DNA from: a virus | Strand: one strand, 5' to 3' | Virus genome (UHGV): UHGV-0339689 | Length of the DNA stretch: 22,812 bases | Part shown: positions 1 through 22,812 of the stretch, piece by piece | Position numbering within the stretch: position 1 is the stretch's first letter | Layout of the letters: each line of letters opens with the position of its first letter | The notes under the pieces: generated by a model | Seen by the model: only the letters and a program-made list of their open reading frames with translations | What the model was told of the DNA's origin: nothing | Databases searched by the model: none | Translations under genes and position numbers: made by a program

Positions 1-79
1 CTATTTCACTGAAGCCTGTTCCGTTCTTCCATAGTTCAAAAACAGAGGCTTTTTCCTCTGCTGTAAATGTTCGTCTCAT
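1..79 (-). CDS. insI: IS30 transposase, N-terminal fragment (runs off window edge)
   Basis: ATG at 79-77 on minus strand; translation MRRTFTAEEKASVFELWKNGTGFSEI matches remembered InsI N-terminus; ATGA overlap with preceding stop. Confidence 0.8.
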   Translation of the reverse strand, partial: MRRTFTAEEKASVFELWKNGTGFSEI

Positions 80-141
80 TCAAAAAACCTCCGCAACCCC
101 ATGTTTTCACATAACTGTTGCGTTGACCAATTGAATCTACA
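1..141 (-). mobile_element. IS30: IS30 insertion sequence, left end only (element continues beyond window start)
   Basis: Reverse complement of 1-141 reads TGTAGATTCAATTGGTCAACGCAACAGTTATGTGAAAACATGGGG..., which I recognise from memory as the IS30 terminal inverted repeat (about 116-141) plus the insI leader; phage coding sequence resumes at 142. Confidence 0.85.
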
Positions 142-456
142 CGTGCCTTCTTCGGCATTATGGTTCGCTTCGCCGTGCAGCCAGGCAGACGACAGTACAT
201 AGACCTGACCGTTCGCCAGCTCGGCAGTGATGGTCATCTCATCAGACGAGGTGATTTTGCTCACCGGAAAATTCTTCGGCACCTTGAAGGTCCCTTTGAC
301 ATAGGGCGCACGGTGAGTTTCCTTGCGGTCCACTGAACCGTCCAGGCCGATGATGTCATCATTGACCGTCCTGTTCATGGGCACCTCAATGCCGCCGGTC
401 AGCGATAGCTGCTGACCGTCAATTTTGAAATAACAGGTTCCCCCGATACGGGCCAT
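76..456 (-). CDS. Phage tail tube protein (Mu/SfV type), 3' end disrupted by IS30; only 142-456 is phage-derived
   Basis: 126-aa ORF directly downstream of the sheath gene (stop/start overlap at 456); last ~21 codons (79-141) are encoded by IS30 sequence, so the native C-terminus is lost. Confidence 0.65.
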   Translation of the reverse strand: MARIGGTCYFKIDGQQLSLTGGIEVPMNRTVNDDIIGLDGSVDRKETHRAPYVKGTFKVPKNFPVSKITSSDEMTITAELANGQVYVLSSAWLHGEANHNAEEGTCRFNWSTQQLCENMGLRRFFE

Positions 457-1952
457 TATGCAGACTCCTCTGAATACTGAAGACGGAACTGGTTAACCAC
501 GGCAAAGACACGCAACTGGTTAACATAGTCAGGCGGGAACAGCGTGTTCAGGCGGTTCGGATCGCTGGCATCACGCTCCACAACCAGGTACTGCTTAAAC
601 AGTTCGTAGTTTTCCACGATCCCCGCACGCTCAAGCTGACGGTAGGTTGCCAGCAGTTCCCCTTTGATCACCGCCGGGGTGACAATCGCCTGACCGGGAC
701 CAAAGCGGGTACCGTCACTGGCAAGCTTGTGACGCCCGTACTTACTGGTAATGACGGATTTCAGTTTGCGCAGTACATACGCGCTGGTATGCAGTGTCTC
801 ACTGTCGAGGTAGCTGTTATCCGCAACCCCGTAAGCGTTTTTCCTGTACGTGGTGACATCACGCTGAATGCGCAGTACCCCGCTTTCGACATACGCCGTT
901 GCCACGCCATGAGACAGCAGGGTCTGTTGTTCGGTCATCGTGAACCGTTTCCCCTTCGGCGCAGGCAGCATACCCACCAGCTCACCGGTCTGCGTGGGAC
1001 GTGCCGGATCGTTGCGAATAAACACCGCTGCGCGGGCGGTACGGCTTGCCGCCAGTTCGTCGGCAGGCGTCTGGGTCTCTTTTTCGTACCCCGCCAGGGT
1101 AATGTGCTGCTGGTTAAACTGGTCACCTGCGGTCACCAGTTCTGACAGCGTGCCGATCTTTGCCGTATACACATGACCATACAGCTGACGCGCATAGCTC
1201 CAGCGACCGCTGGTATCGTTCATCTCGGTCACCAGCGTGTTAACGGAGGCCGTGTCGTTGAACGGCAGGCCGATATAATCAAACGGCTCATCCGCCATTG
1301 CAGCCACCGCGCCGGTGAGAACCGGAGCACCCGTTCCGGCGGTACCCGTCGCCACGGCAATCTGTACGCCCGCTGGCAGCACTTCGCCCCCACCAAAGCC
1401 GTAGTAATTGAGGCTGACAGGAATTTCATTCCCGCAAAGCCCCTTATGACGCGCGGTCAGTGTGACCACACCTGCCGAAGATGAAGCCGTAAACGGCAGG
1501 GCCGGAACGGCATTGATGGCATCTTTGATACTGCTGGCAATCGTCGTGACGTTATCGCCGTTGGTCACCGGAGCCTGCACGCGGGTACGTCCCACATAGA
1601 CATTCACCGTGCCGCTTTCGGTTGCTTCCCCGGTCACCGTCAGCGTAACCGTTGCCGCCGCGCCTGTGGCTTCCGGAACGGCAATCACATACAGCTCACC
1701 AAACGGGTCGGTCTGGCGATAAGCCTCGACCATACGCGCCAGCTGACTTCCCGCACCACAAATCTGGCGTGCATAGTCTGCCGACGGCATCAGCACCAGA
1801 CTGTTGGCAACAATCTCTGCACCGTTACTGGCATGACCAATCAGCAGCGATGCTCCGCTGTCCTGTGCAGTATTCGCCGCCTGGTTATCCATTTCCGCAT
1901 AAAACAGCGGAACCAGCGTATTCGACGGAATGGTGTTAAAGCTTATCGTCAT
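456..1952 (-). CDS. Contractile tail sheath protein (Mu gpL-like)
   Basis: 498-aa ORF; size, position before tube gene and Thr/Gly/Val-rich composition typical of myovirus sheath; SD AAGGTG 7 nt upstream of ATG. Confidence 0.85.
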   Translation of the reverse strand: MTISFNTIPSNTLVPLFYAEMDNQAANTAQDSGASLLIGHASNGAEIVANSLVLMPSADYARQICGAGSQLARMVEAYRQTDPFGELYVIAVPEATGAAATVTLTVTGEATESGTVNVYVGRTRVQAPVTNGDNVTTIASSIKDAINAVPALPFTASSSAGVVTLTARHKGLCGNEIPVSLNYYGFGGGEVLPAGVQIAVATGTAGTGAPVLTGAVAAMADEPFDYIGLPFNDTASVNTLVTEMNDTSGRWSYARQLYGHVYTAKIGTLSELVTAGDQFNQQHITLAGYEKETQTPADELAASRTARAAVFIRNDPARPTQTGELVGMLPAPKGKRFTMTEQQTLLSHGVATAYVESGVLRIQRDVTTYRKNAYGVADNSYLDSETLHTSAYVLRKLKSVITSKYGRHKLASDGTRFGPGQAIVTPAVIKGELLATYRQLERAGIVENYELFKQYLVVERDASDPNRLNTLFPPDYVNQLRVFAVVNQFRLQYSEESA

Positions 1953-2106
1953 CGGTGTTCACCTTTTTATTCACGCGCCGGATATCACCCGCTGCTTCAC
2001 GGCGCAGCCAGTAGTTGTTCTCGTCAACATTTCGCCCTTCGGCGGGCAAAAGGTCGCTGCGGGCAGGGTCAGGCACTGACCGCCCTTTAACAGGTTTCAC
2101 AAACAT
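1936..2106 (-). CDS. Small hypothetical protein (56 aa), not in ORF track
   Basis: Hand translation MFVKPVKGRSVPDPARSDLLPAEGRNVDENNYWLRREAAGDIRRVNKKVNTDDDKL; SD formed by TGAGGA of upstream stop, 5 nt before ATG; overlaps sheath start by 17 nt. Confidence 0.35.
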   Translation of the reverse strand: MFVKPVKGRSVPDPARSDLLPAEGRNVDENNYWLRREAAGDIRRVNKKVNTDDDKL

Positions 2107-2114
2107 GAGGATCC

Positions 2115-2675
2115 TCAGGAAGGAATGGTTATTTCTGTGTGATGTTCGATATCGCCGTCAGGCCCGTTACCTGGATCGAGATAATCAACATCAATCGCCA
2201 GCGTTTGCAGTTCATCCAGACTGTTCAGATCATCCTGCTGGCGGGTATCGTCTTCAGTCAGCTCGCTGATGACCGAAAAATCGAACTGATAAATCAGCTC
2301 ATGACGATTCAGATCCAGCAGCGTGCCGCCGTCATAGGTAATCGGGTTACCGCACGCCTCCGGGTTCCAGCCCAGCAGAGCCTTAAAGAGCATCTGCCGG
2401 ACATCGTCCACCACATCATACGAGGCAAACTGACCGCGCTCATCACGCCCGTTACTCAGTATGACAACCACGGAGAAACCCTCTTTCAGCGCCTGCCAGT
2501 AGTCGGTCTGGCTTTTGTTTTCTCCCGGAGAATCATCACCCGGTACAACATATGCCGCCGGGAGTTTCAGCTTTCCGACCTCCGGCAGATTTTTGAACTG
2601 GGCCGCACCTGCAACCCGGTTTTCAAAATACGGACAGCGGGCACGCAGTGCAGCAATAACAGGCGTCAGTTTCAT
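2115..2675 (-). CDS. Phage virion protein of neck/tail-completion region (Mu gp37/DUF1834-like by position)
   Basis: 186-aa ORF in operon orientation between head-completion genes and sheath; overlapping stop/start with the upstream ORF (2672-3178). Confidence 0.6.
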   Translation of the reverse strand: MKLTPVIAALRARCPYFENRVAGAAQFKNLPEVGKLKLPAAYVVPGDDSPGENKSQTDYWQALKEGFSVVVILSNGRDERGQFASYDVVDDVRQMLFKALLGWNPEACGNPITYDGGTLLDLNRHELIYQFDFSVISELTEDDTRQQDDLNSLDELQTLAIDVDYLDPGNGPDGDIEHHTEITIPS

Positions 2676-3178
2676 CTGTGTCGTCGCTCCGGCTTCAGTG
2701 ATTTACGCAATTCCCGCGCCAGAAAATAGCGTGTCCAGCTGCGGTTCTTTTCAAGCGTTTCCATCATGAAGTTATTACGTGGAGCCAGTCGCCAGCCGCT
2801 GCCACCGGATGCACCACGATGATGGCTGCGACGACGCTTTGCCCCTCGCCTCACGCCATAGAACAAAAAAGCCGGATAAAAATCACCAGTGATACGGCGG
2901 TTTCCCTCTCCATTACGCTGGTTAGGGGCTATACGTGCCATAAAACCAGGGCGATGTTTACTGGCTCTGGGTACCATGTAACCAATCGAACGAGCCAGGC
3001 GTCCGGTCTGATAACCGGGGTTTTCACCCGGTGCCGACCGCGCACGGCGCATCACCAGCCGACGGGCATCACGCATATGACGCTGACCAATCGTGACAAA
3101 CGCCCGCCGGACACGGGCGCGGTTAAAGCGCATCTCCGTGGGCTGCTGAAAATCAACGTGCAAAAAGGAAGTCGCCAT
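2672..3178 (-). CDS. Basic phage morphogenesis protein (HK97 gp10-like / tail completion), start may be internal near 3133
   Basis: 168-aa Arg-rich ORF in operon orientation; overlaps upstream ORF by 26 nt if the first start is used. Confidence 0.5.
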   Translation of the reverse strand: MATSFLHVDFQQPTEMRFNRARVRRAFVTIGQRHMRDARRLVMRRARSAPGENPGYQTGRLARSIGYMVPRASKHRPGFMARIAPNQRNGEGNRRITGDFYPAFLFYGVRRGAKRRRSHHRGASGGSGWRLAPRNNFMMETLEKNRSWTRYFLARELRKSLKPERRHR

Positions 3179-3563
3179 TGCTGCCTCCGTGACTCTGCCT
3201 ACATTCGCCCAGCTCCGTACACTCCAGCAGCAGAAAGCGCCGCGCTCCGTTCAGATCGCGCTGACGTTTCACCCGGTACACACTGTCACCGCAGACCACC
3301 TCATAATCAGAGGTGATCCCCCGGCGGTAACGAATGGTGATGTAATGGGTGATGGCGTCTCCGGTCTGCGCGGTTTCCTGCCAGGTGGTGGCACTGGTCT
3401 GGATAACCTTCGCCCATGTACTGAACGCAACCGGGTATTGAGGCTCCACGCCAAAGTTATCTGCGGGCATATCCACCCGCTGGCGGATCAGGACGCGTTT
3501 ATTCAGTTCACCGGGGTCCGGCAGAATGTAGGTTGCGCTGGTCTGTGCCTGGCTAATTTTCAT
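3153..3563 (-). CDS. Head-tail adaptor / head closure protein
   Basis: 136-aa ORF following the gp6-like connector gene with 4-nt overlap; typical size and position. Confidence 0.6.
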   Translation of the reverse strand: MKISQAQTSATYILPDPGELNKRVLIRQRVDMPADNFGVEPQYPVAFSTWAKVIQTSATTWQETAQTGDAITHYITIRYRRGITSDYEVVCGDSVYRVKRQRDLNGARRFLLLECTELGECRQSHGGSNGDFLFAR

Positions 3564-3889
3564 TGCGGAAAGTACCTGTACGGGCTGACAAGCCAGCCAA
3601 AACTCTGCGGCATGTCGAGTTTCTCCACTTCCGTAACCGACGAGCGGTTTTCGTAAAAGTGGCTGATAAGCATCAGCATCCCAAGACGAATATCATCCGG
3701 CAGGTGCAGCCCGTCCGGATCGCTGTCCGGAATGGATTCATCCGGTGCATAGAGCTTCCGGTTCAGATACGTTTCCGTCCGCTTTTGCGCCGCACAGGCC
3801 AGCAGTTGCAGATGGCGGTCATCGGCATCGAAATCCTCATCCAGCCGGAGTTGGGCTTTAATCTCTTCCAGTGTCAGAAGCATTCTCAT
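3560..3889 (-). CDS. Head-tail connector protein (gp6-like)
   Basis: 109-aa acidic ORF MRMLLTLEEIKAQLRLDEDFDADD... with the usual position downstream of the major capsid gene. Confidence 0.7.
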   Translation of the reverse strand: MRMLLTLEEIKAQLRLDEDFDADDRHLQLLACAAQKRTETYLNRKLYAPDESIPDSDPDGLHLPDDIRLGMLMLISHFYENRSSVTEVEKLDMPQSFGWLVSPYRYFPQ

Positions 3890-4085
3890 CCCTCTTTACT
3901 GGCCGTGGCTTTTTCTCTTTTGCCGCTTTACTGCTTTTTGCACTGGTTCCGCGCTCTGCTAACCCGGCCTGAAGTGCAATCTCCTGCACCCGGGCAGGAA
4001 GCGCCCCGTCGTCATACTCACCGGCCCGAATGACCTCAACACGCATACCGTCCGGTGACCATTTAAGATCTTGTTTCAGGATCAT
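3858..4085 (-). CDS. Small hypothetical phage protein (75 aa)
   Basis: ORF starting 50 nt after capsid stop and after a GC hairpin; Lys/Ala-rich C-terminus. Confidence 0.4.
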   Translation of the reverse strand: MILKQDLKWSPDGMRVEVIRAGEYDDGALPARVQEIALQAGLAERGTSAKSSKAAKEKKPRPVKRDENASDTGRD

Positions 4086-4134
4086 GATTCTTCACCCTTC
4101 AGAACAGGGGGCGCGGAACCGCGCCCATGAGCGA

Positions 4135-5340
4135 TTACTTCTCTGCAATCTTCAGCAGTTTGATGGCCTGCGAATCGACCAGCATTCCGCCGGTGCGCTT
4201 GGTGGTATAAAAACCGACAAACGGTTTATTGGTGTACGGGTCACGCAGAATGCGGGTGCCGATACGGTCAACGATGGTGTAACCCCGTTTGAAGTTACCA
4301 AATGCGATGGCTTTCGCATCCGCAGCAATATCCGGCATCTGTTCGTTTTCAGCAATACCGTACCCCAGCAGAGAAGAAGGCTGCCCCAGTTCCAGCCCCG
4401 GACGCCACAGATAGTTACCCTCGTTGTCTTTCAACAGACGAATGGCAAACAGGCTGTTGTTGTTCATCATGAACTTCGCGCCAGTGCGGTGTGCCTTACG
4501 CAGCGTGTAAATCAGTTTGATAATGGCGTCTGCGGTCACCGCAGTCGCTTCGCCGGATACAATATGCTGAAGTTTGCCGAACGCCCGGACCTTATCGGTT
4601 TCATCAGTGGATTCATACGCCAGGAACCCTTTCGGCTTCTTGGTGCCATCGCCTGAGGTAAAGGCAATTTCTTCCTGTTCGGCAAATTCGGTTGCCAGCT
4701 CGCTGTTGATCCATGCTTCCACGTTGAAAAAGGCATCATCCAGCATTTTCTGGGTGGCCTGCGGGTTACCGTAGATTTCCCCCATGAAAGGTTCAATCAG
4801 GCCCAGTTTTGAGGTGGCAGTCTGGGAGCGCGCGTCAGTCTCGCCAACCCATCCGGAAGCCGTGCCGCCCAGATTCACCAGTTTTTTGTAGTCGGAACCA
4901 CCAATGGTGATCACCGTGGCTTCCTGACGCATCACCACTTCATCTTTCAGCAAGGTCAGAATGTTGCGATCCAGCGCTTCCGGCACGGCATAGCCGCCGT
5001 CTTCATCGGTGCCCACCTGTAATGCCTTGCGCTCCAGATCGCGCAGACCATCTTCACGGCCTTTACGCAGGAAGCCCACAAACGCTTCTTTATGCTCGGT
5101 GGTCAGTTTATTTTGCGCACCACCTGCCGGACGTTTCAGCTCAAGCAGCTCTTTTTCAAGATCGCTTTTGAGATTTTCCAGCTCGCTGAGTTTTCCGTTC
5201 AGGGTTTCCACCTGCCCGGCAAGTTTGCCTTTTTCCTGCTCAATCGCCTCAACGCGCTTGTCGTTCTTTGCTTTGAAGTCGTCAAACTTCTGCTGCAGCT
5301 CCTGCGCGACCTGTTCGACATCTTTAATATCAACCGCCAT
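4135..5340 (-). CDS. Major capsid protein, HK97 family
   Basis: 401-aa ORF with long N-terminal coiled-coil delta/scaffold-like domain (QELQQKFDDFKAKNDKRVEAIEQEKGKL...) then capsid domain; SD AGGAGA 6 nt upstream; follows protease gene. Confidence 0.9.
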   Translation of the reverse strand: MAVDIKDVEQVAQELQQKFDDFKAKNDKRVEAIEQEKGKLAGQVETLNGKLSELENLKSDLEKELLELKRPAGGAQNKLTTEHKEAFVGFLRKGREDGLRDLERKALQVGTDEDGGYAVPEALDRNILTLLKDEVVMRQEATVITIGGSDYKKLVNLGGTASGWVGETDARSQTATSKLGLIEPFMGEIYGNPQATQKMLDDAFFNVEAWINSELATEFAEQEEIAFTSGDGTKKPKGFLAYESTDETDKVRAFGKLQHIVSGEATAVTADAIIKLIYTLRKAHRTGAKFMMNNNSLFAIRLLKDNEGNYLWRPGLELGQPSSLLGYGIAENEQMPDIAADAKAIAFGNFKRGYTIVDRIGTRILRDPYTNKPFVGFYTTKRTGGMLVDSQAIKLLKIAEK

Positions 5341-5354
5341 CGTATTTCTCCTGA

Positions 5355-6041
5355 TTAGAAGTTCAGATTTTTCAGTGCATTCAGTGCAGAGCCCACATCC
5401 TCAGCGTCGCGCAGGGACAGTGCGCCATAGCCCCCGGCCATGAATGCTTTGGCCTGGGTACGGGAGAGTCCGACATCACGCAGGACTCTTTCGATTTTTT
5501 TCTGTTCGGGGATTTCCCCGCGGGCCAGTGCGTTCTTGACGTCGCTGATCCGCGCCTCGTCGTTAGACGGGAACGTCACCAGGCTGACTTCCCAGAGGTC
5601 GATTTCTTTCAGCAGAAAGGCTTCTTTGCTCCGGTCGTATTCCCAGTCTTTCAGGACGTACCCAATAGAAAGGCCGGTTAACGAACCGGCCTTCATGTGT
5701 GCATGTGCGCGTTTTGCGAGGGGATCATCATCAATAAGCAACCGTCCCCTGACGTAAAGCCCGACATCGTCTTCCTTCATTTCGGTGTAAACACCGATGG
5801 GTTCATCCATGCGGTGCTGCCAGAGCAGCGCAGGTAACGCTTTTCTGTCACTCCACGCCCGCAGGGAAGCAGCAAATGCCCCGGACATCACCACATCATC
5901 GTGGCTGTCCTTTACACCAAAGACGGAGCCATACCCTTCAAACTCACCGGAGTCACTGACAGATTTCAGACTCAGCGGTACATCAAGACGTTGTTTCGTC
6001 TGCATTGGCGTTATCCTTCTGCTTACCGGCTTTACTGCCAT
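5355..6041 (-). CDS. Prohead protease, HK97 family
   Basis: 228-aa ORF between portal and capsid; conserved gene order; start may be the internal ATG at 6005. Confidence 0.8.
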   Translation of the reverse strand: MAVKPVSRRITPMQTKQRLDVPLSLKSVSDSGEFEGYGSVFGVKDSHDDVVMSGAFAASLRAWSDRKALPALLWQHRMDEPIGVYTEMKEDDVGLYVRGRLLIDDDPLAKRAHAHMKAGSLTGLSIGYVLKDWEYDRSKEAFLLKEIDLWEVSLVTFPSNDEARISDVKNALARGEIPEQKKIERVLRDVGLSRTQAKAFMAGGYGALSLRDAEDVGSALNALKNLNF

Positions 6042-7224
6042 CGGAGGGTTTCGTGGTCATGTTCATCGGTGTGAGATAGACATCACCACCGGGTCGTGGA
6101 TTCATATCTTCCAGGTCGCGGCAGTCATTGGGAGAGTAAATTCCCCAGTTGATCCCGGTGGCGTAGGCTTCAAAACGGGACTTCATATCCCCGCGCAGTA
6201 ACGCCCCGGCGTTAAATTTGGCGTAATAAACGCCCTGCTTACTTTTTCGTACCAGTCCGGTGTTGATCCGCTGTTCGATGCGGGTCAGATACGGCACCAG
6301 TGAATAGTTGATAAATCCCAGCCCCAGCTCTTCGATATTGTTGAAGGTGGCGCGATCGGTGTTCTGCACCATGTGCAACGGCACCCGGAACAGACGACAG
6401 ATTTCTTCAAGCTGAAACTTGCGGGTTTCCAGGAACTGGCTGTCCTCGGCGTTCAGCGCCATCGACTTCCAGTCCAGCCCCATCTCAAGGATCATCGGGC
6501 GGTGAGCATTGCCAAGCCCGGTGTGACGCTCCTCAAAATCTTTCTTCAGGCGCTCATAAGCCTGATCTGACAGCGTCTGCTCTGTACGCAACACACCCGA
6601 CGTCACCGCGCCATTGCTGAACAGTCTGGCCCCGTGCTCTTCGGTCGCTGCCGCCAGCGATATTGCCTCGCGGGCATAGGCGATGGGATTCAGCCCCACC
6701 AGTCCGTCCAGCGTCAGCGTGCGCACATGCCAGATATCCTTCTGGCTCAGTACATCCGTGGAGCCATCCGGGAATGTGACCTGATAGACCGGCTCCCAGC
6801 TACTGTTAAGCTTCGGTACCACACAGCCGGGATCGACGGGCAGCAGTTCAGCCACTTCGCCAAATGCTTTCACTTTGTAGGCGTAAAAGTTTCCCCGCAG
6901 GCACAGACAGGTGACCACCAGCTCCCAGAACTCCTGCGGCGTCATATAGCCATTGGGATGCGTGGAGATCAGCTTATGCAGACGTTCGCCAGCGGCTCTC
7001 TGCTTCAGACTGCCGTTCAGGTGATACAGGTTGCAGGGCAACATCCCGACCGACTCCGCCAGCACCCTGACACAGGAAAAAACCGCCGTCAGTCGCATGG
7101 CCCGCTGGCTGCTGATCTGCTTTCCGGTATAGGTGTCGTAGGACAACCCGATAGCATCCGCCAGCTCTGCTGGCGTGGTCACCGGTGCGTCACTTTTTCG
7201 TTGAAATAATCCCGAAAAGAACAC
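5983..7224 (-). CDS. Portal protein, HK97 family
   Basis: 413-aa ORF downstream of terminase large subunit; size and order typical. Confidence 0.9.
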   Translation of the reverse strand: MFFSGLFQRKSDAPVTTPAELADAIGLSYDTYTGKQISSQRAMRLTAVFSCVRVLAESVGMLPCNLYHLNGSLKQRAAGERLHKLISTHPNGYMTPQEFWELVVTCLCLRGNFYAYKVKAFGEVAELLPVDPGCVVPKLNSSWEPVYQVTFPDGSTDVLSQKDIWHVRTLTLDGLVGLNPIAYAREAISLAAATEEHGARLFSNGAVTSGVLRTEQTLSDQAYERLKKDFEERHTGLGNAHRPMILEMGLDWKSMALNAEDSQFLETRKFQLEEICRLFRVPLHMVQNTDRATFNNIEELGLGFINYSLVPYLTRIEQRINTGLVRKSKQGVYYAKFNAGALLRGDMKSRFEAYATGINWGIYSPNDCRDLEDMNPRPGGDVYLTPMNMTTKPSDGSKAGKQKDNANADETTS

Positions 7225-7406
7225 TATTTACCTCCGCCGACAGACGACTGTGTACGGTCGAGATATCGCGCCACCAGCCACGACCAGAACAGACACAACG
7301 CCCCGGCAACAACAAACCCCGCCGGGGGATAAATCAGCCAGGCACCATACGCCAGCAAAAGCGCCCCCAGCACGCCCACCAGAGGCGCGAGAATCAGCAT
7401 GATCAT
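7224..7406 (-). CDS. Small two-helix membrane protein (60 aa)
   Basis: [49 protein letters not shown]...; two hydrophobic segments; stop overlaps portal start. Confidence 0.45.
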
Positions 7407-7417
7407 AATTACCTCAG

Positions 7418-9151
7418 TTAAAGCGAGCGGATCCCATAGGACTCAATGTGGTCAGACAGCGTGTCTTCTTTCTCGTACAGCATGGCTCTGCCAACCGCCA
7501 TAATCAGCGCAACTGCACCATCGATTTTGTTTTCCGCCTGCTCTTTGACGGGCTTCACTAAATCATCGTTACCCGGAATGGTTTTGCCGACCACATTGCC
7601 GATACACCAGGTCATGATGGGATTGCCGTCATGATGAAAGCGTCCCGATTCAATCGCTGCCTCCAGCTCTTTCATCGGGTCGGACATATTGGCGAAGTTC
7701 TGGACGATAGTAACGGGATTCAGGTCTTCATCAGCAAGGTCATGTGACAGCCCGGTCGCTCCGAAAGGGTCGATGGGTGACTCACTGACCGGGCTGATTT
7801 TGTTCGCCGCTTTGGCCTCTTCGAGGATGTAGCGATAATCCACCTCTGCACCATCGGTAACGGTCAGAACGCCCATTTCCACCCATTTCTGAAAGCGTTC
7901 GGCTGTCCGGCGATCTTCATTTTTCTCGACGCTGTACACCGTGTCATACGGTACCCAGAAACGCGGGGCCACACTGTAGTAATGCGTTTTACCGTCAATC
8001 TCGCGGGTATAAAGTCGCGCCATGCTGTTCATATCCAGCTTACGCGCCAGGTCAAAGGCCAGAATGCACGGCTGCCCCTCGAACTGCTCAAGAGTCAGTG
8101 ATTTATCCTCGCAGCTCTGCCAGCTCACCAGGTTGAAATACGCCGAACGCGCCGACACCCAGATATTGAGGTGTTTTGTTTTAAAGACGTTTGCCAGACG
8201 GGCGTTATTTTTCGCACGCTGCTGCTGACTTAACAAAAATTCGCGATAAACCGACACGCCAATATTTGGATTGGCTTTTTCCAGCACCTGCGGGTCGGTC
8301 CAGTCGTCACCTTCATCAACGGTATAGATGATCCCGAACAGTTCATCGTTAGGCACCGAGCCGTTGAGCATCTCGATGACTTCCCGCCGCTTGTCGTAGC
8401 ACGGCCCCTCAATGTTGTACCCGGCGGTGGTGATGGCCCACATCAGTGGCTGACGTCGCGCCCCCATCCCGGTAAGCATTGTGGTATAAAGCGCATCGGT
8501 GGCATGCTCGTGATATTCATCAACCACGGCACAGTGGGGTGATGAACCATCACCTGGGTTGCCGATCAGCGGTTCAAACCGCGCGCCATCCTCCGGACGG
8601 TTCATGTTTGAGGCGTTAACCTCAATCCCGAACGCTTCCGTCAGCATGGGTGTGCGTTTACACATCAGTCGCGCCGGGCGAAAGACTTCCCACGCCTGTT
8701 TCTCTGTCGTGGCACCGGAATACACTTCCGCGCCAAACTCGTTATCACAGGCAAAACAATACAGGGCAACACCGGCAGAGATTGCTGATTTGCCGTTCTT
8801 ACGGGGGATTTCGGTGTACACCTCCCGGAAGCGGCGCAACCGGGTGCCTTTATTGACCCAGCCAAACGCACAGCAGATCACAAATAGCTGCCACGGCTCC
8901 AGCGTGATGGGCATCCGTTTGAATGCCCACTCCCCCTTGGTGTGCGGCAACAGCTGAATAAATTTCGCGGCCCGTTCAGCCAGGTCCTTGTCGAAGCGGT
9001 AACGAAACGACTTACTTTTTTCCGCCATCAGGTCATCAAGATGGCGCTGGCAGGCCTGAATCACAAACTGGCAGGCAACAATCTTTCCGCGCACGACATC
9101 CCGGGCATACTGATTTGCAGCATTTACGTTGGGGTAAGATTTCCGGCTCAT
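7418..9151 (-). CDS. Terminase large subunit
   Basis: 577-aa ORF; ATGA overlap with small subunit stop; ATPase and nuclease-type size and order. Confidence 0.9.
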
Positions 9152-9642
9152 GATTCGATGATTTTCAGAAACGGGTTAGTGGCTTTCTTCTTCCCCGCCA
9201 GGCCAATCAGACGCTGGCGGCTGCTGGGGTCGAGTCCGAGCATTGCCCCCGTACTGCTCATCTCGGACTCCTGTTCTTTTTTGGCAGTCAGCTCCGGATT
9301 TTTGACCATACCGCCCATTGCACCGGTGATGGTGTTGCCCTGTCTGGCAATATTTTTCACGGCACGTCGCCAGAACTCGTAGGCCACGCACCACCGCTCA
9401 AGCACCGCAAGGTCAGTCACGCACAGCAGGCCCTGACCGCAGAGTTCTTTAGTTGTCAGTTGCCACATGATCGTAGCGAGAGGGAGATCTTCTTCAGCGA
9501 ACCACTCCGGTGGCTCAACACCTTTGATGGGCGTAAAAACAGGTTCATCTTTATTCAGGGCTCGCTTGCCGGGGTTTCCGGCCAGCGCCTTGCGCGCCGT
9601 TGGCTTGGGGCGACGCCCGGAACGCCCCGCCGTTCCAGCCAT
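9148..9642 (-). CDS. Terminase small subunit (P27-family-like)
   Basis: Track ORF 9148-9651 begins at GTG; the ATG at 9642 ([14 protein letters not shown]...) has SD AGGAG 8 nt upstream and is the likelier start. Confidence 0.8.
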
Positions 9643-9679
9643 ATGCGGCACTCCTGGTTAAATTTCATTTTTCGCGGGT

Positions 9680-9760
9680 ATAAAAAAACGATGGGGCGGG
9701 CAGTCCGGAAGACGTCAGGTCACAGAGATTTGACCCGCCCCTCCCCTCAGACAGTTGAGA
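9680..9760. other. Candidate cos site / packaging initiation region
   Basis: GC-rich nested inverted repeats GGGGCGGG (9693-9700) / CCCGCCCC (9734-9741) around GACGTC and GGTCA..TGACC, in the gap between HNH and terminase small genes. Confidence 0.35.
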
Positions 9761-9767
9761 ATTATTA

Positions 9768-10118
9768 TCACTTAAGTCGTTCACGGGCCGTCTTCGCCTT
9801 ATGACACGGCCAGCACAGACTCTGCAGATTACAGTCGGCATCAGTGCCGCCATGCGCTTTAGGGATGATGTGGTCAACGGTTTTCGCCTCACGCACCACA
9901 CCAGCACGCAGACATAACTGACACAGGCCTTTGTCACGCTTCAGGACACCCGCGCGGATACTGTCCCACTTCGAACCATAACCGCGCTGATGACGGGATT
10001 GTCCTGGCTTGTATTGCTTCCAGCCCTCGCTTTTGTGGCTTTCGCAATAGCCTGACGGATCAGTCGTGGTATTGCGGCAACCGCGAAAACGGCAGGCTTT
10101 TGGGGTTCGTGGTGGCAT
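9768..10118 (-). CDS. HNH endonuclease (packaging-associated)
   Basis: 116-aa ORF with Cys-rich zinc-finger pairs and HNH-like core (CQLC...DHIIPKAHGG...CWPCH); immediately upstream of terminase. Confidence 0.85.
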   Translation of the reverse strand: MPPRTPKACRFRGCRNTTTDPSGYCESHKSEGWKQYKPGQSRHQRGYGSKWDSIRAGVLKRDKGLCQLCLRAGVVREAKTVDHIIPKAHGGTDADCNLQSLCWPCHKAKTARERLK

Positions 10119-10152
10119 TTATATCCCCTCTTTGGTGCACGCTTACAATGCG

Positions 10153-10178
10153 TAAAAAAGCCTCGCATTAGCGAGGCT
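10153..10178 (-). terminator. Rho-independent terminator
   Basis: Hairpin GCCTCGC-ATTA-GCGAGGC (10160-10177) followed on minus strand by TTTTTT. Confidence 0.6.
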
Positions 10179-10284
10179 CGTTTATATCTTGAAGGTGAAT
10201 ACTTATTGTCTTATCTATCCACGGGAAACATTAAGATTATTACACCCGTTAGTTGGGAAATAAAACAAAATGCAGGTGGTTTAT

Positions 10285-10509
10285 TTATTCTTTGCTGATT
10301 GCTTTCTGAATGGCATCGGCTAATGGTTCAATTAAGCCAATAGCTGCTTTTAATTCCTGTTCAAATTTTGCACTTGTAGCCTGACCACCTGCAGAAGAAA
10401 GTGAGGCCTTAACTAATTCAAGGGCAGCTTGAACAGCTATAACCCTCTGTTTTTGAGCTTGAGTTACAGGCTGAGCACCTATTCCTGAAGGGAAATAATT
10501 CTCTAACAT
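10285..10509 (-). CDS. Small Ala-rich hypothetical protein (74 aa), lower-GC moron
   Basis: SD GGAGGT 4 nt upstream of ATG; own terminator about 110 nt downstream; 267-bp AT-rich gap upstream. Confidence 0.5.
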   Translation of the reverse strand: MLENYFPSGIGAQPVTQAQKQRVIAVQAALELVKASLSSAGGQATSAKFEQELKAAIGLIEPLADAIQKAISKE

Positions 10510-10776
10510 TACAACCTCCGTATTAAAAAGTGAGGTTACACATTACCCTTAAGATTACTCTTAGTGAAGAGGTATCTCATAATTATCACCCTTACCAATA
10601 ACGCTTGATGAAATTTGTAATGGACTGGCTCTTATTTCAACGCAACCACTTACCGCGCGCCAGATGCTTAACCTCAAACATTAGCAATGAGATGTTTAAT
10701 CTGAATCCACTCCAGAAGTAATCACCACTCTGTCTACAGGGCCTGATGTGAAGGATGATGAGTAAAATTATCGCTA

Positions 10777-11238
10777 TCATCGAAGGCATTGCGTCCTGAT
10801 GTACTCCTGCAGGTAGTTAACCTGTGCGGTTATCCTGTCGATTCCACTTCGGAGACGGTAATAATTGAGTTCAGCATCTGCTGTAAGTCCTGGGCTTTCT
10901 CCATCGCCCATGCCGCTGGCTCTGGTCGTTGATTTTGCACAGGTGGCGGCGACTTGCAGGCGCTTACGCCCAGAAGAAACATCAGCACGGAGACTTTCGA
11001 TAGTCGCGTTAGCATCAGCAAGCTCCTTTGTGTATCTGGCGTCAAGTTCTGCTACGTCACGTTGACGCTTCTGCATATCAGAGATAGTCGCCATAGCCGA
11101 ATCTAATGCCATAGCATTCTCATCACGCTGCTTTTTGTATTCGATGGCTTTGCTGTGGTAATAATTTGCTGAACAGATAAAAGAACCAATGACAGTAACG
11201 AAGAATGCAGCGATAACCAGCTTATAGCTCAACTTCAT
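10777..11238 (-). CDS. Rz: Rz-type i-spanin
   Basis: 153 aa; N-terminal TM then coiled coil; strongly resembles remembered lambda Rz (QRDENA...DMQKRQRDVAELDARYTKELADA...). Confidence 0.85.
   Translation of the reverse strand: MKLSYKLVIAAFFVTVIGSFICSANYYHSKAIEYKKQRDENAMALDSAMATISDMQKRQRDVAELDARYTKELADANATIESLRADVSSGRKRLQVAATCAKSTTRASGMGDGESPGLTADAELNYYRLRSGIDRITAQVNYLQEYIRTQCLR
10830..11015 (-). CDS. Rz1: Rz1-type o-spanin lipoprotein embedded in Rz (+1 frame)
   Basis: MLTRLSKVSVLMFLLGVSAC lipobox signal then Pro-rich KSPPPVQNQRPEPAAW; SD AAGGAG 7 nt upstream of ATG at 11015; track ORF extends to a TTG at 11045. Confidence 0.65.
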   Translation of the reverse strand: MLTRLSKVSVLMFLLGVSACKSPPPVQNQRPEPAAWAMEKAQDLQQMLNSIITVSEVESTG

Positions 11239-11698
11239 TTACCACCCCGCCAGCCTCTTTGAATCGGGCAATCAGGTCACCGATTTTATGTTCATACTGA
11301 CCGTAACCAGCGCCCGGCAGTGAAGCCCAGATATTGCTGCAACGATCGATAGCCTGACGAATATCGCCGCGATCAATCATCGGTAAAGCGCCACGCTCTT
11401 TAATCTGCTGCAATGCCACAGCATCCTGGCTTTTTGGAGAGAAGTCTTTCAGCCCAAGCTGCTTGCGGTAAGCATCCCACCAGCGTGAAAGAAGTTGATA
11501 ACGGCCTGCAGCTGTTGATTTGAGTTTGGGGTTTAGCGTGACAAGTTTGCGAGGGTGATCGGAGTAATCAGTGAAGAGTTCACCACCGACAATAATATCA
11601 TAACCGTGGTTACGTGTCGGTTGTCGCCCGTTATCCGTTCCTTCTGACCATGCCACCATATCGAGGAAAGCTTTACGCTGAGGATTAAGATTTTGCAT
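11222..11698 (-). CDS. R: Endolysin, lambda R-type lytic transglycosylase
   Basis: 158 aa; near-identical over long stretches to remembered lambda R (NQRKAFLDM.AWSEGTDNGRQ.TRNHGYD.IVGGELFTDYSDHPRKLVTLNPKLKST). Confidence 0.9.
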   Translation of the reverse strand: MQNLNPQRKAFLDMVAWSEGTDNGRQPTRNHGYDIIVGGELFTDYSDHPRKLVTLNPKLKSTAAGRYQLLSRWWDAYRKQLGLKDFSPKSQDAVALQQIKERGALPMIDRGDIRQAIDRCSNIWASLPGAGYGQYEHKIGDLIARFKEAGGVVNEVEL

Positions 11699-12089
11699 TT
11701 TTCACCCCTGTCAGTCGTTCCCAGAAGTACGTCAGTGCAACCGAACCCATCGCACCACTAATCCCCGCTGTCGCGAGAATCATGTAAATACTGAATCCAC
11801 TTTCGATGCTGATCAGGCCACCAATAACACCGGTGAATCCTGATACCACTATCTGAGCCAGAGCATTTATCCAACACCACGTTGCTTTACTCTGCTTCAC
11901 ATCTATCAGGTAGCGGACCAGACCGCCCCAACCTGCGATGATCAGCAAAACGAGCCAGAACGCTCCAGCAAGATTCTCTTTTTCGTGCATATGAATAGCC
12001 GCAGTTTCGCCTCCGACAGAAAATCGGAGCGTGAAATGATATGTTGATTTATTATTAATTCGAAAATTACATTCTAATTCATCAGGCAT
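11685..12089 (-). CDS. Putative holin (start uncertain; core begins near MHEKENLAGAFWLVLLII)
   Basis: Hydrophobic segments, immediately upstream of and overlapping the endolysin gene; N-terminal 30 codons AT-rich and lacking SD. Confidence 0.6.
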   Translation of the reverse strand: MPDELECNFRINNKSTYHFTLRFSVGGETAAIHMHEKENLAGAFWLVLLIIAGWGGLVRYLIDVKQSKATWCWINALAQIVVSGFTGVIGGLISIESGFSIYMILATAGISGAMGSVALTYFWERLTGVKNAKS

Positions 12090-12107
12090 TGATGATTTTA
12101 TAATAAT

Positions 12108-12130
12108 AAAGGCCGTTCGTTACGGCCTTT
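12108..12130 (-). terminator. Hairpin, possible partial terminator after moron gene
   Basis: AAAGGCCG-TTCGTTA-CGGCCTTT followed on minus strand by ATTATTAT. Confidence 0.35.
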
Positions 12131-12141
12131 ATTATTGATAT

Positions 12142-12477
12142 TTATTTTACATCCCAAGGTAGTTCCTCAAGAGAGAAGACTAATTCATTATCAATGATTT
12201 CGTATTCTGCATAACCTTCAACCTCTCCTGAGAAGTTATTGTCAACGCATCCTTCATAATAGCTATATGGTGCTATAAAGTGAAACCCATATTCATCTAT
12301 CTCTGTGATTTCAAAATTGTAGTAATCGTAAGAATATCGAATATCATCATCAGAAATAGAACTAAGTACATAGTTATTAAATTTATCGGAATGCTTAACG
12401 ATAAGCTCTGACAACGCGTCAAGATTCTCTGGAGAGATATTTCCTAACGGTAATCTGTACTCAACGGCATTAATCAT
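12142..12477 (-). CDS. Acidic Tyr-rich hypothetical protein (111 aa), low-GC late-region moron
   Basis: SD AGGAGG 4 nt upstream of ATG; about 24 Asp+Glu versus 5 Lys+Arg; no hydrophobic segment; sits between tR' and the holin. Confidence 0.7.
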   Translation of the reverse strand: MINAVEYRLPLGNISPENLDALSELIVKHSDKFNNYVLSSISDDDIRYSYDYYNFEITEIDEYGFHFIAPYSYYEGCVDNNFSGEVEGYAEYEIIDNELVFSLEELPWDVK

Positions 12478-12530
12478 ACAACCTCCTTTTTAACTGATAT
12501 GAGGTTATATAATGTGTTTCAGTACAAGTA

Positions 12531-12556
12531 AATAAAAACCCGCTCAACAGCGGGTT
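12531..12556 (-). terminator. tR'-like intrinsic terminator downstream of late promoter
   Basis: Hairpin AACCCGC-TCAACA-GCGGGTT followed on minus strand by TTTTTATT. Confidence 0.65.
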
Positions 12557-12602
12557 CGTGAAAATTATCAACGGCAGACATACAAAGCCCATCGTTGAGA
12601 AA

Positions 12603-12631
12603 ATCTTATCCATATTTTTTGAAAAATGCAA
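12603..12631 (-). promoter_or_regulatory. Candidate late promoter PR' (minus strand -35 TTGCAT, 17 bp, -10 TAAGAT)
   Basis: Hexamers read on minus strand at 12631-12626 and 12608-12603, directly downstream of the Q stop (12663). Confidence 0.5.
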
Positions 12632-12662
12632 GCTTCATGTCGCCATCTTCGGCGAAAATCAC

Positions 12663-13415
12663 TTATCTCGTCACCTTTCTCAATTGCGTTTCAGCATATG
12701 CTTCTTCCTGCCAGCACTTTGTTACTAGTTTATCAATTACGTCTGCATATCCTTTGTACCACTGATAATCAGTCAGGTCTGGAACCAGCTTCTGGACATG
12801 ACGTCGTGCCAGTGTAGTTGGTAAACGGCTAAACCGGTTTCCATTGCAACGCCCACAAATCTTATAAACAGGCGTGCCATGAAGCCGGGTCCTTTTTTCA
12901 TCCAGGACAATACCTTTACCCTTACACCCTCTGCACGCTGTGCTGACTTCTCCCTTACCATGACAATGCTGACATAGTTCCTTCACCCACTCTTCCTTGA
13001 TAACAGATTCCCCGCTTCTGGAGTGTTTCACCACCTCGCGCAATACATTATGAAATCCAGTACCAGCACAATGCTCACAGCGAGCCTTACTTGCCGCAGA
13101 CCTGGAATAATCAGCAAAGGCAAAATTCACAAGGTAAGGAATGATCTGTAGCCGGGTTTCTTCACTCAATTTATTCAATGTCGGGTTATCCAGTGCCATC
13201 GCGTAATTGAGCAGACCTTCAATCGCAAACTGAGGATCCTGAACACCAACTTTTGCCAGGAATAAGGCAAACCCAAGCGGTGCTTTCGACTGCACCATCC
13301 CCTGCGCAGCCATCACATCCGTAATCGTTAAACCACCAGAGCCTGTCGCCGGTGCGTCATCGCTCAGTTTTGGAGATTTCGGGGAGTAATATTTCGGTAA
13401 GGCTTCAAGGTTCAT
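12663..13415 (-). CDS. Q: Late-gene antitermination protein Q (phage 82/21-type, zinc-binding)
   Basis: 250 aa with Cys clusters (CEHCAGTG, CQHCHGKG, CRGCKGKG, CGRCNG); positioned immediately upstream of PR'/tR' and lysis cassette. Confidence 0.8.
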   Translation of the reverse strand: MNLEALPKYYSPKSPKLSDDAPATGSGGLTITDVMAAQGMVQSKAPLGFALFLAKVGVQDPQFAIEGLLNYAMALDNPTLNKLSEETRLQIIPYLVNFAFADYSRSAASKARCEHCAGTGFHNVLREVVKHSRSGESVIKEEWVKELCQHCHGKGEVSTACRGCKGKGIVLDEKRTRLHGTPVYKICGRCNGNRFSRLPTTLARRHVQKLVPDLTDYQWYKGYADVIDKLVTKCWQEEAYAETQLRKVTR

Positions 13416-13428
13416 GCTCGTTCTCCAC

Positions 13429-14424
13429 TTACGCCAGTACGCCTATTGCCAGCGCACGATCGATAAAACGAAATATCAGCTCCAGCTGGGAACCATACTT
13501 CTCTTCAAATGCCACGGTATCCGCATGCAGCTCGTCGTGATGCTTTCTGCACAAAGGCAACACAAAGAGGTCATGCGCTTTTGTACCCATTCCCCCCTGA
13601 CCGTGGCCTATCAGGTGGTGGGGATCATCAGCAGGCTTTCCACAACATGCACACGGCTGTGTCTTAACCCAGCGTGTGTACTTTTCATTAACCCAGCGGC
13701 GACGTTTTGGGCGTAACATAAAAGACTCCGGCGACTCCGGATCCACTTTCAGCGCCAGCACCTTTTTCACCTTATCCTGGATGATGCTGGTGGCAGGAAC
13801 CGAAGGCACAAGGTCACTTTCCCGGGTGACAGACGGCACAACAGGCTTCGGTAATCTCAGTGCCTTACGGGCTGCACTTTCCGGTAAGGCATCCGCCAGG
13901 TCATTACGAATCAGCCACCAGCACAGTTCCGGCATTGTCACAACGTGACTATCATCAAAACCGAGATCCCGACGCACAACAGACAACACCCAGCGGGCAC
14001 AGTTATCCGTTGCCATTGATTCCAGCCGTTCCGTGAACTGATCGCGCAGCTGGTTATCGCAGTGCCAGCACAGACGGATTGCGCCCGGCGCGTGTCGCAT
14101 TGTTGTCATGTTCTCGCTGTGCCAGTCGGAATGAGGCCACTGGCAGCCTTTTTCACGAAGTAACCAGCTTTCAAGACATTCCACGCCACCAGCACGACGG
14201 ATCACTGCCTCATTGCGGAACACGGCCCGAACGTCAGGATCATCCGCCAGCGGTTGTGATGCCGCCGGAACAGCACCACTGGCGAAAGATGAATAACGTT
14301 CCGGCTCAGGCTCCAGCAGGACACGCCCCTGCATAAACAGGGGCATCAGCTCTGAACCTGGTCTGAACAATACGATCCCCATACGCGGGGCAATTTCAGG
14401 GGTCAGTAGTGCTCTCACGGTCAC
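13429..14424 (-). CDS. DUF968-family prophage protein (C-terminal HNH-like Cys/His motif)
   Basis: 331 aa; C-terminal CACCGKPADDPHHLIGHGQGGMGTKAHDLFVLPLCRKHHDELH pattern as remembered for DUF968 proteins of lambdoid nin regions. Confidence 0.7.
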   Translation of the reverse strand: MTVRALLTPEIAPRMGIVLFRPGSELMPLFMQGRVLLEPEPERYSSFASGAVPAASQPLADDPDVRAVFRNEAVIRRAGGVECLESWLLREKGCQWPHSDWHSENMTTMRHAPGAIRLCWHCDNQLRDQFTERLESMATDNCARWVLSVVRRDLGFDDSHVVTMPELCWWLIRNDLADALPESAARKALRLPKPVVPSVTRESDLVPSVPATSIIQDKVKKVLALKVDPESPESFMLRPKRRRWVNEKYTRWVKTQPCACCGKPADDPHHLIGHGQGGMGTKAHDLFVLPLCRKHHDELHADTVAFEEKYGSQLELIFRFIDRALAIGVLA

Positions 14425-14425
14425 C

Positions 14426-15223
14426 TCAATGAACGGTATCGAGCAGCTTTAACAGCTCAGGGAATCGGGATTCGAAGAAATGCGGCTGCGTCTCACGCGG
14501 ATTTGCGGGACTGGTGATATTCTTGCCGAACATGCAGCCTTTCGCTGTCAGCGACCAGAATTTTTTGATGTTGTTAATCGCTGTACGGCTGTATCGTTCG
14601 CGCTGTTCGACGATCCCCAGCTTCGCCATCTGGTGATATGCCTGATTAGCCGTAAGGCGGATACCATACTGCTTCAGCAGTGCACTCAGTGACAGCGTGG
14701 GGCGGCTTGAGCCATCAGGCGCGTCAGCAGGAGCATCAATGGCATAGCGCGGTGCCAGATTCGGTAAGCCAACAGCCTCCTGAAGTTTCTGACAGGCTCC
14801 AAGCACTGAAGAGTTAGACAGATTTAACTCCCGGCGCATAAAGTCCAGCAGAATCACACCAGCCTGCATCTTGTCAGCAGCCTGTCCGGATAATTTTTCC
14901 GGTGCGCTGGTTACCATGTCGAAAGTACGGATCACCTTCAGATGGAATGACGGGCTGATCCACATTGCATAGGCATACACCAGTTCTTTGCAGACATACG
15001 TCCCCTGGTTATTTCCGCCACGAATAACGTTAACTGGCTCTATATTGACCGAGTTGCAAATCTGCAACTCGCTTATTAAACGCTCAGTTTGCTCATTGCG
15101 GAGCCAGAATGCAGGCTTATGCTTATCCAGAGAACCGGCAGCCCTGTGCAGATCGTTCAGGCTGTAACGCCCATAAGCATCACGACGAACTTCAATACCA
15201 TCAATGACCATCAGATTATTCAT
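14426..15223 (-). CDS. KilA-N domain protein (antirepressor-like)
   Basis: 265 aa; N-terminal region resembles KilA-N DNA-binding domain; nin-region context. Confidence 0.65.
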   Translation of the reverse strand: MNNLMVIDGIEVRRDAYGRYSLNDLHRAAGSLDKHKPAFWLRNEQTERLISELQICNSVNIEPVNVIRGGNNQGTYVCKELVYAYAMWISPSFHLKVIRTFDMVTSAPEKLSGQAADKMQAGVILLDFMRRELNLSNSSVLGACQKLQEAVGLPNLAPRYAIDAPADAPDGSSRPTLSLSALLKQYGIRLTANQAYHQMAKLGIVEQRERYSRTAINNIKKFWSLTAKGCMFGKNITSPANPRETQPHFFESRFPELLKLLDTVH

Positions 15224-15242
15224 ACTTCGTTTCTCCTCTTAA

Positions 15243-15632
15243 TCAGGCGGCTGCACCCGCCGTTTTCTCGTACTTACTGATAGTGATCTCGACCTTCCCT
15301 TCCGGGATAACCGGTCCCCACTCCACCAGCATTCTTTTCACCTGACTGTCGTCTTCCCACACACCCGCGTGGGTCAGGGCGTCAAACAGCGCCTTGTTAT
15401 AGTTGTCCAGATCGCGGATCCGGTTATCCGGAGGAAACAACACGATCTCCACTGAAGCAGGTGCCGACGTTGGTTTTGGCAGACGACGTAACTGCTCAAC
15501 TATTGCTGCACACGCCGCGCTCTGGAATTTGCGCCCCGCCGCGCTTATCAGGCTCTTACCTGCAAACGCCCCTTTGTTGGGGTGTCGCCAGTACGTGTTC
15601 ACGCTGGGCGGGAAAGGCAGAATCAGCTTCAT
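15243..15632 (-). CDS. rusA: RusA-family Holliday junction resolvase
   Basis: 129 aa; MKLILPFPPSVNTYW... and DLDNYNKALFDALTHAGVWEDDSQV motifs typical of RusA. Confidence 0.85.
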   Translation of the reverse strand: MKLILPFPPSVNTYWRHPNKGAFAGKSLISAAGRKFQSAACAAIVEQLRRLPKPTSAPASVEIVLFPPDNRIRDLDNYNKALFDALTHAGVWEDDSQVKRMLVEWGPVIPEGKVEITISKYEKTAGAAA

Positions 15633-15955
15633 ACTTTCAGACCCCTCTCATGTAACCAGTGGGCTGCACGCAGCCTGGCGTTTTCCTCACCGGCAAGCAG
15701 TGAGCGGATAATCCCGACCGCCTCGCTGTCGTCGTCCTTCACCGCGGTATGAAGCGTTATCCCCCGGGCCACACCACGCTTTATCGTGATGACGCCTTTT
15801 TTCTCCAGTGCGCGAAGATGCTCCACCGCTGCATTCACTGAACGATATCCCAGCATGGTTGCCACCTCCTGATTGGTTGGCGGAAAGCCACGCTCTTTCT
15901 GGTAAGAAATCAGCATATCCAGCACCTGCTGCTGGCATTGAGTTAACGTCGTCAT
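15629..15955 (-). CDS. LexA N-terminal DNA-binding-domain protein (no peptidase domain)
   Basis: 108 aa; QQVLDMLISYQKERGFPPTNQEVATMLGYRSVNAAVEHLRALEKKGVI closely parallels the remembered LexA winged-helix domain. Confidence 0.8.
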   Translation of the reverse strand: MTTLTQCQQQVLDMLISYQKERGFPPTNQEVATMLGYRSVNAAVEHLRALEKKGVITIKRGVARGITLHTAVKDDDSEAVGIIRSLLAGEENARLRAAHWLHERGLKV

Positions 15956-16605
15956 GCCGCCATCTCCCTGACCAGTTTTTCCGCCTGCTGGCGAACCTGC
16001 GCCAGAAAGGCCTCACCACATGCCTCAAGTTCATCGCGCCCGATGTAGCTGATTGCCGGTCCCTTCCAGGTCTTGTCGAAAACAGCAATAGCACCAGCGA
16101 AGAAAGCGCCTGTCGGTACCTGCTTCTCGTCTTTCGGGATAAACCAGACAGGCAGTTCAAAACCAATACGCCCGCGAATAAAAGCAATATGATCTGCATT
16201 TTCCGGCCACCACACTTCGCTGGTGGCAGCTTTGATCAGGAAAACATAGCGCCCGCCTTTATCACGCATGGCACTGGCATGCTTCATGATGTAACGCATG
16301 CCGGTGATGTATTGCCCCTCATGCTGACTGGCGCGGCTGTATGGGGGATTACCAAAGGCAGCACCTTTAAGCTCCGCAAGACGTTCTGACCAGTCATGCG
16401 CCAGCGCGTTGTCTTCCGCCGTGTAATACGCGGCACATTTGGCGTTATCACCGTCAGTGAACAGATCCAGAACAAACGGGCCAAACAGGGTGTTAATTCC
16501 CCAGAAAATGTTGTCCGGCGTGCGCCACTGATCGCCCACTTCCTTCAGTTCATGGGCTGGTTTGTTCCGCAGTTCCACCAGCGCCTGGCAATATTTATTA
16601 CTCAT
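15952..16605 (-). CDS. Phage Dam-type N6-adenine DNA methyltransferase
   Basis: NPPY motif (AAFGNPPYS); track ORF starts at GTG 16638, but the ATG at 16605 shares a TAATG junction with the upstream gene. Confidence 0.8.
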   Translation of the reverse strand: MSNKYCQALVELRNKPAHELKEVGDQWRTPDNIFWGINTLFGPFVLDLFTDGDNAKCAAYYTAEDNALAHDWSERLAELKGAAFGNPPYSRASQHEGQYITGMRYIMKHASAMRDKGGRYVFLIKAATSEVWWPENADHIAFIRGRIGFELPVWFIPKDEKQVPTGAFFAGAIAVFDKTWKGPAISYIGRDELEACGEAFLAQVRQQAEKLVREMAA

Positions 16606-17099
16606 TAAGCCCCCACGTAATTCCCTGACAGATACCACTCTTCACCCGATGCAGCGCGCTTGCTGCTTTTCCGTAAGCACCGCTCACGACGCGCCAGAAA
16701 ATTGTTTCGCTCTTGCTGGGAGTGGCTTTCACGGAATGCCGCCATCCACACCGTTGCAGCACGACGGTATAAGCCCCTGGACTCCAGTTCTTCCGCCTGG
16801 CGGGTCAGGCACAAAATCTCCCGCGGGTCGTTAGTGCCGACATAGAAATTGCGCACAGGTCTGGTTTCACGAACTGGTTGCGGTTCCGCCTCCTGCGCTC
16901 TCTCAGTCAGGCGCGGGAAATGTCTGCGTGTATCCCCTTCACAACGGTGAGCCACACGACCACTCTGACGTAACTTGCTTGCTGACTGCAGAACGCGCTG
17001 CCGTGAGTAACCTGCAAAAGCATCCGCAATGTCTCCGGAAGTACACCCCGGATGGGCTTCAATGTATTTCTGAACTTCATTCAAAAGACTCATGATCAC
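16605..17099 (-). CDS. PerC/ANR-like transcriptional regulator
   Basis: 164 aa; LESRGLYRRAATVWMAA motif as remembered for PerC-family proteins; basic C-terminus. Confidence 0.5.
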   Translation of the reverse strand: MIMSLLNEVQKYIEAHPGCTSGDIADAFAGYSRQRVLQSASKLRQSGRVAHRCEGDTRRHFPRLTERAQEAEPQPVRETRPVRNFYVGTNDPREILCLTRQAEELESRGLYRRAATVWMAAFRESHSQQERNNFLARRERCLRKSSKRAASGEEWYLSGNYVGA

Positions 17100-18037
17100 C
17101 CCCTGAATCCTGCCGGGATCTGGCTGTAGTCCACGTTGTCGTAACTGGCTTTGAAGTACGGGTCTTCGCGTTTTTCGGTGTACGTGCTGACGGACGGCGA
17201 TAAGCGCAGGGAAAGCTCATCCCATTTTTCCCGCAGCTTCGACGGGCTGAGCACGTTACGGCACCAGAACGGATCGCGGCTGACGCGGCTGTACATCTCG
17301 CAGATTTGTTTGTGAGTACGACCATCCTGCACACACATCAGGCGAATTTCGTTTGCCCAGGCTGTCCAGTTCGGTTCTTTGGGACGAACCACCTCGCCGT
17401 CACATTCGGCGGCCTGCTCGTACAGGGCGATGATTTTTTTCCAGAGCCACTGTGCGCAGGTCAAATCATCCTGCGTTCCCCACTGGCGCTTTTTAGGGCT
17501 GAATACAACCGCATCAGGATGGCGAGTTAAAAACTCCTGTTCAGCCGTCTGCGTGTCCGGTTGCGAAGCGTCCGGACGAGAAGTTTTTTTATCTGACGGA
17601 TCATGTTTTGATTTTACTGACGGATCCCCGCCAGATTCTGACGGGTGAAAACCCGCTTTTTTGCCAGATTTCGACGCATCAAATTTTGACGGGTCAGATT
17701 TTGATGCGTCAGATTTTGACGGGTCAGAATCTGACAGTTGAGAAAATGCCGCTGCCTGAAGCTTCGCAACGTTAAGCTGATAAACATTCGACGCATTGCG
17801 GTTACCCTGGCGACGCGCCTTACGCGTTAACCAGCCTTCTGCTTCCAGCCGTGCGATAGCCGTTCTGACGGTACTCATCCCCGCGCCAATCTGACGGGCA
17901 ATGGTTTCAATTGATGGCCAGCACACACCTTCGTCATTACTGAAATCAGCCAGGCGGGCCATAATTGCCACGCTGGATAATTTCATGCCTGACGCAGCGC
18001 AACCATCCCATACATAGCCGGTTAATTTAGTGCTCAT
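17096..18037 (-). CDS. Replication initiator, lambda O-like (N-terminal HTH, internal iteron-encoded repeat linker)
   Basis: 313 aa; N-terminal winged-helix/HTH; central SDxSKSD repeat peptide encoded by the DNA iterons; conserved phage C-terminal domain. Confidence 0.8.
   Translation of the reverse strand: MSTKLTGYVWDGCAASGMKLSSVAIMARLADFSNDEGVCWPSIETIARQIGAGMSTVRTAIARLEAEGWLTRKARRQGNRNASNVYQLNVAKLQAAAFSQLSDSDPSKSDASKSDPSKFDASKSGKKAGFHPSESGGDPSVKSKHDPSDKKTSRPDASQPDTQTAEQEFLTRHPDAVVFSPKKRQWGTQDDLTCAQWLWKKIIALYEQAAECDGEVVRPKEPNWTAWANEIRLMCVQDGRTHKQICEMYSRVSRDPFWCRNVLSPSKLREKWDELSLRLSPSVSTYTEKREDPYFKASYDNVDYSQIPAGFRG
17591..17729. repeat. Origin iterons (core TGACGG(G/A)TC), including three exact-period 15-bp tandem units at 17685-17729
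   Basis: TTTTGACGGGTCAGA / TTTTGATGCGTCAGA / TTTTGACGGGTCAGA in tandem plus four degenerate copies upstream and adjacent T-rich tracts, all inside the O-like gene. Confidence 0.75.
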
Positions 18038-18206
18038 GACCGACCTCTATTTCCCTGAATTTACGACGAAACTGTTCGAGCGGGCTGAAGCACTCATGCT
18101 CATAGTCTTCGCGGAGGTAGATAACCCGTTGTGTTTCCGGCTCCCAACGAATGACTCTGACGGGTACTCCGTAGTGATCTTTGAACCAGCGGTTAACTTG
18201 TCGCAA
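18027..18206 (-). CDS. Alternative-frame small ORF (59 aa, TTG start) overlapping the previous ORF; possible frameshifted C-terminus or separate gene
   Basis: SD AAGGAGA 7 nt upstream of TTG at 18206; translation [59 protein letters not shown]; stop overlaps O-like start codon. Confidence 0.3.
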
Positions 18207-18385
18207 AGGACTGTCTCCTTCTGCCGGTTGAAATCACCCACAGCCCACTCTGCAAAGCTGTGGGTTACAATTTCCCTGTCACCTGGTACATTCACTGCAT
18301 AGCAATATTCCACCTTCGCTTTTCCACCCGGTACAGGAAGCGCAATCAGTTGCGAGCGACGGTAGTGTGTTGTTAAACTGTTCAT
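18047..18385 (-). CDS. Hypothetical protein in cII position (112 aa; C-terminal third may be out of frame)
   Basis: ATGA overlap with upstream YdaT-like gene; N-terminal 60 residues protein-like, C-terminus Ser/Thr-rich and low complexity. Confidence 0.45.
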
Positions 18386-18951
18386 GCGTTAGTTTCTCCA
18401 CAACCAGAAGCAATCGACGCCACGACGCCCGGAGCTGCACACTCGCGGGCGTCATTACTTTCTGAAATGCAAAAAATTTTGTAGACAAGTGCTGCATGCT
18501 CCTGCAGCTTCGAAATTGAGAGATACAGCTCGTCGTTAATTGCTGTCTTCTCATGCGGTTCCACTACACCGTCTTCGATTGCTGAACGAATCTGTTTTGA
18601 ATAACTGCCGATCTGTTCAATGACTTCCAGCAGACGCTGGTTAATATCGGCGTTGTCCACATCCTCGACGTCAGGAAGAGACACAAAGACGCCATTTGCA
18701 GACTGCGCCACAGCATCAGCAATGAAGTGAGTGCCACCAGCACGCTGTAAAACCATTGCCCATCCCAGCGGGAAAATCTGATCGCCATCTGCACGAAGGC
18801 GGTTGAATAAAGCGTTTTCTGTTACATCGAGCCAGTCAGCCGCTTCAGCGTAACCACCCGGCAACGCCGCGATAGTTTTTCTGACAGCTTTCACGTACCA
18901 CTCAGGCTGTTTTTCTATTTTCCAGTGATGCTTACCCACGATTAGCCTCAT
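18382..18951 (-). CDS. YdaT-like (CII-like fold) prophage protein
   Basis: 189 aa immediately downstream of cro-like gene, as in Rac-type immunity regions; assignment from recalled family resemblance. Confidence 0.5.
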
Positions 18952-18982
18952 CGTTCTGTGGTTAAAAATTGAAAGTGTTCTG

Positions 18983-19183
18983 CTAATCTTTCGGATAGAT
19001 ATCCGGTCTTAAGTCAGATTTCGTAATTGCACCTGACGTGCATTGCTCAAGTTTTTTAGCCAGCACAAAACTGGCTTTTTTATAGCCATTGAAAACCAGC
19101 CGTAAGTAGCCAGGTGTTGAGCCAACTTTTCCGGCCAACTCGCCCTGCTGTTCTTTGGTTAAAGAGTCCCAATACGCTTTCAT
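18983..19183 (-). CDS. cro: Cro/YdaS-like HTH regulator (66 aa)
   Basis: MKAYWDSLTKEQQGELAGKVGSTPGYLRLVFNGYKK...; SD GGAGGT 7 nt upstream; divergent from cI across the operator region; track ORF extension to 19486 rejected. Confidence 0.65.
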   Translation of the reverse strand: MKAYWDSLTKEQQGELAGKVGSTPGYLRLVFNGYKKASFVLAKKLEQCTSGAITKSDLRPDIYPKD

Positions 19184-19186
19184 ACA

Positions 19187-19209
19187 ATATGTACCTCCGA
19201 TGTACATAT
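19187..19209. promoter_or_regulatory. Operator palindrome ATATGTAC-N7-GTACATAT overlapping PR -10 and start site
   Basis: Perfect 8-bp inverted arms read directly in sequence. Confidence 0.6.
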
Positions 19210-19233
19210 TACATGATTGAAATGAACCTTCAA
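19206..19233 (-). promoter_or_regulatory. Candidate PR (minus strand -35 TTGAAG, 16 bp, -10 TAATAT) driving cro
   Basis: Hexamers at 19233-19228 and 19211-19206 on minus strand; about 20-nt leader with SD before cro ATG. Confidence 0.5.
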
Positions 19234-19237
19234 GATA

Positions 19238-19258
19238 CTTGTACCTTAACGGTACAAG
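19238..19258. promoter_or_regulatory. Operator palindrome CTTGTACC-N5-GGTACAAG overlapping PRM -35
   Basis: Perfect 8-bp inverted arms; shares the GTAC core with the other operator. Confidence 0.6.
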
Positions 19259-19267
19259 GGTTTTAAT
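19239..19267 (+). promoter_or_regulatory. Candidate PRM (-35 TTGTAC, 17 bp, -10 TTTAAT) giving near-leaderless cI mRNA
   Basis: -10 ends 6 nt before the cI ATG at 19274; no SD. Confidence 0.5.
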
Positions 19268-19273
19268 TTCGTT

Positions 19274-19948
19274 ATGAAAACAATCCATGACATCCGGCGG
19301 TCTAACGCCAGAAAACTGAGAGATGGTGTTGGCGGGAATTCTTCCTTTGCCACTATGATTGATCGCGAGCCAACCCAGACCAGCAGGTTTATGGGAGATG
19401 GTGCTACTAAAAATATCGGTGACAGCATGGCACGACACATCGAAAAATGTTTCGACCTGCCTGTCGGATGGCTCGATCAAGAACACCAGACAACGAACAT
19501 CACAAAAAAACCTGATGTTTCAATCACTAATAAACAAATCACATTAGTCCCTGTCATATCATGGGTACAGGCCGGAGCATGGAAAGAAGTTGGATATTCT
19601 GAGGTTGATTTGAGCACAGCAGAAACGTATCCCTGCCCTGTCCCCTGTGGGGAAATGACTTATATCTTGCGGGTGATAGGTGATTCAATGATTGATGAGT
19701 ACCGCCCGGGAGACATGATTTTTGTCGATCCTGAAGTACCTGCCTGCCACGGTGACGACGTTATTGCATTGATGCACGATACAGGTGAAACCACCTTCAA
19801 AAGGTTGATAGAAGATGGGACACAGCGTTATCTCAAAGCGTTAAACCCAAACTGGCCTGAGCCTTACATTAAGATCAACGGTAATTGCTCTATAATTGGT
19901 ACAGTGATTTTCTCAGGAAAACCAAGAAGATACAAAATCAAAGCCTAA
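19274..19948 (+). CDS. cI: CI-type repressor with S24 (LexA-like) autopeptidase domain
   Basis: 224 aa; Ala-Gly site (VQAGAW), catalytic Ser in GDSM and Lys in TFKRL; divergent from cro. Confidence 0.85.
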   Translation: MKTIHDIRRSNARKLRDGVGGNSSFATMIDREPTQTSRFMGDGATKNIGDSMARHIEKCFDLPVGWLDQEHQTTNITKKPDVSITNKQITLVPVISWVQAGAWKEVGYSEVDLSTAETYPCPVPCGEMTYILRVIGDSMIDEYRPGDMIFVDPEVPACHGDDVIALMHDTGETTFKRLIEDGTQRYLKALNPNWPEPYIKINGNCSIIGTVIFSGKPRRYKIKA

Positions 19949-19960
19949 TCAATGTTTATG

Positions 19961-19984
19961 AACCTGCTTCGGCAGGTTTTTTTA
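19961..19984 (+). terminator. Rho-independent terminator after cI
   Basis: AACCTGC-TTCG-GCAGGTT followed by TTTTTTT. Confidence 0.75.
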
Positions 19985-19987
19985 TAC

Positions 19988-20016
19988 TTGACAATGTACC
20001 TTTGAGATACATAATG
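19988..20016 (+). promoter_or_regulatory. Candidate PL-like promoter (-35 TTGACA, 16-17 bp, -10 CATAAT) with two TGTACC operator-like half sites
   Basis: Consensus -35 at 19988-19993; AATGTACC repeated at 19993-20000 and 20015-20022. Confidence 0.4.
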
Positions 20017-20437
20017 TACCCAAGAGAAACAACAAACAGGCAGGACGTCCACGAAGTAGCCGCCTGGGGCATATGAAGTCCAAGATGATTCGTTAGCAAC
20101 AAAACGCCCATAGGACGCTTCGCTCTTTAACAATTTGAATATTTTCAGCGTCAATGATCTGTTTAGCTCCCTACAAGTAAATGTAGCGTAGCACCATGAT
20201 AAATCCTGCTAGTGTTTAGTTAAAAATCGCGCGAGAGCAAGAACGACGTGAGGGCAGGCAATATTGATAGTGTTATTGCTATTAGTTTATCAAAAATATT
20301 TAGACGACCCAGATGAATATTTTTAATACATACTCCCCCTAATTTAACAGGAGTAAATGTTGATGAATAACGAGACATCTATACTCAACAATTGTATGAT
20401 ATGAACAATTATATAACATAATGTAGGAAAAATAAAA

Positions 20438-21034
20438 ATGGATTGGCATGACCTTATATCAAAGGTAATTATCGGACTTGTTACAGGCTCAATCGCAGCT
20501 TACTTAACTGCGCGATATGCACTCGGCCGTTATTATAAAGAAAAATGGTGGGACAAAAGAATAGATTTGTATACGCAATTAGTTGACTGTGTTTATCTTC
20601 TAAAAAACACAGCTGACTATTGGTATAAACATGAGTTACATCACGCTTCACAATTCCCAACCTACTTTAGTTACAAATCAAAAGAAGAAAATGAAATCCT
20701 TAGCAAATCTTTCTCTAATGAGCTTGAAAAACTCAGTAGAATAGGTGAGCTATCTTCATTATTCTTAACAGAAGAGTGTGGGGATAAAATCCGTTCATTC
20801 ATTGAAAATGAAGAAAATCTATTTATACAATGGGAGTTTGATAGTATAGAGTTGATAGATGCCCACAAGTCAAGACTTGATAAATTAAAAGTATTACTAG
20901 ACGATATTATCTCTGAAGCAAAGAGAGAGCTTAAGGTCAATAAAAAACATAACAGCCTAAAGAATATAAAGTGGTCCATAACTATGCCAGACCAAAAAAA
21001 TGATGAGCCAATTAATTATTACGACAATCATTAA
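20438..21034 (+). CDS. Hypothetical membrane-anchored protein (198 aa), low-GC moron; candidate phage-exclusion/defence effector
   Basis: SD AGGAAA 7 nt upstream; N-terminal TM helix (ISKVIIGLVTGSIAAYLTARYAL) then charged Lys/Glu/Asn-rich soluble domain; flanked by terminators; GC clearly below flanks by eye. Confidence 0.75.
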   Translation: MDWHDLISKVIIGLVTGSIAAYLTARYALGRYYKEKWWDKRIDLYTQLVDCVYLLKNTADYWYKHELHHASQFPTYFSYKSKEENEILSKSFSNELEKLSRIGELSSLFLTEECGDKIRSFIENEENLFIQWEFDSIELIDAHKSRLDKLKVLLDDIISEAKRELKVNKKHNSLKNIKWSITMPDQKNDEPINYYDNH

Positions 21035-21044
21035 AACACTTTAG

Positions 21045-21067
21045 AACCCGCTGGGCGGGTTTTATTC
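21045..21067 (+). terminator. Rho-independent terminator after moron
   Basis: AACCCGC-TGG-GCGGGTT followed by TTTATTC. Confidence 0.65.
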
Positions 21068-21222
21068 AAATATACTTTGCACATCACAAATAAAACTATA
21101 ACGTCCTTCTTCTTTTCCTAATATCTTATATCTACTTATTTATAAGCGGCTTACAGATCTTCAACAGATAAACCTAATGAAGGCGACAATGTTCTGATGA
21201 ATAGCCACCTTTTTACTCAACT

Positions 21223-21291
21223 GAAAGCGCGTTCTGTCCCTTGTCATTAAGTGCCAGTTCGTTAAGTCCAAAACCTCCGGAACGCGCTTTC
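21223..21291. other. Perfect 12-bp inverted repeat GAAAGCGCGTTC / GAACGCGCTTTC separated by 45 nt (candidate structured RNA or protein site)
   Basis: Arms at 21223-21234 and 21280-21291; lies in the 390-bp noncoding leader upstream of the YfdR-like gene. Confidence 0.4.
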
Positions 21292-21456
21292 AATTGAGTG
21301 GGGAAAATAACTGGCGATGGCAGCCGCCCGTTGCACTAAGTGCCTCTGGATGGGGCATTTACTGAAACGAAACCAAAACTTTTAATCGCCTTATGGCGAG
21401 GGATTCGTGCAACCAAAAATCGTGCGGTGCAGCGCACCAATTAAGGAGAACTAACG

Positions 21457-21993
21457 ATGAGTTTTATCCAGACTCTTACCGGTAAGAAGTTCAATTATAT
21501 CAACTCCACCATTGACGATATTTATATCGAGGATATCGCCGGTGCGCTTTCAAATATCTGCCGCTTCGCGGGACACTTGCCGGATTTTTACAGCGTGGCG
21601 CAGCATTCCGTTCTGTGCAGTCAACTTGTGGCGCCAGAGTTCGCCTTTGAAGCGTTAATGCATGATGCAACAGAAGCGTATTGTCAGGACATCCCCGCGC
21701 AACTGAAACGCCTTCTTCCTGACTATAAACGGATGGAAGAAAAAATAGACGCCGTAATCCGTGAGAAATACGGGTTACCCCCGGTTATGAGCACGCCCGT
21801 GAAATATGCCGATCTCATCATGCTGGCAACCGAACGCCGCGATCTCGGGCTTGATGATGGCTCTTTCTGGCCTCTACTGGAAGGTATCCCAGCAACAGAG
21901 ATGTTCAAAGTTATTCCACTGTCGCCAGGCCATGCCTACGGGATGTTTATGGAACGTTTTAACGAGTTATCGGAGTTACGCAAATGCGCATGA
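21457..21993 (+). CDS. yfdR: HD-domain phosphohydrolase, YfdR-like (5'-deoxynucleotidase family)
   Basis: 178 aa; HD motif (ALMHDATEAYCQD); SD AAGGAGA 7 nt upstream; resembles remembered CPS-53 YfdR. Confidence 0.7.
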   Translation: MSFIQTLTGKKFNYINSTIDDIYIEDIAGALSNICRFAGHLPDFYSVAQHSVLCSQLVAPEFAFEALMHDATEAYCQDIPAQLKRLLPDYKRMEEKIDAVIREKYGLPPVMSTPVKYADLIMLATERRDLGLDDGSFWPLLEGIPATEMFKVIPLSPGHAYGMFMERFNELSELRKCA

Positions 21994-22346
21994 ATGTTTT
22001 CGAAATGGAAGGGTTTCTTCGCGGGAAATGTGTACCGCGAGATCTGAAAGTGAATGAAACGGATGCTGAATACCTGGTGCGTAAATTCGATGCGCTTGAA
22101 GCTAAATGTGCGGCACTGGAAAACAAAGTAATACCAGTGTCAACTGAACTGCCACCAGCAAATGAAAGTGTTTTGTTATTCGATGCTAACGGAGAAGGCT
22201 GGCTAATTGGCTGGCGTTCTCTCTGGTACACCTGGGGACAAAAAGAAACCGGAGACTGGCAGTGGACATTTCAGGTCGGGGACCTTGAAAACGTCAATAT
22301 CACTCACTGGGCAGTAATGCCAAAAGCACCGGAGGCTGGAGCATAA
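21984..22346 (+). CDS. yfdS: DUF551-type prophage protein, YfdS-like
   Basis: 120 aa; Trp-rich C-terminal domain (GWLIGWRSLWYTWGQKETGDWQWTF); overlaps yfdR-like stop. Confidence 0.6.
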   Translation: MRMNVFEMEGFLRGKCVPRDLKVNETDAEYLVRKFDALEAKCAALENKVIPVSTELPPANESVLLFDANGEGWLIGWRSLWYTWGQKETGDWQWTFQVGDLENVNITHWAVMPKAPEAGA

Positions 22347-22651
22347 TGACCACTTTTACCGACAAAGAACTGATTAAAGAAATCAAAGAGCGTATCAGCA
22401 GCCTTGACGTGCGAGACGATATTGAGCGCCGTGCTTATGAAATCGCACTCCTATCTCTGGAAGTAGAGCCAGATGAACGCGAATCCTATGAATTATTTAT
22501 GGAAAAACGTTTCGGTGGCTTAGTAGATAGTCGGAGAGCAAAAAACGGCGATAACGAATACATGGCATGGGATATGACTCTCGGTTGGATCGTCTGGCAA
22601 CAACGAGCTGGCATTCATTTTTCAACAATATCACAGCAAGAGGTGAAATAA
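22346..22651 (+). CDS. yfdT: Hypothetical prophage protein, YfdT-like
   Basis: 101 aa; ATGA overlap with preceding gene. Confidence 0.55.
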   Translation: MTTFTDKELIKEIKERISSLDVRDDIERRAYEIALLSLEVEPDERESYELFMEKRFGGLVDSRRAKNGDNEYMAWDMTLGWIVWQQRAGIHFSTISQQEVK

Positions 22652-22812
22652 TGGAACCATACAGCCTCACGCTAAATAGCTGCGCGGAATAGTAGATCAC
22701 TGAAAGGGAACTCAGCCCGGATTGTGCGATCTGATCAATCGCCAAACCAACCAAAATCACCAACCGGACTGAGCGATGCCGATCATAGTACCAATACCCC
22801 GTGGCGAACGAC

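Follow-up and report, generated by a model that had tools for sequence, protein, structure and literature searches.

An IS30 element of the standard kind has inserted, with duplication of the 2-bp target CG, into the tail tube gene of an SfV-like Escherichia coli prophage, which we analysed over a stretch of 22,812 nucleotides (the window). In the window contig, an excisionase-like gene has been split by a second element, ISEc33. The prophage could still escape repression on SOS induction, replicate and lyse its host; efficient excision and infectious tailed particles would probably not be achieved, and the element may represent an early stage of becoming cryptic. As a whole, this explanation, in which a recent IS30 insertion at a recurrently used site and an ISEc33 hit yield an inducible prophage that probably makes no infectious tailed particles, is likely to be correct. 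Mechanistically, IS30 has transposed in its ordinary way into a preferred target, and IS-driven prophage decay is a well-known kind of event.

The host prophage belongs with the SfV-like myophages, as the initial annotation of the window had proposed from the letters alone: tube and sheath are 97.8-99.2% identical to those of SfV, SfIV, SfII and SfI. The whole morphogenesis module is ~97-99% identical to that of SfV-like phages (Shigella SfV, SfIV, SfII and SfI; Escherichia vB_EcoM-689R6 and 720R4) and has the same order, running from HNH, TerS, TerL, portal, protease and capsid to a Mu-type contractile tail. The head and neck morphogenesis and packaging genes (1936..10118, minus strand) encode a DUF2635 protein, tail terminator, head closure protein, connector, capsid, protease, portal, TerL, TerS and an HNH protein. 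All are full length, with the same lengths as in the chromosome OZ038676.1 (locus L003) and in an IS-free twin of the prophage, LR536430.1.

The window also encodes a lambdoid early and late control region with an S24 cI-type repressor, a Cro-like HTH protein, a CII-like protein, a replication protein, a Dam methylase, RusA, a KilA-N protein, a DUF968 protein and a Q antiterminator. The SfV-like myophages likewise have a lambdoid early region with an S24-type cI and a Q antiterminator. The cI-like repressor gene (19274..19948, plus strand) encodes a complete S24 (LexA-type) autopeptidase (PF00717, positions 1-116 of 116, E = 1.5e-26) and is annotated as ymfK, LexA family, in LR536430.1. Rfam and tRNA scans found no RNA genes in the window. 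The twin sits at tRNA-Thr (thrW) beside proA, and the attachment site lies outside the window. In its element the tube gene is normal, at 118 aa, the tail module is full, and xis and int are present. Unlike the SfV-like phages, the E. coli twin lacks gtr genes for O-antigen modification in the interval from int to the tRNA, and compared with the Shigella phages the early and lysis modules of this prophage are mosaic. A further difference from the SfV-like phages is that the tube and xis genes are interrupted here.

The left end of IS30 occupies positions 1..141 (minus strand) of the window. The best listed matches to this segment are identical at 141/141 positions (E = 6e-67), and, of 5,426 complete E. 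coli genomes, 3,539 contain IS30 copies that match it (reverse strand). The complete IS30 in OZ038676.1, 1221 bp long, begins with the same 141 letters. From 141 downwards, the segment holds the left terminal inverted repeat, a 62-nt leader and the first 26 codons of insI, whose ATG is at 79..77 (minus strand), and the window ends 141 nt into the element. Translation of 79..1 gives MRRTFTAEEKASVFELWKNGTGFSEI, which is the N-terminus of the IS30 transposase.

The tube reading frame continues into the element as a chimeric ORF of 126 aa (76..456, minus strand), identified from the ORF list, by alignment and by Pfam PF10618. It consists of native codons 1-105 (456..142), IS30-derived codons 106-126 (141..79), which read CRFNWSTQQLCENMGLRRFFE, and a stop at 78..76. 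When the window is aligned to the tube genes of SfIV and E. coli AMSHJX01, both intact, near-identity extends to 142 and no similarity remains from 141 on. The insertion point is thus the boundary 141/142, between codons 105 and 106 of a 118-codon gene. Matches to IS-free genomes that start from window position 135 give the appearance of a 7-bp overlap between the IS30 end and its target; this is a gapped BLAST extension, and the alignment breaks at 141/142. The CG dinucleotide at 142..143 is the target-site duplication of IS30, as seen when the junctions in OZ038676.1 are compared with the empty site.

The tube stop TGA (78..76) shares bases with the insI ATG (79..77). The initial annotation had described this ATGA overlap, an IS30 end at 141 inside the tube frame and a tube ORF ending in about 21 IS30-derived codons; all three descriptions agree with the alignment, and the codon count is exactly 21. 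Intact tube homologues do not end at the chimeric residue: nearly all among the 120 matches listed are 118 aa long, neither 105 nor 126. The ATGA overlap is a by-product of the IS30 end sequence falling in the tube frame. It could lead to some coupling of transposase translation to late-gene expression, and there is no sign of selection for it. A fusion of one of the entering frames to the IS30 transposase was also considered and is ruled out, since all three frames that enter the IS30 left end hit a stop before or at the insI ATG.

The right IS30 junction falls outside the window and is seen in OZ038676.1, a complete 4.95-Mb chromosome that is among the public assemblies in which the chimeric protein is recorded. 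Locus L003 of this chromosome is 100% identical to the window across the 10.4 kb they have in common. Its full IS30 (L003 positions 10316-11536, 1221 bp) differs by 1-3 nt from two other E. coli copies and encodes the transposase as a single intact ORF of 383 aa with PF13936 HTH_38 and PF00665 rve domains. The ends of the element are imperfect terminal inverted repeats, TGTAGATTCAATTGGTCAACGCAACA versus TGTAGATTCAATCTGTCAATGCAACA. The locus reads GGCACG, then IS30, then CGGTTGATC, with CG on both flanks, and the empty site is GGCACGGTTGATC, also given as GGCACGGTTG. Beyond the right end of IS30 lie the displaced last 13 tube codons (VDLEFHGEEGDYQ) and a stop. A full tail set follows, comprising the assembly chaperone, tape measure, DNA-circularisation protein, baseplate and fibre genes, all of full length. 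The initial annotation had recommended a search beyond the far IS30 end for the remainder of the tube gene and a 2-bp duplication. Both are present in this chromosome, which indicates a simple insertion with neither deletion nor rearrangement.

The IS30 copy in this allele is apparently active and is a standard element. E. coli IS30 has the same 1221-bp length, the same 383-aa HTH and DDE (rve) transposase, imperfect inverted repeats of ~26 bp and a 2-bp duplication. The element here is no different, and its location alone is particular.

IS30 is oriented in the same direction as the phage late operon. Directly upstream of the tube gene is an intact tail sheath gene (456..1952, minus strand, 498 aa), assigned by its Pfam sheath domains and by the annotation of SfIV and of the E. 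coli twin. In intact phages the tube stop and the start of the following chaperone gene overlap (TAATG). The insertion would deprive the chaperone gene of translational coupling to tube termination and place it 1.2 kb further along the transcript. The 39-bp tube remnant that now precedes the chaperone gene still has a Shine-Dalgarno-like sequence, GAAGGGG. Late transcription is presumed to be driven by the Q-type antiterminator (12663..13415, minus strand, 250 aa; PF03589 Antiterm, E = 3.8e-54) and must now cross IS30. A simple consensus scan found no intrinsic terminators in IS30 on either strand; together with Q antitermination, this suggests that the tail genes downstream may experience little polarity. 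Terminators and polarity of IS30 were reportedly described by Dalrymple and Arber in 1986.

The insertion is predicted to remove the conserved C-terminal β-hairpin of the tube protein (VDLEFHGEEGDYQ) and to add 21 unrelated residues. The last two predicted β-strands consist of the 13 residues that are replaced, which include five near-invariant positions: E109, F110, H111, G115 and Q118 are each at least 90% conserved among 28 sequences of 69-100% identity. In the window allele, residues 106-118 are IS30-encoded and the hairpin with its EFH..G..Q motif is absent, making the protein a disrupted member of its family. Both the 118-aa length and the EFH..G..Q motif are almost invariant in enterobacterial and Aeromonas homologues, which points to strong purifying selection on exactly the residues that IS30 replaces.

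Structure prediction places these residues in an ordered part of the intact protein. The AlphaFold model of the 118-aa protein has a pLDDT of 84.8, and residues 105-111 and 114-117 form the last two strands with a pLDDT of ~90. The model aligns well with the tail tube protein gp40 of phage Mu (9khy, 9ki1 and 9lj8; Foldseek E = 6.5e-8, TM 0.82), with an rmsd of 1.9-2.5 Å over 113-116 alignment columns that include the C-terminal strands. Mu gp40 is likewise a β-sandwich tube subunit of 118 aa encoded right after the sheath gene, although its sequence identity with the tube protein here is 16-17% and a sequence-only search between the two gave no significant match (E = 0.67). The Mu tube is built from such β-sandwich subunits, whose hexamer forms a 24-stranded barrel (PMC11915804).

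In the chimera model, the pLDDT is lower, at 76.8, and the pTM is 0.65 instead of 0.74. The last strand is gone, residues 118-126 are disordered, and the added disordered tail measures 9 to 14 residues. Tube function is probably lost or severely reduced in the 126-aa chimera, which would most likely be unable to build a normal hexameric tube. The tail defect proposed in the initial annotation is plausible.

An alternative is that the 126-aa tube is functional, or partly so, and that the insertion is near-neutral for virion assembly, leaving a prophage that is infective at least without ISEc33. Several observations favor this reading. The IS-derived segment CRFNWST retains the hydrophobic/polar alternation of the lost strand VDLEFHG and so mimics its amphipathic pattern, and AlphaFold still predicts a strand at residues 105-112 of the chimera, with a pLDDT of ~85 over residues 101-110. 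This part of the model may be biased, because MAFFT aligned the C-termini of the homologues to the chimera. The Pfam Tail_tube score drops by just 6.6 bits, from 114.9 for the intact protein to 108.3 for the chimera (E = 2.8e-31; cut-off 23 bits), and profile positions 1-115 of 117 are still aligned. The tail genes downstream of IS30 are intact in OZ038676.1, and SfIV, a viable phage, itself bears IS elements, so an extra 1.2 kb need not block packaging. Against it stand the near-invariance of the replaced residues and of the protein length, and the missing final strand and disordered tail of the chimera model. Furthermore, the allele occurs in none of 12 deposited phage genomes with this tube gene and in none of ~1,080 complete E. 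coli genomes that carry a prophage of this type, and further IS insertions and a deletion accumulate in relatives of the allele. We consider a functional chimeric tube unlikely.

The same IS30 junction occurs in three haplotypes, represented by (a) the window together with L003, L004, L005 and L009, (b) L006 and (c) L007. Across the neighboring 2.2 kb, 24-33 SNPs separate the haplotypes, and some of these SNPs lie 73 and 109 bp from the junction. Each haplotype has an IS-free twin among complete genomes that is 99.9-100% identical over 2.5 kb. A further allele is seen at the protein level. P0007 (WP_137490251.1), a 123-aa 'tail tube protein' of the same cluster, ends in CRFNLSMQHPFQLSLSVF; its 18 residues are exactly those obtained in silico from an IS30 inserted at this position but facing the other way. 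Its backbone also has the substitution S66N. The P0007 allele is beyond the reach of recombination and thus indicates at least one further independent insertion at the same dinucleotide.

These observations lead us to favor, with some reserve, the view that the tube genes of SfV-like prophages have a natural IS30 hot spot at codon 105/106, struck repeatedly and in either orientation across different lineages of E. coli, and that IS30 would act as a site-directed, recurrent inactivator of this widespread family. The opposing view is that a single forward-orientation IS30 insertion spread to three backgrounds by homologous recombination between related prophages. Mosaic structure and frequent recombination are features of SfV-like prophages, the forward-orientation junctions are all identical to the base, and the crude half-site motif described below is so common in the prophage that sequence alone does not single out the tube site. 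Such a spread, however, needs two separate crossovers in short intervals, given the background-distinguishing SNPs at 73 and 109 bp, and every junction background has its own near-identical IS-free twin. Nor can recombination produce the opposite-orientation allele, and the preference of IS30 for particular hot-spot sequences is already known (PMC9333248). Spread of one insertion by recombination is quite improbable.

The tube site, AAGAAGGC, resembles other IS30 targets in its left half. Its left flank, AAGAAGGCAcg up to the point of insertion, fits a half-site AAAAARGC(N3) that also ends at the insertion point and is common to the flanks of five other independent IS30 insertions. The motif is empirical and derives from six sites including the tube site. 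Of these other five sites, four belong to different IS3-family orfA genes and one to a P2-like gpD gene of O157:H7. The right half of the tube site is weakly symmetric to the left, and the outer AAGA/TCTT positions alone pair. With 111 occurrences of the crude motif in the 34.8-kb prophage, the half-site is too degenerate to explain the choice of site alone. Reading the site as a hot spot, it shares with known IS30 hot spots the independent repeat insertion at one dinucleotide, the use of both orientations, the 2-bp staggered cut and a phage DNA target. We found no description of IS30 insertion at this tube site in the literature searched.

At its other end the window carries the left end of a second element, the IS630-family ISEc33 (22675..22812, plus strand). 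Its transposase ATG is near 22775, and the window ends 138 nt into the element. Positions 22670-22812 are identical to ISEc33 copies at 143/143 positions. The full element is present at the same junction in OZ038676.1 (L023:2830-3982), where it measures 1153 bp, is flanked by a TA duplication and encodes a 343-aa DDE_3 transposase.

ISEc33 interrupts an excisionase-like HTH_17 gene, the 5' remnant of which occupies 22567..22674 (plus strand); the sequence diverges from all IS-free twins after 22674. The target is the TA of a CTAG in the intact gene, which is located upstream of int. The cut falls after codon 36 of the annotated 144-codon ORF, equivalent to codon 8 from an internal ATG at 22652. 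The intact gene (L010:35926-36360) has the PF12728 HTH_17 domain at residues 34-64, and the homolog in SfIV is annotated as excisionase, gp29. No protein record exists for the truncated 41-aa xis ORF, and the junction was confirmed through the neighboring 101-aa gene.

The position of ISEc33 bears on the intactness of the prophage. Outside the tube gene, the initial annotation had regarded the prophage as intact. This stands for the cI, replication, lysis and head genes, which are full length, and fails for the excisionase-like gene, which ISEc33 splits. The prophage is thus probably excision-impaired as well as tube-impaired.

That both IS ends are chimeric assembly joins at repeats rather than real insertions has virtually no chance of being right: the window extends into IS30 by 141 nt and into ISEc33 by 138 nt plus a shared CTA (=141), as a k = 141 de Bruijn assembler gives at repeats, and ENA contig names carry k141, but OZ038676.1 has both insertions in full, each with its duplication (CG and TA) and a displaced gene remnant beyond it, the IS30 junction also appears in independent NCBI, ENA and JGI assemblies from other assemblers, and a contig that ends within a repeat is the expected behavior at a true junction. 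Loci L003 and L023 effectively refute the artefact reading.

The IS30 insertion is recent, because the window otherwise matches IS-free prophages letter for letter: positions 142-22674 are 100.0% identical to the prophages in LR536430.1, 0H26, CX21 and CAVP776. The chimeric protein was found on 22 contigs in one look-up and in 45 index blocks in another. Its presence in many samples indicates a successful host lineage and says nothing on phage function. The exact IS30 junction was found neither in GTDB species representatives nor in IMG/VR viral contigs, and complete RefSeq E. coli genomes contain neither this IS30 junction, in either orientation, nor the ISEc33 junction. The target site is present in ~20% of complete E. 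coli genomes. A scan of JGI metagenomes for the exact IS30 junction found one more contig, of the same haplotype as the window.

Relatives of the allele are at different stages of decay. In OZ038676.1, a third IS (IS3 family) separates the ORFs of 198 and 178 aa, and the window is without it. A 4.6-kb stretch running from the portal gene to the DUF2635 gene is deleted in one metagenome contig that has the IS30 allele. The 38-kb contig L004 reaches more than 36 kb upstream of the tube gene; its extent, the sole basis for this stage, implies one with IS30 only. IS-inactivated cryptic prophages of E. coli and Shigella show the same stepwise IS insertions and deletions in structural and recombination genes. 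Compared with those, the prophage here is at a very early stage, the remaining 22.5 kb of the window being identical to IS-free copies.

If the hot spot is real, the nested series that leads from IS30 only to the addition of ISEc33 in xis and then to a third IS or a head-gene deletion would be a real-time record of IS-driven domestication. Repeated use of one dinucleotide by IS30 would add a natural hot spot, located in a prophage that is common in E. coli, and the tube site could serve as a marker of lineage or of IS30 activity. The current understanding of IS elements and of prophage decay is unchanged by these findings.

The two elements also matter for how such prophages are scored. The tail genes, int and att lie beyond the IS elements and both contig ends are in repeats, which affects any judgement of intactness made from the window. 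Annotation pipelines label the 126-aa chimera a normal 'phage tail tube protein', and prophage-completeness tools would thus score the element as intact despite two disabling insertions.

The right end of the window lies within a second insertion sequence. The left end of ISEc33, an IS630-family element, occupies window 22675-22812 and has entered an excisionase-like HTH_17 gene at CTAG, leaving the 5' part of that gene at 22567-22674. At the same junction in the complete E. coli chromosome OZ038676.1, ISEc33 is entire and is accompanied by a TA duplication. The window ends (1-141 and 22672-22812) each consist of 141 bases of sequence shared with other repeat copies. A 141-base repeat overlap at both ends is the signature of a de Bruijn assembly with k = 141, and the window is probably one whole contig bounded by two IS elements.

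OZ038676.1 carries the same IS30 and ISEc33 insertions as the window, as well as a third IS that is absent from the window. This IS3-family element (L023, a locus of that chromosome, 366-1581) encodes ORFs of 87 and 276 aa and is flanked by early-left ORFs of 198 and 178 aa, at a position equivalent to approximately window 21430.

IS30 was also found at other sites in loci L011-L016, which represent E. coli O157:H7 TR01, SK1144, E2863 and 720632 and plasmids p120899_146 and p602354_148. Here, it resides in various IS3-family orfA genes at a homologous position encoding 'EILKKA' (ATATTAAAAAARGC), and also inside a P2-like gpD gene, following GAAAAAGGCACT. The half-site AAAAARGC(N3) is common to the tail tube site, the IS3-family orfA sites and the P2-like gpD site.

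Database homologues of the tail tube gene (window 76-456) include many more altered alleles, for example P0016, P0017, P0019, P0020, P0031, P0067 and P0108. One kind has an IS66-type transposase fragment fused at the N-terminus; others read through at the C-terminus into unrelated sequence or have ends that are frameshifted (…GITSNERA). Either the tube gene is frequently broken by other routes or it is frequently mis-assembled.

The IS30-bearing locus L005 (ENA ERZ27301871 k141_9437) has a 4.6-kb deletion equivalent to window 2172-6816, whose joint shows microhomology of 4 nt. Lost with it are the portal gene's C-terminal two-thirds and the genes for protease, capsid, connector, head closure and tail terminator. 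This could be genuine further decay or else mis-assembly.

A short reading frame lying between the genes for the capsid and the head-tail connector (window 3858-4085, minus strand) encodes 75 aa in the window and in L003 of OZ038676.1, versus 66 aa in the two further IS30 haplotypes, L006 and L007. Its counterpart in LR536430.1, the genome with the IS-free twin prophage, is labelled 'frameshifted' by PGAP. The minus strand at 15629-15955, flanked by the genes for Dam methylase and RusA, encodes a 108-aa protein made up solely of the DNA-binding domain of LexA (PF01726, E = 2.9e-19), the S24 peptidase part being absent. Such a protein would act as a LexA-like DNA binder that cannot be cleaved. 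Conserved prophage ORFs at 20438-21034, 21457-21993 and 22346-22651 (plus strand) and 12142-12477 and 10285-10509 (minus strand) had no match in Pfam. The 178-aa ORF is annotated by PGAP as an 'HD family hydrolase' in the twin, and its homologue in the related Shigella phage SfIV as a dNMP phosphatase.

Follow-up and report, generated by a model that had tools for sequence, protein, structure and literature searches.

Gene organization of the late control region

The window, i.e., the whole stretch of 22,812 nucleotides of viral DNA that was analysed, is a lambdoid prophage with an HK97-type head. Along the minus strand, its genes are arranged in the order RusA, KilA-N, DUF968/HNH, Q, a 185-bp leader, a 111-codon open reading frame (ORF), holin, GH24 endolysin, Rz, small ORFs, HNH and terminase. 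The 111-codon ORF (12142-12477, minus strand, ATG to stop) is the subject of this report; its product has the RefSeq accession WP_000606308.1 and falls into family phrog_13663. The window is identical to a prophage in E. coli ECONIH4, where this ORF is annotated as 'hypothetical protein'.

Upstream of the leader lies the gene of a 250-aa Q antiterminator (12663-13415, minus strand; PF03589 Antiterm, E 3.8e-54; phrog_127, E 5e-109; 'antitermination protein' in RefSeq). A candidate late promoter PR' can be read from the leader as TTGCAT-N17-TAAGAT (12603-12631, minus strand); it is a weak match to the consensus (7 of 12 positions) and was not reported by a promoter scan of the region. In thousands of E. 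coli genomes the Q-linked segment that holds this candidate is preserved up to approximately 12523-12537, with 87-95% identity. Downstream of the candidate is a tR'-type intrinsic terminator (12528-12557, minus strand), whose hairpin (12557-12536) consists of a 9-bp stem with five G-C pairs and a 4-nt loop, ends in a T-tract and has a dG of -14.9 kcal/mol. The ORF lies downstream of this tR' hairpin, where an earlier note on this DNA had placed it. If transcribed, the PR'-to-tR' stretch (~12530-12600, minus strand) would yield a terminated RNA about 65-70 nt long that folds into two hairpins (dG -25.9); lambda 6S RNA and the StxS sRNA belong to this class as well. No Rfam match was found for this RNA, and Rfam and tRNA scans across the region yielded nothing significant.

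Just 3' of the ORF is a strong, symmetrical intrinsic terminator of the bidirectional type (12101-12137), with 16 pairs by a scan that allows G-T pairs and 15 pairs by RNAfold (dG -20.2); A/T tracts flank the hairpin on both sides. The first gene of the lysis cassette encodes a 101-aa LydA-type holin (11685-11990, minus strand; PF16083, E 1.5e-20; phrog_785), with the RefSeq start at 11990. As called mechanically, the holin ORF has 33 extra codons before this start (11991-12089, minus strand), and since profile matches begin only at residue 34, the extension from 12089 is probably spurious or untranslated. Within the same lysis cassette, an Rz1-type o-spanin ORF (10830-11015, minus strand) lies out of frame inside Rz; it starts MLTRLSKVSVLMFLLGVSAC, with a lipobox, and RefSeq leaves it unannotated in the identical prophage.

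Composition of the ORF and its product

The 111-aa protein (13.0 kDa, computed pI ~4.05) contains 14 Glu and 10 Asp, in agreement with the approximately 24 acidic and 5 basic residues given in the earlier note, the basic ones being 3 Lys and 2 Arg. With a net charge of -0.17 per residue it is more acidic than the product of any other window ORF of 90 aa or longer, the next being at -0.09. No transmembrane segment was found in the protein (the highest Kyte-Doolittle 19-residue mean is 0.59) and no signal peptide either, as residues 1-10 include one basic residue and no hydrophobic run. A Shine-Dalgarno sequence, AAGGAGGT (12481-12488, minus strand), is separated from the ATG by 3 nt. The GC content of the ORF is 0.34, compared with 0.51 for the whole window, and its GC3 is 0.30 vs 0.44-0.64 in the adjoining genes; since GC3 is also below that of the neighbours, the low GC does not stem purely from the amino-acid composition, that is, from D/E/N/Y/I codons. 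The lack of a signal peptide or transmembrane segment, the strong Shine-Dalgarno sequence and the low GC, all named in the earlier note, are thereby borne out.

A small family in the Enterobacterales

Family phrog_13663 is matched by the protein with an E-value of 9.4e-54, residues 1-111 aligning with profile positions 1-111 of 111, and is the sole PHROG matched in 25 of 25 relatives. This small Enterobacterales family, in which the protein stands for E. coli, is labelled 'unknown function' in PHROGs and 'hypothetical' in all sources. A word-indexed search retrieved only close relatives, from Salmonella and Citrobacter. When 1.84 billion representatives were searched exhaustively with a profile, 26 clusters were returned at E <=1e-3, nearly all of 106-118 aa, and a further profile search extended the set to Enterobacter, Erwinia, Duffyella and an unclassified Erwiniaceae genome. 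The homologues are full-length and share 25-72% identity. Scans of the protein against Pfam, NCBIfam and PADLOC, the last down to E <=1, gave no match, and 25 family members searched against Pfam at E <=1 gave scattered single matches only, with no Pfam domain or name among them; a sub-threshold Pfam match to NIR_SIR_ferr (E 0.016) was not common to the relatives and was dropped. Sequence searches of the PDB, using either the single protein or the family profile, returned noise only, to which we also assign the matches to IpgC (E 0.2) and a surface-anchored protein (E 0.18). No related loci were found in genome contigs sought with the single protein, and no papers were found on WP_000606308 or phrog_13663.

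In an alignment of 25 sequences, F33, D45, R47, Y48, G76, C77 and W108 are invariant and L38, F55 and E105 are conserved in at least 90% of members. When the alignment is widened to 42 sequences, only F33 and C77 remain fully invariant; Y48, W108, D45, G76, F55, D104 and E105 are kept in 90-98% and R47 and D79 in 81%. All 44 of 44 members have a net charge between -9 and -22 (median -16); at about -16 per 110 residues, the family as a whole carries an extreme charge. The earlier note had also called the protein Tyr-rich. This holds for the protein itself, with its 12 Tyr, but not for the family, in which members contain 3-12 Tyr (median 6), so the enrichment is lineage-specific. The sum of Y, F and W is steady at about 14-15. 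Given the constant charge and aromatic sum, acidity and aromatic richness are traits of the family, and Tyr-richness is not.

Purifying selection is evident from a dN/dS of 0.13 between the Enterobacter locus L002 and locus L013 (dS 0.82), and of 0.11 between two chromosomal orphan copies, for which dS (~2.1) is near saturation. The AT-rich DNA and the absence of an annotated function would be compatible with a chance ORF in an AT-rich spacer. However, this explanation has a negligible probability, being refuted by the homologues at 25-72% identity, the dN/dS of 0.11-0.13, a confident AlphaFold2 (AF2) fold and the strong Shine-Dalgarno sequence. Full-length homologues down to ~25% identity, together with these dN/dS values, show that the ORF is more than chance, and that WP_000606308.1 is encoded by a real gene under selection.

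A mobile cassette in the Q-to-holin slot

Comparison of related prophages shows that the interval between Q and holin is a variable cargo slot and that the cassette within it is modular. Prophages with the same Q align with the window only to 12523-12537, just beyond the tR' hairpin, and carry other cargo thereafter; in E. coli this consists of a 67-aa ORF and a DNA methyltransferase, or of a 176-aa ORF, a 64-aa ORF and a methyltransferase. Homology to an O157 prophage with the same holin extends only up to 12038, and in that prophage Q is followed directly by holin, the slot being empty. These comparisons support the placement of the ORF in a Q-holin cargo slot, proposed in the earlier note. 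The IMG/VR contig L023 encodes a 69%-identical homologue in a setting where neither Q nor the lysis genes are those of the window: its Q is a 193-aa protein similar to the DUF1133-type Q of L002, and its lysis genes encode a 71-aa holin and an apparent SAR endolysin (all three unscanned). The sole DNA common to L023 and the window is 12105-12556 (minus strand), which aligns by blastn at 68% identity over 466 columns, from hairpin to hairpin. Since nothing else is shared, this segment is a mobile unit of 452 bp.

The best explanation for the segment 12105-12556 is a self-contained moron cassette, composed of the tR' hairpin as its upstream border, a promoter-like element, a strong Shine-Dalgarno sequence, the 111-codon ORF and a strong terminator. 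In this dusA-integrating E. coli prophage it comes immediately behind the late-promoter leader. The gene lies between genes that are adjacent in a related phage (the O157 prophage, with breakpoints at 12038 and 12523-12537). It has its own terminator, the 12101-12137 hairpin, which is kept 11-26 nt past the stop in seven other loci (L023, L002, L013, L030, L007, L032 and L028). Its base composition is unlike that of its flanks, the GC content being 0.32-0.40 in the relatives vs 0.47-0.51. An upstream terminator hairpin is likewise found 80-105 nt before the homologue in L023, L002, L013, L030 and L007.

The motif TTTTTTCATTTCTG occurs directly 3' of cassette-border hairpins, upstream of the gene in L002, L013, L030, L007 and L008 and at 5377-5390 in L023. 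Modules in the slot may be exchanged by recombination at this motif.

Genomic contexts across the family

Of 13 distinct contexts, 10 have the gene between Q and holin, where L008/L009 and L010/L011 are taken as two contexts and the window is included in the ten. A Q of the PF03589 type accompanies holin PF16083 in the window and holin PF16931 in L013. Holin PF16931 is also present in L002 with a DUF1133/PF06530 Q, in L030 with a DUF1133 Q, and in the Salmonella loci L010/L011 with a PF06530 Q, followed in the latter by a 1.4-kb stretch without a called gene downstream. The Citrobacter loci L008/L009 combine a PF06530 Q with holin PF16080, L032 an HNH_3+DUF1133 Q with holin PF16083, and the Duffyella locus L007 a Q without an assigned family with holin PF04971. 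In all, four Q types (PF03589, PF06530, DUF1133 and the one without an assigned family) are represented, along with the holin types PF16083, PF16931+PF05449, PF04971/PF16080 and the unscanned 71-aa holin that stands beside the apparent SAR endolysin. It is unusual for a gene to keep its place so faithfully through four Q types and several lysis cassettes. No toxin gene adjoins the family gene in any of the 13 contexts, and no conserved partner gene was seen across them.

The three remaining copies are chromosomal orphans, one near sbcB (L012), one near dsbB/fadR (L028) and one in a degraded prophage of Erwinia tracheiphila (L004). The purifying selection on orphan copies suggests that the gene has a function independent of the lytic cycle.

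In L008/L009 and L010/L011 the family gene is part of a larger cargo island (~3400-7600). These islands contain two to three opposite-strand genes (140 aa, 289 aa and, where called, 69 aa) and small ORFs of 82 aa (where called) and 63 aa, and in L008/L009 an N6_N4 DNA methyltransferase gene comes after the family gene. The layout resembles a non-contiguous operon, and the island may be a defence or counter-defence island.

Occurrence in E. coli

The cassette was detected in 132 of 5,426 complete E. coli genomes (~2.4%), almost all at an identity of at least 99%. Among the carriers are IHE3034 and the type strain ATCC 11775, as well as isolates whose labels name them as APEC, UPEC or of cerebrospinal-fluid origin. 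A tblastn search of 50,697 GenBank phage records gave no match to the 111-aa protein. A search of plasmids gave a single match, to a 37.7-kb circular record of E. coli CX04 (NZ_CP081716.1, 1-37667) that turned out to be an entire phage genome, with an integrase adjoining a dusA fragment, an HK97-type head, a contractile tail and a baseplate. The presence of a whole phage as a circular record of 37.7 kb, with its integrase beside a dusA fragment, indicates that the prophage excises, and NZ_CP081716.1 is presumably its excised circular form; the many frameshifts in this record suggest assembly errors. The early region of the window also encodes a PerC-family transcriptional regulator (16605-17099, minus strand), and the prophage is carried by several ExPEC-type strains.

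Predicted structure

AF2 modelled the protein with a pLDDT of 74 from a four-sequence alignment, and with a pLDDT of 86 and a pTM of 0.78 from 25 sequences. The predicted fold is a compact alpha+beta roll consisting of b1 (3-10), a1 (19-28), a2 (30-41) and an antiparallel meander of strands b2-b6 (48-105), for which NTF2-like, VirB8-like and cystatin-like alpha+beta rolls are candidate counterparts. On strands b3-b6 the mostly acidic alignment columns 56, 66, 91, 93, 95, 102 and 104 alternate with hydrophobic ones, a pattern that points to an acidic outer face of the sheet. The near-invariant residues are found in three loop segments, D45-x-R47-Y48, G76-C77-x-D79 and L103-D104-E105-x-x-W108. 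Judging from the strand topology of the model, these segments (45-48, 76-79 and 103-108) should meet at one end of the sheet.

Probable own promoter and Q-dependence

A candidate promoter of the gene itself, TTTACT-N15-TATATA or, alternatively, N17-TATAAC, was recognized at 12504-12532 (minus strand) through its positional conservation. The window and L023 have TTTAC(T/A)-N15-TATATA(AC) at an equivalent position, the L023 version reading TTTACA ... TATATAAC, and the spacer between the hexamers has diverged. Likewise, six subfamily-B loci from different genera have an (A-tract)-TTGACA-N15-TA(T/G/A)(G/A/C)(C/A)T element between the upstream hairpin and the Shine-Dalgarno sequence, again with divergent spacers. 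Hexamers that are kept in place while spacers diverge are the footprint expected of a promoter, and it is probable that the ORF has a promoter of its own. The promoter scan, which required spacers of 16-18 bp, did not report this candidate, whose 15-bp spacer is atypical.

The earlier note had proposed that the gene is expressed only on Q-dependent late transcription. This is doubtful for a moron with a promoter-like element and terminators. The flanking terminators, the deviant composition, the insertion between otherwise adjacent genes and the selected orphans together identify a moron and argue against Q-only expression. A contribution of Q is nonetheless to be expected on top of this. In lambda biology, Q-modified RNA polymerase passes terminators and strong expression follows induction, and given that the gene is downstream of a tR'-type terminator, Q-modified polymerase would read through into it.

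Morons in the sense of Juhala and Hendrix are well known in lambdoid phages, e.g., HK97 gp15 and lambda bor and lom. Like these, the gene described here is a lone accessory gene between otherwise adjacent genes, with deviant composition, a terminator and an apparent (putative) promoter of its own; unlike them, it encodes a cytoplasmic acidic product rather than an envelope or virulence protein. Other cargo of the same slot includes cspB/cspF in Qin and nmpC in DLP12. In Stx phages, stx is the cargo of the slot from Q through PR' and tR' to holin (PMC6266700). Location in the slot of stx implies that massive Q-dependent read-through would occur on induction. In contrast to stx, cspB/cspF and nmpC, the product of this gene has no signal peptide, is not a toxin and shares no homology with them, and the retention of one slot across Q and lysis families by phrog_13663 is unusual among slot cargo. 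The element is of a known kind, a moron in a known cargo slot, and the family already exists, unnamed, in PHROGs.

Possible functions of the acidic protein

The reading that we favour, with a probability of about 0.4 for the class and a much lower one for any single target, is that the protein takes part in conflict between phage and host or between phages, binding a basic, probably nucleic-acid-binding, protein stoichiometrically or serving as its decoy. According to this model, a soluble cytoplasmic protein would bind and neutralize its positively charged, probably nucleic-acid-binding, partner stoichiometrically. It would be produced at a low level in the lysogen from its own putative promoter, and massively once Q lets RNA polymerase pass both terminators. 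The decoy reading is the simplest account of a compact, consistently acidic protein with one conserved loop cluster, a mobile cassette heading the late operon, the lack of a partner gene and the retention of the gene in phage-free cells. Against it count the PADLOC, Pfam, NCBIfam and PDB searches, which gave no homology to a protein of known function, the lack of a conserved partner gene across contexts, and the poor power of acidity, taken by itself, to predict DNA mimicry. We also count towards a role in conflict the orphan N6_N4 DNA methyltransferase encoded directly downstream of the family gene in L008/L009, which we presume to have an anti-restriction function. A more specific version would make phrog_13663 a new class of acidic decoys, locked to the first position of the late operon and neutralizing a DNA-binding immune or nuclease protein of the host or of a rival phage at late onset, with low-level expression in lysogens and from orphans also benefiting the cell; this version is possible, if on balance rather improbable.

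Several other functions must be weighed against the decoy reading. The earlier note had suggested a DNA mimic from composition, and of this suggestion the strong net negative charge stands while a likeness to Ocr or ArdA does not. The protein does resemble Ocr (T7 gp0.3) and ArdA in being small, very acidic (~22% D+E), cytoplasmic and borne by a phage or mobile element, the gene lies downstream of a tR'-type hairpin, and an orphan DNA methyltransferase occupies the slot of relatives. Yet it differs in being an alpha+beta roll with no sequence or fold match to either protein, and in belonging to the late operon rather than being first-expressed. A strictly late, Q-dependent anti-restriction protein of the Ocr/ArdA type is very unlikely. 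An orphan immunity protein that guards the lysogen against a basic nuclease-type bacteriocin, CDI or Rhs toxin would fit the size, cytoplasmic location and acidity of the product as well as its model, a generic NTF2/cystatin-like roll of a kind that also occurs among immunity families. Chromosomal orphans kept under selection and the lysogen expression implied by the moron architecture would be explained too. However, no toxin, CdiA, Rhs or colicin gene adjoins the gene in the 13 contexts, no Pfam Imm family was matched by 25 members at E <=1, and the tight link to the Q-holin slot would be left unexplained, which makes this alternative quite unlikely. The comparison with immunity proteins that the earlier note had recommended thus came out negative, with no match to Imm, CdiI or colicin-immunity families in the Pfam scan of 25 members and no toxin neighbour in the 13 contexts.

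The invariant polar and aromatic residues might instead line a pocket, making the protein a small-molecule binder (an immune-signal sponge) or a small enzyme, which we also regard as very unlikely. A lysis-timing factor of the lysis cassette, such as a holin regulator or chaperone, might be suspected because the gene is immediately upstream of holin in most loci. It is contradicted on many counts: an intrinsic terminator separates the gene from holin, the gene is found with at least four unrelated holin types, the protein has no transmembrane segment (maximum 19-residue hydropathy 0.59), orphan copies exist without any holin, a related prophage with the same holin lacks the gene, and in L008/L009 a methyltransferase gene intervenes between it and holin. 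This role is therefore highly improbable. A secreted toxin and an antiholin or lysis regulator were likewise considered for the 111-aa protein and rejected.

Phage phi80 offers a known case of a counter-defence protein encoded in the Q operon, AtiEcA, which neutralizes the prophage's own TaiEcA, and the TaiSalB-AtiSalB pair is reported to act by protein binding (PMC11364771). Like AtiEcA, the protein described here is a small accessory product of a Q-controlled operon in a lambdoid prophage. Unlike the Ati type, its gene is at the start of the operon and not upstream of the packaging module. There is no divergent cognate defence gene beside the ORF and no opposite-strand gene between Q and holin in the window; opposite-strand genes are confined to the L008-L011 islands.

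The slot between Q and holin is the site of the most consequential cargo of lambdoid phages, Shiga toxin, and a gene family that holds to just this place through different genera, Q types and lysis cassettes is a good candidate for having a new function in conflict, be it counter-defence, exclusion or immunity. At present it is an uncharacterized moron, the value of which is that of a well-delimited, easily testable cassette of 452 bp in a prophage that excises.

A second cargo-like pair of genes is located between Rz and HNH/terminase on the minus strand (10285-10509 and 10637-10789), and comprises a 74-aa ORF (phrog_5901, unknown function, GC3 0.23) and a 50-aa ORF. Its position (10285-10789) is equivalent to that in which phi80 carries Tai/Ati, upstream of the packaging module (PMC11364771).

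Follow-up and report, generated by a model that had tools for sequence, protein, structure and literature searches.

A probable lambda-type replication origin within the linker of the initiator gene of an SfIV-like lambdoid prophage

The origin of phages lambda and 434, ori-lambda, lies within gene O and consists of four dyad-symmetric iterons of ~19 bp together with an AT-rich region, the associated nucleoprotein complex being the O-some (PMC7466680). Placement of an origin inside its own initiator gene is established for lambda as well as for gene 18 of P22 and gene 18 of L (PMC8022706; PMC7466680), the gene 18 repeats having been assigned as origin from sequence and genetics (PMC8022706). 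For SfIV, SfII, SfV, or the initiator family treated here, no described or experimental origin is found in the searchable literature; the SfIV genome paper lists a "replication module" and nothing more on the origin.

The DNA analysed here (the window) is the 22,812-nt virus genome UHGV-0339689, which is an SfIV/SfII-like lambdoid prophage. In our analysis, the stretch at ~17565-17737, embedded in the disordered linker of the initiator, very probably serves this SfIV-type lambdoid prophage as its origin of replication. Selection on the DNA, linkage of the repeats to the N-terminal domain, and the layout of sites and AT-rich block together argue for an origin of the lambda type, with initiator binding and origin activity as predictions. 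An earlier sequence-only reading of the window had drawn the element at 17591-17729, which is the right place, the whole element being slightly larger.

The initiator gene and its surroundings

The gene containing the putative origin (17096..18037, minus strand in the ORF list) encodes a protein of 313 aa and is 99.8% identical in nucleotides to the replication protein gene of Shigella phage SfIV. Its earlier description as an O-like initiator gene is borne out; i.e., the product matches phrog_391 ("replication initiation O-like", E 1.6e-135) and its C-terminal domain matches phage 434 O (BLASTP 7e-26), with tblastn also supporting the lambda/434 O match. In the AlphaFold2 model, a folded N-terminal winged-helix domain (codons 1-98, window 17744-18037) is followed by a linker predicted to be disordered (residues 102-156 at pLDDT <50; codons ~102-156, window 17570-17734) and by a folded C-terminal domain homologous to lambda O (codons ~163-280, window 17198-17551). 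The top Pfam match of the protein is HTH_36 (aa 23-70), and the best Foldseek matches of the N-domain are MarR/ArsR winged-helix DNA-binding proteins, some with structures solved in the DNA-bound state. A sequence search of the PDB returned weak MarR matches only and no solved relative, and a protein search with the N-domain alone gave mostly fragments and fusion products.

The C-terminus of the initiator, SQIPAGFRG (17099..17125, minus strand), is identical at 8/9 residues to the very end of E. coli DnaT (BLASTP against DnaT of MG1655), and a similar DnaT-like tail is present on homologues with other C-domains. The tail is a candidate contact point through which the helicase-loading machinery of the host might be recruited. 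The gene itself belongs to an early operon of the pR type, in which cro- and cII-like genes precede it; the genes downstream of it (PerC-like, Dam methylase, LexA-DBD-like repressor, RusA, KilA-N-type regulator, HNH endonuclease, and Q) include no helicase partner of the P, DnaC, or DnaB type. L074, a relative of phiP27, has a DnaC-like loader and a DnaB helicase annotated downstream. An initiator-only module of this kind is less like the strict lambda O/P system, with the origin-in-gene design unaffected.

Enterobacterales prophages very commonly carry a member of this initiator family (one search gave 2367 clusters at E <= 1e-10, some with thousands of members), and most source-named matches are titled only "helix-turn-helix domain-containing protein." A plasmid search returned mostly prophages lying in records that were large or misassigned; a single 16-kb circle is suggestive but may be an assembly artefact.

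Palindromic sites and an AT-rich block in the linker

The sequence-only reading had counted seven copies of a TGACGG(G/A)TC core. The repeats are real and far exceed chance, with five exact TGACGGRTC in the 22.8-kb window against 0.38 expected from shuffles (0/100 shuffles reached five); the number is instead four exact copies (17594, 17618, 17687, and 17717) plus four degenerate ones (TGACGGGTG at 17639, CGACGCATC at 17672, TGATGCGTC at 17702, and TGACAGTTG at 17732), the remaining exact match lying at 10053. For the three copies placed in exact 15-bp tandem register over 17685-17729, the register stands and the middle copy differs at 2/9 core bases. Tandem Repeats Finder reports a period of 15 over 17665-17728 (4.3 copies, 81% match), with a period of 30 as the alternative (2.1 copies, 88% match). 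As had been stated, the copies lie within the coding sequence (17096-18037, minus strand) and are mirrored in the peptide; all are in frame, the cores encoding D-P-S or D-A-S inside SDxSKSD-type repeats; the T-rich flanking tracts are also present on the plus strand, GC dropping to 0.40 at 17580-17639 and 17660-17719.

The TGACGGRTC core straddles a low-information spacer, and the conserved unit is a palindrome centred between the cores first noted. In a profile of 326 units from 68 loci, information is high in TCTGA and TCArAw and low in the 4 nt that separate them, the unit being better described as the 13-bp palindrome GTCARAWTYTGAC. A pattern search with GTCAGAWTTTGAC (<=2 mismatches) finds six sites (17630, 17663, 17678, 17693, 17708, and 17723), which are the only ones in the window. 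Across 73 homologous linkers, the core CARAWTYTG reaches 314 times its density in 360 kb of flanking DNA. As to register, TGAC-NN-GTCA was tried as the binding palindrome and set aside, an unbiased unit profile and distant clades favouring GTCA-N5-TGAC; TGAC-N2-GTCA is likewise palindromic, and one divergent clade (L169) conserves it better. GTCA-N5-TGAC is thus the leading candidate for the binding unit, TGAC-N2-GTCA being the second candidate.

Read in the direction of transcription, the element begins with five of the 13-bp palindromes in tandem at a 15-bp period (17663..17735), the proposed iterons, at 17723-17735, 17708-17720, 17693-17705, 17678-17690, and 17663-17675, with 2-bp variable spacers between them. 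A weakly conserved A-rich spacer (GGCAAAAAAGCGGGTTTT on the coding strand, 17647..17662; 0.3-1.2 bits at offsets -30 to -16) leads from this array to a single conserved 21-bp palindrome (17626..17646, centre 17636; ACCCGTCAGAATCTGGCGGGG on the coding strand), which contains the sixth site (17630-17642). In a profile of 69 loci, no other site of the element is as strongly conserved as this palindrome, nearly all of its positions carrying 1.7-2.0 bits and its low-information positions lying symmetrically at +/-5-6. Site number steps by 15 bp among near-identical phages and ranges from 1 to 8 in the 73 homologous linkers; an IMG/VR scan, covering 100%-identical N-domains only, was informative for copy-number variation alone.

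After the sites, downstream in the direction of transcription, comes a conserved AT-rich block (17579..17625) that is a candidate unwinding region, its AT fraction being 0.64 against 0.48 for the whole gene (70 loci). That the block is only 64% AT was counted against the origin reading. The palindromic sites span codons 101-136 and the block then runs to codon ~153, though conservation of the block may extend to about 17565. It holds two CCGTCAG half-sites, which correspond to the exact core copies at 17594 and 17618, as well as two GATC sites 24 bp apart, in or at the block (17599-17602 and 17623-17626). Every one of the 70 loci has 1-3 GATC sites in the block (mode 2), the 24-bp spacing recurs in 57 pairs, and GATC density is 10 times that in the rest of the gene.

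No DnaA box (TTWTNCACA, <=1 mismatch) occurs within 17446-18319, the window-wide count being not above chance, and no IHF consensus occurs in the element. A terminator-like antisense hairpin (17642-17655 plus a T-run) is not conserved in homologues and was therefore treated as a chance feature.

Selection on the linker DNA and competing explanations

Across ~70 homologous genes from many Enterobacterales genera, the two folded domains show saturation at synonymous sites, whereas in the linker these sites hardly vary. At third codon positions, the linker carries 1.52 bits of information and the N-domain 0.61 bits; this information peaks at codons 101-160 in each of two subsets that differ in C-domain (n=14 and n=50) and stays high across codons 151-160. 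Conserved N-domain columns have a codon entropy of 1.44 bits, the linker block one of ~0. Codons of the 21-bp palindrome are invariant across genera (TTT 68/68, GAA 66/66, TCT 71/73), as are those of the AT-rich block (GAT 73/73, TCA 60/60, GTA 72/72, TCA 65/65, GAT 62/62, TCA 56/56), and the serine codon of the DxS units is TCA in 431/500 cases versus 427/2245 elsewhere. Across many genera, purifying selection thus acts on the linker DNA at first, second, and third codon positions alike.

The repeats follow the DNA-binding domain. The same N-domain and sites occur with three different C-domains; phiNP and YeP2, for example, share the N-domain and linker but have a Phg_2220_C C-domain. Conversely, mEp460_4F5 has the same C-domain (97% nucleotide identity) with another N-domain and other linker repeats, and SfV orf39 carries a third set of linker repeats. 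Since different N-domains on the same C-domain carry different repeats, the element travels with the DNA-binding domain; i.e., it is inherited together with the winged-helix N-domain and independently of the C-domain. Clades with an altered recognition helix (R58/T59) also have altered site flanks, e.g., CTCCAGAATCTGGAG and GTCCAAAATCTGGAC.

Of the competing explanations, the one that survives best, which we nonetheless consider fairly improbable, is that the conserved DNA is some other cis element, whether an operator serving autoregulation or some other regulator of phage or host, an mRNA structure controlling initiator translation, or a recombination joint for domain swaps. The strand does fold far better than shuffles (z = -5.4), and the palindrome flanks change jointly on both arms in distant clades, which would also suit a hairpin; the half-sites, however, are kept in sequence (CAGA/TCTG invariant), beyond what mere complementarity would call for, and the element has no Rfam match and no site in a sigma-70 promoter scan. 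The mosaic junctions with phiNP and mEp460_4F5 fall right at the end of the conserved block, as at a recombination joint, yet such a joint would not require dyad symmetry, an AT-rich block, or a GATC pair, and synonymous sites in the neighbouring N-domain codons are saturated. Frequent recombination is more readily read as following from the conservation of an origin than as causing it, and it is to an origin that the gene family and the position of the element specifically point.

Far less probable is the explanation that the repeats are a mere DNA shadow of a disordered SDxSKS peptide linker arising by recent duplication, with the DNA itself functionless. Such an origin for the repeats would fit the single reading frame shared by 313/314 sites, the predicted disorder of the linker, and the drift of copy number in 5-aa steps among close relatives. 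It is already disfavoured by the codon analyses, given the near-invariance of synonymous linker positions across genera beside saturated flanking domains, and given that the linker has lower amino-acid conservation than the N-domain but higher third-position conservation. The most variable residue, x of DxS, moreover falls on the spacer between palindromes. In phiP27 and its relative L074, one repeat copy is read in another frame with the DNA motif kept, out-of-frame copies being rare (1/314 sites in genome loci, plus phiP27); in YeP2, GAC GGG TCA replaces GAC CCG TCA (Pro to Gly) and the TGAC/GTCA arms are retained. Synonymous invariance of the linker, the frame change in phiP27, and the N-domain specificity of the repeats together argue that selection acts on the DNA itself. 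Finally, synonymous constraint from an overlapping gene, such as the 60-aa ORF at 17614-17796 on the minus strand (...TRQNLTHQNL...), deserves next to no credence, since, for all the open alternative frames that cross the repeats on both strands, stop-free repeat units yield such ORFs automatically, both alternative coding-strand frames stop within the conserved block (CAG TAA; AGA TAA) with conservation continuing past them, and dyad symmetry would not result.

Proposed mechanism and comparison with known systems

The lambda-type ori architecture proposed by the sequence-only reading is supported on computational grounds by the O-like family of the gene, the linker position, the DNA conservation, the N-domain linkage, and the AT-rich block. 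For such an origin we propose that dimers of the N-domain would bind the palindromes, the half-sites GTCA and TGAC lying 9 bp (about one helical turn) apart as for MarR-type winged-helix dimers. Closely packed dimers would form an O-some-like nucleoprotein complex which, together with transcription through the gene from a pR-like promoter, would destabilise the AT-rich block next to the sites. As the phage has no P, DnaC, or DnaB gene, host DnaB-DnaC would then be brought in by the DnaT-like tail together with the C-domain resembling that of lambda O. Firing may be modulated by methylation of the GATC pair, either through host Dam or through the phage's own Dam, whose gene lies two genes downstream. 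Counting against assignment of the element as an origin, the 15-bp period would put each dimer almost on the other side of the DNA helix from the next. Helicase recruitment is a step that we purely infer, there being no loader or helicase gene beside the initiator.

A more specific proposal is that of a lambda-type origin working without a phage loader, in which DnaT mimicry through the tail and the DnaT_C/lambda-O-like C-domain would hand host DnaB-DnaC directly to the unwound origin, while Dam/SeqA gating would operate at the strictly conserved GATC pair, with the phage Dam overriding the host. Taken jointly, these features make for a rather doubtful model. If true, a DnaT-mimic, Dam-gated module would be a hybrid of ori-lambda, the replication-restart primosome, and oriC/P1-type methylation logic, and the DnaT-mimic reading would bear on the idea that dnaT-dnaC was domesticated from such phage modules.

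In itself, the element is a well-supported but ordinary new example of the known lambda design. The linker as origin would explain why its DNA is frozen across genera, would give SfIV/SfII-type and related phages a defined cis element together with a consensus for its sites, and would mark N-domain and origin as one exchangeable specificity module, with the warning that the linker is not to be treated as freely recodable. The initiator-only layout, DnaT-like tail, and GATC pair would also offer a simple system in which to study the recruitment of host DnaB-DnaC to a phage origin in the absence of P.

Among more distant systems, oriC and P1 oriR have unwinding regions with GATC sites under Dam and SeqA control. 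The present element resembles both in the conserved GATC sites of its AT-rich part, with a phage Dam methylase gene close by, and differs in having two GATC sites only and no DnaA boxes within one mismatch, where DnaA-dependent origins carry a cluster of such boxes beside the unwinding element. Plasmid iterons are ~17-22-bp direct repeats, usually outside the rep gene, that are bound by monomers, and the initiator of such origins is of the Rep_3 type with two winged helices. Iteron plasmids (RepA, pi, RepE) share with this locus a winged-helix initiator, repeats beside an AT-rich unwinding element, and variable repeat number; the sites here are instead palindromic, 15 bp apart, and inside coding sequence, and the initiator has HTH_36 as its top Pfam match, with no Rep_3 match and RP-C weak at E 0.0046.

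P22 and L gene 18 provide closer parallels as lambdoid initiator genes with their own short repeat family within the coding region. The L gene 18 repeat (11-bp TGTCCAACGGA, six copies) is unlike the repeats here in sequence, and in P22 and L the initiator is partnered by a phage-encoded DnaB-type helicase (gp12), for which there is no counterpart here. The "P27" of PMC7466680, considered as a relative, has a lambda-like O protein and lies outside this initiator family.

Lambda and 434 remain the nearest comparison. Differences from lambda include (i) an N-domain without detectable relationship to that of lambda/434 O (hhalign probability 1%, from a shallow 5-sequence profile), the lambda O N-terminus being assigned by published HHpred analysis to HTH_36, the same Pfam family as the N-domain here (PMC5509034); (ii) the site sequence, GTCARAWTYTGAC versus the lambda iteron ATCCCTCAAAACGAGGGA (oligonucleotide table, PMC7466680); (iii) a site period of 15 bp versus 20-24 bp start to start in the 434 annotation; (iv) variable copy number (1-8 sites) in the initiator family; (v) a DnaT-like C-terminal tail in place of a P gene; and (vi) a conserved GATC pair in the AT-rich block. 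As in ori-lambda, the proposed origin lies mid-gene, in the linker between a DNA-binding N-domain and the C-domain, at a relative position (codons ~101-152 of 313) like that of the annotated iterons in 434 O (codons 117-145 of 299). Also as in lambda/434, the C-domain is homologous, the element is part of a pR-type early operon, and several dyad-symmetric sites are followed, in the direction of transcription, by an AT-rich block.

The initiator and its gene neighbourhood

The proposed origin lies within the gene for a 313-aa initiator (17096-18037, minus strand), in what is an SfIV/SfII-type lambdoid prophage. Nucleotide identity is 99.8% to the Shigella phage SfIV "replication protein" gene and 98-99% to many E. 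coli phages. The whole product matches phrog_391 in PHROGs ("replication initiation O-like," 1.6e-135), residues about 130-277 align with lambda/434 O (7e-26), and Pfam places an HTH_36 winged helix at residues 23-70. Similarity between this N-domain and that of lambda O was not detected with the shallow profile used; a published HHpred analysis assigns the lambda O N-terminus to HTH_36 (PMC5509034). An AlphaFold2 model built from 48 homologues displays a winged-helix fold (residues 1-98), a disordered linker (pLDDT <50 at 102-156), and a helical C-domain predicted with confidence (163-280), with the closest PDB folds being MarR/ArsR-type winged-helix DNA-binding proteins, several in DNA-bound structures (E about 3e-3). 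The repeats and AT-rich block coincide with codons about 101-153 of 313, i.e., the disordered linker; in the phage 434 record, the annotated ori-lambda iterons occupy codons 117-145 of a 299-codon O gene.

The minus-strand genes of the window constitute the early-right operon, divergent from a cI-like S24 repressor gene (19274-19948, plus strand). These include a Cro/YdaS-like gene, a CII-like gene (18382-18951), and a 112-aa ORF between the latter and the initiator gene, which is followed by genes for a PerC-like regulator (16605-17099), a Dam methylase (15952-16638), and then a LexA-DBD-like repressor, RusA, a KilA-N-type regulator, an HNH endonuclease, and Q, before the lysis and head genes. 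Gene annotation of the window contains no P, DnaC-like, or DnaB-like gene. The PerC-like gene overlaps the initiator stop codon by 4 bp and occupies the position where lambda has P; its product shows weak MarR/BilQ-like HTH matches in its N-terminal part and has a PerC/ANR-type activator domain at the C-terminus. Directly beyond the 3' end of the cI-like repressor gene are two tandem copies of a 20-bp unit (AATGTACCCAAGAGAAACAT, 78% match; 19993-20031).

Architecture of the repeat element

Exact TGACGGRTC occurs at 17594, 17618, 17687, and 17717, with one further copy elsewhere in the window (0.38 expected from shuffles) and degenerate copies at 17639, 17672, 17702, and 17732. The repeats are thus real, but the count of seven in the sequence-only reading gives way to four exact and four degenerate copies. 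Its 15-bp tandem register is borne out by TRF, which returned a period of 15 bp (4.3 copies) or 30 bp over 17665-17728. Its placement of the repeats within a coding sequence that mirrors them also holds: every copy is in frame, encoding DPS or DAS within SDxSKS repeats. The TGACGGRTC core of that reading straddles the variable spacer between conserved palindromes. In a unit profile phased on the TCA codon alone (326 units, 68 loci), TCTGA and TCArAw carry high information and the 4 nt between them low information, which argues that the conserved unit is the palindrome (G)TCARAWTYTGA(C).

Six such 13-mer palindromes with ≤2 mismatches are present (17723, 17708, 17693, 17678, 17663, and 17630), with none elsewhere in the window. 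The last lies in the middle of a 21-bp palindrome (ACCCGTCAGAATCTGGCGGGG, 17626-17646) that is near-invariant across genera and in which low-information positions are symmetric. Downstream in the gene direction is the AT-rich block (17579-17625; 64% AT versus 48% for the gene), containing two CCGTCAG half-sites together with a pair of GATC sites at 24-bp spacing. All 70 loci have GATC (1-3 per locus, mode 2), with 24-bp spacing in 57 pairs and a density in the block 10 times that of the rest of the gene. Compared with 360 kb of flanking DNA, the linkers show a 314-fold higher density of the core CARAWTYTG, each linker holding 1-8 sites (usually 4-5). In E. coli phages that are nearly identical to one another, the array varies by 15-bp units, yielding proteins of 308, 313, 318, and 323 aa, and its substitutions cluster at the x of DxS, i.e., in the spacer. 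Neither DnaA boxes nor an IHF consensus was found in the element.

TGAC-N2-GTCA is likewise dyad-symmetric, and is the better-conserved unit in one divergent clade (that of NZ_CP148542.1). For the putative binding unit, we favour GTCA-N5-TGAC over this form because it places the half-site centres 9 bp apart, distant clades retain it (CTCCAGAATCTGGAG, GTCCAAAATCTGGAC), and the unbiased unit profile agrees. A terminator-like hairpin with a T-run (CGGGTGAAAACCCG CTTTTTTGCC; 17642-17665, plus strand), antisense to the initiator gene and within the spacer of the candidate origin, is probably fortuitous, as its stem is not conserved in phiNP, Klebsiella phage 1, or YeP2.

The element could instead serve another cis function, whether as an operator, an RNA structure, or a recombination joint; indeed, the strand folds well (z = -5.4) and mosaic junctions adjoin the conserved block. 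We nonetheless consider this improbable, given that the half-sites are conserved in sequence, that Rfam and promoter searches were without match, and that gene family and geometry indicate an origin.

Conservation of the linker DNA

A homologue scan of one genome per species identified 80 loci, with about 73-78 distinct full-length genes usable, across Escherichia, Citrobacter, Klebsiella, Kosakonia, Yersinia, Pantoea, Providencia, Proteus, Rahnella, and other genera. N-domain identity among these is 52-100%, and at amino acid-conserved N-domain columns synonymous codons are saturated (mean codon entropy 1.44 bits; Ser columns with 5-6 codons). For the linker block F-D/H-P-S-E-S-G-G-D-P-S-V-x-S-x-x-D-P-S, codons are practically invariant across homologues (in order: TTT 68/68, GAA 66/66, TCT 71/73, GAT 73/73, CCG 69/73, TCA 60/60, GTA 72/72, TCA 65/65, GAT 62/62, and TCA 56/56). 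Codon positions 1/2/3 carry on average 1.52/1.72/0.61 bits of information in the N-domain versus 1.59/1.54/1.52 bits in this block. In codon alignments, third-position information is 0.3-0.9 bits in both folded domains, except for the first ten codons (1.1-1.2 bits); the rise to 1.1-1.55 bits is confined to codons 101-160, is present in two subsets that differ in their C-domains (n = 14 and n = 50), and occurs despite amino acid conservation below that of the N-domain.

Conservation due to an overlapping gene is unlikely, as both alternative frames contain stops inside the conserved block, yet conservation extends past them. That the repeats are purely a peptide-level feature is contradicted by the codon analyses. 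Ser is encoded by TCA in 431/500 cases in DxS units versus 427/2245 elsewhere. Moreover, phiP27 and a relative carry one motif copy (TTGACCCTTCAGAATCTGG) in another reading frame, giving VLTLQNL or VFTRQNLT, while in YeP2, GAC GGG TCA replaces GAC CCG TCA, a Pro-to-Gly change that preserves the TGAC/GTCA arms. From linker codon invariance, TCA bias, the out-of-frame copy, and the YeP2 replacement, we conclude that the repeat element is a cis-acting DNA sequence and not a peptide-repeat by-product. It is a DNA element under selection, with dyad-symmetric repeated sites and an AT-rich block.

Co-inheritance, candidate mechanism, and known origins

The element sits in the disordered linker of an O-type initiator and is co-inherited with the winged-helix domain. 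The same N-domain and site set are found joined to C-domains of at least three kinds (lambda-O-like, Phg_2220_C, and phiP27-like). The mEp460_4F5 homologue has the window-type C-domain (97% nt identity), a different N-domain, and other linker repeats (four copies of rGGTCAAArtG, one of them out of frame; codons ~105-150); in SfV orf39, both the N-domain and the repeats are of a third kind (repeats of GGTAGTGCA and two copies of GAACCAGTCAA; codons ~90-140). These lambdoid initiators with unrelated N-domains also have their own short linker repeats; an origin in the linker looks like a general rule for such modules. Clades differing at recognition-helix positions 58-59 (STIRG, STVIT, and STVYG versus STVRT) show changes in their site flanks, with TCCAGA or TCCAAA half-sites, and phiP27 keeps STVRT with GTCAGA and TTCAGA; this covariation is suggestive but not clean, with one arm of the main-clade conserved palindrome being GCCAGA.

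Many E. coli genomes carry truncated N-domains (about 80 aa) joined in frame to RusA or to another phage protein (P0043-P0055, P0064), and at two loci (L058, L082) the match is limited to residues 1-79, after which the frame continues into unrelated sequence. Such forms look like products of deletion in prophages undergoing decay, the breakpoints falling near the N-domain end or repeat start.

Mechanistically, N-domain dimers would bind the palindromes and build an O-some-like complex; this would open the AT-rich block, with the C-domain then recruiting the host helicase. The last nine initiator residues, SQIPAGFRG (17099-17125, minus strand), are 8/9 identical to the extreme C-terminus of E. 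coli DnaT (SQIPPGFRG), and 31/73 homologues have a DnaT-like tail, with different C-domains. A tail of this type is also carried by SfV orf39. DnaT acts in replication restart, where it appears to bring DnaB-DnaC to the primosome via an undefined mechanism (PMC5778457). Since a phage loader is not encoded, a DnaT-like hand-off to host DnaB-DnaC would be a reasonable guess. The homologue on NZ_CP148542.1 (L169:1675-2634) ends SEPDTEIPPGFRG (DnaT: SEPDSQIPPGFRG), and the next gene, annotated only as "ATP-binding protein," possibly encodes a DnaC/IstB-like loader; if so, this order would mirror the host dnaT-dnaC operon. NZ_CP148542.1 is a 15,977-bp circular record deposited as a plasmid, containing only a lambdoid immunity, replication, nin, Q, and lysis region, with no typed plasmid replicon and with a frameshift within the initiator linker; it may represent an autonomous circle of the lambda-dv kind, or else over-replication of a defective prophage may have given rise to an assembly artefact.

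The GATC pair in the AT-rich part (17599-17602 and 17623-17626) is conserved in essentially all homologues; there, the Asp codon is always GAT, while tandem units mostly use GAC. In the window phage, Klebsiella phage 1 LV-2017, phiNP, YeP2, SfV, and mEp460_4F5, the initiator gene is followed, one or two genes on, by a phage gene for Dam methylase. Together, the conserved pair and nearby Dam gene suggest that the element may be under methylation control.

In lambda, an origin of initiator-specific repeats inside the initiator gene is established, and in-gene repeat origins have been read from sequence in gene 18 of P22 and of L (PMC7466680; PMC8022706). No description of an origin for the SfIV-type initiator family was found in the searchable literature, and an earlier one may exist elsewhere. 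The element shares this design of initiator-specific repeats inside the initiator gene, but its N-domain and site sequence are different, its sites are more tightly packed (15 bp), and a loader gene is absent. Computationally, it is well supported as a further example of the known in-gene origin design.

Follow-up and report, generated by a model that had tools for sequence, protein, structure and literature searches.

A conserved DUF4222 gene nested in the prophage gene ymfM, and a read-through tail that may couple translation to the replication gene

Gene arrangement at the ymfM locus

The window, i.e. the complete 22,812-nt stretch of virus genome UHGV-0339689 analysed here, contains an e14-type array of a cI-like gene, a cro-like gene (ymfT), ymfL (CP76), ymfM, and a replication gene, with ATGA overlaps present along the entire operon (Table 1). 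The ymfM locus shares 99% nucleotide identity (four substitutions) with b1148 of the e14 prophage in E. coli K-12. An ATGA overlap at positions 18382-18385 joins the stop of ymfL to the start of ymfM, and a second ORF of 59 aa occupies the 3' half of ymfM in the -1 frame relative to it. This smaller ORF extends to a TAA located 8 nt beyond the start codon of the O-like replication gene (ATG, 18035-18037), and these two genes share 11 nt. The same ATG is in the ymfM frame and is preceded by the ymfM TAG at a distance of 9 nt.

A sequence-only reading had flagged ymfM as the gene at the cII position. This needs correction, as it is ymfL, located upstream, that is cII-like, and the flagged gene is placed between ymfL and the O-like gene. 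The description of the two frames given in the same reading has held up: the 112-aa frame carries a Ser/Thr-rich tail (17 Ser/Thr among the C-terminal 52 residues), the second frame opens at about 18235 behind a TGA, the Shine-Dalgarno (SD) motif and the TTG at 18206 are in place (AAGGAG, 8-nt spacing), and the end of the 59-aa frame does overlap the O-like start.

Table 1. Features of the ymfM locus, with positions counted in the window
Feature	Position	Strand	Remarks
ymfM, 112-aa ORF	18047-18385	-	ATG 18383-18385, TAG 18047-18049
ymfM N-domain part, no DUF4222 overlap	18207-18385	-	codons 1-59 and two bases of codon 60
ymfM read-through tail	18047-18206	-	codons 60-112 and TAG; +1 frame of DUF4222
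DUF4222 gene, 59 aa	18027-18206	-	TTG 18204-18206, TAA 18027-18029
SD of DUF4222, AAGGAG	18215-18220	-	8 nt 5' of TTG; from sequence
TGA closing the DUF4222 frame upstream	18234-18236	-	TTG is the first possible start
Junction TAG-AGGTCGGTC-ATG	18035-18049	-	ymfM stop, 9-nt spacer, ATG of the O-like gene
SD of the O-like gene, GAGG, inside the 9-nt spacer	18044-18047	-	
O-like replication initiator gene (HTH_36 / DnaD_N-like)	17096-18037	-	proposed recipient of coupling
ymfL, CII-like regulator, Pfam Phage_CP76	18382-18951	-	TGA overlaps the ymfM ATG

A conserved N-terminal domain in YmfM

ymfM encodes a conserved N-terminal domain of approximately 60 aa that is under strong purifying selection. 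The N-terminal part of the gene (nt 3-177) has a dN/dS of 0.035-0.05 in frame compared to 2-6 off-frame, and 24 YmfM residues are invariant among homologues down to 42% identity. Residues 1-112 match phrog_1170 (E = 2e-69), the N-domain also matches the 63-aa family phrog_20047, and no Pfam family was matched by YmfM. Hafnia and Providencia phages as well as Atlantibacter and Entomohabitans loci encode the N-domain as a stand-alone ORF of 59-78 aa, and in relatives without DUF4222 the stop of this short ORF overlaps the replication ATG in an ATGA. The tail of YmfM is predicted to be disordered; a structural model of YmfM reaches a pLDDT of 52 overall (too low for a fold search) and stays below 50 for residues 68-112.

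The nested 59-aa ORF is a DUF4222 gene

The nested 59-aa ORF is a genuine DUF4222 gene with its own start and SD motif, and it is under purifying selection, with a dN/dS of 0.04 in its frame. It matches Pfam PF13973 with 63.7 bits (gathering cut-off, 27 bits), residues 2-53 aligning to positions 3-52 of the 53 profile positions, and the layout recurs in thousands of genomes, which is more than chance would give. PGAP annotates the ORF as WP_071595713.1, its PHROG counterpart is phrog_1343, and DUF4222 is annotated as a stand-alone protein of 59-70 aa across the Enterobacterales, with Phg_2220_C replication proteins encoded just 3' of it at homologous loci. The start position is fixed in 250 unique homologous sequences (ATG, n = 123; TTG, n = 90; GTG, n = 37), 223 of which have an SD-like motif 5' of it. 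In the e14 type, the frame opens 27 nt ahead of the start, whereas in some lineages this distance is only 3-6 nt. An AF2 model folds confidently into a small beta-barrel (pLDDT 83.5) that is predicted to be Tudor/SH3-like.

Conservation of the two-frame layout

The two-frame layout is kept in 1,904 E. coli records from 1,900 genomes, each covering at least 80% of the query. Among 209 unique ymfM regions, 204 retain an ORF of 111-117 aa together with a DUF4222 start at nt 179. A scan of genome contigs yielded only six loci and the first viral and metagenome scans only near-identical copies; more varied sequences were recovered once diverged proteins served as seeds. The resulting DUF4222-anchored set comprises 298 unique sequences in 33 clusters, treated here as lineages, of which 30 have an open +1 frame and none has an open +2 frame. 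The single-base frameshift, pseudogene, or sequencing error that the sequence-only reading had entertained is thus refuted by the recurrence of the layout in 1,900 E. coli genomes and in 30 of the 33 diverged lineages. No in-frame fusion of the N-terminus with DUF4222 was found among the 298 unique sequences; such fusions occur only as rare variants in raw assemblies (P0030, P0052, P0059, and P0065, with 1-14 members each). A slippery heptamer of the form X XXY YYZ was absent from the frame junction in all 22 lineages examined.

Selection on the overlap and the ymfM tail

The amino acids of the ymfM tail drift like an off-frame read-out. In the 160-nt overlap, dN/dS is 0.04 in the DUF4222 frame and 1.9-2.1 in the ymfM frame, the latter matching the off-frame control of 2.1, although this measure is blind to any requirement on the composition or length of the tail. 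Values of pS in the overlap (0.067 / 0.149) show no reduction relative to the N-terminal part (0.059 / 0.118), and the dual-coding signature of purifying selection in both frames with a lowered synonymous rate is absent from the ymfM/DUF4222 overlap. The alternative offered by the sequence-only reading, a genuine overlapping gene, therefore stands insofar as both ORFs are real and DUF4222 is bona fide, but not for the ymfM tail, which lacks constraint at the amino acid level. In the comparison of homologues, the second frame is constrained and the C-terminus of the 112-aa frame is not, the reverse of the pattern that the reading had taken to speak against its proposal (conservation of the 112-aa frame up to its C-terminal end and none of the second frame).

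Stop codons are excluded from the tail frame through synonymous codon choice in DUF4222. At the at-risk DUF4222 codons, which number only 4-6 per gene, the unsafe choice is made in 0 of 144 cases compared to 836 of 2476 (34%) in control genes. Valine preceding a codon that starts with A is encoded by GTT (n = 32) or GTC (n = 35) and never by GTG or GTA, which make up 53% in the controls. The at-risk valine and leucine codons show much synonymous turnover, confined to GTT/GTC and CTT/CTC, respectively. Under an exact null, the mean probability of an open +1 frame is 0.095 per lineage (range, 0.01-0.28), and in an empirical control drawn from 85 neighbouring ORFs, the +1 frame is free of stops in 9.9% of 51-codon windows. 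The +1 frame is open in at least nine of 12 coarse clades (at least 22% apart at the nucleotide level) against 0.1 under the null. The Poisson-binomial P of 1e-32 for openness is overstated because the lineages are related, and the conservative clade count gives approximately 2e-7. A natural control is provided by lineage L390, where DUF4222 overlaps both neighbours, its ATG lying on the stop of the upstream gene and its own stop forming an ATGA with the next start; here, the +1 frame contains four stops and GTG-AAC is used.

Junction with the replication gene

The stop of the ymfM frame is pinned to the start of the replication gene. The distance between the two is 12 nt in 197 of the 298 unique sequences, with mostly 6-9 nt or an 8-nt overlap in the others, and in nearly all lineages the stop-to-start offset is -12, -9, -6, -7, or +8. 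With the DUF4222 stop 8-83 nt beyond the replication ATG, the stop of the ymfM frame always falls at -6, -9, or -12, and if the +1 frame is interrupted, it is the DUF4222 ORF that terminates at the replication ATG. In Providencia-type loci, an ATGA joins the end of the N-domain gene to the start of a distinct +1 ORF of 55-58 aa, the stop of which lies 7-8 nt ahead of the next gene. An RNA structure that hides the O-like start and has to be melted by ribosomes is not supported, as shuffled sequences form more stable folds than this region (z = +2.7), and only a weak 7-bp hairpin is found around the ATG.

Proposed function of the read-through tail

The locus holds two genuine genes in different frames of the same strand. 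ymfM consists of an N-domain and a sequence-unconstrained read-through that, judging from the geometry of the locus, probably couples translation to the replication gene. Selection would then act on the translation of the 52 codons by which the ymfM ORF runs past the N-domain in the +1 frame of DUF4222, and not on the tail peptide. Ribosomes arriving from ymfL at the ATGA overlap would be relayed via ymfM past the nested DUF4222 gene and on to the replication start, which would permit termination-reinitiation coupling, keep the mRNA covered with ribosomes, and retain the direct stop/start coupling found in relatives without DUF4222. The tail was apparently kept to preserve this coupling after the small gene came between ymfM and the replication gene.

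Some features of these loci run counter to a relay. The O-like gene has an SD motif of its own (GAGG), and no strong RNA structure closes off its start. DUF4222 also ends near the replication ATG (+8 nt here) and could itself couple, leaving the need for a relay in the ymfM frame unexplained in some lineages, among them those of the P0080 type with their ATGA at the end of DUF4222.

Alternative explanations

The whole 112-aa YmfM might instead be functional in a true dual-coding overlap, its Ser/Thr-rich tail serving as a disordered linker, a degron, or a membrane-proximal segment for which length or composition would count and sequence would not. Such an overlap would fit the selection that keeps the tail frame open, the near-constant total length of 111-117 aa, and the filamentation caused by expression of the full ORF (bioRxiv 10.1101/2020.11.19.390815), but we regard it as unlikely: the tail dN/dS of approximately 2 equals the off-frame control while synonymous diversity in the DUF4222 frame is undiminished, tail length merely equals that of DUF4222, and the tail pLDDT is below 50. 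Furthermore, the N-domain stands alone in phages without DUF4222, and in Providencia-type loci the tail is an ORF of its own, detached from the N-domain gene. An unselected run-on, with the stop-free +1 frame owed to phylogenetic inertia or to DUF4222 composition, appears very unlikely. The lineages do share ancestry, and with only 4-6 at-risk sites per gene the null probability of an open frame (0.01-0.28) is not tiny. However, the extensive turnover of valine and leucine codons involves safe codons only, at least nine clades out of 12 are open against a null of 0.1, the +2 frame is never open, and L390, with its different coupling layout, carries four stops.

That DUF4222 is the sole gene, preceded by 180 nt of non-coding DNA and a spurious ymfM, corresponds to the PGAP view, in which the interval between ymfL and DUF4222 is unannotated, and would agree with the lack of a Pfam family for YmfM. 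This is highly improbable given the 24 residues that are invariant down to 42% identity, the ATGA overlap with ymfL, the PHROG families and the annotated stand-alone homologues in phages; the dN/dS in the ymfM frame at nt 3-177 (0.035-0.05, i.e. around 0.04) rules out a spurious ORF. Least credible is a frameshift origin, be it a pseudogene, a sequencing error, or a programmed -1 frameshift producing an N-domain-DUF4222 fusion, even though DUF4222 is in the -1 frame relative to ymfM and rare in-frame fusion proteins occur in raw assemblies. Against the 1-14 members of each fusion stand thousands of two-frame forms, none of the 298 unique sequences is fused, the 0-frame runs on for 53 codons, and DUF4222 is a protein in its own right across the Enterobacterales (59-70 aa). 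A pseudogene or sequencing error was rejected on the grounds that the two-frame form is the common one and single-frame forms are only rare assembly variants. Programmed -1 frameshifting was likewise rejected, as the 22 lineages lack an X XXY YYZ heptamer and several have a stop directly before the DUF4222 start (3-6 nt ahead).

Implications for ymfM annotation and filamentation

ymfM is a named K-12 gene to which experiments have assigned a role in SOS-induced filamentation, which is also drawn on in studies of filamentation in uropathogenic E. coli, and SfiC was reportedly assigned to YmfM after 35 years. Within the cloned ymfM ORF lies another gene that is better conserved and has a ribosome-binding site of its own, the published clone including DUF4222 codons 1-53 as well as the SD motif and TTG, and half of the YmfM protein is without sequence constraint. 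Since the published filamentation clone carries both ORFs, the effector of the phenotype is ambiguous, the candidates being the YmfM N-domain, the whole YmfM, and DUF4222. A joint reading, by which the SOS-inducible division inhibitor SfiC would be the nested DUF4222 or require it and the 3' half of ymfM, no ordinary protein-coding sequence, would act as a translation bridge under selection, is conceivable but doubtful.

The two-frame layout also explains a systematic annotation conflict, in which the RefSeq K-12 and phage SfII records list only ymfM and PGAP lists only DUF4222, with a gap of 175 nt. The ymfM tail is a well-replicated natural case of an extension maintained by stop-codon avoidance alone. 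If the proposed function is correct, ORF extensions that are kept for the act of translation and are free in sequence would constitute a class missed by gene finders and dN/dS screens.

Comparison with known systems

The gene studied here is ymfM (b1148) of the K-12 e14 prophage, with the same 112-aa ORF and the gene order ymfL-ymfM-replication gene. When the K-12 ymfM ORF is expressed from a clone, Z-rings are reported not to form and the cells to filament, and e14 YmfM / SfiC is described as 'cell division inhibitor YmfM' (Ansari et al., bioRxiv 10.1101/2020.11.19.390815). Whereas the literature consulted and the K-12 record treat ymfM as a simple 112-aa gene, in our analysis its 3' half lacks amino acid constraint and is an off-frame reading of the conserved gene nested in it. 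That nested gene agrees with DUF4222 (PF13973) / phrog_1343 in its full-length match, its size (59-70 aa), and its location just 5' of the replication gene. Nearly all DUF4222 members are overprinted by a read-through ORF that starts in the upstream gene, an arrangement not described in the consulted papers mentioning DUF4222, and no link between ymfM and DUF4222 or an internal ORF was found in the literature searched.

According to the record of phage 186, its replication protein A is translated only if orf84 is translated through to its end. The upstream stop is similarly close to the replication start here (at most 12 nt), but the ORF proposed to couple would have to traverse a complete nested gene read in a different frame, and the replication gene may depend on it. 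By position, the locus also resembles the cII (CP76)-fil-dhr region of phage 186, where a CP76-type cII precedes the gene of a small cell-division inhibitor, fil, and this in turn a small gene, dhr; the 186 record shows a 14-nt overlap between fil and dhr. Homology of YmfM to Phage_186_Fil (PF10893) was not detected (no Pfam match, hhalign probability 0.1), and a comparison of 186 Dhr with DUF4222 gave no match, so that the analogy is one of position alone.

The classical same-strand, out-of-frame overlaps of phages include lambda Rz/Rz1 and the lysis genes of phiX174 and MS2, pairs in which both products are functional and under selection. As in Rz/Rz1-type overlaps, a longer ORF harbours a small complete gene in a different frame, which is conserved in relatives. 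Unlike in those pairs, one of the two frames in the ymfM/DUF4222 overlap is only stop-avoiding and behaves as a translated spacer.

Identity and annotation of the two overlapping genes

Many E. coli chromosomes contain the region at 100% identity (2,694 records matched, 1,904 covering at least 80% of the query). The K-12 e14 prophage matches it at 99% identity, and its copy of the 112-aa ORF is ymfM (b1148), annotated as "cell division inhibitor YmfM". The 59-aa ORF nested within it matches Pfam DUF4222 over its full length (63.7 bits vs. a cut-off of 27). Both are already known entities; new are their conserved nesting, a ymfM tail (read-through codons 60-112) that drifts yet stays open, and the consequent ambiguity about SfiC, the e14 inhibitor YmfM (Ansari et al., bioRxiv 10.1101/2020.11.19.390815). 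The sequence-only reading had described the two-frame layout, SD and TTG correctly in all details but assigned the longer ORF to the cII position, which belongs to ymfL, one gene upstream.

Features of the early region in the window
Feature	Position	Strand	Remark
LexA/cI-like repressor	19274-19948	plus
cro-like ymfT		minus	listed between repressor and ymfL
ymfL	18382-18951	minus	Pfam Phage_CP76 match, CII family
ymfM	18047-18385	minus	112-aa ORF
TGA	18234-18236		closes DUF4222 frame upstream
AAGGAG	18215-18220		8 nt 5' of DUF4222 TTG
DUF4222	18027-18206	minus	59-aa ORF in -1 frame inside ymfM, TTG start
O-like replication gene	17096-18037	minus	in ymfM frame
Iteron-like repeats	17588-17739	minus	inside O-like gene

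Annotations of this locus conflict: K-12 RefSeq (NC_000913.3 1203822-1204160) and phage SfII give only the 339-bp ymfM ORF, whereas PGAP (e.g. NZ_CP026399.1 2128186-2128365) gives only DUF4222 (WP_071595713.1) and leaves the 175 nt after ymfL empty. The conflict is systematic; PGAP left the conserved coding region of the N-domain (the first ~60 aa of YmfM) unannotated in the homologous loci examined. PHROGs contains both ORFs and a 63-aa N-domain-only family, every one of "unknown function".

Two genes with selection in one frame of the overlap

Approximately 500 homologous loci were gathered from genomes, IMG/VR contigs, and metagenomes. An ORF of 111-117 aa is kept in 204 of 209 unique ymfM regions, in which DUF4222 starts (ATG, GTG, or TTG) at a constant nucleotide preceded by GGAG, and YmfM homologues retain the long frame down to 42% identity. 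The single-base frameshift considered in the sequence-only reading is ruled out by this conserved two-frame layout, together with the lack of any in-frame fusion of the N-terminal part to DUF4222 among 298 unique DUF4222-anchored loci (fused proteins are rare assembly variants only). A programmed -1 frameshift is rejected as well, since an X XXY YYZ slippery site is absent from every lineage inspected and stops are located 3-6 nt 5' of the DUF4222 start in several. The alternative of a genuine overlapping gene held insofar as ymfM and DUF4222 are two real genes, but not for the amino-acid sequence of the ymfM tail.

Nei-Gojobori estimates on 94 ungapped sequences gave a dN/dS of 0.035-0.05 in the ymfM frame for the N-terminal part (ymfM nt 3-177), compared to 2-6 in off-frames. 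Conservation of the 112-aa frame through its C-terminus without conservation of the second frame had been contemplated; alignment and dN/dS gave the reverse, with values in the overlap of 0.04 in the DUF4222 frame vs. 1.9-2.1 in the ymfM frame. As the latter equals the off-frame control (2.1), and synonymous diversity (pS) of the DUF4222 frame shows no reduction in the overlap (0.067 and 0.149) relative to the N-terminal part (0.059 and 0.118), amino-acid constraint on the YmfM tail is undetectable. AlphaFold models agree with this, predicting four strands and one helix for DUF4222 (pLDDT 83.5), and a YmfM with pLDDT 60-70 in the N-domain and below 50 for residues 68-112.

Stop avoidance in the tail

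When the DUF4222-anchored loci were grouped into 33 clusters more than 12% apart at the nucleotide level, the ymfM (+1) frame lacked stops across DUF4222 in 30 clusters and the +2 frame in none. The mean probability of openness per lineage is 0.095 by exact calculation over synonymous recodings; an empirical count over 85 neighbouring ORFs found +1 open in 9.9% of 51-codon windows. The observed openness has P = 1e-32 with lineages taken as independent, and still P ~2e-7 when they are reduced to 12 coarse clades, of which at least 9 are open. Stop-creating synonymous codons are used at 0 of 144 at-risk DUF4222 sites, compared to 34% in control genes. Valine before an A-starting codon is encoded by GTT (n = 32) or GTC (n = 35), never by GTG/GTA (53% in controls), and leucine before A by CTT or CTC only (unsafe codons 74% in controls). 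Two invariant valine columns are split between GTC (n = 15) and GTT (n = 14), and between GTT (n = 18) and GTC (n = 11), indicating that synonymous turnover happened, among safe codons only. The tail is thus an ORF extension whose sequence is unconstrained but from which stop codons are excluded, and we infer that translation through it, rather than its sequence, is what matters.

The position of the ymfM-frame stop is tied to the start of the replication gene. In 197 of 298 unique sequences it begins 12 nt ahead of the replication ATG, in ~32 it begins 6-9 nt ahead, and in 39 it lies 8 nt past; loci in which DUF4222 runs 8-83 nt into the replication gene before stopping invariably have the ymfM-frame stop at -6, -9, or -12. 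The window itself has the junction TAG-AGGTCGGTC-ATG, and the DUF4222 TAA sits 8 nt beyond the O-like ATG. In the three clusters with a broken +1 frame, DUF4222 itself terminates at the replication ATG (-11 or ATGA). One of these lineages (IMGVR_UViG_3300009662_000011, DUF4222 at ~2001-2180) serves as a natural control for openness: only here does DUF4222 overlap the genes on both sides, with its ATG on the upstream stop and its stop forming ATGA with the next start, and the +1 frame contains four stops, including the "unsafe" GTG-AAC, codons avoided everywhere else.

An "unsafe" codon occurs consistently at one DUF4222 place only (window 18027-18049 and homologues), where a rare ATA (Ile), TTA (Leu), or GTA (Val) makes the ymfM-frame stop directly 5' of the replication gene SD; the context is ATA-GAG in 120/298 and TTA-AAG in 69/298 sequences. 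Without this codon, YmfM would join the replication protein in frame.

Modularity and a possible ribosome relay

The N-domain is also found alone, without DUF4222, in Providencia phage PSTRCR_117lys (63 aa), Hafnia phage yong2 (59 aa), and Atlantibacter (75 aa) and Entomohabitans (78 aa) loci, its stop overlapping the replication ATG in each case. The read-through form is present in Pantoea phage AH07, where it ends in TAG-CCA-ATG. Three or four diverged N-domain types, including MNSLNRxRPAKQFRCLP and MNSLTVNNRLPQL, all enter DUF4222 in one common frame; of the two PHROG families matched by YmfM itself, phrog_1170 is shared with type B and phrog_20047 with type C. In Providencia-type prophages, the +1 frame is a separate ORF of 55-58 aa whose start forms ATGA with the stop of the N-domain gene, and which again terminates 7-8 nt short of the next gene. 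The N-terminus of this ORF (1987-2175 in one locus; clusters 3, 21, 23, 24, 26, and 28) is strongly hydrophobic (MKTQIILIGCIWISVVFAFASYV...), probably as a side effect of DUF4222 being T-rich at third positions, and it could conceivably encode a small membrane peptide.

Given the ATGA shared by ymfL and ymfM and the 1-4 nt overlaps of the early genes downstream, the operon looks translationally chained, with ymfM linking ymfL to the replication gene. Such stop/start overlaps run throughout the early-right operon (window 15952-18951; 2562-6258 in a homologous locus), comprising ymfL/ymfM, O/PerC-like, PerC-like/methylase, methylase/LexA-like, and LexA-like/RusA; under PGAP annotation, the chain is interrupted at the unannotated ymfM only. 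The tail may relay ribosomes across the nested DUF4222 to the replication gene, which would keep the coupling as in relatives without DUF4222 and avoid an untranslated stretch. This proposal is weakened by the replication gene having its own SD, by DUF4222 too ending near the replication ATG, and by the lack, on folding of the region, of an evident RNA structure masking the replication start. A precedent exists in phage 186, for which the record states that translation of the A replication protein needs translation to the end of orf84.

Downstream, the O-like gene contains five copies of a ~15/30-nt direct repeat (CAGATTTTGACGGGT...) with 15-nt spacing, accompanied by two TTTAxCTGACGGATC copies; their translation yields a repetitive SDSDPSKSDASKSDPSKFDASKS segment in the protein. 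By analogy with lambda O, these iteron-like repeats are probably a replication origin within the initiator gene.

Implications for SfiC and comparison with phage 186

Published clones carry either the complete ymfM ORF or a segment reaching from the 3' end of ymfL to residue 92 of ymfN, with no mention in that work of truncation or frame-specific ymfM mutants. As the ymfM clone includes DUF4222 codons 1-53, i.e. the entire Pfam domain, along with the SD and TTG of that gene, it is formally ambiguous which product causes filamentation. Phage 186 (1436-2367 in the locus analysed) likewise has small genes after a CP76-type cII, namely fil, a cell division inhibitor, followed by dhr, a host replication inhibitor, with a 14 nt overlap. 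No sequence similarity of Fil or Dhr to YmfM or DUF4222 was found, and it is the shared arrangement that gives a hint of a possible functional analogy between DUF4222 and Dhr.

Follow-up and report, generated by a model that had tools for sequence, protein, structure and literature searches.

The DNA that follows the repressor gene of this lambdoid prophage is best explained as the left promoter and operators (PL/OL) of the e14/SfV immunity type, heading a leader in which a structured RNA, here called R1, and a boxA sequence would replace the N/nut system; we give this reading as a whole about an even chance of being correct. The promoter and operators are of a known kind and belong to ordinary lambdoid biology, lacking annotation in the SfV, SfIV and e14 records, and the part of R1 in the transcript may be what is new.

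The immunity region and its relatives

The window, i.e. the whole stretch of DNA analyzed (22,812 nt, UHGV-0339689), covers the part of a lambdoid prophage that holds its immunity and early genes, and runs opposite to the conventional lambda map (Table 1). Fifteen complete E. coli genomes contain the stretch under study at 100% identity, and one more contains it at 99.8%. The nearest annotated relatives are the phages SfV, SfIV and PhiR29 and the cryptic prophage e14 of K-12, and the window repressor matches e14 YmfK/CohE and SfV cI in its size and in its operator set. Homology to SfV ends at ~20097 and homology to SfIV and PhiR29 at ~20137–20142. Further along the early-left operon of the relatives, after the yfdR/S/T-like genes, lie xis and int.

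Table 1. Predicted features of the immunity region, the early-left leader and the cargo cassette (positions in the window)
Feature	Position	Strand	Details
O-like replication gene	17096–18037	minus
ymfM- and ymfL-like genes		minus
cro	18983–19183	minus
OR operators	19188–19208, 19221–19241, 19238–19258		Three ~21-bp dyads between cro and cI; reference for OL
cI-type repressor gene	19274–19948	+	224 aa, S24 peptidase C-terminal domain
Intrinsic terminator of the cI transcript	19960–19986 (stem 19960–19979)	+	GAACCTGC-TTCG-GCAGGTT, then T7; also annotated in the SfV record
PL-type sigma-70 promoter	19988–20015 (TTGACA 19988–19993, CATAAT 20010–20015)	+	TTGACA-16-CATAAT; 11/12 consensus matches
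OL1 operator dyad	19993–20013		AATGTACCTTTGAGATACATA (AATGTAC-CTTTGAG-ATACATA); spans promoter spacer and part of each hexamer
OL2 operator dyad	20013–20033		Good left arm AATGTAC, weak right arm; 2 mismatches; weaker than OL1
R1, 64-nt three-helix 5'-leader RNA	20031–20094	+	Covariance model 79.3 bits, E 2e-27
R1 helix P1	20031–20036 with 20089–20094
R1 hairpin P1a	20039–20041 with 20047–20049		GGC pairs with GCC; GGA-containing loop
R1 joining strand	20050–20062		Conserved, CACGAAGUAGCCG
R1 helix P2	20063–20067 with 20080–20084		Conserved 12-nt loop
R1 AUGA joiner	20085–20088
Hairpin remnant	20105–20117	+	CGCCC-AUA-GGACG; 4-nt deletion in the window copy
boxA	20122–20133	+	GCTCTTTAACAA; exact match to the rrn-type NusB/NusE consensus; only exact copy in the window
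Module 2	~20146–20266	+	Conserved non-coding leader domain; several hairpins closed by a long-range helix (predicted)
Cargo promoter	20372–20400	+	GAGACA-17-TATGAT; 9/12 matches; both hexamers conserved in divergent homologues
Cargo ORF	20438–21034	+	198 aa, orphan family phrog_17948 (unknown function)
Cassette-closing intrinsic terminator	21041–21067	+	CCCGC-TGG-GCGGG, then TTTTATTC; -7.5 kcal/mol
yfdR, yfdS and yfdT homologues		+	Downstream of the 198-aa ORF

The left promoter and its operators

The original prediction placed a consensus-like promoter immediately after the cI terminator, and this is borne out: TTGACA-16-CATAAT begins 2 nt past the T-run of the terminator and is the best promoter-like site between 18900 and 21600, with a transcription start that would lie at about 20022. 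The exact motif AATGTACC occurs twice in 19988–20437, at 19993 and 20013, and once more in the 22.8-kb window. The two copies do stand in direct orientation as had been described, but they are not isolated half-sites, each being the left arm of one of two adjacent, imperfect ~21-bp dyads. These two dyads, OL1 and OL2, are of one sequence family with the three OR sites in the cro–cI interval, the equivalent of which is labeled 'putative operator region' in the SfV GenBank record, and OL2 overlaps both the -10 hexamer and the predicted start site.

The conservation of this block follows the immunity type. Across 19950–20047, e14 is identical to the window, with the block located between ymfK (cohE) and ymfJ, and SfV, SfIV and PhiR29 differ only at the operator-center bases 20001–20003. 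Among the homoimmune relatives, the half-sites are invariant and variation is confined to the central bases of OL1. In the heteroimmune Kati/569R4 and SfII, which carry different repressors, the whole promoter/operator block is replaced, as expected of the PL equivalent that had been suggested. In addition, an IMG/VR contig that is 97% identical to the window (L187) carries a 20-bp tandem duplication of the OL2 unit, resulting in three operator units. The genes of the e14 left operon are DNA-damage inducible (PMC11228462). Because of the 11/12 match to the promoter consensus, the dyads matching those of OR, the tracking of the block with immunity type and the DNA-damage induction of the e14 left operon, 19988–20033 can be assigned with high confidence to a PL/OL region of the e14/SfV immunity type, to which the repressor is predicted to bind.

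The alternative that an ordinary promoter with chance repeats is followed by a non-functional spacer draws on the counts: promoter-like sites are no more frequent in 18900–21600 than in shuffled sequence (8 versus a shuffle mean of 7.7), and AATGTACC with up to one mismatch is not enriched window-wide. It is already contradicted by the full dyad, since TGTAC-N7-GTACA with up to one mismatch is found three times in the window (19190, 19240 and 19995; shuffle mean 0.64), all within OR and OL, as well as by the link between block and immunity type and by the conservation and covariation of the leader across genera, which leave this explanation scarcely credible.

A structured RNA at the 5' end of the leader

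R1 is found in very different immunity contexts. Three unrelated promoter/operator types are followed by a core of ~68 nt that hardly differs between them, and at 13 of the 14 annotated loci examined R1 is positioned just past the repressor gene and heads the left operon, whatever the repressor type. In mEp237 and in Klebsiella ST846-OXA48phi9.2, further genes lie upstream of R1, with a promoter-like sequence directly before it. Matches were found in about a third of the complete E. coli genomes (1839/5426) and in 43 phage records from Escherichia, Salmonella, Klebsiella, Yersinia, Pectobacterium, Pantoea and Citrobacter, including ST64B, SPN3UB, ZF40, AH07, YeP1, mEp237 and mEp460. Furthermore, the exact 22-mer GGCAGGACGYCCACGAAGTAGC from R1 occurs in 93 stretches among contigs representing one genome per species, nearly all of Enterobacterales and ranging from Xenorhabdus to Klebsiella, and R1 is present on more than 100 IMG/VR contigs among the matches listed from two scans.

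Covariation was assessed in a gapless alignment of 67 distinct copies. For P1 and P2, 91.9% of the alignment cells are paired, versus 21–42% with the partners slid; the covariation score is 0.764 versus at most 0.164, and none of 500 shuffles reaches 0.764. Up to five pair types occur per helix position. P1 and P2 are also predicted independently by RNAalifold, together with the small GGC/GCC hairpin P1a. In the IMG/VR variants, the stem of P1a is kept and its loop varies (AGGAC, AGGAU, AGGAA, AUGGA, AAGGAAA), with GGA always present, and the joining strand CACGAAGUAGC tolerates few changes. Among the 179 R1 copies that have a promoter match, the -10 hexamer ends 20–23 nt before GGCAGG in 100, and because of this fixed spacing the structure would start at about +6 to +9 of the transcript. 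Single-sequence folding of 20022–20145 and of R1 copies gave no excess of stability over shuffled sequences (z = +0.36 to -1.05), so that the fold is not unusually stable and the evidence for structure is comparative only. On this basis, R1 can be considered with high confidence a real and widespread RNA element, constrained in its structure and located at the 5' end of the transcript.

A near-invariant 22-bp core at a constant spacing from the -10 hexamer would also suit a block that acts as DNA, either as a site bound by a phage or host protein or as a promoter-proximal pause or loading site comparable to the Q-binding element of late promoters. However, two helices with compensatory and G-U-compatible changes are expected for an RNA and not for protein-binding DNA, and no Q-like gene is located nearby on this side, making a role as DNA very improbable.

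R1 appears to be absent from the RNA-family libraries and the literature searched. A scan of the whole window with the Rfam 15 covariance models at E ≤ 1 returned nothing in 19988–20437, and a full-text literature search with the R1 core yielded only unrelated human primer matches, with some of the literature on SfV and e14 regulation lying outside its scope. A search of the window with a covariance model built from the R1 alignment detected no second copy, and hence no putR analogue in the PR operon; the 14.9-bit match at 16140–16202 has no P2 and falls within a methyltransferase-like ORF, and was treated as due to chance. Two other interpretations of the element were set aside as well. A peptide MKSKMIR that could start in the P2 loop (ATG at 20073) depends on an AUG that is not conserved, being AUACG or AUAAG in many copies, and a hammerhead-like junction does not fit the order of the conserved strands and has no Rfam match.

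The copy of R1 in the window departs from the consensus. P1 contains an A·C mismatch, as it does in SfV and PhiR29; P2 contains a C·A mismatch that is unique among the 67 aligned sequences and is also present in L187; and at 20048, within the conserved core, C is replaced by T. When the consensus fold is imposed on it, the window copy has a predicted energy of +2.3 kcal/mol, versus -7 to -19.5 in relatives, and its minimum-free-energy fold differs from the consensus fold. With these helix-breaking mutations, the window copy may be impaired or non-working, as judged from the modeled folds, and the leader of this prophage may be degenerating. The copy in e14 of K-12 looks intact. In some relatives with the same PL (L397 and L303/L304), R1 has been lost and boxA kept, so that R1 must be dispensable in at least some resident prophages.

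boxA and the second leader domain

The long leader that had been predicted is indeed untranslated, as no plus-strand ORF of more than 22 aa is present in 20016–20437. Its description as a 400-bp AT-rich leader holds only in part, because the leader is composite: the GC content is 41–45% over 20025–20250, and only ~20175–21200, the cargo cassette, has a GC content of 29–36%. Minus-strand ORFs of 51–69 aa over the promoter and leader were discounted, as they cross the terminator and the promoter and the indels in the alignment are not multiples of three. A search for nut-like elements, as had been proposed, recovered a boxA, and neither a boxB just after it nor an N gene.

The boxA recurs at the equivalent position in relatives, with a hairpin, A6-GCGCCC-NNNN-GGACGCUU, on its upstream side and CUGGAUAUCC on its downstream side. 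Beyond CUGGAUAUCC, the sequence right after boxA is not conserved among the type-A leaders. This module of hairpin, boxA and CUGGAUAUCC is widespread, being found after R1, after an HK022-type put stem (L372, L389 and L314) or after neither. A boxA within 400 nt downstream of R1 is present in only ~18 of 98 loci, and R1 and boxA are therefore frequent, not obligate, partners.

From boxA to ~20295, a homologous non-coding block of ~175 nt is shared by about 20 loci with different downstream genes. For the domain within it that is designated module 2, RNAalifold on eight distinct sequences gave 13 compensatory pairs, with 91% of the cells paired versus 33–41% with the partners slid. Covariation thus lends the predicted fold moderate support, and only moderate because the fold itself came from this small alignment. 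In an IMG/VR contig (L388), a homologue of module 2 comprising boxA and ~175 nt lies ahead of both isrK (61.8 bits) and a C4 antisense RNA (77.4 bits), which ties module 2 to the leaders of antirepressor-type operons.

These observations bear on what boxA might do by itself. An rrn-type Nus complex (NusB/E/A/G and SuhB) assembled on boxA alone could shield the leader and operon from Rho, with R1 being accessory or unrelated, for example as an RNA chaperone platform or 5' stabilizer. The exact rrn-type boxA, the rrn-like hairpin before it in relatives, the independence of the hairpin-boxA-CUGGAUAUCC module from R1 and put, and the lineages that retained boxA after the loss of R1 all speak for such a role. 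It leaves unexplained, however, the 22-nt stretch of R1 that is near-invariant across the order and the covarying helices, and most R1 copies lack a boxA within 400 nt. Intrinsic terminators such as that at 21041–21067 are not known to be suppressed by complexes of the rrn type, which also counts against boxA alone, and we consider this explanation unlikely.

The leader could instead serve regulation by another RNA or protein. R1 might be a target for premature termination by a trans-acting RNA or protein, of the P4 CI RNA, P1 c4 or SfV type, it might be processed into a small RNA acting in trans, or it might be bound by an RNA-binding protein of the host, for instance CsrA, whose sites characteristically present GGA in the loop of a hairpin. 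GGA is kept in every P1a loop variant seen. The position of module 2 ahead of isrK and C4 in L388 points in the same direction, as does the recurrence of AGGACGC in the hairpin before boxA. For SfV, immunity based on RNA or on termination has been reported (Roberts et al. 2007, as cited in PMC3475682). The SfV record, however, places an 'immunity region' on a different gene, orf37, in the PR operon, and since PL is repressed in the lysogen, it could not supply an immunity RNA in that state. Moreover, no terminator directly follows R1, which is hence not a discrete small RNA gene, the window has no Rfam match to C4 or isrK, and a search of the window for P4-like internal complementarity found only the short AGGACGC direct repeat and no convincing complementary partner. 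A function of R1 as target or trans-acting RNA is thus judged quite unlikely.

The cargo gene and its cassette

The gene behind the leader encodes a protein with an N-terminal hydrophobic segment, as judged by eye, and without a Pfam match above threshold or a PADLOC match. Only ten homologues were found in 5.8 billion proteins. In two other prophage types, homologues with 73% and 56% identity occupy the equivalent slot behind an S24 repressor, and a third homologue is located on a short contig from which the repressor context is absent. A promoter of the gene's own lies ~40 nt upstream of the ATG, with a -10 hexamer of TATAAT or TATAGT in relatives whose protein is 56–73% identical. Given this promoter, its own terminator, the low GC content and the variable slot, the 198-aa gene is, from its sequence features, a moron that can probably be expressed on its own. 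The proposed control of a membrane-protein moron by PL is consequently only partly right, with PL placed to read through the cassette as one unit of the early-left operon and the gene having a promoter of its own as well. Transcripts from PL must pass the cassette-closing terminator to reach the yfdR/S/T-like genes.

A model for the early-left leader

According to PMC3851460, SfII, SfV and SfIV have none of the genes N, cII and cIII, and no N-sized ORF is present in the leader of the window. With N missing, and yet with a long untranslated leader and terminator-bearing inserts, the leader itself is the likely source of termination resistance. The following course of events is proposed. In the lysogen, the cI-type repressor bound to OL1 and OL2 would shut PL, and the cargo gene could still be expressed from its own promoter. 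After loss of the repressor, e.g. by SOS-induced cleavage, transcription would begin at about 20022, and the first ~75 nt of the transcript would fold as R1, followed by the hairpin, boxA and the second structured domain. In this way, the leader would take the place of the N/nut system: R1 would fold while emerging from the RNA polymerase and, like HK022 put, act on the elongation complex in cis, and boxA would recruit NusB/NusE as in the rrn operons. Together, R1 and boxA would enable the complex to withstand Rho as well as the intrinsic terminators in cargo cassettes inserted close behind the leader, here that at 21041–21067, and the resulting read-through would allow expression of the early-left genes, i.e. 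the yfdR/S/T-like genes and, further on in relatives, xis and int.

RNAs of the HK022 put type are characterized by read-through in cis that needs no phage proteins and is blocked by mutations in the zinc-binding domain of the polymerase β' subunit (rpoC). By analogy with these RNAs and with the rrn leaders, the most likely role of the leader would be RNA- and Nus-factor-based antitermination of the early-left operon. An action of R1 on the polymerase is suggested by two circumstantial lines of evidence, namely the interchange of R1 and put stem and the extreme conservation of unpaired nucleotides across hosts with a conserved polymerase, and a part for R1 in transcription elongation is put forward with moderate confidence. 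The alternation of R1 and the HK022-type put stem before the same boxA module further suggests that the leader modules are interchangeable. The suggestion that the leader could hold an sRNA or antitermination site has thus gained a perfect boxA and two covarying RNA modules, for which antitermination is the proposed function.

Several observations stand against this antitermination proposal. R1 is no more stable than shuffled sequences, has no detectable similarity to the put RNAs and is present as a single copy with none in the PR operon. It is accompanied by a nearby boxA at only ~18 of 98 loci, has been lost in L397 and L303/L304, and in the window is predicted not to take the consensus fold. 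When terminators downstream of R1 were scored, the antisense control scored above the sense strand, due to A/T skew, so that the scores speak neither for nor against an enrichment.

To our knowledge, essentially one sequence family of RNAs is known to mediate processive antitermination on its own, HK022 put and its close relatives, and we know of no worked-out account of how N-less lambdoids such as SfV, SfII, SfIV, ST64B, ZF40 and e14 pass their early terminators. R1 is a candidate answer for such phages, being conserved, covarying and present in about a third of the complete E. coli genomes. As a tentative and rather doubtful extension, R1 could represent a second, structurally distinct family of cis-acting, polymerase-modifying antiterminator RNAs beside put, used by a large group of N-less lambdoids of the Enterobacterales, e14 of K-12 among them, and often combined with a hairpin-boxA module. 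The intact-looking R1 of e14 and its SOS-inducible left operon make the hypothesis directly testable in standard K-12 strains. A modular leader, consisting of a 5' RNA, a hairpin, boxA and a second domain, could also explain the tolerance of terminator-bearing cargo genes at this position.

Comparison with known systems

The arrangement resembles lambda PL/OL in having a strong sigma-70 promoter that follows the repressor gene and terminator and is directed away from cI, with tandem operators over the promoter that match those of OR, and in heading an operon that in relatives ends in xis/int. It differs from lambda in having two clear operator units instead of three, no N gene downstream and no rexAB-like genes between cI and PL.

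The cargo gene is similar to other morons in its own conserved promoter and terminator, its low GC content (29–36%) and its slot, which holds other genes in SfV, SfIV and PhiR29. It differs in that the cassette is not bounded upstream by its promoter, as boxA and module 2 travel along. Through module 2, the leader is also related to the isrK/C4 leaders exemplified by L388. Unlike the leaders of the P1 immI type (c4-icd-ant) and the Gifsy-1 isrK type, however, the window contains no isrK or C4 match, and the 198-aa cargo gene follows instead.

With the lambda nut sites and the rrn leaders, the window shares a perfect boxA, GCUCUUUAACAA, located ~100 nt into the early-left transcript. In contrast to lambda nut, there is no conserved boxB-type hairpin directly after boxA and no N-like ORF. 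In rrn leaders (boxB-boxA-boxC), the boxB hairpin precedes boxA. The relatives of the window share this order of hairpin and boxA, and in the window itself the hairpin is damaged by the 4-nt deletion.

A further parallel would be the put RNAs. Despite its putL-like position, R1 was rejected as a member of the put family: the R1 covariance model gave no significant match (≤10 bits) in HK022 or in HK639, where a putL-like RNA is annotated, and HK022 putL, taken from the genome sequence in agreement with the numbering of PMC9378689, cannot be aligned with R1. HK022 also has both putL and putR, whereas R1 has no second copy in the right operon. The resemblance is one of position and design. Like R1, HK022 putL/putR and the putL-like RNA of HK639 are cis-encoded RNAs of ~65–70 nt that start within a few nt of the PL start in N-less lambdoids (PMC9378689). 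Both kinds of RNA combine helices with highly conserved unpaired nucleotides, with put consisting of two adjacent irregular stems and R1 of a three-way junction closed by P1.

Leader modules in other operons

In the IMG/VR locus L388 (1722-2171), a leader made up of boxA and module 2, the second conserved leader domain, lies ahead of two known RNAs: isrK (RF01394, 61.8 bits) and a C4 antisense RNA (RF01695, 77.4 bits). This arrangement implies that the leader module of the type found in the window also heads antirepressor operons resembling P1 immI or Gifsy-1 isrK.

A second subfamily of R1, the conserved three-helix leader RNA, is found in mEp237, SPN3UB and prophages of Klebsiella and Citrobacter (for example L009, 2075-2130). 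The closing helix P1 of these copies reads CCACC/GGUGG or GUCAUC/GAUGRC, and on their 3' side lies a further conserved block (AACGCGCAGYAGGUUU..AACGUUCCGCCAGCCUGGCGAYAAGGGCAAA), in which CGUUCCGCC is a near-complement of the R1 sequence GGCAGGACG.

Operator region and cargo slot

The IMG/VR genome UViG_2531839374_000010 (L187) is 97% identical to the window, and 99.5% identical in the region of the cargo, the 198-aa ORF of the variable slot. Its early-left promoter PL contains a 20-bp tandem duplication, aligned to window positions 19999-20012, which results in three AATGTACC operator units. The differences between the two cI genes are mostly spaced by multiples of three bases, a pattern that, judged by this spacing, suggests changes at third-codon positions.

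Just 5' of the cargo ATG, TATACTCAACAAT and ACATAATGTAGGAAAAATAAA (20380-20436) resemble the -35 and -10/OL2 segments of PL (compared over 19983-20029), with their order kept about 400 bp downstream. This likeness could be due to chance in AT-rich DNA, or it could be the relic of a duplicated PL. On the other side of the cargo, the non-coding stretch 21208-21456, located 5' of the yfdR-like HD-hydrolase gene, is about 88-92% conserved in other E. coli prophages, ones lacking the cargo, and marks the right-hand boundary of the variable slot.

Additional features

Features in the window and in SfV
Feature	Location	Strand	Remarks
orf37, labelled 'immunity region' in the SfV GenBank record	L001 (U82619.2) 1152-1988	minus	PR operon
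Leu_leader match (Rfam)	window 10153-10295	minus	sub-threshold, 27 bits
Four 15-bp tandem repeats, CAGATTTTGACGGGT	window 17665-17728		inside O-like replication gene

The last part of the Leu_leader match is a strong intrinsic terminator, GAGCCTCGCTAATGCGAGGCTTTTTT, and the match is probably nothing but a terminator between late genes. The CAGATTTTGACGGGT array probably represents origin iterons; a weak Rfam 'mir-5880' match (17662-17736) corresponds to the same array.

Comparison with known immunity and antitermination systems

Termination-based immunity was reportedly described for SfV by Roberts et al. 2007, and orf37 may be its locus; the window carries other genes at this position.

In two IMG/VR loci (L372 and L389), AGTCGAACGGCGCGACTTTAAACCATGCGTCGG, a near-match to stem I of the HK022/HK639 antiterminator RNA putL, lies about 40 nt 5' of boxA and is directly followed by GCTCTTTAACAATCTGGA, which points to a put-like stem fused to boxA. 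Compared with putL itself, the stem I-like sequence is present in both loci, whereas stem II is apparently absent.

Follow-up and report, generated by a model that had tools for sequence, protein, structure and literature searches.

A low-GC, single-gene cassette downstream of P_L in an SfV/e14-type Escherichia coli prophage encodes a predicted membrane-anchored protein, possibly a phage-exclusion factor

Introduction

The stretch of DNA analysed here (the window, 22,812 nucleotides of UHGV virus genome UHGV-0339689) carries one low-GC orphan gene beside its immunity region. The original prediction regarded this gene as a single-gene exclusion or abortive-infection module, placed in the slot that lambda uses for rexAB. 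Where does the gene lie relative to the repressor and the early-left promoter, what kind of protein does it encode, and does its context point to a role against other phages?

Results

The gene is the first ORF downstream of P_L/O_L

The prophage is of the SfV/e14-immunity lambdoid type, from E. coli. No tRNA, tmRNA or Rfam family was found in the window. The immunity region and the gene are arranged as follows:

19274–19948, plus strand: cI-type repressor ORF (LexA/S24, YmfK/CohE-like; LexA family WP_000848748.1; cI in SfV)
19960–19986, plus strand: cI intrinsic terminator, 8-bp stem, 4-nt loop and T-run; an annotated terminator in SfV
19988–20015, plus strand: P_L-like promoter TTGACA-16-CATAAT, 11 of 12 matches, directed towards the orphan gene
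19995–20031, no strand assigned: two O_L operators, TGTACCTTTGAGATACA (19995–20011) and TGTACCCAAGAGAAACA (20015–20031)
20438–21034, plus strand: CDS of 198 aa, a predicted membrane-anchored four-helix-bundle protein; PHROG 17948, in an unnamed wider family

As predicted, a cI-type repressor gene and its intrinsic terminator lie upstream of the gene. However, the assignment to the rexAB slot did not hold, since the strong promoter P_L and its two operators (19988–20031) separate the cI terminator (19960–19979) from the orphan ORF. No other ORF stands between P_L/O_L and this one; owing to this arrangement, it heads the early-left operon and does not share a transcript with cI. Both O_L copies match the O_R motif TGTACC-N5-GGTACA, and the only sites in the window with two or fewer mismatches to this motif are those at 19190 and 19240 (O_R) and the two O_L copies. 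By analogy of position, lambda sieB, which is separately promoted inside the early-left operon, would be a better counterpart than rexAB. The same order of cI, terminator, P_L/O_L and cassette is found in a heteroimmune Raoultella prophage (L003).

No plausible small plus-strand ORF was found between P_L and the gene, and the P_L leader (20022–20145) is not unusually structured (z +0.36). One 52-aa minus-strand ORF (20220–20378) is probably spurious; it is not conserved in the Raoultella cassette and has no PADLOC match.

The gene forms an autonomous cassette shared by heteroimmune prophages

The gene is embedded in a variable segment, within which the following features were located:

20143–21208, no strand assigned: variable segment, between the blocks 19950–20142 and 21209–21460
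20319–21130, plus strand: core of the mobile cassette, comprising promoter, gene, terminator and a short tail; its DNA is conserved in the heteroimmune Raoultella prophage
20372–20400, plus strand: candidate own sigma-70 promoter, −35 GAGACA (20372–20377), 17-nt spacer, −10 TATGAT (20395–20400)
20425–20428, plus strand: Shine-Dalgarno sequence AGGA, 9 nt before the ATG, read from the sequence
21042–21067, plus strand: own intrinsic terminator, AACCCGC-TGG-GCGGGTT then TTTTATT, −13.6 kcal/mol, z −3.2

The ORF was present in the ORF list exactly as predicted, and it is a real gene under purifying selection, because its dN/dS against the Raoultella orthologue is 0.13. Its GC content is 0.333 (GC3 0.307), compared to 0.45–0.54 in the flanking genes and 0.51 in the window, which agrees with the low GC noted originally. 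The predicted Shine-Dalgarno sequence and terminator were both recovered. The claim of promoter-like hexamers upstream stood in part: such hexamers are not enriched (8 versus 7.7 expected from shuffled sequence), but one pair, GAGACA-17-TATGAT, is conserved in three diverged loci, where GAGACAT and GTAT[G/A]ATAT are kept while their flanks diverge. Its counterpart in the Raoultella prophage is GAGACA-17-TATAAT, and no repressor operator lies close to it. The terminator is also conserved in that prophage; in blastn, the two cassettes are 79.6% identical over positions 20319–20941 of the window.

Each of the flanking blocks is common to many E. coli and Shigella prophages. Among 5426 complete E. 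coli genomes, at least one flank was found in 1536, the variable segment in 16. SfV and further prophages carry other cargo downstream of P_L; in related prophages, this alternative cargo consists mostly of ORFans, not of known defence genes. The hypervariable cargo slot of SfV/e14-type prophages is located downstream of P_L rather than in the interval from cI to P_L, a position that bears on the prediction of cargo genes expressed in lysogens.

The cassette proteins are 73% and 65% identical, whereas identity falls to 33% and 28% for the repressors next to them; because of this difference, we consider that the cassette is mobile between heteroimmune phages, as judged by sequence comparison. 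The data support an autonomous, horizontally mobile, low-GC single-gene cassette, common to heteroimmune E. coli and Raoultella prophages, in keeping with the horizontal acquisition proposed earlier. Even if the gene is not a defence gene, it illustrates cleanly how a cassette can pass from one immunity type of phage to another with its putative promoter and its terminator kept.

In lambdoid phages, a moron is an autonomous promoter-gene-terminator unit, as defined for HK97 and HK022. The cassette resembles such a unit: it has one gene, its own putative promoter and its own terminator (the hairpin and T-run also kept in Raoultella), it is foreign in composition, it is absent from prophages that share its flanks, and it is co-oriented with the host operon. 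Nothing in 20438–21034 conflicts with the moron concept, which concerns anatomy and says nothing on function.

The product is predicted to be a cytoplasmic four-helix bundle on one membrane anchor

Within the gene, four regions of the protein were distinguished:

20453–20524, plus strand: single transmembrane helix, about residues 6–29
20528–20572, plus strand: family-defining juxtamembrane motif R31-Y32-Y-K-E35-K36-W37-W38-D39-K40-R41...Y45
20918–20932, plus strand: end of helix 4, A161-K-R-E-L165, A161 being 87% and L165 95% conserved
20939–21031, plus strand: C-terminal tail (residues 168–198), variable; pLDDT 54–59 for residues 171–198

The Kyte-Doolittle profile has its 19-residue maximum (1.71) at residues 6–24 and no second segment, and 61 of the 198 residues are charged; the single N-terminal helix and the charged soluble domain of the original prediction were therefore both confirmed. 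Lys and Arg number 28 and Asp and Glu 33, and the cytoplasmic domain is acidic. The transmembrane helix has a conserved face of small residues, Gly13, Gly17, Ala21, Thr24 and Ala28. The C-terminal flank of the helix is more positive in 98% of 148 family members, giving a predicted N-out/C-in topology in which about 5 residues would be extracytoplasmic.

The AlphaFold model made with 8 sequences had a pLDDT of 63.6. The model used here, made with a 51-sequence alignment, has a pLDDT of 89.5 and a pTM of 0.74, and it depicts a cytoplasmic up-down four-helix bundle. The family-wide form of the juxtamembrane motif is R-F/Y-x-x-E-K-W-W-E-K-K; among 201 non-redundant sequences, Glu35, Trp37 and Trp38 are conserved in 96%, 91% and 98%, respectively. 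The most conserved residues of the family are Arg31, Phe/Tyr32, Glu35, Lys36, Trp37, Trp38, Tyr45, Arg101, Gly/Ser106, Ala161 and Leu165. Judging from the order of the helices, these residues map to helix ends that are expected to come together where the bundle is closest to the membrane, and there the Ala161–Leu165 stretch would adjoin the juxtamembrane motif. The distal surface of the bundle and the C-terminal tail are variable in the family.

A cargo protein of this kind might be a lysogenic-conversion factor unrelated to phages, which alters the envelope physiology or stress tolerance of the host and benefits the lysogen. Many lysogen-expressed prophage morons serve host fitness (PMC7067206); the moron anatomy and foreign composition of the cassette agree with this, and so does the spread of the family across phyla, including sites between housekeeping genes. 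However, with only about 5 residues predicted outside the cytoplasm, the protein should not be able to act as a surface or virulence factor. In addition, it has no conserved enzymatic or transport motif, Glu35 being the only invariant polar residue, and the family's associations are with phage cargo slots and, at times, defence genes instead of metabolic operons. We regard lysogenic conversion as rather improbable.

Searches for relatives of known function

The original prediction assigned the protein to no named family, and our searches bear this out: Pfam, NCBIfam and PADLOC gave no match, and the matching PHROG 17948 is annotated as 'unknown function'. The PHROG match is full-length (E 6.1e-95), residues 1–185 of the protein aligning with profile positions 1–185 of 185; this profile, which carries no functional annotation, covers only a close subfamily of a much wider family. 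An hmmscan search of Pfam-A with a cut-off of E ≤ 10 listed two entries and no others, WxLIP_PGBD at E 0.015 and Ldr_toxin at E 0.27, and a Pfam scan of 51 relatives found no family. The 198-aa protein matched no defence model of PADLOC-DB v2, and the 51 relatives gave only chance-level PADLOC matches (E ≥ 7e-4).

The best hit of a profile search of all PDB sequences was bacterioferritin (E 0.036), at chance level. Foldseek gave a best E of 0.14 against PDB and of 4e-3 against BFVD, the latter for an uncharacterised protein. No specific structural relative of the predicted four-helix-bundle fold was found in these libraries. A literature search on the RefSeq accession of the protein found nothing. 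Homology to a housekeeping or structural protein had been named beforehand as the finding that would speak against an exclusion module; because no such homology was found, the prediction is not contradicted on this point.

HEPN-type abortive-infection RNases (AbiD/F, AbiJ, AbiV and other helical bundles of this sort) carry R-x(4-6)-H at the start of a bundle helix, and this motif was not found. At the positions that correspond to it, the 201 non-redundant members lack a conserved histidine; the only well-conserved arginines are Arg31 and Arg101, and neither has a conserved histidine 4–6 residues downstream.

The Ldr match bears on the idea of a selfish membrane toxin or addiction element, which would be toxic when over-expressed and would serve to stabilise prophage or cassette, without being dedicated to defence against phages. 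Truncated or frameshifted close homologues are frequent (P0006, P0008, P0010, P0012 and P0207), and the small-xxx-small face of the transmembrane helix suggests oligomerisation in the membrane; both fit a toxin, as does the weak similarity between the Ldr type I toxin and the protein's N-terminus. The Ldr match itself, however, was rejected on score, its 11.8 bits being far below the threshold of 27. Moreover, type I toxins are much smaller than this protein, whose conserved soluble domain is under purifying selection, and neither an antitoxin gene nor a conserved antisense element was found, the minus-strand ORF 20220–20378 not being conserved in the Raoultella cassette. A toxin or addiction element is therefore very improbable.

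A widespread family in different temperate-phage slots

The wider family has no name; it comprises at least 366 representatives at E ≤ 1e-3, from many phyla. Its members share one N-out/C-in transmembrane helix, the juxtamembrane motif and a cytoplasmic four-helix bundle, all as predicted. In 97% of 134 family loci, the GC content of the gene is below that of its flanks, with a median difference of 12 points. A terminator-like site lies within 90 nt downstream of 41% of the members, compared to 8% of other ORFs of the same loci (odds ratio 7.9, p 9e-24).

IMG/VR contains 136 relatives. They were sorted into 63 distinct viral loci, of which 16 are in the head module, 15 after an S24 repressor, 11 near xis/int, 10 after the lysis cassette and one directly before terminase; the remaining 10 have an unlabelled context. 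The family is stand-alone, low-GC, terminator-flanked cargo that occupies at least four different temperate-phage slots. When neighbouring ORFs were clustered, first for 96 loci and later for 152, lineage-specific synteny was all that emerged, with no partner gene conserved; in the Enterobacter hormaechei subfamily, the gene is always followed by a 485-aa ORF, which has no Pfam or PADLOC match.

About 12 loci from other phyla were picked by hand. Most neighbours in these loci are housekeeping genes or transposases; the others include Tiamat TmtA (E 2e-83), a type III restriction enzyme, a Schlafen/AlbA_2 protein and a PIN_12 protein. Some prophages that carry family members also contain a PtuA/GajA-like ATPase and Kiwa. 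Low GC, the terminator, the varied slots, the lack of a partner and the defence neighbours strengthen the reading of the family as accessory genes.

When three family members were searched by tblastn against 50,697 phage genomes, only two isolated phages, CobraSix and OS31, were hit, and the gene is unannotated in both; no model phage among these genomes carries a family member. In CobraSix and OS31, the relatives are packed inside the early-left operon.

These contexts also bear on the possibility that the gene has an accessory role in early lytic growth or in the lysis-lysogeny choice, with P_L as the main source of its expression once infection or induction has occurred. Such a protein would act on an inner-membrane machine of the host (for example FtsH, the divisome or a transporter) in favour of phage development, a role of the kind played by cIII and Kil of the lambda early-left operon; it would be dispensable, and hence patchy in distribution. 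That no ORF precedes it after P_L/O_L, in either of two heteroimmune phages, is what this idea expects. The same holds for CobraSix, OS31 and the 11 IMG/VR loci, where relatives lie inside the early-left operon near xis/int with short gaps, and for the annotated prophage loci, in which the family gene is always co-oriented with the surrounding phage operon. The predicted helical domain on the membrane's cytoplasmic side would also suit binding to a membrane protein. However, relatives are also found in slots of the late operon, both in the head module and behind the lysis cassette, as well as in non-phage islands of distant phyla, locations for which a function tied to early development offers no explanation. 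Furthermore, the gene has its own conserved putative promoter and terminator, it is absent from nearly all related prophages, and the Pfam and PHROG searches revealed no similarity to cIII, Kil or known host-takeover proteins. An early accessory role therefore seems unlikely.

Comparison with known exclusion and abortive-infection systems

SieB of lambda and P22 is encoded by a gene of the early-left operon that has its own promoter, and it aborts infection by other phages. It is a small, membrane-associated single-gene protein of about 190 aa. Like sieB, 20438–21034 lies downstream of P_L with a separate putative promoter and encodes a single-gene membrane protein of similar size. Different from SieB, the 198-aa protein is predicted to consist of one transmembrane helix and a four-helix bundle, and the SieB profile did not match it in the hmmscan against Pfam-A at E ≤ 10.

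RexAB requires two proteins. No such pair of a RexA sensor and a polytopic RexB is present here; there is a single gene with one transmembrane helix and no partner. A RexAB-type locus would occupy the interval from cI to P_L and be transcribed together with cI from P_RM; this was likewise rejected, since the terminator and P_L/O_L intervene. Like rexAB, bstA is found in that interval and shares a transcript with cI, whereas 20438–21034 lies beyond the terminator and P_L/O_L. The likeness to RexAB and BstA is one of general neighbourhood, the hypervariable repressor-to-N region (PMC8585504 and PMC7067206); no homology to either was found with Pfam or PADLOC. According to PMC8585504, BstA of Salmonella BTP1 localises to phage DNA replication sites, not to the membrane.

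PdpSau of Staphylococcus aureus prophages and lactococcal AbiP are closer in design: each is a single protein, encoded by a prophage or mobile element, with an N-terminal transmembrane anchor and a cytoplasmic domain (PMC10127798), and the 198-aa protein has such an anchor at residues ~6–29. They are also carried next to the lysis module (PMC10127798), as are many members of our family. Their cytoplasmic domain, however, is a positively charged, OB-fold-like nucleic-acid-binding domain (PMC10127798), whereas that of the 198-aa protein is a predicted acidic four-helix bundle; assignment to the AbiP/PdpSau type was rejected for lack of the OB-fold-like domain. PdpSau is predicted to be N-in and the 198-aa protein N-out, and they share no sequence similarity.

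SieA of P22 is a prophage-expressed inner-membrane protein of 162–164 aa, and it has a conserved motif that faces the cytoplasm (PMC10883804). The 198-aa protein resembles it as a small prophage inner-membrane protein with a conserved cytoplasmic-side motif, but SieA has 3–4 transmembrane helices and the motif FxRYPxEAxxFNK (PMC10883804), compared to one helix and RFYxEKWWEK. Identity with SieA was rejected, as there is only one hydrophobic segment, FxRYPxEAxxFNK is absent and no homology was found.

Possible function of the cassette

Our tentative preference is for a moron expressed in the lysogen. Its product would act at the inner membrane, on the cytoplasmic face, and its role would most likely be in phage exclusion or abortive infection. 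No link to a known defence protein came from PADLOC, Pfam or fold searches, so it is the genomic context that carries this reading. The position downstream of P_L, together with the relatives inside the early-left operons of CobraSix and OS31, weighs against it, as an early lytic-cycle function would suit these facts just as well; so do the mostly ORFan alternative cargo and the lack of enrichment of promoter-like hexamers. The region from the repressor to N is a known hotspot of morons and defence genes, for example rexAB and bstA (PMC8585504 and PMC7067206), and prophage-encoded, membrane-anchored single-protein abortive-infection factors such as PdpSau and AbiP are known (PMC10127798).

In the model we propose, a unit of promoter, one gene and terminator would have entered the prophage such that its gene became the first ORF after P_L/O_L. 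In the lysogen, where P_L is repressed, the operator-free promoter of the cassette would drive expression; after induction, read-through from P_L would add to it. The product would enter the inner membrane by its one N-out/C-in helix, probably self-associating through the small-xxx-small face. The variable part may recognise an incoming phage through one of its components or its effects, while execution of the response, on the membrane's cytoplasmic face, may fall to the conserved collar. This response could be a block of genome entry (exclusion) or a compromise of the membrane (abortive infection).

More broadly, the family could represent a widespread, unnamed group of single-protein anti-phage systems, each built from one N-out transmembrane helix, an invariant EKWWEK collar at the membrane and a variable cytoplasmic bundle, that sense infection and act at the inner membrane without a partner, with 20438–21034 as the E. 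coli representative, the cassette being shuttled between at least four slots and also present in defence islands of distant phyla; we regard this extension as conceivable but doubtful. If resistance is conferred, a very small (~0.8 kb), single-gene, membrane-based system would be added to the defence catalogue, and several hundred 50%-identity clusters with no Pfam, NCBIfam or PADLOC entry would gain a function. The conserved juxtamembrane motif and the high-confidence model provide targets for mutagenesis.

Position of the orphan gene relative to the immunity switch

In the window, an SfV/e14-type lambdoid prophage, the orphan gene and its surroundings are arranged as follows:

Minus strand: cro (ymfT), ymfL and replication genes
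19190, 19223 (a weaker third copy) and 19240, spanning 19190–19256: O_R copies, cI–cro intergenic region
19274–19948, plus strand: cI repressor gene (YmfK/CohE-like, S24)
19960–19979, plus strand: cI terminator
19988–20015, plus strand: P_L-like promoter (TTGACA-16-CATAAT), the best promoter match of the region, immediately 3′ of the cI terminator
19995 and 20015, spanning 19995–20031: O_L copies, overlapping P_L
20372–20400, plus strand: candidate cassette promoter, GAGACAT (−35) and GTAT[G/A]ATAT (−10), 17 nt apart
20425–20428, plus strand: Shine-Dalgarno AGGA, 9 nt 5′ of the orphan-gene ATG
20438–21034, plus strand: orphan CDS, 198 aa, ORF confirmed in the sequence
21042–21067, plus strand: cassette terminator, AACCCGC-TGG-GCGGGTT then TTTTATT (−13.6 kcal/mol, z −3.2)
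From 21457, plus strand: YfdR-like HD hydrolase, then more early-left genes

The repressor operator motif of this immunity type is TGTACC-N5-GGTACA, and the only window sites matching it with at most two mismatches are 19190, 19240, 19995 and 20015. The SfV annotation labels a 'putative operator region' at O_R only. The order on the plus strand is cI, terminator, P_L/O_L, ∼420 nt without any credible plus-strand ORF, and the orphan gene; therefore, the orphan gene is the first ORF 3′ of P_L. The original prediction had placed it in the rexAB slot, which is wrong, as the cI terminator and P_L/O_L intervene between cI and the gene. In lambda, rexAB separates cI from P_L and shares the cI transcript, whereas the orphan gene is downstream of P_L; lambda sieB is the better positional analogue. 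The layout is identical in a Raoultella prophage of another immunity type, whose repressor shares 33% identity with the window cI and whose operators are ACAGT-N5-ACTGT. It comprises a terminator (5470–5493), P_L (5571–5600) with two operator copies, a cassette promoter (5940–5968) and the gene (6001–6597).

A low-GC cassette in a hypervariable slot

The GC content of the orphan CDS is 0.333 (GC3 0.307), compared to 0.51 for the whole window, 0.45 for cI, 0.49 for the HD hydrolase and 0.50, 0.53 and 0.54 for other neighbours. Because its dN/dS against the Raoultella orthologue (73% amino acid identity) is 0.13 (dN 0.154, dS 1.19), the ORF is a real gene. DNA similarity to the Raoultella locus begins 119 nt 5′ of the ATG (window 20319), spans the gene at 79.6% identity and, in the alignment, extends across the terminator. 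The −35 and −10 elements of the candidate promoter are kept in three diverged loci, and the bases around them diverge. Promoter-like hexamers as a class are not enriched upstream of the gene (8 found versus 7.7 expected), so the evidence for this promoter is its conservation and not the hexamer match. Scanning of the window for the operator motif found no repressor operator near it.

One 52-aa ORF with a hydrophobic stretch (20220–20378, minus strand) is divergent from the cassette promoter and overlaps it. It may be an antisense or divergent small gene; it is probably spurious, being unconserved in the Raoultella cassette and having no PADLOC match.

The flanking blocks 19950–20142 and 21209–21460 are each common to many E. 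coli and Shigella prophages, whereas just 16 of the 5426 complete E. coli genomes have the segment between them. In related prophages, other cargo occupies the region 3′ of P_L:

SfV (locus L002), 3672–3968: orf33 with its own terminator
L018 prophage, 3714–4229, minus strand: 171-aa ORFan
L017 prophage, 2805–3514: ECs1072-family gene and tRNA-Arg
L019 prophage, 2372–3253: BRCT-domain protein, weak match to PADLOC candidate PDC-S48 (E 2e-6)

This region looks like an ORFan-rich hotspot, and the anatomy of the orphan cassette is that of a moron, an autonomous promoter-gene-terminator unit, in a hypervariable slot.

The cassette terminator intervenes between P_L and the early-left genes, from the HD hydrolase onward; SfV has the same arrangement, with orf33 then a terminator. 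No N-like gene is evident. Early-left transcripts would have to get past this terminator, or may start at a second promoter within 21068–21456. A near-perfect hairpin of ∼26 bp (21210–21304, plus strand; arms 21215–21234 and 21280–21299) folds at −35.6 kcal/mol (z −4.8). It lies inside the 21209–21460 block, in a 250-nt leader that precedes the first early-left gene and is 88–89% conserved among many E. coli prophages. The hairpin may be a terminator/antiterminator element passing P_L transcripts through the cassette terminator, or a recombination boundary of the slot.

A large family with a cargo-like distribution

Pfam, NCBIfam and PADLOC scans of the orphan protein returned nothing, and no Pfam domain was found in 51 family members. 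PHROG 17948, of unknown function, matched the full length (E 6e-95). A word-indexed search recovered 10 clusters only (Escherichia, Citrobacter and Raoultella); an exhaustive profile search recovered 366 representatives at E ≤ 1e-3, of which 38 reached E ≤ 1e-10; almost all are 150–200 aa long. Scanning one genome per species gave 86 relatives, from Gamma-, Alpha- and Deltaproteobacteria, Verrucomicrobia, Planctomycetes, Gemmatimonadetes, Acidobacteria, Chloroflexi and CPR bacteria. Apart from the slot, the original description held: ORF, Shine-Dalgarno, low GC, terminator and unnamed family. The identical protein occurs on 666 contigs, every record being labelled 'hypothetical protein'. Several near-identical copies in E. 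coli/Shigella assemblies (P0006, P0008, P0010, P0012 and P0207) are truncated or frameshifted, which could reflect prophage decay or a carriage cost of the gene.

Family genes are lower in GC than their flanks in 97% of 134 loci (median 12 points) and in all viral loci. A terminator-like hairpin with a T-run follows within 90 nt in 41% of family genes; for the other ORFs of these loci, the figure is 8% (odds ratio 7.9, p 9e-24). Among 63 distinct IMG/VR loci, the gene lies between a Mu-F-like head gene and a scaffold/protease gene in 16, 3′ of an S24 repressor in 15 (all relatives closest to the window protein fall in this class), beside xis/int where the early-left operon ends in 11, after the lysis cassette in 10 and directly before terminase in one; the context of the other 10 has no label. 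No partner gene is conserved across family loci. Neighbours in other phyla, an anecdotal sample of ∼12 loci, include Tiamat TmtA (E 2e-83), a type III restriction enzyme, a Schlafen/AlbA_2-HATPase protein, a PIN_12 protein and DDE transposases; the remaining ones are housekeeping genes. Among 50,697 phage genomes, a member was found in only two isolated phages (CobraSix and OS31), unannotated in both.

These locations bear on the main rival explanation, in which the gene is expressed from P_L and has an accessory role in early lytic growth or the lysogeny decision. Its position 3′ of P_L and the embedding of relatives in operons fit such a role; the late-operon and non-phage locations of other relatives speak against it, and we consider it rather unlikely.

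In Enterobacter hormaechei prophages (L006–L009, 6567–8024), the 167-aa member invariably has, 63 nt beyond it, a 485-aa ORF that matches nothing in Pfam or PADLOC. The two may form a lineage-specific two-gene unit.

Predicted topology and fold

Across 148 members, the only hydrophobic segment is N-terminal (median Kyte-Doolittle 1.94). The N-flank is short (median 6 residues, net charge −1), and the C-flank (median +3) is more positive in 98% of them, from which an N-out/C-in topology is predicted. The AlphaFold model, built on a 51-sequence alignment (pLDDT 89.5, pTM 0.74), contains one 68-residue helix, consisting of the transmembrane helix and a stalk, followed by helices 82–109, 112–133 and 139–164 and a low-confidence tail. 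As modelled, the helices form an up-down four-helix bundle.

Conservation was scored over 201 non-redundant sequences. The transmembrane helix has a conserved small-residue face (positions 13, 17, 21, 24 and 28). Other conserved residues locate at the start of the cytoplasmic part of helix 1 (R31, F/Y32, E35 (96%), K36, W37 (91%), W38 (98%), E39, K40, K41 and Y45), the helix 2–3 turn (R101, G/S106, L108, L110 and S/T111) and the end of helix 4 (A161, K162, E164 and L165 (95%)). Going by helix order and the predicted topology, all three clusters should face the membrane at one end of the bundle. The 201 sequences share no enzyme-like motif, and a HEPN identity was rejected, as they have no conserved R-x(4-6)-H motif. 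Solved and viral structures, searched by fold and by sequence, yielded generic helical bundles only.

Possible function

We regard three points as solid: the feature is a cargo cassette of one gene, autonomous and horizontally mobile; its predicted product is an inner-membrane-anchored cytoplasmic four-helix-bundle protein; and the family of this protein is large and uncharacterised. The moron part of the earlier interpretation thus stands; the defence part is unproven. Our favoured reading, put forward tentatively, is a protection factor that lysogens express and that would exclude phages or abort their infections from the cytoplasmic side of the inner membrane. Specificity would reside in the variable surface of the bundle and in the tail, and the effector would be the invariant collar together with a self-associating transmembrane helix. 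The genes rexAB and bstA adjoin repressors (PMC8585504, PMC7067206); SieA resides in the inner membrane (PMC10883804); PdpSau and AbiP are membrane-anchored abortive-infection proteins beside lysis genes (PMC10127798). These systems lend plausibility to the protection reading, and none is homologous to the orphan protein. As lesser rivals, a host-fitness conversion factor is improbable, and a selfish membrane toxin very improbable.

Prophage single-gene membrane-protein cargo is a kind already known, and the orphan gene is one such. ORFan morons of this sort are common and the gene is mechanistically unsurprising so far; the cassette is a clean, small, testable candidate for a sizeable unnamed family.

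Other low-GC islands in the window

Two more low-GC islands (GC 0.32–0.43) were observed. Island 10001–10800 holds small hypothetical ORFs (∼10285–10789) between the lysis cassette and the HNH/terminase genes; island 11801–12800 holds small hypothetical ORFs (12142–12477) between a Q-like antiterminator and the holin. The lysis-to-terminase and Q-to-holin gaps are other classic moron slots, and the former is filled by relatives of the orphan protein in other phages.

Follow-up and report, generated by a model that had tools for sequence, protein, structure and literature searches.

What is a near-perfect inverted repeat doing in the noncoding DNA ahead of the early-left genes of a lambdoid prophage, and does it act as DNA or as RNA? 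The activation of early-left genes in lambdoid prophages without a recognisable N is poorly understood, and prophages of the e14-like and mEp390-like kinds abound in E. coli and in Enterobacter, Klebsiella and Citrobacter. Here, we place the repeat in its operon, follow its arms through relatives and weigh the functions that it may have. In the explanation that we favour, the repeat would encode a long RNA hairpin, IR-B, made as transcription from pL, the repressor-controlled promoter expected to transcribe it, runs through the cargo region into the early-left genes.

The repeat and its place in the early-left region

The window, by which we mean the whole 22,812-nucleotide stretch analysed (UHGV virus genome UHGV-0339689), belongs to the e14/mEp390 type of lambdoid prophage and carries an S24-peptidase (LexA-like) repressor gene at 19274–19948 (+ strand), genes for Cro/YdaS-like and CII (CP76) proteins on the − strand and, further along, those for RusA, KilA-N and the Q antiterminator. 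Identical DNA (100%) is present in E. coli ECONIH4 and in some 15 further complete genomes. Operators of the form TGTACC-N5-(G/T)GTACA lie at 19190 and 19240 in the repressor/cro intergenic region (oR), and two further copies that match them lie at 19995 and 20015, just past the repressor's terminator. There, pL/oL (19988–20031, +) consists of a near-consensus promoter with the hexamers TTGACA and CATAAT separated by 16 nt (19988–20015) and overlapped by the operators TGTACCTTTGAGATACA and TGTACCCAAGAGAAACA. As pL lies upstream of the repeat and points towards it, with IR-B roughly 1.2 kb downstream on the same strand, the earlier note was right to speak of an early-left leader.

The DNA from pL to the repeat holds a leader of roughly 400 nt, an AT-rich moron ORF (20438–21034) and the intrinsic terminator of that ORF (21042–21064, +), which is the sole + strand terminator predicted between pL and the hairpin in the window; because it intervenes, transcription of the hairpin from pL requires read-through. 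The repeat itself sits between this terminator and a gene at 21457–21993, and its description as noncoding is likewise correct. RefSeq names the product of that gene an HD family hydrolase, and its only Pfam match, YfbR-like, scores below the curated cut-off (18.7 compared to 25.9 bits).

The pL leader also contains a perfect rrn-type boxA, CGCTCTTTAACAA, at 20121–20133 (+), about 100 nt past pL, with a small hairpin, AACGCCCATAGGACGCTT, just upstream at 20103–20120; this unit of small hairpin and boxA is conserved in 20 related loci. It suggests modification of pL transcription complexes by Nus factors (NusB/NusE), although the DNA from pL to the early-left genes has no gene recognisable as N-like.

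The 12-nt inverted repeat had been reported as GAAAGCGCGTTC and its exact reverse complement around a 45-nt spacer, and we located both copies (21223–21234 and 21280–21291). The perfect match is in fact 13 nt long (TGAAAGCGCGTTC at 21222–21234 and GAACGCGCTTTCA at 21280–21292), and a repeat finder extends the arms to 20 nt (21215–21234 and 21280–21299) with a single C/A mismatch. As + strand RNA the helix reaches about 26 pairs, with TTTTT at 21210–21214 pairing with GGGGA at 21300–21304, and its predicted folding energy of −35.6 kcal/mol (z = −4.8) was equalled by none of 200 shuffled sequences. A perfect 12-nt inverted repeat with a spacer of 3–100 nt is expected 0.13 times by chance in the window, and one with 20-nt arms and at most one mismatch 1.2 × 10−4 times, which shows that the repeat is not random.

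We delimit its parts on the + strand as follows. The 5′ arm of IR-B (21210–21236) comprises the T-tract (21210–21214), ACTCAAC (21215–21221), the core TGAAAGCGCGTTC and TG (21235–21236); the 3′ arm (21278–21307) comprises CG, the core GAACGCGCTTTCA, ATTGAGT (21293–21299) and GGGGAAAA (21300–21307), the window's version of a conserved Shine–Dalgarno (SD)-like sequence, GTGGAGAA, that pairs with the T-tract. A stem of about 20–26 bp hence closes an interior of 41–45 nt, here 21237–21277, that has no conserved secondary structure and carries the motif (G)TTCGTTAAGTCC, which reads GTCGTTAAAT in relatives with TCGTT invariant. The TTAAGT direct repeat noted in the spacer is present in two copies (21247–21252 and 21262–21267) and is not kept outside the window, since relatives carry TTAAGT and TTAAAT.

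Several ready identities do not fit. The whole window has no match in Rfam 15 at the gathering threshold, and permissive scans of 20950–21550 and of the mEp390 leader returned only chance-level matches. Inside the element and the leader, a promoter scan and inspection by eye found poor or non-conserved hexamers only. Beyond the 3′ arm the window reads GGGGAAAATAAC (in relatives, GTGGAGAAGC) and has no U-tract, the loop is 41–45 nt long and a terminator scan was negative, which rejects an intrinsic terminator or attenuator; attenuation, one of the roles offered for the stem by the earlier note, is unlikely because the U-tract is absent.

Conservation and covariation of the arms

In blastn searches, matches to other E. 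coli prophages (77–88% identity) and to phage mEp390 (76%) begin at about 21208 and reach the ATG at 21457, and the genes flanking this segment on both sides differ among these relatives; a leader that stays constant while the genes on either side are swapped is the pattern expected of a regulatory RNA, and the hairpin is its most conspicuous part. A pattern scan based on the arms found homologous repeats in at least 120 IMG/VR contigs and also matched six enterobacterial species genomes, Kluyvera, Silvania, Pseudescherichia, Enterobacter and Citrobacter among them. The leader is present in 44 of 5,426 complete E. coli genomes, always in a prophage and at a median of one place per carrying genome, and this distribution, with one copy in the window, excludes a multi-copy repeat of the MITE, REP or ERIC kind. 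The prophage is not known to be represented in E. coli K-12 data sets.

The relatives reveal an upstream architecture that the window has partly lost. IR-B comes directly after a T-tract in 123 of 124 distinct contexts and, in the relatives that we aligned and folded, this T-tract is the end of a long hairpin, t1 (11-bp stem, 17–18-nt loop). In at least 51 contexts a second, similar long hairpin, IR-A, lies 80–280 nt upstream of IR-B; its distance downstream of the predicted pL start is about 8 nt in locus L012, which has the window's immunity type, about 40 nt in a Klebsiella phage (L202) and about 400 nt in mEp390. A tRNA-Arg gene lies within 700 nt upstream of IR-B in 21 of the 124 contexts. 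Three related loci (L002, L003 and L006) carry it at 2333–2409, and in L002 it is a tRNA-Arg(UCU) directly after the 3′ arm of IR-A, before t1 and inside the pL leader. Relative to pL, t1 and the downstream hairpins, IR-B is fixed in orientation and position. In the window, ARAGORN finds no tRNA and a covariance model search no IR-A; what is left of t1 is a remnant of its 3′ arm with the T-tract (GCCACCTTTTT), its 5′ arm having been lost, and the mosaic junction with relatives falls at about 21205. We also looked by eye for alternative terminator and antiterminator pairings between t1 and the hairpin and rejected them, as the paired segments do not overlap.

Because the first pattern constrains the arms, we ran a second homologue scan anchored on a conserved 17-mer 170 nt downstream of them. 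It recovered the same family together with versions whose arms are wholly different and still complementary (CATAGATGCAAGCGCGCTCCGG with CCGGAGCGCGCTTWCATCTGTG, ACAACAGGAAAGAGCACCACC with GGTGCTCTTCCCTGTTGT, and ACAAAACAGACAAGGGCA.CACC with GGTGCTCTTGTCTGTTTTGT); CAACTGAAAGCGCGTTC with GAACGCGCTTTCAGTTG also belongs to the series of arm pairs that differ wholesale and keep their complementarity. It further recovered single changes in arm 1 that restore pairs opposite variant arm-2 bases (L149 and L186). Among 36 distinct sequences found via this downstream anchor and not via the arms, standard pairs occupy 83.8% of cells compared to 39–55% when partners are slid by 1–3 columns, 11 of 27 pairs have changes on both sides, and the covariation score (0.152, shuffle mean 0.089) was reached by none of 500 shuffles. 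Thus, base pairing is under selection. The earlier note had staked its structural reading on conservation and compensation in relatives; the repeat is conserved and its arms do covary, so that a base-paired nucleic-acid structure is supported, whereas the specific functions offered with it are not thereby established.

Against a role as RNA, the sequence of the stem is more conserved than pairing alone demands. The repeat might serve as DNA, as half-sites for a protein, as an extruded hairpin or cruciform, or as a linker for the homologous or site-specific exchange of cargo cassettes such as the moron and the tRNA. The arm sequence CAACTGAAAGCGC is strongly conserved and common to IR-A and IR-B, mosaic junctions fall exactly at the element with homology to relatives starting at about 21208, one relative (L173) retains only arm 2, and the cargo between IR-A and IR-B varies, all of which would suit such a role. 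However, some phages have replaced the arms wholesale with loop, flanks and neighbours unchanged, and in L012 the arms of IR-A and IR-B differ within one phage, so no single sequence-specific protein would read them. The element is also independent of immunity type and operators: the repressor operator is TGTACC-N5-GGTACA in the window and quite different in mEp390 and L002, which rejects the repeat as an operator, as the hairpin is common to these immunity types. These observations disfavour the dimeric protein site proposed at the outset.

For an exchange site, the ends of the repeat in some relatives resemble the integron motifs RYYYAAC and GTTRRRY (ACTCAAC ... GTTGAGT in L082 and L130), yet each genome has a single copy and a dedicated recombinase is lacking; an attC-like site in particular is rejected by the lack of IntI, of an extrahelical-base pattern and of further copies, and the likeness counts only towards the DNA-level reading. 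A ParB-like gene that is common in relatives is absent from the sequenced early-left part of the window and from the identical ECONIH4 prophage, and the hairpin is kept in both. We consider a function at the DNA level unlikely.

The losses upstream raise a different doubt, that the repeat has no present function in this prophage and is the remnant of a duplicated leader unit (IR-A/t1 and IR-B/M2, M2 being the next hairpin downstream), that has persisted through recent descent and has hitch-hiked with the ribosome-binding region downstream of it. The loss of IR-A and of the t1 5′ arm from the window, the resemblance of the leader units to tandem duplicates and the near-clonality of the prophage in E. 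coli (16 records at 99% identity or more) point that way. Against this, pairing is kept by compensatory changes across divergent lineages and genera, which requires selection on the structure for the family as a whole, and the window's copy is among the best-paired versions of that family. A functionless remnant is, on balance, improbable, and so is its survival by descent and hitch-hiking.

The downstream hairpins and the functional strand

IR-B is the first module of a noncoding leader of about 250 nt (21210–21456) that extends to the ribosome-binding site in front of the first early-left gene and reads, in order, IR-B, GTGGAGAA, M2, M3, M4, the stretch GGGATTCGTGCAACCAAAA, M5, SD and ATG. 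M2 (21313–21328, +), a small GC-stem hairpin (GGCG-ATGGCAGC-CGCC) with a (G/T)(G/T)GCAG loop motif, follows IR-B in all relatives. M3 (21329–21369, +; CGTTGCACTAAGTGCC..GGCATTTACTGAAACG) is also a hairpin, long and imperfect, which includes G.U pairs on the + strand and whose changes in relatives are compensatory, and M4 (21386–21399, +; TCGCC-TTAT-GGCGA) has compensatory variants such as CGCA..TGCG. The conserved stretch GGGATTCGTGCAACCAAAAA (21400–21419, +), the anchor of the unbiased homologue search, is mostly unpaired in the centroid fold. M5 (21422–21437, +; GTGC-GGTGCAGC-GCAC) shares the loop motif of M2, stands 7 nt before the SD and, on the − strand, has the pattern of an intrinsic terminator, a hairpin followed by GATTTTTGG. 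The leader ends (21445–21459, +) with the SD GGAG (21445–21448) and the ATG at 21457 of the HD-hydrolase (YfdR/YfbR-like) gene. In aligned relatives M2–M5 carry compensatory changes as well, and the fold of the whole leader has z = −3.1.

Hairpins with the loop of M2 and M5 form a recurrent class, with a conserved loop, G(G/T)(G/T)GCAGC, on a GC-rich stem of 4–6 bp in which sequence changes are compensated. Three lie in the window (21313–21328 and 21422–21437 on the + strand and 15246–15261 on the − strand, the last between rusA and the KilA-N gene), where about 0.2 are expected by chance, and 443 in 172 related loci. Most of the copies listed lie 2–10 nt upstream of an SD (often AAGTGGAGAA) and start codon. 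Related loci also have copies away from the leader: those on its early-left (downstream) side lie on the + strand and those about 6 kb to its other side lie on the − strand, in keeping with the direction of the operons. An A-run precedes M5 and the copy at 15246, giving an intrinsic terminator pattern on the antisense strand. Possible roles for the small hairpin are to bind a protein in the manner of boxB, to act as a translational operator or to stop antisense transcription.

Two further observations concern the layout of the leader. Its 3′ part (M4, GGGATTCGTGCAACCAAAA with 21400–21419 in the window, M5 and SD) is also found alone in L143-type loci, standing in many related phages between a gene ending ...FIGNFKA* with a terminator-like hairpin and an HD-hydrolase gene, and is therefore a separately mobile intergenic module. 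In addition, the 5′ arm of M3 (GTTGCACTAA, 21330–21339) is complementary to part of the invariant stretch (TTCGTGCAAC, 21404–21413), with 6 of 7 positions kept in relatives, and an alternative pairing or pseudoknot within the leader is possible.

We found no sign that the leader is translated. Stops prevent any ORF of the window from running through the repeat, the frame is not kept between mEp390 (L001) and L002, and start codons are absent in most relatives. The same applies to an N-terminal extension of the first gene, as in mEp390 gp35, which is annotated from a GTG right after the hairpin: its frame is not conserved and the starts are missing. The mEp390 annotations concerned, gp36 and the gp35 N-terminal extension that starts right after the hairpin (L001 2547–2789 and 3099–3260), are probably non-coding; the homologous region of a Klebsiella phage has a compensatory hairpin (CCTCGGAAGAGACGAGG versus CCCGGGAAGAGTCCGGG), and the frame through M3 is not kept.

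Which strand of IR-B carries the function is harder to read. The functional molecule might be a − strand RNA, an antisense hairpin that is the reverse complement of IR-B, and the core stem lends itself to this: on the − strand it is continuous in nearly all relatives, as the commonest, mEp390-like relatives have three A.C or C.A mismatches on the + strand where the − strand has G.U pairs. Counted over core cells, there are 17 G.U pairs and 116 mismatches on the + strand compared to 68 and 65 on the − strand. The mEp390 hairpin accordingly folds far better on the − strand (−45.8 kcal/mol, z = −5.7) than on the + strand (−32.2, z = −2.0), and for 54 of the 74 sequences in the unbiased set the element is more stable when folded as − strand RNA. 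The lower stem, between the T-tract and GGAGAA, says the opposite and pairs only on the + strand, with 110 Watson–Crick pairs, 100 G.U pairs and 33 mismatches there compared to 110, 14 and 119 when read on the − strand.

Wobble pairs thus give opposite answers for the core and the lower stem and do not settle the functional strand; that they pick no single RNA strand would also suit a role in DNA. The core asymmetry derives from about four inherited substitutions and is not statistically compelling. M2–M5 favour the + strand, the rest of the leader folding better on it in 72 of 89 sequences, and the small hairpins and all neighbouring genes follow the + strand operon. No − strand promoter is predicted in or beside the leader, and M5, acting as a − strand terminator, would shield the leader from antisense transcription by stopping such transcripts short of the hairpin. 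A functional antisense RNA therefore seems very unlikely; because the wobble asymmetries trace to a handful of inherited substitutions, we treat the + strand as probable and not as proven.

Candidate functions of the leader hairpin

Taken together, the sequence comparisons indicate that IR-B is probably a functional + strand RNA structure acting in cis, and we class it among the structured leader RNAs that act in cis in phage early operons; it forms part of a larger leader that is conserved. Neither Rfam 15 nor our literature searches on mEp390, mEp021, HK639 and the N-leader RNase III site turned up a description of it.

Known RNAs of lambdoid early operons offer two starting points, one of which is antitermination. 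IR-B could be a put-like RNA that modifies RNA polymerase by itself, or a platform for an N-like or Nus-dependent factor, so that transcription from pL passes terminators. A hallmark of put-type antitermination is read-through of terminators that requires the zinc-binding domain of the RNA polymerase β′ subunit. The lack of a recognisable N-like gene, the rrn-type boxA of the pL leader and the invariant TCGTT loop motif would agree with this, as would the layout of relatives, where t1 lies between IR-A and IR-B and IR-A is upstream of t1 and close to pL; mEp390, moreover, belongs to a collection of Nus-dependent phages (PMC11893012). HK022 put RNA, about 70 nt long, forms two adjacent stem-loops (stem I and stem II) with a triplex and occurs in both operons as putL and putR (PMC9378689). 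Like IR-B it is a cis-encoded structured RNA of an early operon in a lambdoid phage without a recognisable N, and putL starts near pL, as IR-A does in some relatives (within about 8–40 nt) (PMC9378689).

The resemblance ends there. In place of the two adjacent stem-loops of put (PMC9378689), the consensus of IR-B is a single long closing stem around a largely unstructured interior with no conserved inner hairpins. A covariance model run with filters off matches only 21204–21311 in the window, with no second copy in the pR operon or elsewhere, and its matches in 27 related loci all lie within the pL leader. Nor does the sequence agree, as the extracted HK022 putL has no resemblance to the hairpin and a blastn search with the leader does not match HK022. 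Antitermination of the put kind, as a version of the role suggested by the earlier note, fails on both structure and copy number.

A lambda-type nut site is equally rejected: the hairpin itself has neither a boxA (CGCUCUUUA-like) nor a boxB, the boxA of the window being elsewhere, and a nut boxB is a short hairpin of about 15 nt, unlike the 20–26-bp stem and 41–45-nt interior of IR-B. Position also argues against antitermination, since IR-B lies downstream of t1, and in the window of the moron terminator too, and cannot act on either. Over 3.2 kb of the mEp390 early-left operon, moreover, no + strand terminator is predicted that it could serve to pass. We therefore hold an antitermination RNA to be an outside possibility.

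The other starting point is processing, and we tentatively favour, as one possible function among several, a double-stranded RNA processing or stability element of the RNase III type in the pL transcript. Processing there would release the early-left mRNA from RNA of the leader, moron or tRNA upstream and would set the fate of the 5′ end of that mRNA. We lean to this role because the stem is of RNase III length, because the lambda N leader provides an analogue and because sister hairpins bracket the tRNA and terminator of relatives. In the window, the stem (about 26 pairs with one mismatch) has the length required by RNase III, about two helical turns or more (about 20 bp), an enzyme that tolerates internal loops; in mEp390-like relatives the + strand helix is interrupted by the three A.C mismatches. 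In those relatives where IR-A and IR-B bracket the tRNA and terminator, IR-A abutting the 5′ end of the tRNA-Arg, the context is typical of RNA processing. Other roles at the RNA level are not set apart from RNase III processing by any of this; the stem might equally slow decay from the 5′ end, keep Rho from loading or offer a platform to a protein.

The lambda N leader reportedly contains a large RNase III-sensitive hairpin between nutL and the N ribosome-binding site. Both that hairpin and IR-B are long hairpins in the untranslated leader of a pL operon, past a boxA site and before the first early-left gene, and the window's stem, like that of lambda, is long enough for RNase III. They differ in that IR-B has no sequence similarity to the lambda hairpin, is separated from pL by a moron and about 1.2 kb in all, has four further conserved hairpins after it and precedes a first gene that is not N; its RNase III site is only a candidate. 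Intercistronic RNase III hairpins also occur in the early mRNA of phage T7 and in rRNA and tRNA operons, where long stems flank RNAs that are separated by processing. The tRNA-Arg between IR-A and IR-B in relatives has a similar layout, whereas the interior of IR-B is much larger than that of T7 sites and any cleavage site within it is again a candidate.

A third comparison is the dicF module in the dicB operon of the Qin prophage, in which DicF is reportedly delimited by a terminator and by sites of RNase III or RNase E processing, and read-through expresses the genes downstream. Like the leader hairpins, it is a non-coding RNA module in the repressor-controlled early operon of a defective lambdoid prophage, and the unit of relatives that runs from IR-A to t1 shares its layout. 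Unlike it, the locus has no Rfam DicF match, the window has no IR-A/t1 unit and IR-B comes after a terminator rather than before one.

A broader proposal, to which we give a rather low probability, is that the hairpin is part of an undescribed and widespread RNA-based control module made up of pL, IR-A, in some cases a tRNA, t1, IR-B, the small GC hairpins and the ribosome-binding site. It is just as doubtful whether, within such a module, the long and small hairpins together decide between a short RNA ending at t1 and a processed, translatable early-left mRNA. If so, this would be a new control of early operons, factor-independent or dependent on a new factor, in lambdoid phages without a recognisable N. 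If IR-B is a processing or stability signal, the hairpin would set the expression of excision, recombination and accessory genes after induction and would insulate the early-left genes from upstream cargo such as morons and the tRNA. The family is large and diverse enough to provide a clean covariation data set.

Two observations lie outside the hairpin. In L002, a small ORF just downstream of pL (1441–1660, +) reaches the point where sieB, annotated on the opposite strand, starts. Its product has a zinc-ribbon-like CxxC motif and a stretch rich in arginine, VRRERRNRSRLEK, that recalls the arginine-rich motifs of N proteins; the ORF has no counterpart in the window. At 12102–12136 the window has a perfect 15-bp AT-rich hairpin (AATAAAGGCCG...CGGCCTTTATT), about 530 nt downstream of the Q gene (12663–13415, − strand), which is probably part of the late-operon terminator region acted on by Q.
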